From Tubiluchus corallicola (taxonomy: Eukaryota; Animalia; Priapulida), in assembly GCA_030141605.1 (NCBI GenBank), contig JAQGDQ010000523.1, positions 56,803-120,802 on the forward strand: a stretch of DNA of 64,000 bases. The letters are read 5' to 3'. This document shows, one piece after another, positions 1 through 64,000 of the stretch; positions within the stretch are counted from its first letter, which is position 1, and each line of letters begins with the position of its first letter. Made by a program: the position numbers and the translations under genes. The notes below the pieces were generated by a model. The model saw only the letters and a program-made list of their open reading frames with translations. It was not told where the DNA came from and did no database searches.

Positions 1-18
1 ACGTTAGCTTAAAAAACT

Positions 19-168
19 ACATGTAATGGCCTACATAATTAATTTATTAGTGGGGCCATTTTGGTAGTCACTACCAACTTGCAGCTTGAACTAAGTTCAT
101 TTTACTTTTGAAAAACTTGGAATTTAGACAAGTTCGTTCTAGTGAAACTTGCCCAACACTAAAAAGTA
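19..168 (-). ncRNA. Candidate structured intronic RNA (H/ACA-like) in EEF1G intron 3
   Basis: Minus strand: hairpin TTGGGCAAGTT/AACTTGTCTAA, an ANANNA-type hinge (AAATGA), further hairpins, and a final stem AATGGCC/GGCCATT directly followed by ACA-TGT. Confidence 0.3.
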
Positions 169-233
169 TGTACAATTATTTATAATCGTGCAGCATTTAT
201 TCTCATTTAGCTATTAAAACATACTTTACCTAC

Positions 234-1768
234 CATAGAAGGCAATTGCATTGGTTTCAAAAAGACAAGCACCATTAGATGCTTCAAATGCTGGAACCTA
301 AAACAACAAAATTTCTATCCTAGTCACCACTCAACAATATCATCTAAGATATTTTTTAAAACTTAAAATTAAAAATAATTTATTCATTTAACACGTATCA
401 TAATCACATTAACTGACACACAAATTTGTATTTCAAAGGGATCATTGTTGTTAAAGCAAAAATTATGCAGGGAGATCTAAAAAAACAGTGGCTTATGATA
501 GGCCATCTACAAGTATTTTTCTAATAATTTTACAAAACAGATTTCCCAGATAAAATATAAAAACACAGTTAATAAATTTTGGGTTTTAAATCTCATCTTG
601 GTTGTAGGCATTAACACAACAATAAAAATACCATAGTCACAGTTAGTAATGTACTACTGATCAGTAGCAAAATTTAGTAACAAAGGGACTGCCTAGATCT
701 CTAATACATGGCACATCAGATGGAACAGTGGTGTGCAACTGTCCCAAGTCAGCCAAGTATTCAGTGCATTGCACATGATAAAGCAAGAACTCATGTATGA
801 AATATGAACTAAATCCAGCAGCCAACAGATGAAAATCTTGGGACTCTCAGCATTTCGATTTCCAATGACTTGAAATGGAATAAGCGCATAATTAAATAGA
901 AAAATCTGGAAATAGTGTCGTTCGAAATGAACTGTCGTTTCGAGATCATTTAAAACTCTAACGCAACCCAAACTGAATATGAGGCAATAATTTGCTCACC
1001 AAGATATGTCACTCTTAGAAATCAATTCTAAATTCAAAAGTGGTGCCTCAATCCACATTACAAATAACTGAAGACAGAAGAGAGGACGTTACGGTTCTAT
1101 ACTTGAGACGTGAGATAACTGACGATATATGACTTACCACAGAGGCAAGTTGGGCTATTATGGTCAGCGAATTGGTCGCCAATATTATTCGTTATCTTAT
1201 ATTTTAGTGTTTAGAAGCTCAGCGCTATTGCAGTCTTTAAACTAAGGCGCACCTCCTAGTCCTAGTCTTTAAACTAAAGTTTTGTAGACTAAAGAGCTTC
1301 GATTATTTTTACGGAAGGGTTTTGCACTAACGGCATTTTGACATCATTAGTTCCGATGTGACTTATTTATCATAATTACGTTTAACGTTAATCATAAAAT
1401 TAAAAAGGAAACAAAAATGTTGATGTGTAAATTGCAAAACAAACCTTGCACAAGGGAAACTTCTCTCGAAACGAATCAGTTTTATTCGTCTCGCCTAATT
1501 TAAAATCCTGAGCAATTTGTACATCAGCACCACTGTACTGTGCTGCAATCAGTACTTTAAAAGCTCGGAAGCTTCCTGCATACGTGTACAGCGTCTGAAA
1601 TTATAAAACCGCTAACATTAATCAAAGCGTACAAAATAATAAAATTACAAAATGTGCACAACTAATTTGCGATAGAAAGCAAGCAGTTTCCTGTGCTTTC
1701 ACGAAAGATTAACAAGTATTCATTAGATTTCAGATATGAAAATTAAAATTACATACGCCGGCAGCCAT
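234..1768 (-). CDS. EEF1G: Elongation factor 1-gamma, 5' part (exons 1757-1768, 1445-1594, 234-297; continues left of window)
   Basis: Manual minus-strand translation across GT-AG introns: MAAG|TLYTYAGSFRAFKVLIAAQYSGADVQIAQDFKLGETNKTDSFREKFPLCK|VPAFEASNGACLFETNAIAFY, the GST-like N-terminus of eEF1-gamma. Absent from the ORF track because the exons are short. Confidence 0.95.
600..765 (-). ncRNA. Candidate H/ACA-box snoRNA in EEF1G intron 2
   Basis: Minus strand: hairpin AATAC-TGGC..GGGACAGT/ACTGTTCC..GCCA-GTATT with an internal loop, hinge AGAGAT (imperfect H box), second hairpin closed by AGGCA/TGCCT, then ACA+3 nt. Same sense as a TOP-gene host. Confidence 0.4.
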
Positions 1769-1778
1769 GACTAAACCC

Positions 1779-1790
1779 AAAAAGGAAGAA
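1779..1790 (-). promoter_or_regulatory. 5' terminal oligopyrimidine (TOP/TCT) tract of EEF1G
   Basis: Minus strand reads TTCTTCCTTTTT about 10 nt upstream of the ATG. TOP/TCT starts are typical of translation-factor genes. Confidence 0.6.
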
Positions 1791-2150
1791 TTTTAGATCG
1801 CTGAAAAGACAACTGCAGTAACATTACAGTCTGCAAAAACTGGCGCGGTATCCAACTACACAGCTTTTGCGCTATTGGCTACGCCGTTGGTACATTTCTT
1901 TTTTCAGAGGGGTGTGCTATTATAAAAACGAACCAAGCTGCATTACACATTTAACACAAATACTAACTGCTTCGTAACACGCAAACTCAGAATGAAGCCT
2001 ATTTTATTTTTTAACACAAAGTTTTGTCACTACATTGCGTCATGCACTATTTTCTACTAGTAATTGCGTTCACCCCTATTTTGAAGACAAAATTCATTTA
2101 ACCTTCTCTAGTTACCAAAAAGCCCGGATGTGAAGTATTCGCGGAGAGGA
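1791..2150. promoter_or_regulatory. Bidirectional promoter between EEF1G and calcineurin B
   Basis: Divergent start codons 450 bp apart (1768 minus, 2218 plus). Contains ATTGG (CCAAT box, ~1874), TATAAAA (~1921) and an ETS-like CCGGATGT (~2124). Confidence 0.6.
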
Positions 2151-2217
2151 AACATTTCTACAGTCGTAGTATTCTGTAATAATAATTATTTTAGTGTAGT
2201 GGCAAAATTTTATCAAA

Positions 2218-5200
2218 ATGGTAAGATTTTCAGTTACGATTGAGTGCTTATGATCATATCCTAATATTTAATTTGTTTCTATGCTCATCTGTACTTTTTA
2301 TCTTACACTTGTGTGTTGGTACCTAGGACTAGTAGTGGTAAATACAGTGTTGACTGAGTTACAGAATACAGAGATGCACTCTCAACAGTGAGTCCGTGAT
2401 AAGCATTAATCTAACAACTGCCAGCTTAACCTTTGTTGCCTTTCCGTTCTGTCTACTAGGGAGTATGTGATTTTTCGCCTTGGCTTCTACAGTGGCCCGG
2501 ATTTGAAAAATTGTTAGAACTGCGGCTGTAAAAATTATATATGTCATGAACATTTGCAGTTTAGGTGTAGTTAGGCAAATAGGGCGCTATTACACTTTTG
2601 CACCGCCTAGTTTTTTTCTAGCCTATTGGTTGTTTTCACGCCTGCAGGCCAGAAAGCAGACCAACAGGCGTAATATACACCATATTCCCATAATATTATT
2701 GGTTTTTAGACCTTACAATTCCAGATTAAAATCATACATTACTTACCGTCACCATCACGCAAAAAGCTCCACGTGAATAACTGTGTTTACACCTCTAATG
2801 CGCAATCGCTCTCGCGCAGTGACGATGTGGCCCTTTACATGTATTTTTAGTTTCTTCGCATAATTTATGATTATTAGGGTTGCAGCCACGGGAGTTTGTA
2901 TCGTATCGCGGGTGGGCCTGGAACGGAACACTCACAATAAGTGAGGGAACACTGTATATAATAATTAATTACAAGCATACATATCTGTTTTTCATGTATA
3001 TTAAGTTGTTAGCTGGTCAACTTGTAACAAAAAATAAATTGCTTTCAATATTAAAAATATGTATGTTTATTTTTATTGTATTTTCCGGCTATTTTTTATT
3101 AAACTTACTAAGTGACATCATCACTACCTATCAAATCGTCACTATCATCACTGCCATCGGTCGTAATGTAGTATTATTACTATTAGATTATAAAAAAAGT
3201 AAAGGTTTTTTCGTTATTTCGTAAATGCGGTCAAGATGAAAGTGTGTCACGTGCCTTTTAAGCTAGGCCCTGATAATGCATAAACTACTACGAAATTCGT
3301 CACGTGACTACACACACAAACAAGATGGCAATACGAACTGTATAGGTGTAGAACTGTGAATACAACGTAATTATTGGTAATTATACCTAAATATATGATT
3401 AAATTACCACGAGATTAGCGGAAACATTCACTGATGACGTGAGAATAATAGAATAATGACCTACGAGCCTAGAAACGAGTAATAACCTAGAAAAAACTAG
3501 GCGGTGCGAAAGTGTAATAGCGCCAGCAATTTGTGCCCAAATTATGTAAGAGTCTCTGTTATATTTGGTCTTTTTTTGTTATTAATTCTTTATTTGTCAT
3601 TAAAATGGTTCACTCATTATAATAAAATTGAGTAAGCCTCAGCGTAATGTTAAGATAACGACACTGTTCAAGACAAATGCCGTGCTTAATGCCATCTTGT
3701 TGTGTATTTGATGAAACTGTTCATCCCAAGTGAGTTTATTAACGACAGTAATGCCTAAAAATTTTACATTTTTTGCTTGTTCTATGGAACAGTCGCCTAC
3801 TTTTAGTGTTGCATTAGAATATATAATGTCATTTGATTTGGGTGATGTTACCATAAATTCTGTCTTATCATCATTCATTTTTAAACCAAAATAGTTAAAT
3901 GCTGCATTTATATTTGTTATGTCTTTTTCTAGATTATTTTTTGATGTTAGAAAGTCTGCGTGTGCTGTATAGATAGTTGTGTCATCGTCATATTGTGTTA
4001 AGTCTGAATTATGTAAAACTAAATGAATTTTATTAACGTGTAAACAAAAGAGTAAAGGACCTAATATCGTACCTTGCGGGATGCCTCTCTGTGGTGTGTC
4101 CAATGTTGAAAAAGTGTGTTTGTTCAGCTTGACTCTTTGTTTTCTAGTGTGTAGGTAATTATGAATTAGTTTGAGAGAAGTATAATCAAATCCTAGTTGG
4201 CGTAAGGTGTCTAGTAGTAAATTGTGATCGAGGCTGTCAAAAGCTTTACTTAGATGGAAAAATACTGCTGTTATATATTTATTTTTATTTAAGTTGTAAC
4301 GCCACTTGATTTTCAGTGGCACCAATTATTGCGTCTATTGTAGAATGTAGTATTCTAAAACCGAATTGATGATTTGATAGTATCACTATTTTCAATGTAA
4401 TGGTTTATTTGGTTATAAATAACTCTTTCAAATACTTAGGCTAGTACATGCACTACTGAAATTGGTCTGTAGTTTTAGCGTCATCTTTAGCATCTTTCTT
4501 GTGTATTGGAGTCATGTTTGCTTGTTTACACACTGCTGGAAATTCTGAGCGCATTAAGACTTGGTTTCTGATATATGTTAGATGAGGAGCAATGAATCTT
4601 TAGATCTTTGTATACTTTTCAAATTTACCTTTCAAAGATAATAACTCAGCTGTCCACATGGCTTTGATGCCGAGCCCTCAATTTGCTCGTAATGCACTAA
4701 TCACATCTCCTGGCAAGGCATTCCAGCAGGGAATAATTCTTTCAATGAAAAAGTGACTACTTACGTTAATACAATAGAAACTTTGGAACAGTTTCATCGA
4801 ATGTCTACTTAGATCATAGTGGCAATGAGTTGGAAAGAAGAAGACAGCTTTACTCAAGATGATCAACTCGTTCAAAATTTTGAAACAATGAATAAGATCT
4901 ATAGTTTTGCATCTCTGATAGAGTGGGGTAATGTCTTCAGCTTGTTCGCAGTCATAACTCAAAGGCAACGACTCTGAAACTTTTTAAGTCCAAGTAAATG
5001 TGAGATTTCTCAATTCTATACTCCGAAAGGTTCAATAATCAATTTCCACATTGCAAGATGTTCCTTCAGGAATGAACTTAGTATCTCATGACAAAGCAAC
5101 TCTGTTTGGTACACCTTTGGGCGATCATGCCATTTTGCCTGTTTAGGGAAAAAATTTAGATCAATTAATGCTTTTTCATTCTTCGGCACATGCTGCATGA

Positions 5201-8200
5201 ACGTACTTCAACATTGTTTCTCGTTTCCAAAATTGGTCCATATGTTGAGATCTAAATCCGTTTTCCAAACTACATTTAGCCAATATGACTCTGTTCTTTG
5301 TGAAACTCTTCAGATTATACTAAACATACATAATTTATGTCTGATTCAGTTGGTGACAAGCTTCCTTGGCAGTTTCCAAAGGAGGACTTGGTATAAGAAG
5401 TACCACTCAGCTATCTCTCCCAGCCTTTCTGGCATCATCTAGTGGTTCTGCTTCTTTAGTACACAAAATCCTTTCCAGAGTTCCCACTGCTAGCTCTTAT
5501 GCTGCTTTAGATTTAGCAAAATCGATCTGGTTGGAAAAGTTGAAGCATTTGTAACAACCTTACCTGGTACATCTTCCCAAAAATTTTGGGATAAATCTCT
5601 AATCGAAGCATCATTTGATAGTTTGTTTGCCAGGATTTCTGAGGTTGATAAAGCACTGCTATTGCCAATGGCTTCTAGACATGCTGGTGCATGGCCTGAT
5701 TCTAAGTTGTTTAAAAAGCAGTGGTCGGTTTTTGAAATATCAGGCTGCCAATGATTTGATATGTTGTGCTTTAACTTCTCCTCATGTTGCTTCTGTGTTA
5801 GAGCCCACAAGGTTTGCCTAGGTCAGATGGCAAAAGGCCTGTCCAAATGCCTTTTATTCCTTGGACCAAACGTCGTTCACTTTTTTGGGATTTTGCTTGT
5901 GTGGATACATTGAAATCTTCAAATTTTGCTGTTTCAGCTGGTTCTCTAGGTTATGCGGAAATTAGGAAGTGGGAAATGGGAGATTAGGTCAACAAGTTTT
6001 TTTATTTCAAGGTTTATCCATTGCTTTACAAAGAGGTAATGCGATAAGCATCATGAGAACAATCCCTCCATCTGAAAGACTTGAAGAGGTTATGACCTCC
6101 TTCAAGTCTTAATACCGTCTCTTTCTTTTGGGAGCAATCTGAAAATTGTAAGCTGAAAGGTTTAAATAGTTAACTGTACTATTGTAACTTTAAATGAATG
6201 TATGATGATTGCTAATCATTGCTTTTGAATACTGTTTATTTTACCTAGTGTAGAGTGAATATGGTTATTAGCATTTCAAGATGTCTATGATTTGTATGTA
6301 AACCTAGTATAATATTTAATATACAGTCAATTTGTGATATTTTTGCATTGATTAATGGCAGTTGTATCTCACCAGCTCTGCACCTGTAAATTTCGGTAAT
6401 TGTTTGATTTTTTATGTGAATCGAAGCTGTTTTAACATTAAAATTACGTTACATTATTTGCCATCTCAAAGTTGAAAGATAGTAGCAAGCAAAATATCTT
6501 GATTGTTAAAATTTTTTAACATAATATCTCTGTTTTGCCTAACACAAATTTAGCATGTACACATTAAGGTAGCAGTAATGTCTAACCATCATTTAGTAAC
6601 CTTTAACTTATTTCCTGTGATGTGTCACTAAAGTTTGCTTAAGTTTTCTCTAATCTGCTCCCAGAGCTTTCAAGACAATGATGTGTGATGTCGACCTACA
6701 TCTAGATCTGTGTGCAAAATTTTTGAGAGGAAGTTGAAAACTAAAAATGTGTGGTTCACTGCATATGTCTGTTAGCTATGGTTCCATAGTGATACATAAT
6801 TTGAATTTCTTCATGTGGTAAATTCATTGAGTTAAATTATGTCATGAATGTACAAGGTTGTACGAAGCTGATTGCTAACATGGTGTGGACTATTAGTAAA
6901 TTGATAATAATGCATGCATAATGCTAATATAAAAGATATTTAAATATCAATTAATGTTAAAGGTGGTATGCACTGCTATTCTAATATATGAAAATATTTT
7001 ATAATATATTAAAATGTATAATGAGTTACTACTGAGTAATTGTTTATGGTTAAACTTTACAGCTCGCTTTTTGTTTACATTTAAATGATGAACAGATATT
7101 CTATTTTATTTTCAGAATTGTTTTTATAGCAGATAGCATCATTAGATGAAAATAACCAAGTTGATATTTCAATTTGTTATTTTCATCTTATGTGTGTATT
7201 TGGCAATGATGCCACATTTCATTAATTAATTCTAACGTGATCTATCTTGATATCATCATCATATTTAATTGATGCTGATCAACAAATTTGTTCTTACAGG
7301 GGAACGAAAACTCTCTACCAATGGAAATGTGCAGTCACTGTAAGTTTTCTACTATTTAAGTATTGATATAAATGGTTGCTACTTTTATGCATGTTGCTTT
7401 TTTAAATCCTTTTTTCCAAAAGAAACTGAATTTGTCTACAAAGAAGTGTAGCACAAGTAGATTTGAAGTGAAAATGCTTTCTAGTTAATTTTAGTTATTG
7501 CATCTTGAATTTTTAGAGTGTTGATATAAATATTGCGCTCTGGGCTAATAATAATTTATCCTTGTCACAGTGGATCTTGAGTAAATTATGTTTAAACAAA
7601 CACACAGCTTAGCTCTGTAAACATTGTGTTTACGTAAATGTCATCTGCGCTTGGATATGTCTGGTGTAGCCCTTTTAATTATTATCGTGTGCAGTTTACT
7701 TGTTGACGGTCAACAACATGCTATGTGCTGCTTTATCTTTGGCTCAAAGTCTATCCTGCTGCACGTCAGAATTATCCTTTGCTGAAACCTTAGTTCATTA
7801 TTGCATTGCCACTTGTGAGTTGTTGACCTGGCAAGCTCAAGATTGTTATTGTTACTGTGACTGTGGAAACAATTCAGAACATGCCGAAGTTTTTTACGAA
7901 GATGTTCGGCACGCCGAGCAGTGGAGAAACCGAAAAGTCTACTTATGGGAAACAGAAAAGTAAATACCGTGTTGCCGAGCTAAAATCACGCTCTCGTCAG
8001 CATCGAAGCAACAGTCTGCCGGTAGCTGAAGTCTCTGAATTACCGCAGACAAAATCAGTTCGAGAAGCAAGAGTTCGGAGCAACAGTCTCACTCTAGAGG
8101 TGCCAGATATTGTAGAAACCACACTGCCTCTGGACGTTGAATACATCAAAACTCCTCAGATGCAAACTCTTCAGGTGGCAGAAGATGGCAAGCTAGATGA

Positions 8201-11200
8201 GCGACTTCCAAGCATTACTGAAACTACTGAGAAAGAGCAAAATGCAGATTTAATGAATGATGACAGTCCATTAGATATTTTAAACCTTGTCCCACGTGAA
8301 TGTACGTGTCGACAACTTACGTAATGATGTAAAACATTTGCTTATGAAGCTACATATTGATTACCTTTTTCACTTGCCAGATACTGTCATAAAACAAAAG
8401 CTAGGTACTGGTACTGGGTACCACAAACATTTGCTTATGAAGCTACATATTGATTACCTTTTTCACTTGCCAGAAACTGTCATAAAATAAAAGCTAGGTA
8501 CTGGCACTGGGTACCACAATTTTTCATTGAAGCGATGCTTAAAACAAAATTCAATTTCGTTCTACTTTTGTTAAGCTGTGTACTGGTATTCTTGCATATG
8601 TCATTATAATTCTCTTTTGATGTTTGATTTTAGTTGACGCTGATGAAATTAAGCGACTGGGTAAGCGCTTTCGAAAGCTCGACTTGGACAATTCTGGTTC
8701 CCTTTCTGTCGATGAGTTTATGTCACTTCCTGAATTGCAACAAAATCCTTTGGTACAACGGGTAATAGACATATTTGATACTGATGGAAATGGAGAAGTC
8801 GATTTTAAAGGTTTGTAATAATTGTATTAGTAAAAGGTTTAGTATTACTATATTAAATCATCTTTAAGCTTACAGGCACTGTCAGCCTTTTTTGTAATGT
8901 CTGATCCAAGTGAGCCAGATGTCTTTTCGAACTTCCCAATGCCATTTCATGATGTACACATGCTTTATATACGTCCGCATGTGACAATGGTACCTACCCA
9001 GTTTGTTGTCGCATTGGCCAACAGGCCTCGTTGTTAAAGCACAAGAAAAAACCCTTCATAAATAGAACCTAAAAAAGTCGTGTCTTAAAATTTTATATCA
9101 TTTACTTGTTGTCTTATAGGGTACAGAGCTTGTATTAGCACTAATGCTGTATACAACTTGTGTATTTAAACTCCCGCGATGACCGTTAGGCGCAGCCATT
9201 TTAATGGCAACTCTTTTGCTACAAGTTTAGATAACATTGCGTAAAGTTTGAAAAACATTCACAGCTTTCATTGCACACTTTTGACTAACTAAGCAAAAGT
9301 ATATATTACTTTATCTTGTCAGTAAGATCAATAATGTCTTGGTTAACAAATGACTCACAGTGGGATGGTAATGCAGTGCTGTTTTACCAGGCAGCATGAA
9401 TGTCTTCAATTATTAAGAATTTTCTTATCCAATTACATAAGTCCTTCAAACAGCTAAATGTAATGCTAAGTAATATAACTTGATGCGTAAATTTTTTTGA
9501 GACGTACAAGTGCCATATTCCAACTTATGCTGCACCAAACCATTCATAAATGTAACATGTTGGATCTGGTGAGAATTGTTTTCATAAATAATCATTTGAA
9601 TTCGTACAAGAGAACATGATACAGAGAAGGATTTGTAAAATCTTAGTTTCGGTTATTACCCATGGATTTCTAACTGCTAAATATGAATGTGTTATTTGCT
9701 CACTGGGCAACGAGGTTGCTTACATATCTTGTTTGTTTACGTGTTTGCAGAATTTATCGAGGGTGTCTCACAGTTCAGTGTGAAAGGAGATAAGGAATCC
9801 AAACTCAGGTGTAAGTGCGCATTTTTGTTTACGTACATAATTTTTAACTGATTTCATCATTTTTACTGTGTTCTTTTGCACTCCATGCTTGTCATTTTAT
9901 GCTTACAGTTTCTAATTATTTATATATAGTCTTAATTACAACCTTATTAGTAATGATGGAACAAATCTGCTATGCAGTAGGTGCCGCTTAATAGACTCAC
10001 TCTGGGACGGAAGTGTCTTGACCCAATTAATCAACTAAATCTGTTAACCGACAGATGTAGTATTACTAATATAGAAGTATGAATCGTCGGTTTAGTGGGC
10101 AATGCAAAGGCTTTTAATGAATTTTAGAAACGAAGTAATGCCTAAACTCCTGTGTAATCATTAAAAATATTAATTTATAAAGTGAGTTAATAAAAAAGAA
10201 AATAGAAAAAGTTTGCTTTTTCATACAAGTGTGTTTATTTCCAAAAATTGCATAAATACGACCAAGGTCAGCTTCTTCATTTTTTGCACCAAGTTGGGTC
10301 AGAAACTCTCATAATGATAAAAACGTTGAAAATCTGTTGTTGTATGGTGCACAAATTCTCGTAAATAATTTAGTGCTTGGCATGCTTAAAAGTCAAAAAA
10401 GCATATTGGTCACATGAAAATGTCTTATTGAAGCATGCAGAGCAAAAATATTGAGTCAGTTATGCAGAGTTATTTGAGTCTCTTGTGGACAGTTTTTGCA
10501 TACATTTGCATAGAAGCGGCCGGTACCAGACGTTTTTGAGTCTATTAACCAGGAATCTAGTAAATGGTGCCTACTGTATTTAAATTTTCTGAAACCAATG
10601 TCAACTACATTGAAAGAAATTTCCGTAACTTTCTCAAACAAGGACTTTTGATTACGTCCAAATTTCTGACCACTGGACTGCGTCCAAATTTCTGACCATT
10701 GGACTGCTCATGTGCTTGCAATCTGAAAGTTGATTGCAAGATAACTAAGTGTGATCCAGGGTCTAACATGATTGTTTAATAATCCAAAGGTCAGTGGTTC
10801 AAACTCGAGTTCATCCCGTCTTTTTTGCACTTCCTATCTTTCTGCTGAATTTGGTTTTGCAAGAAAATCAATTATTCTGGGTTTATTTACCATGCCAACG
10901 ACTTTTTTTGAGGTAATAGACATATTCAGTTCACTGTTTTGAAACTACCTGTTTGACTTACCTTGAGTGAAAAGGAAAAATGCCTGCTTGTCTCATGACC
11001 AGATTAAAGAGCTGCATGGTGTATTAGGATCATTTATATGGTACAGTGTTCCCTCACTTATCATGGGTGTTCCATTCCAGGCCTACCTGCGATAAGTGAA
11101 TTTCCGCGAAGTAGGGACGCTATACTTATTTTAGTAGTTATACATTATTTTAAGTCTTTATAAACCCAGAAACCGTAGAAGTTGCAGAACGTTTGGGTGG

Positions 11201-13790
11201 CATCGAAGGGCTTGAATAAATTCAGTCTCTAACGAAAATTTCACAAATAGCGTACACAAACTACAGATGAAAACTACACACACGCGACAGTCGGATGCTA
11301 ACGTGAAATGGAAGAGCTGAGAGGGTGGTAGCTGCACACAGTGAAAGCAAACAAATTGCACGGTATCTCACGGTCGGCAAGTAGCATCTCAAGCGGGCGC
11401 AAGTACTACATTTCGTTTTTGGTGTGTTTTCATCCGCCGAATAAATACACTATTTACTGTAACTGGTAATTTTTATGATTTATAATATTCTTTTAATGTT
11501 AGAATTAATATTTTTAATATATTTTTATGCATTTTGAGATTTTTTATTCAAAATGCATCAAATCTATACAATTACTGTACAATACGTACTACGCACGTGC
11601 TTGTACTACGCATGTACTACGCAAAATACTTCAGATGGAGTACCGCGAAACAAGTAAAATACTGCGATAAATATTTTGCATTAATATTTTTGAAAACCCG
11701 CGAAACAGCGTGTCCGTGATAAACAAACCACGAAGTAGCGAGGGAACACTGTATATTTAATCTAACAACACTTTTGCGTTGACCATAAGTATCTGCTAAG
11801 GAGCACAATTTTGCACAAGTTATATTTTCCATATTTGATTTTATAAAATTAAGTTATATAAAACATTACATTATTGACTTTTTATTTAGTTTTTTTCTGT
11901 TGTTTCTAGTTGCTTTCAGAATTTATGACATGGACAAAGATGGCTATATATCAAATGGGGAACTCTTCCAGGTAAAAACTTATTTGCGACTTTGGCTTTA
12001 AAAAATTCCGAGCCTAATTTGAGAATCCCACAAGGCTGCTTCTGATAGTTAAAAATAAATTTCTATTTCTCTTTTCTCATTCTTCAATTAACGGCATCTT
12101 AACTTATGATTGCTTTGCATGCAAGGGTTGCAGTCATACTAGCTTTTCAGTTAGCCCGTCATTACTATGCTAACATATTTGTTGCGCTACAACTTACAAG
12201 CTGACTCTGAGTGGTATATCTGACTGCAAACGTGATGTAAAATCTGTACACCATGAAGAGGCTGCCAGTTTGTTTTTTGCACATTATTATATTTACATTT
12301 TGACAATTGAACATTGTGTTGTAAAGACACAAAGAGTAAAAAATGTTTCAACTTGCTACTTAGTTTCTTTGTTTATATTGCAACTTAAAGGAAGACAGGA
12401 TGATTTTTCACGTCCTACCCCATTTTCAAGTCCGATAAAAAATACATTTTAACTCGACTAATATTGCAAAAGCGTTTCTTATAATTAAATAATAGATTAA
12501 AAACTTAATTAAAGGAGAGCGAGCCTAACTATTGATGACATCACAAACTAACATAATTTTCAACAGCAAAAATATTCCATGAGTGTGTTTGCGAAAGTGA
12601 GGACTACTGTAAGATATTCAGTGTGTTGTACTAAAACTAGACAAGTTTTAAGATAAAACTTCAGATTTTAAATTTACCGCTGTGCTTACACGTGAGCTGT
12701 CGAACGTGTGTAGTTCGTCAGAAACTAACACATCTGAACTGAGAGGTTCAGTATCTGTTTTTTGTGCAATGCTATTCCAAAATGCAAGTGCTAGTGCCTA
12801 TCTAACTAGTGAATGGTAAAATACATGTAACAGTGAAGAACTAGAGGCACGAATGTTAATTATGTTTATGTGGTAAATAATTCTTTCACGAAAGTCATTT
12901 TTGAAAAAACAGTATGTTTCCTTTCAATATTTAATGAGTAGATTGTTGTGACCTTCAGTTTTGCTTTAATTAAACTTGTACAGCAACATAGGGGCTTCAG
13001 TACTTCAATACATTAGACGATATTTTGACCAATTGCATGCCTGGGTTAGTGTTATACCTCACTAGCTATGCAGGACACACGCAACTGCATTTTCTTTGCT
13101 ACATTATGAGTTCAGAACTGATTCATTTTAGTGACATTTTTTGGTTTTGCACTAACGATTTCTTCTTACAGGTATTGAAAATGATGGTGGGTTCAAATTT
13201 GAAAGACACCCAGCTCCAGCAAATTGTTGACAAAACCATTATCTATGCTGATAAAGACAACGACGGAAAAATCTCATTCGAGGAATTCTGTACAGTAAGT
13301 TTTCTTGCGCATTAATATTAGAGGTGCATTCAAATTATACACAGTGTCAACAACGACGTTTGTTTACCAATTACTCTATGGATAGTTTTCACATTTATGT
13401 AGAAAAAATTTGCAGACTAGGTGGGCCTAAAAGTGTATGTATTATAAGTCAAATCTATGCTGGTACCCCATTGTTATTGAATGCCAGCATGATTGCGCCA
13501 AAGAATTTTATGTTGAAAAAATGATCATAATTGCTTTTTACCAGTGTGCACTTAATAGCATTACCATTACTCAAGTGTGGTTTTTTGTGCATATGTATCT
13601 TCAGTTTTCAGTGTTATAAATTACTAATTTGTTGCTGGTTTACAGTGCTTTTTCCATTTTTAATGCTTCTAAATTGATTTTATTCATCATTAGTTTGACC
13701 TAATAGTACTTTAAGTGCATTTAAAATGTTTTCTTTATTTAGGTGGTTGGCAATACAGATGTTCATAAAAAGATGGTGGTGGACGTCTAA
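2218..13790 (+). CDS. PPP3R1: Calcineurin subunit B, 170 aa; exons 2218-2220, 7300-7339, 8634-8810, 9751-9810, 11910-11971, 13172-13294, 13743-13790
   Basis: All introns GT-AG and phase-compatible; total 513 nt = 170 aa + stop. M|[14 protein letters not shown]|[28 protein letters not shown]...[15 protein letters not shown]: four EF-hands and a myristoylated Gly2. Exon 1 (ATG|gtaaga) is the least certain exon. Confidence 0.96.
2583..3524. mobile_element. MITE with ~38-bp terminal inverted repeats, containing one end of a Tc1/mariner-pogo-type MITE (to 2954)
   Basis: GGCGCTATTACACTTTTGCACCGCCTAGTTTTTTTCTAG at 2583 is the inverse of CTAGAAAAAACTAGGCGGTGCGAAAGTGTAATAGCGCC ending at 3524. Segment ~2905-2954 is the reverse complement of the start of the 11044 element. 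Confidence 0.7.
3560..4600 (-). mobile_element. Decayed LINE reverse transcriptase fragment (CR1/L2/Jockey group)
   Basis: [36 protein letters not shown] (YADD-like) and KFLG motifs, with frameshifts and stops. Confidence 0.9.
4640..4990 (-). mobile_element. CR1-like LINE 3' fragment
   Basis: [10 protein letters not shown]...RHSMKLF...[14 protein letters not shown] is the typical C-terminus of CR1-clade ORF2. Confidence 0.75.
5050..6100 (+). mobile_element. Decayed CRE-like (restriction-like endonuclease) non-LTR retrotransposon fragment
   Basis: Frameshifted remnants: [44 protein letters not shown]...[14 protein letters not shown]. Confidence 0.75.
7881..8301 (+). CDS. Candidate alternative N-terminal exon of calcineurin B (140 codons + 1 nt)
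   Basis: Stop-free ORF (ATG 7881 to TAA 8324) with coding-like composition in an AT-rich intron. Donor GAAT|gtacgt at 8301/8302 is phase 1, matching exon 3 (T|TT GAC = F-D). Confidence 0.6.
8332..8518. repeat. Tandem duplication, 93-bp unit x2
   Basis: AAACATTTGCTTATGAAGCTACATATTG...GGGTACCAC occurs at 8332 and 8425. Confidence 0.9.
9975..10576. mobile_element. pogo/Tigger-like non-autonomous DNA transposon
   Basis: Imperfect TIRs CAGTAGGTGCCGCTTAATAGA ... TCTAGTAAATGGTGCCTACTG, followed by TA. Confidence 0.55.
11044..11751. mobile_element. Tc1/mariner-pogo-type MITE
   Basis: TA|CAGTGTTCCCTC ... GAGGGAACACTG|TA: TIRs with a TA target duplication. Confidence 0.8.
12385..12969 (+). mobile_element. 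TTAA-flanked non-autonomous DNA transposon (Kolobok-like), copy A
   Basis: TTAA|AGGAAGACAGG...CAGTTTTGCT|TTAA; clearly homologous to four other copies in the window. Confidence 0.8.
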
Positions 13791-14825
13791 AAACTTCTAC
13801 CGTATTGTCTGCTTCATACACCTTCACTTTTAGACAAAAAAGGCTTGTATTAATCAAATGTTATATAATTATTCTATTTTAGTTATTGTTACATGTGCTT
13901 AGCTAGTCAGTAACAGATGTGACTGCAAGTAGATATTTAGCTTTAGCAAAAATAGTTATTATTCATATTGTCACACTCTCTCTAATTTACCTCTTAGCAT
14001 TATATTGTTCTTTCAATTTTTGGATACATTTATAGGTTACACTGATATAATATAACTTGTCAGAGTCTATTCTGCTAGTAGGTCTCTAATAATTTAGTAA
14101 TGTTAGTGTGCCTATAGATTGTGAAGCCATTTTTGAGATAACATAGTCTAGTGAAGTTACAAGTAGCTTTACATCAGTTAAAAAAAATGTAGATTTGTAT
14201 GAATGTAGTTTAAGAACAGTTTCTATATTCTGTCATTATCAATGGAAAATTGGGATTAATCAAAAATAAGATCCAGAAAGCGGATATTTTTTGTGTGCAA
14301 TTATATTGAAATTACAATGAAATTGTTTCTAGTGATCAGTCCAGATGGGAGTGTAAGTTTTATGGATCTTTTCTTTTCTTTTTCATTAATTCATTTCTTT
14401 GATAATGGAATAAATACTTATAAACCCCAACAAGGTCAAGTACTAAAAAATGCAGACATTTTTAGATGGCTAGAAATCTTATAATTCGTGTTTTCTTCTT
14501 GGTGTTATGAAGTCGTCTGAAATTAGAATGTTATTTCTTATTTTCTCATGCTACTTTGTGAAAACTACCAACATTTATTATTAAGGAAGATTGCAAATAG
14601 TTAATGTTAGTCTTTCGCATTTTTTGTAGTTAACTATTACGAAGCAATTTGGGTAAAATAGTACTTTGTATAATACAGTATTACTGTTTTAGTGGCATAG
14701 GCTACTGCATGATTATTAAATAAAGCTTCATTTGTATTTTTATGAAATCAACTTGGCTGACTATGGCACTAATCGAAAACTAAAACTAACTGGCTATAAA
14801 TCCTTGTATTACCTACAAAAGTAGT

Positions 14826-15021
14826 ATACGATCACAGTACATTTATTGGTATTTCTGTATACGATCACAGTACATTTATTGGTATTTCTGTATACGACAA
14901 CAGTACATTTATTGGTATTTCTGTATACGATAACAGTACATTTATTGGTATTTCTGTATACGATAACAGTACATTTATTGGTATTTCTGTATACGATAAC
15001 AGTACATTTATTGGTATTTCT
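14826..15021. repeat. Minisatellite, 33-bp unit x ~6
   Basis: TATACGATAACAGTACATTTATTGGTATTTCTG repeated; explains the repetitive ORFs at 14809-15151. Confidence 0.9.
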
Positions 15022-16987
15022 ACCAAAAAAATATTGGGATTGCCACATCTTGAAATGTGATCTTTTTGTTCCCATGGAACATGTGATTTCATCTTATCTA
15101 GTCAATTTCTTTGAATTAATATCAAATTTTATGAAAGTAAATGTTGTTTAAAGGACAAGATTAGCAAATTTTTAAATTTCTTCTTAAAAGCTCCCTTTAA
15201 AATTTTATATCATCTGCATGTAATTTTATTGTACTCAGTTTTTTATGTTTTGAATAGTGCTTTGCGAAATTGAAAATTCACGCACTCCTGTGTTAACTAC
15301 TAAAAGCGCCTATTTCAACGGCGTTCGTCTGTTAAGCAATAGAAACAAGTTCTGTTAATGCACCTATATTCTGTTAGAACTTAAGCAAAGAAGGGGCAAT
15401 GTGTAAATCTTCGGCTTAGTGAATATAAATTACATTTCCGTGTAACTAAGCCTAACAAAAATTGTTTTTTTGTGTGTTGTAAATGAATAATGGGATTGTA
15501 ATGCTCTCTAATTGGTAACTTTTTGATCATTCATGCAAAGTGTATCAATTACTTAAAAATTCGCTAATCTTTTTCTTTAAAAGCAATGGTTTACTTAGAC
15601 AACGGTCAGTAGATGTCGCTAAAGTGAAGGTGGATGAATTATTATTAGTAGTAGTAGTAGTGGCATATTGATCAGGATCTTTTCCAAGATGAGTCAGTTG
15701 ATGAGTCGGTCCCTTTTTTGTGTGTTGGAGAAAATTGCTATTCAATGCAACAATAATGGCTGCTAAAAGCTTTGGAGAGTTAATAATATCTTTTCATCAG
15801 TTGATTCATCTTGGATGTCAGTTTTTTGTACATAATTGTTTTCCCCTGCATAAGTTTGAATTCTACTATATTATTTACCTATTTGTTATTATTAATTATG
15901 TTTTTCATATATGTTGTAAGTTGTTGTGCAGGAATTTATTGTACAGATTATCATATTTGCTGTTGTAATTTTCTTAAAAGTCATAAAGCGAGGTGCGTAA
16001 CTTTATTTGCATCAGGCAACTATTGTAATCACATTATCGCAATTTTTGCTGAAGACTTTGAAGCCTTTTTCGCTTTCTAAACACATTAAATGCAAAGCAT
16101 TGCCATTTTTGCATGCAAACTAAGTTAGCAAACAGTAAAAATGTGGTCCCAACCGGCTTATGAACTAAGTGTATTTAATGCCAATAAAGTTGCTTGAATG
16201 TTTTGCGTCTCACATAAAAAATGCAAGGAAAATGTTCGCATTCTCTTAAATCTGCTTCATTTTAAGCAAACAAATTTTGTGTGTTTTTCCAAGTCACAGT
16301 TTTTTATTTGTGTGATATTTCAAATTTGCTGTGTGTAAATAACAAAGAACAAAAAAATTGTAAGTGAAAAACTAATTACTCCAACAACAAATTTAGAAAA
16401 TTTATCAGTAATTATTCGGCAGTTATTGCAAAAACTCAAGCTGCAGTATGATGTAGACTTTGTAGTTGAGTAAGGAGTCATGTATTTCTTACCAAGTCAT
16501 CAAGTTCAAATTACATGACATTAGTTCTGTTGATATTAGCAAATTTGTATTAGTGGCTGTAATATACCAATGCTTTGCTTCTGTAAACTTGTACATAAGC
16601 ATGCGAGTCAATCTCTGGTGTTGATTTTTCTTAAAGATCTTTGTATTTAGTTTATTAACTTTGTCACTTCTAAAGTGCAAACACGGTTTCTGGTTATTAT
16701 GGTATTTGACAGAAAGATTTGAACTATTACATGGCTAAATTCACATGCAGTATGTGCTTTTTCCATTTGACAATGGTAAAAATTGTTATTTGAACCTTTT
16801 CCTATTTCCTCTCTTAAATAAATTTTTGACGTGTTTACAGTACAAATGATGAATTTTTTCGTTTATTTTCTCTTTGCCATAATTAGTAAGAAAGGTGAAA
16901 GAGCATTTGTTTATTTCCTTTTTGAATCGTCTACCCTCTACAGAATAGATTGCTGATATTGGGCAGAACTACAAGTTCGGACCACCT

Positions 16988-17257
16988 GCATTAACTTTTG
17001 ACAGGACAGTTCTTATCAGGTTATCAGCTTTTTCAGCTTATCAAAAATATAAAATCATCAGATATCTCAATTCCTGGGCATTAACTTTTGACACGACAGT
17101 TCATGTCAGTTTATCAGCTTTTTCAGCTTATCAAAAATATAAAATCATATCTCATTTCCTGGGCATTAACTTTTGACACGACAGTTCATATCAGGTTGTC
17201 AGATTTTTCAGCCTATCAAAAATATAAAATCATCAGATAATATCTCAGTTCCTGGGC
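16988..17257. repeat. Tandem repeat, ~85-90-bp unit x3
   Basis: GCATTAACTTTTGACACGACAGTTC...CTCARTTCCTGG occurs three times. Confidence 0.85.
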
Positions 17258-17504
17258 AAATACCCTATATGCTGCAGACGTCCTCGACAGTGCCCTTGCA
17301 GCACATGCCTTAACGGTGTTGGTACTTTCTTGCCCACTGTTTAACTTTTGGGCAGGCTTGCCACTATCTTCTTGATACCATACTGACTCCGTCAGTTTTT
17401 GACTTGCATGATTTCGTGCATTATTGTGCTTACGACTGTCATGCTACTTTATAATTGAGATTTTTCCATAGCAAAATTTACTGTTTTTTCGTACAGTTAT
17501 TTAT

Positions 17505-19480
<1,976 letters not shown>

Positions 19481-19529
19481 ACTATTGTTTGGAAAATCTT
19501 CAGTTTCTGACCACATGAGAACTAGCTTA

Positions 19530-20003
19530 ATATTTTGTTTCAAACTTTACAAAGTTCATATAAAACCACAAATTAATGCAGTTTTGCACAAAATACAATA
19601 AATTATGATTCACAATAGTAACACAAGTTACAATTGACGATTTAGCAAACTACGCCTCTGATGTCTAATTTCAGAAGTAAAGTTTACATTACTGTTTAAA
19701 ATGCTCTTGCATATAAAATTTTATTCAGCCTGACATATAAACTGTATGCACATTTTCTGTGAATCACATTAAAATAGGCAAGGTTAAGTCTAGTAGAAAT
19801 ATATGTGGCGCTAGCATCATATGAAAACATTAAAAGCTTCCGTGATGATACGTTATACGTAACCTTGAGTTTTCTAAGATTATAATGATAAAAATGTCTC
19901 CAAGTGGACATAAAATAAAAATAGTGCAGTAAGCATTAAACAATTGTCTCTAGACATTAACGGAGCAGTTACCAAGTTTCATGAGTAATTTATTGGCTCT
20001 GCC
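19530..20003 (-). mobile_element. LINE 3' fragment (RTE-X-like), related to 20887-22530
   Basis: MSTWRHF...LKVTYNVS motif shared with the 20999 ORF; closely similar to 37025-37380. Confidence 0.75.
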
Positions 20004-20788
20004 TTTAGTAATATGTATTCTTACACACTATTGTTATTAGTCACGCATTGTACTGAACGAGCCACACGGAAATATTCGTTTCAAAATTCGTAAAAACCGA
20101 TGAACATTGCCGCTTTTGTGCCTTATTGGTCGGCGGCATTGTATTCAGTCACCTTTCAGTGAAAACACAATCAAAGGAAACGTTTAACAAAGTTTGGCTT
20201 CCATTTACCTGCATCAAACAATCAATCTATTCATCGGCAAAATGACATTTGCTTAGCAATCGGTCTTACGCCTTAAACAGAATAAGGAAAGCTAACGTGT
20301 GAACAGAGGCATTTTAGGTCTCGTGTTGCTGCGCACGCAAAACAGACAGAAGTTTATAAATATTGTAGCTCGCGATTTCCAATTATTCGGAATTCGGGAT
20401 TCTGTCAGTCTCAACAACTGATTTGTTGCAATCATATTTTCCTGAATTCGAAAAAGATTTCTAGCAAAAATGTTAGTAAAAGATAGAGCAACTTTTGCTG
20501 GGCGACACAAACGTAAGTTATAAATATATATATATTACATCAAAATAATTCTATTTCTTTATTATGTTAATTAATTTTACTCTGACTTTTTAAAATATAT
20601 TTTAATTTTTTTATAATTATATTAAATATTTTAAATATTTGCAAGCTATTTTAATGGATTAAATAATTATATTTCTTATTTAGCCTTAGATTACATTGAA
20701 ACCTATTTTCCCATAAAGAATACCTGAAGTTCTTTTTTTATGTAACAGGCGCTGAGTACAGTCATTCGAGAAAAATCACCCTCTCACT

Positions 20789-22531
<1,743 letters not shown>

Positions 22532-22718
22532 ATCTCTCTCTCTCACTCACTCTCTTTCTCTCAAGCAAATGTATACTGATTAAACCAGAAATTAAACCAC
22601 AACTATTAAAAGAACTGCAGCAATAGAACAGCAATAAGCGCCTTGTGCAGTTAGTAAAATCACTTTAAAGCGATCCTTTCACGCTTGAGCGCTCCCGCTA
22701 TGAACGTCCATTCTTCCT

Positions 22719-22730
22719 CCAATGACGTCA
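22719..22730 (+). promoter_or_regulatory. Overlapping CCAAT and full CRE (TGACGTCA) in the putative GPCR promoter
   Basis: CCAATGACGTCA about 90 nt upstream of a strong donor (TAG|gtaagc, ~22820), which could splice to the acceptor ttttcag at 23295 before the GPCR ATG. Confidence 0.4.
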
Positions 22731-23338
22731 GTTGCGCACTGTCAATCTCTGTTACAGTCTAATAAGTTTTTGCGAAATAATAGATAACTAATTTCGTGAT
22801 ATTTTGGTATGAAGACTAGGTAAGCTGCCACAATTTTGAATTAATTTATGCAGTGTGCTTACAGTAATCCATGACACCCTTACAAAAACTAATAAAGTCC
22901 AGCAGTTACGCAATAATTTTCAAATGAATGGCAGGTACCACCGTGCCTGAAAACGACTAGTCAGCGCCAGTATCATTTAACTTTATGTTTTATAGACAGA
23001 CATTTTGCGAATTTCTTTGTTTAAGTGATATTAAGTGATTTCTTGTTTAATTCCTTTGTTATTTCCAGATTACCCTTCAGGTTATGTAAACATATAATAT
23101 AAAATAAAAGGTTTACTTATTTATTTTATTTATTTATACTTCCTCTCCCACTTCTTTTGCTTGTTTATTTACCCCCTTCTCTCTCTCTCCCTCTCTCTGT
23201 CTCTCGTCTCGTCTCTCTCTCTCACTCTCTCCCCTCTCTCTCTTTCTCTCAAGCAACTGTATAATTACTGAAGTTATGAAATGAATTATTTTCAGGTTAA
23301 AATGACAATAAACCAGGACTGACAAGACGTCGTGAAAA

Positions 23339-24379
23339 ATGAATCAACTGGATGACATCTTGGAACTTGCAGAATGGAAGAACTCCTCAGTAAGCCCAGA
23401 GCTGCACAATAAATCAAATTTTTCATATTCTCTTGATGACACTGGGCTCCACACGGGCTGCAAAAGTGTTTTAGAACATGACCTAGCTCATTTGATATCC
23501 AACTCAGTTAATCTATTACTCGGTGCCGGTATTGTAACTGGTAACTTTTTAATACTTATAACAATCATCTGCACGCCTTCACTTCACGAAGTGCCTTTCT
23601 ATTTAATTGCAAATCTGGGTGTCGCAGATTCATCAACCGGCCTAGGATTGGTCGTTCTGTTCGTGGGATTTCTGGCTGGTGTTCGATGCAAAATTATCTT
23701 CTGCACATGCGTCATTGGCCTAATGACGTTTAACATTTATGGTTCCATAACGCTGTACATGGCGGTAACGATCGAAAGATATATAGCCATTGTTTACCCG
23801 CTACACTATCCTAATTGGGTCACACAAAAAACTGGCAAAGTTGCTATTATTTTGACATGGGCTGTTACAATTCTTATGACAGTATCAGGTGCAATAACGT
23901 ATTATATAAGCGACTACACAGGATTATCTTGCATACATTTTTCCAGATATTTTGGCAAGCAAGTTTTTGCCGGAACCACTGGAATGGGGGCAATTCTCAT
24001 TCCATTGTTGGTATTTTGTTACTCTCACATTGGACTTGCCGCAGTGAGGCAGCAAAAATCTATTTCTGCTTTGAATAGCTTAAACCACAGTAGAGCGCCA
24101 CGAGGCGACGATTTCAAACAAAAGTTGAAAATAGCAAAAGTGCTTGGAATGACAGTTATTCTATTCTTAGCATTCTGGTTCCCTTTTTTAGTACTGCTTC
24201 CGTTCCATTATCTTTGCGAGTTTCACAAGTTGTGTTTTATAACAGTAAAAACTCAACTTTTGAATTTTACTTTGCTGCTAGGCATGTGCAACTCTTTCGT
24301 AAATGTGTTTGTATACTCGGGGAAATTAGGAACGTTTCGACGCGCAATGAAAGCCGTTATGTGTCGTAGACAAGGATGA
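23339..24379 (+). CDS. Class A (rhodopsin-like) orphan GPCR, single coding exon, 346 aa
   Basis: Seven hydrophobic segments; GN (TM1), NLGVAD (TM2), ERYIAIVYPLHY (TM3/ICL2), W (TM4), FWFP (TM6), NSFVNVFVY (TM7), FRRA helix 8. Confidence 0.93.
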   Translation: MNQLDDILELAEWKNSSVSPELHNKSNFSYSLDDTGLHTGCKSVLEHDLAHLISNSVNLLLGAGIVTGNFLILITIICTPSLHEVPFYLIANLGVADSSTGLGLVVLFVGFLAGVRCKIIFCTCVIGLMTFNIYGSITLYMAVTIERYIAIVYPLHYPNWVTQKTGKVAIILTWAVTILMTVSGAITYYISDYTGLSCIHFSRYFGKQVFAGTTGMGAILIPLLVFCYSHIGLAAVRQQKSISALNSLNHSRAPRGDDFKQKLKIAKVLGMTVILFLAFWFPFLVLLPFHYLCEFHKLCFITVKTQLLNFTLLLGMCNSFVNVFVYSGKLGTFRRAMKAVMCRRQG

Positions 24380-25644
24380 ACATATGCGTAAGCGGCGGGG
24401 GAGGTAGTTGCCCACGCAGGGCAAATAAATTCTAAATTTTCAGGCCAAATAAATTCTATTTCAAAAATTTTAATATTCAAAAAATGGTACTACTGGTCCA
24501 ACATTTGTTATCAGAACTACAGTTTGTGATCGGTCTACGTAAGAATATCTAACCAATAAATTTTAAACCACCTTATTTCTTAACATACGACACCGTATGT
24601 AAGAACACTACAGCGTTTTGCAATAACTTGTATGTTATAAGTTTGTAACAGGTGTATTTTAATGTTTTACTAAGCACATTTATATTATTTAGTGTTATAG
24701 GCCCAAGGACGTTCTTTATTAAGAAAAAAGATGAAGAAAAATTAAGAAACCATAATCAAGAATATTATTATTCAAAAATACGTGATCTCAGACTCAATTG
24801 AAACAATATCTGTAACGTAAAGACAAGTTTGCTGGAAAAACATACCACCATATTTATAAAGGTGTTAGTAATTTTTATCTGCCTAATATTAATTCTGCAG
24901 TCATTGATTCGCAAAAGCTGAATGTTGCAATGTTACAATGCTAAATCATGTTAAAATTAAATATTTTGGCTAACATTAAAAATCAGAAATGCCATAGAAA
25001 TGAAAATTTACAAGTTGTAAACAGTAACAACAAACGGAACAATTTTCCTGCACAGAATAAATCTCGCAAAAAAGATGAGTAACTTAATAATTTATCACCG
25101 GTAGAAACAGAAAAAAATGAAAGTAACACTGCAATAAAATTACTGATCAGCATAATAAACCTAAACGACAAAACTGATAGATACTATTCAATGAAAGATA
25201 TCACTTCTTTGTCTACCCATAATCTTTTATAATAATAATAATTAAGAAGTTCTACATAAATTACGTGTGCAACTGGTTTTTTGTACAAAAATCTATCAAA
25301 AATCAAATATTATATTAACTAAGAACACTATTATATAGCAACTATACATAGTAACATCAACAGAAACAAGGCCATTCCAATAAATACTATATACGTGGTA
25401 CAATAAAGACAATTATGTACATTCCGTATGTCACAAGTAACTTACATATAAGTTTTTCACGATGATTAAGTCTATCACCTTGACAACAACAGACAAGAAC
25501 TACTTTGTGAGACCATTTATGTACTAGCAAGGTTGGACAATTCCGAAAAAAATGTCAGTTAAGTGACAACGACTAACATTTGCTCAAGCTGCTGAAAAAG
25601 TTTCACTACACCCAGTACAGTGAAAATATATATCAAACTTTATA

Positions 25645-26085
25645 CAGTCATACCTCCGTTGCCGAATGTCTCCGTTCTCGACCAGAAATTCGGTACTCGA
25701 CCAACTGCCAAACACGATGGCGAGTCTAGTACAGCCGAGCGTAACCGACTGCGCCTGAGAGTAATCACGCGCAAGAATCGCTAAACTGCTTTCTACACTT
25801 ACTTTTTCTGATTTTTTCATGCAGGAACAATTATGTTTTTCTTTCAAAGTAATAAGTAATTCTATTATGCTTTTCTTATCAATTATATCATATCTACTGT
25901 TTGAATAAACATTTTTGCATTATTATATTTCGTTTTAGTAACCCTTTGCAGTTCATTTGGTGCTTGAGAACAGACTATTTGCTTTTACATTATTTCTTAT
26001 GGGAATAAATGATTCGGTTCTCAATCAAATCGGTTTTCAAACACTTTTTAGGAACGAATTATGGTCGAAAACAGAGGTACTACTG
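25645..26085. mobile_element. pogo/Tigger-like MITE
   Basis: TA|CAGTCATACCTCCGTT ... AACAGAGGTACTACTG|TA. Confidence 0.7.
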
Positions 26086-27031
26086 TATCGCAAAACCAAG
26101 CTAATGTTTGTAAAGTTTACCCAACTCTCTCAAGCATGTACAGTAGAATGAAATTTAACCTTGTAAAATGCTCCAGACAAAAACTGTAGACCATTAGCTA
26201 CTAGTATTACCAAAGAGAAGATGCATCAATCACTGGTTTAGTGTGGAGGAAACCAATAAAATTTTAATGAAAACTCGTTCTTCTGTTTCTTACAAAAATG
26301 ATTCACTTTGTTAAAAACTGACACGAACTCCTGCTTTGTCCCTGCTGAATATTGGCTTTAACTATGCTGTAGTTTACTGCGCATGATTATCTGCTTTAAT
26401 AATTATTATATAGATGAAAACAATTATTAATGACAGCTAAGAAACTAAAATAATTATAAATTCAAATTGAGGAAATTCAAATTTAAATTAGCACCCATCT
26501 GATTTTAACTTCATGCTAAAGGTTAATCTGGCATTATACATACTATTTACATAACTGAGTTCAGATTAATGAAATAAATAAAAATGAGAACTTTAAATAT
26601 ATGCAGTATTTGTGAGACAAACGAGGATAATTTAGACGCTTCTTTGGCTTTTAAATAAAAATGTGTAATAATAGTATGGTATGTTGAGTGACAAACAATG
26701 GAAAAACAATATCCAATATAGCCAGTCATCATCTCACTATTACAACGATATGTCGATAACACAAAAACTGGCTTTGTGAAAAACAAGTTGTCATAGTGGA
26801 AAATCTATACAGAAAAAAGCTCACACCTGCACAACTTTTGCCTCAAGGTTCTTAGTATTTGTAACTCACTTTCGTGTTCAATGTAGTGCCCTGGCTTTTG
26901 TCAAAAAGTGCGCACATTGTTTCGTCAAGTCAAGTCAGTAGTCGCACTCTATAACATTACATACGAATGTCTTTATGAAAGTTTTTAAGTGTCTGCAGCT
27001 CTTAACAACGTTCAACACAAGGGACAAGTTA

Positions 27032-63581
<36,550 letters not shown>

Positions 63582-64000
63582 CTGTAACAGAGAAATGAAT
63601 AAGGATTGGAGTTTAATTGAAAATATACGTTTTGCATTACAGAAAATCTGCACTAATTATTTCAATGTGGAAATCATTTTAACTGCATTGTAGCTACTGT
63701 ATCTATTATTCTGTAAATATTGGGCCGTGTACAAGACTTCGAACCAACCTAGCCATATACCAAAAATTGTAGTCCCAGTTCAAAAAACTATAAACAGATA
63801 AACTAACTAAAAGAAAATGAAGGTCCACTCCACGGCGTTCTCAGACCACGTACAAACATAGTTGCCTTTGTTTAGGAAGTCTGCCTGTGAGTTTCGTGTC
63901 CCCAGCGCTGTGTGGTTCAAAAGGTCGCAAAAAGTGGGTATCACTCATTTTGCATTACCGCTCCCCCCCCCCCCCCACACCGAGTAGAAGTTTAAAACTT

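Follow-up and report, generated by a model that had tools for sequence, protein, structure and literature searches.

Within intron 2 of a calcineurin B (CnB) gene, in a window of 64,000 nucleotides from contig JAQGDQ010000523.1 of Tubiluchus corallicola, the segment at 7881-8301 is very probably a real coding exon, one that would probably define a new, lineage-specific calcineurin B isoform. As for its use, there is about an even chance that it serves as an alternative first coding exon, giving a long CnB in which a phosphorylatable targeting or adaptor arm would replace the lipid anchor. Few animal proteins are as strongly conserved as calcineurin B, which tends to be regarded as an invariant 170-residue subunit, and isoform-level regulation has so far been mainly a matter of calcineurin A.

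The gene was identified from its best database match (158 identities to a CnB), the Pfam EF-hand, the N-terminal Gly2 and the four EF-hand exons downstream of the segment, and its seven exons join into an open frame of 170 aa (Table 1). In X2, the only run with spliced contigs (13 million letters), three joints were found, namely, 2220>7300, 7339>8634, and 8810>9751.

Table 1. Positions in the window of the calcineurin B exons, of the putative alternative exon, and of the elements within and around it
Feature	Position	Strand	Remarks
Exon 1, coding part (ATG only)	2218..2220	+	joint 2220>7300 in X2
Exon 2 (Gly2 to His14 plus one base; myristoylation-type N-terminus)	7300..7339	+	joints 2220>7300 and 7339>8634 in X2
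Possible 5' UTR or internal promoter side of the alternative exon	7726..7880	+	ATG-free, GC ~40%; weak
Putative alternative first coding exon, 140 codons plus one base	7881..8301	+	frame, donor phase, codon signatures, X1 contig
N-terminal segment of the arm, predicted short amphipathic	7881..7910	+	third-highest hydrophobic moment among arm 9-mers; function presumed
Second phase-1 donor-like site, AAA/GTAAAT	7960..7965	+	5/6 match to GTAAGT, without the +5 G; its use would shorten the exon to 26 codons
RSNSLP, fits RSxSxP	8004..8021	+	chance 0.006 for the strict form, 0.12 for RxxS/TxP
RVRSNSL, fits RxRxxS	8070..8090	+	chance 0.09; second RSNSL, 72 bases past the first
LEVPDIVET: LxVP, then PxIxIT-like run with Glu at position 5	8094..8120	+	
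PSITET, PxIxIT-like, Glu at position 5	8208..8225	+	fails the published pattern
Putative donor GTACGT, phase 1	8302..8307	+	5/6 match to GTAAGT
Exon 3 (EF hands)	8634..8810	+	joints in X2; Pfam EF-hand
Exon 4	9751..9810	+	joint 8810>9751 in X2
Exon 5	11910..11971	+	GT/AG ends; open 170-aa frame over the seven exons
Exon 6	13172..13294	+	
Exon 7, coding part with stop	13743..13790	+	

The initial annotation had proposed that the intron hides a coding exon by which the myristoylated N-terminus could be exchanged for a disordered arm, and the frame statistics, the in-phase donor, and the codon signatures support such an exon. In fact, the stop-free frame of 140 codons that it described in intron 2 is present at 7881-8300, inside a stop-free stretch extending from 7827 to 8321, and ends with GAA T/GTACGT at 8301 (T at -1, C at +4) in phase 1, which is, as claimed, the phase needed to join exon 3, and also that of the exon 2 donor; since the phase-1 T followed by TT gives Phe, exon 3 follows in frame. 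An open frame that begins with an ATG, ends at an in-phase donor, and precedes the EF-hand exons is the arrangement of an alternative first exon. Of 36,220 shuffles of intron 2, 2 gave an ATG followed by at least 140 codons and a phase-1 donor (5/6 match to GTAAGT), as did 3 of 67,006 shuffles, and dinucleotide shuffles of three regions never reached 165 codons (0/3000 in each) and reached 141 codons 14, 4, and 2 times per 3000, all these figures being weakened by the fact that the window was picked out of a large scan. Furthermore, neither Cys nor Trp occurs across the 140 codons (14/5000 by chance), an E/K/S/T/D/P count of at least 71, as in the arm, is expected in 12 of 5000 cases, and the codon-position base bias of the frame was equaled by 91 of 20,000 stop-free random frames. 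The remaining five frames of the same DNA contain 4 to 10 stops, and GC3 is 0.38 in the segment, 0.43 in the CnB coding sequence, and 0.39 in a GPCR coding sequence.

In the DNA run X1, one contig spans 7980-8361 with 0 differences over 382 bases, a figure that comes from a single run, takes in 60 intron bases, involves non-independent haplotype sites, and has a P of 0.028 against the nearest flank alone; the flanks, covered by five unique-looking contigs, show 48 differences in 1700 bases (1 to 4%). Over 7633-7954, which takes in the possible 5' UTR, X1 differs at 3 of 322 bases. The ends of X1 contigs at 7954 and 7980 lie next to third codon positions, an observation too weak to serve as evidence. 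In X2, the segment is bridged by a spliced contig in which 7339 is joined to 8634, and no 8301>8634 joint was found among its contigs, which are all shallow and diverged from the window. Likewise, neither at 85% nor at 80% likeness does X2 cover the segment, a blank that proves nothing given the shallowness of these contigs.

These data may also be read in other ways. The frame could be coding without being an exon of calcineurin B, either as a small intronless nested gene of 147 codons (stop at 8322-8324, AATAAA at 8486) or as an exon no longer spliced, in line with the run of the frame for 7 codons beyond the donor and with the missing 8301>8634 junction in the X2 contigs; we regard this as improbable, as a 5/6 donor in the right phase (such donors have a frequency of 0.004 per base in the calcineurin B gene) lies 7 codons before the stop, two Cys occur within the 7 codons past the donor against none in the 140 before it, and the AATAAA falls within one of the copies of an intron duplication of 93 bases. 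Somewhat more improbable is a frame arising by chance in non-coding intron sequence or in a decayed mobile-element piece, which would suit the richness of the introns of this gene in repeats and reverse-transcriptase fragments, the selection of windows from a large scan, the lack of a transcript in the X2 contigs, and the lack of an arm homologue in the searches described below. However, several coding signatures concur, and the segment is not a multicopy repeat, a possibility that the initial annotation had raised against its own proposal: it has no second copy within the window and no repeat-like depth in X1, where only 5 contigs fall on 6250-8335 and one on the exon, compared to summed depths of hundreds to thousands for the true repeats of the window. 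Moreover, no Pfam family, of a mobile element or otherwise, exceeded the cut-off (only cwf18 appeared, at E 0.51), and neither the Rfam search nor the viral scan gave a match. The least probable of the readings considered here is that the segment is spliced from upstream, through an untranslated exon joined to 7770 or 7794 (CAG/TAG sites with 10/15 pyrimidines) or from the exon 1 ATG to 7878, in mutual exclusion with exon 2. The CAG/AAC site at 7877/7878 on which the initial annotation based the latter route does exist, in frame with the exon 1 ATG, but its mutually exclusive use is unsupported, the acceptor being poor (6/15 pyrimidines and 4 T, compared to 9 to 13 pyrimidines and 7 to 11 T in the six true acceptors of the gene); none of the acceptors whose tract is as T-rich as those of the true sites puts the arm in frame after exon 2, and from exon 1 X2 contains only 2220>7300.

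The searches for relatives of the arm gave no homologue among 671 candidate proteins of 246 to 2000 aa, in sets without a close relative, and no arm likeness among the 51 matches of an arm-plus-CnB profile to proteins of 565 to 2000 aa or among the best 120 of 681 long CnB records (best E 0.25). Pattern scans of metagenomes (0/194) and viruses (0/8) were likewise negative, and the ESM Atlas returned one match at 0.75 and then none. The sole match in the search of all representative proteins, P0004 (E 3e-10), was rejected as a relative, as it is a singleton without EF hands in which a 54-residue tandem repeat sums weak stretches (best 18.8 bits). The double occurrence of RSNSL and of P.I.ETT with synonymous differences may suggest an internal duplication: the two exact repeats are jointly expected in 440 of 565,025 cases, for patterns picked post hoc, but the BLOSUM self-alignment is not significant (28/300, and 14,967 and 11,116 of 36,526).

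If the segment is used as an alternative first coding exon, transcription would begin inside the gene, at a start preceding 7881 and probably limited to certain tissues or stages, and the 8301 donor would be spliced onto exon 3, with skipping of exon 2. The region 7726-7880 contains no ATG in 155 bases (P ~0.06 by shuffle) and no clear promoter signal (CpG observed/expected of 0.44, compared to 1.0 at the known promoter). The predicted product is a non-myristoylated calcineurin B of 296 residues, in which the 14-residue N-terminus would be swapped for a predicted disordered arm; since the sequence is the same from Phe15 on, the calcineurin A (CnA)-binding core should still be functional. With its two RSNSL sites, the arm could act as a tail for targeting and adaptor functions that is open to phosphorylation and stands in for the lipid, and it would likely alter the location of this calcineurin pool and the kinases that control it. 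The single LxVP may add a weak tethered contact, which this mechanism does not require.

In line with the disorder attributed to the arm, a single-sequence structure model is unstructured (pLDDT 57, pTM 0.11); the N-terminus of the arm is basic and amphipathic and its C-terminus acidic. The motifs lie exactly where they had been placed (Table 1), with LEVP at 8094-8105 and PDIVET at 8103-8120. RSx(pS)xP is the 14-3-3 mode-1 consensus and RxRxxS a consensus of the basophilic kinase type; RSNSLP matches the former in sequence, and, RSxSxP excepted (0.006), the single motifs of the arm are near chance. Of the docking motifs proposed, only LEVP fits a docking consensus, the core L.[ILV]P, in a region predicted to be disordered, with a chance of 0.18 (0.07 for LxVP); the extended LxVP form and both PxIxIT-like runs fail. 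In particular, LTLEVP has Leu at -2 and departs from the pi-phi-LxVP pattern ([NQDESRTH][YTDFILV]LxVP), although 16 of 25 validated peptides likewise escape this pattern. The claim of two PxIxIT sites did not hold, as neither PDIVET nor PSITET fits P[^PG][FILV][^PG][FILV][^PG], the hydrophobic position 5 being Glu in both; the arm contains 0 matches to this pattern, and 30% of shuffles contain at least one.

It is possible to hypothesize that LEVP and the adjacent PDIVET, as a calcimembrin-like composite, dock in cis on the holoenzyme to which the long isoform belongs and restrict the access of substrates, as LAVP does in CnA-beta1, the docking being gated by 14-3-3 and by phosphorylation of RSNSL, and yet we consider this doubtful. 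LEVPDIVET agrees with the calcimembrin LDVPDIIIT in 5 of 9 positions and differs by E/D and V/I exchanges in others (chance 0.003 for a post hoc pattern), the 65 residues between LEVP and the EF-hand core may bring the groove within reach, tethering can render weak motifs effective, degenerate variants are reported beside one good motif, and autoinhibition by an LxVP in cis exists in CnA-beta1; the rarity of RSxSxP would favor the gating. However, the core motif also occurs in other N-terminal additions to CnB (LxVP in 2 and L.[ILV]P in 12 of 93, drawn from the best 120 of 681 long records), the human proteome contains 13,014 LxVP-type matches, nearly all described as non-binding, both PxIxIT-like runs have Glu at position 5, and calcimembrin binding hinges on the IxIT part (PMC12612047). 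More doubtful still is the complete scheme in which, through an internal promoter, the myristoyl anchor gives way to the arm, LEVPDIVET fills the substrate groove in cis, and RSNSL phosphorylation with 14-3-3 releases the arm.

Should the arm dock on its own enzyme, a new layer of calcineurin control would result; with phospho-release, this would amount to autoinhibition within the regulatory subunit, a counterpart of CnA-beta1, and to kinase input directly on calcineurin. If the arm serves for retargeting only, it would be a lineage-specific parallel to the rodent B alpha 2, of moderate interest. According to a 2021 review, what CnB myristoylation contributes to localization and substrate choice is still an open question (PMC8583826), on which a long-armed isoform that is naturally non-myristoylated would give a handle.

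The initial annotation knew of no CnB isoform of this kind, which is correct insofar as no CnB isoform with docking-like motifs was found in the main texts of the open-access literature, but a long CnB without Gly2 has been described. This is the rat calcineurin B alpha 2, which is testis-restricted. It is reportedly the subject of a paper by Chang et al. (1994), listed among the references of PMC5409981. Similarly to the product predicted here, alpha 2 owes to an alternative 5' exon a longer N-terminus without Gly2 (Ppp3r1 isoform 2, 216 aa, BAA03318.1), and CnB records of Mastomys and Peromyscus have related N-termini. However, rat alpha 2 adds ~47 residues, splices to exon 2, keeps GNEAS...CSH, and is devoid of LxVP, whereas here exon 2 is predicted to be skipped and the arm has 140 residues; as the arm has no significant match to the rodent alpha 2 N-terminus, the likeness would appear to be one of design and not of descent. 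Among the best 120 of 681 long CnB models annotated in arthropods and vertebrates, 93 have an altered N-terminus, which replaces exon 2 in 40, but these N-termini are mostly short and mutually unrelated, many look like gene-model artefacts, and none is like the arm.

RCAN leaves the active site free and blocks the docking of substrates. The dual-motif inhibitor A238L also blocks substrate docking and not the active site, as the arm would do; different from the arm, it has a full PKIIIT N-terminal of an LxVP-type site and acts in trans with nanomolar affinity (PMC3582496). The arm has no valid PxIxIT and, in Pfam, no sequence likeness to any such family. CnA-beta1 is a splice variant in which intronic sequence gives a new calcineurin tail with an LxVP (LAVP) and a changed localization, but this tail is the C-terminus of the catalytic subunit, is conserved in vertebrates, and has a measured autoinhibition (PMC8523714), whereas autoinhibition by the arm is hypothetical and no homologue of the arm was found in the sets searched. 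Calcimembrin (C16orf74) is a separate lipidated protein and not part of CnB, and it has Ile at PxIxIT position 5, where the arm has Glu, and a following PP(p)T that the arm does not have; in its composite LxVPxIxIT, however, LxVP and PxI share a proline in the same register and within a disordered chain (PMC12612047), as they do in LEVPDIVET of the predicted disordered arm.

The seven exons of the calcineurin B (CnB) gene, once joined, give an open frame of 170 residues, with up to 158 identities to the stored CnB proteins, in an animal genome rich in AT and in repeats. In particular, the joints 2220>7300, 7339>8634, and 8810>9751 all occur in a single contig of X2, a sequencing run considered RNA from a guessed label and in which GT..AG joints are present; the other run, X1, behaves like DNA, its contigs running across the introns with the CnB joints absent. 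We also noticed an extra intron, which splits 185 coding bases into 62 plus 123 (11910 to 13294); in human PPP3R1 these bases form one exon. Furthermore, X2 departs from the window at 7 of 65 positions within exon 3 (8634 to 8698) and at 25 of 250 in the region of the last exon and the 3' UTR (13743 to 13992), far above X1 despite the shared species label, and perhaps represents a cryptic lineage.

Features annotated in the window
Feature	Position	Strand	Remarks
CnB gene, seven exons	2218-2220, 7300-7339, 8634-8810, 9751-9810, 11910-11971, 13172-13294, 13743-13790	+	open frame
RVT_1 (reverse-transcriptase) fragment	3642-4325	-	LINE type; within CnB intron 1
Tandem pair of 93-base units	8332-8517		97% alike; shortly after the putative donor
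277-codon frame	18240-19070	+	no Pfam match; resembles a decayed hAT-type transposase
RVT_1 (reverse-transcriptase) fragment	20948-22231	+	LINE type
Rhodopsin-family GPCR, 346 aa	23339-24379	+	single frame; 7tm_1, E 4e-33; no exact match in the protein collection
Multi-exon gene	~27000-63700	-	MAM domains, EGF-like piece, glycine-rich exons; we take it to resemble an ALK/LTK receptor kinase

As proposed in the initial annotation, intron 2 contains a 140-codon frame (7881 to 8300), enclosed in a stop-free stretch from 7827 to 8321, and this frame ends with GAA T followed by GTACGT, in phase 1 as at exon 2, so that exon 3 would be read in frame to give 296 residues. By four tests, which are not independent of one another and concern a window picked from a large scan, the segment is probably coding: 165 codons were reached in none of 3,000 shuffles of each of three regions; an ATG followed by 140 or more open codons and then a phase-1 donor (5/6 to GTAAGT) arose in 2 of 36,220 shuffled copies of intron 2 and in 3 of 67,006 of 7600 to 8400; and, given a stop-free frame, 14 of 5,000 draws lacked both Cys and Trp, as the encoded arm does, and 91 of 20,000 showed its codon-position bias. 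Two Cys codons lie immediately past the 8301 donor. The segment does not belong to a multicopy repeat: it is single-copy in the window, and its X1 depth is not repeat-like (5 contigs on 6250 to 8335, versus depths of hundreds to thousands on true repeats). One X1 contig shows no differences over 7980 to 8361, and five show 48 in 1,700 bases of the flanks, three contigs on repeats and two short partial matches being left out; zero differences over 322 bases has a pooled chance of about 1e-4, or 0.028 by the nearest flank alone (one run).

The 8301 donor matches at 5 of 6 positions. A second phase-1 donor-like site, without the +5 G, lies at 7959/7960 and would yield a short 26-codon alternative N terminus. 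Splicing of the segment from upstream would agree with its phase, yet the acceptor suggested at 7878 has 6 pyrimidines of 15, versus 9 to 13 at the true acceptors, and we found none resembling these that would place the arm after exon 2, which makes such splicing very improbable. The simplest reading is an alternative first exon; the 155 bases 5' of its ATG contain no ATG (P 0.06), and CpG upstream is not promoter-like. Against this reading, the sole spliced evidence, 7339>8634 in X2, passes over the segment, as it would if this were a nested or dead coding unit, an improbable case in view of the phase-1 donor. At 13 million letters X2 is a shallow run, and its sequence has diverged from that of the window, so it establishes that the short form is made but does not speak for absence of the long form. 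Three of the readings (alternative first exon, self-docking, and upstream splicing) join the segment to exon 3, and together they make a long CnB isoform quite likely. Our preferred reading, at about even odds, is an alternative first exon that, as we infer beyond the sequence, would replace the lipid anchor of CnB with a targeting arm open to phosphorylation, the rest of CnB staying intact.

The arm is predicted to be unstructured, as claimed (pLDDT 57 and pTM 0.11 in a single-sequence model), with residues 21 to 40 basic and those beyond 100 acidic. The coordinates assigned to its motifs are all exact. LEVP agrees with the loose pattern for LxVP given by Wigington et al. (bioRxiv 10.1101/632547, available text), but LTLEVP fails the pi-phi-LxVP form (PMC5156906, available text); according to the available text of bioRxiv 10.1101/632547, this form misses 16 of 25 validated peptides, and the LxVP pattern has 13,014 human matches, nearly all non-binding. 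Residue shuffles of the arm contain LxVP in 7% and L.[ILV]P in 18% of cases. As for the two PxIxIT-like runs, neither PDIVET nor PSITET matches the pattern. LEVPDIVET keeps the register of the calcimembrin composite LDVPDIIIT, and this likeness (chance 0.003 for the composite pattern, chosen post hoc) is the strongest argument for the initial annotation, though unnamed there; however, a Glu occurs where the PxIxIT pattern requires Ile, in the part on which calcimembrin binding depends (PMC12612047, available text). Self-docking of the arm is unlikely, and the self-docking phospho-switch in its full form somewhat more so. RSNSLP has a chance of 0.006 in its strict form (rare) and 0.12 in its loose form (common). 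RSNSL and P.I.ETT each occur twice, but taken as an internal duplication this repetition does not reach significance.

No relatives of the arm were found among 671 candidates in the protein search or in metagenome contigs, viral contigs, and the ESM Atlas; a single match among 1.84 billion representatives was discarded as a tandem-repeat artefact. A frame left open by chance would have no relatives either, but with the shuffle counts on the other side we hold it quite improbable; disordered arms evolve fast and the genomes of close relatives lay outside the search, so that this lack is weak evidence. Among the best 120 of 681 long CnB records, 93 have altered N termini (48 extended before exon 2, 40 with exon 2 replaced, and 5 with inserts), none of them like the arm, 20 have the canonical start, and 7 are unclassified. 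A profile search with the arm and CnB together covered proteins of 565 to 2000 aa and gave 51 hits, none of them resembling the arm. We conclude that a lineage-specific long CnB isoform is probable. Several amphipod and crab CnB records (P0176 to P0184, our handles for crustacean proteins) share a 9-residue insert between exons 2 and 3, which looks like a conserved microexon, and some of this set carry a lysine-rich alternative N terminus without Gly2.

The statement that no such CnB isoform had been described holds in part, since a long CnB without Gly2 is known, rat B alpha 2, reportedly from Chang et al. in 1994. With docking motifs, none was found in the open-access literature, and the available text of PMC12503234 adds nothing further on CnB isoforms. 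Rat B alpha 2 (BAA03318.1), to which N termini in other rodent records are related, lacks Gly2 like the predicted isoform but is shorter, retains exon 2, and has an unrelated sequence. According to the available texts, CnA-beta1 is an earlier case in which splicing supplies an LxVP that acts in cis (PMC8523714), and A238L uses both docking sites, in trans (PMC3582496).
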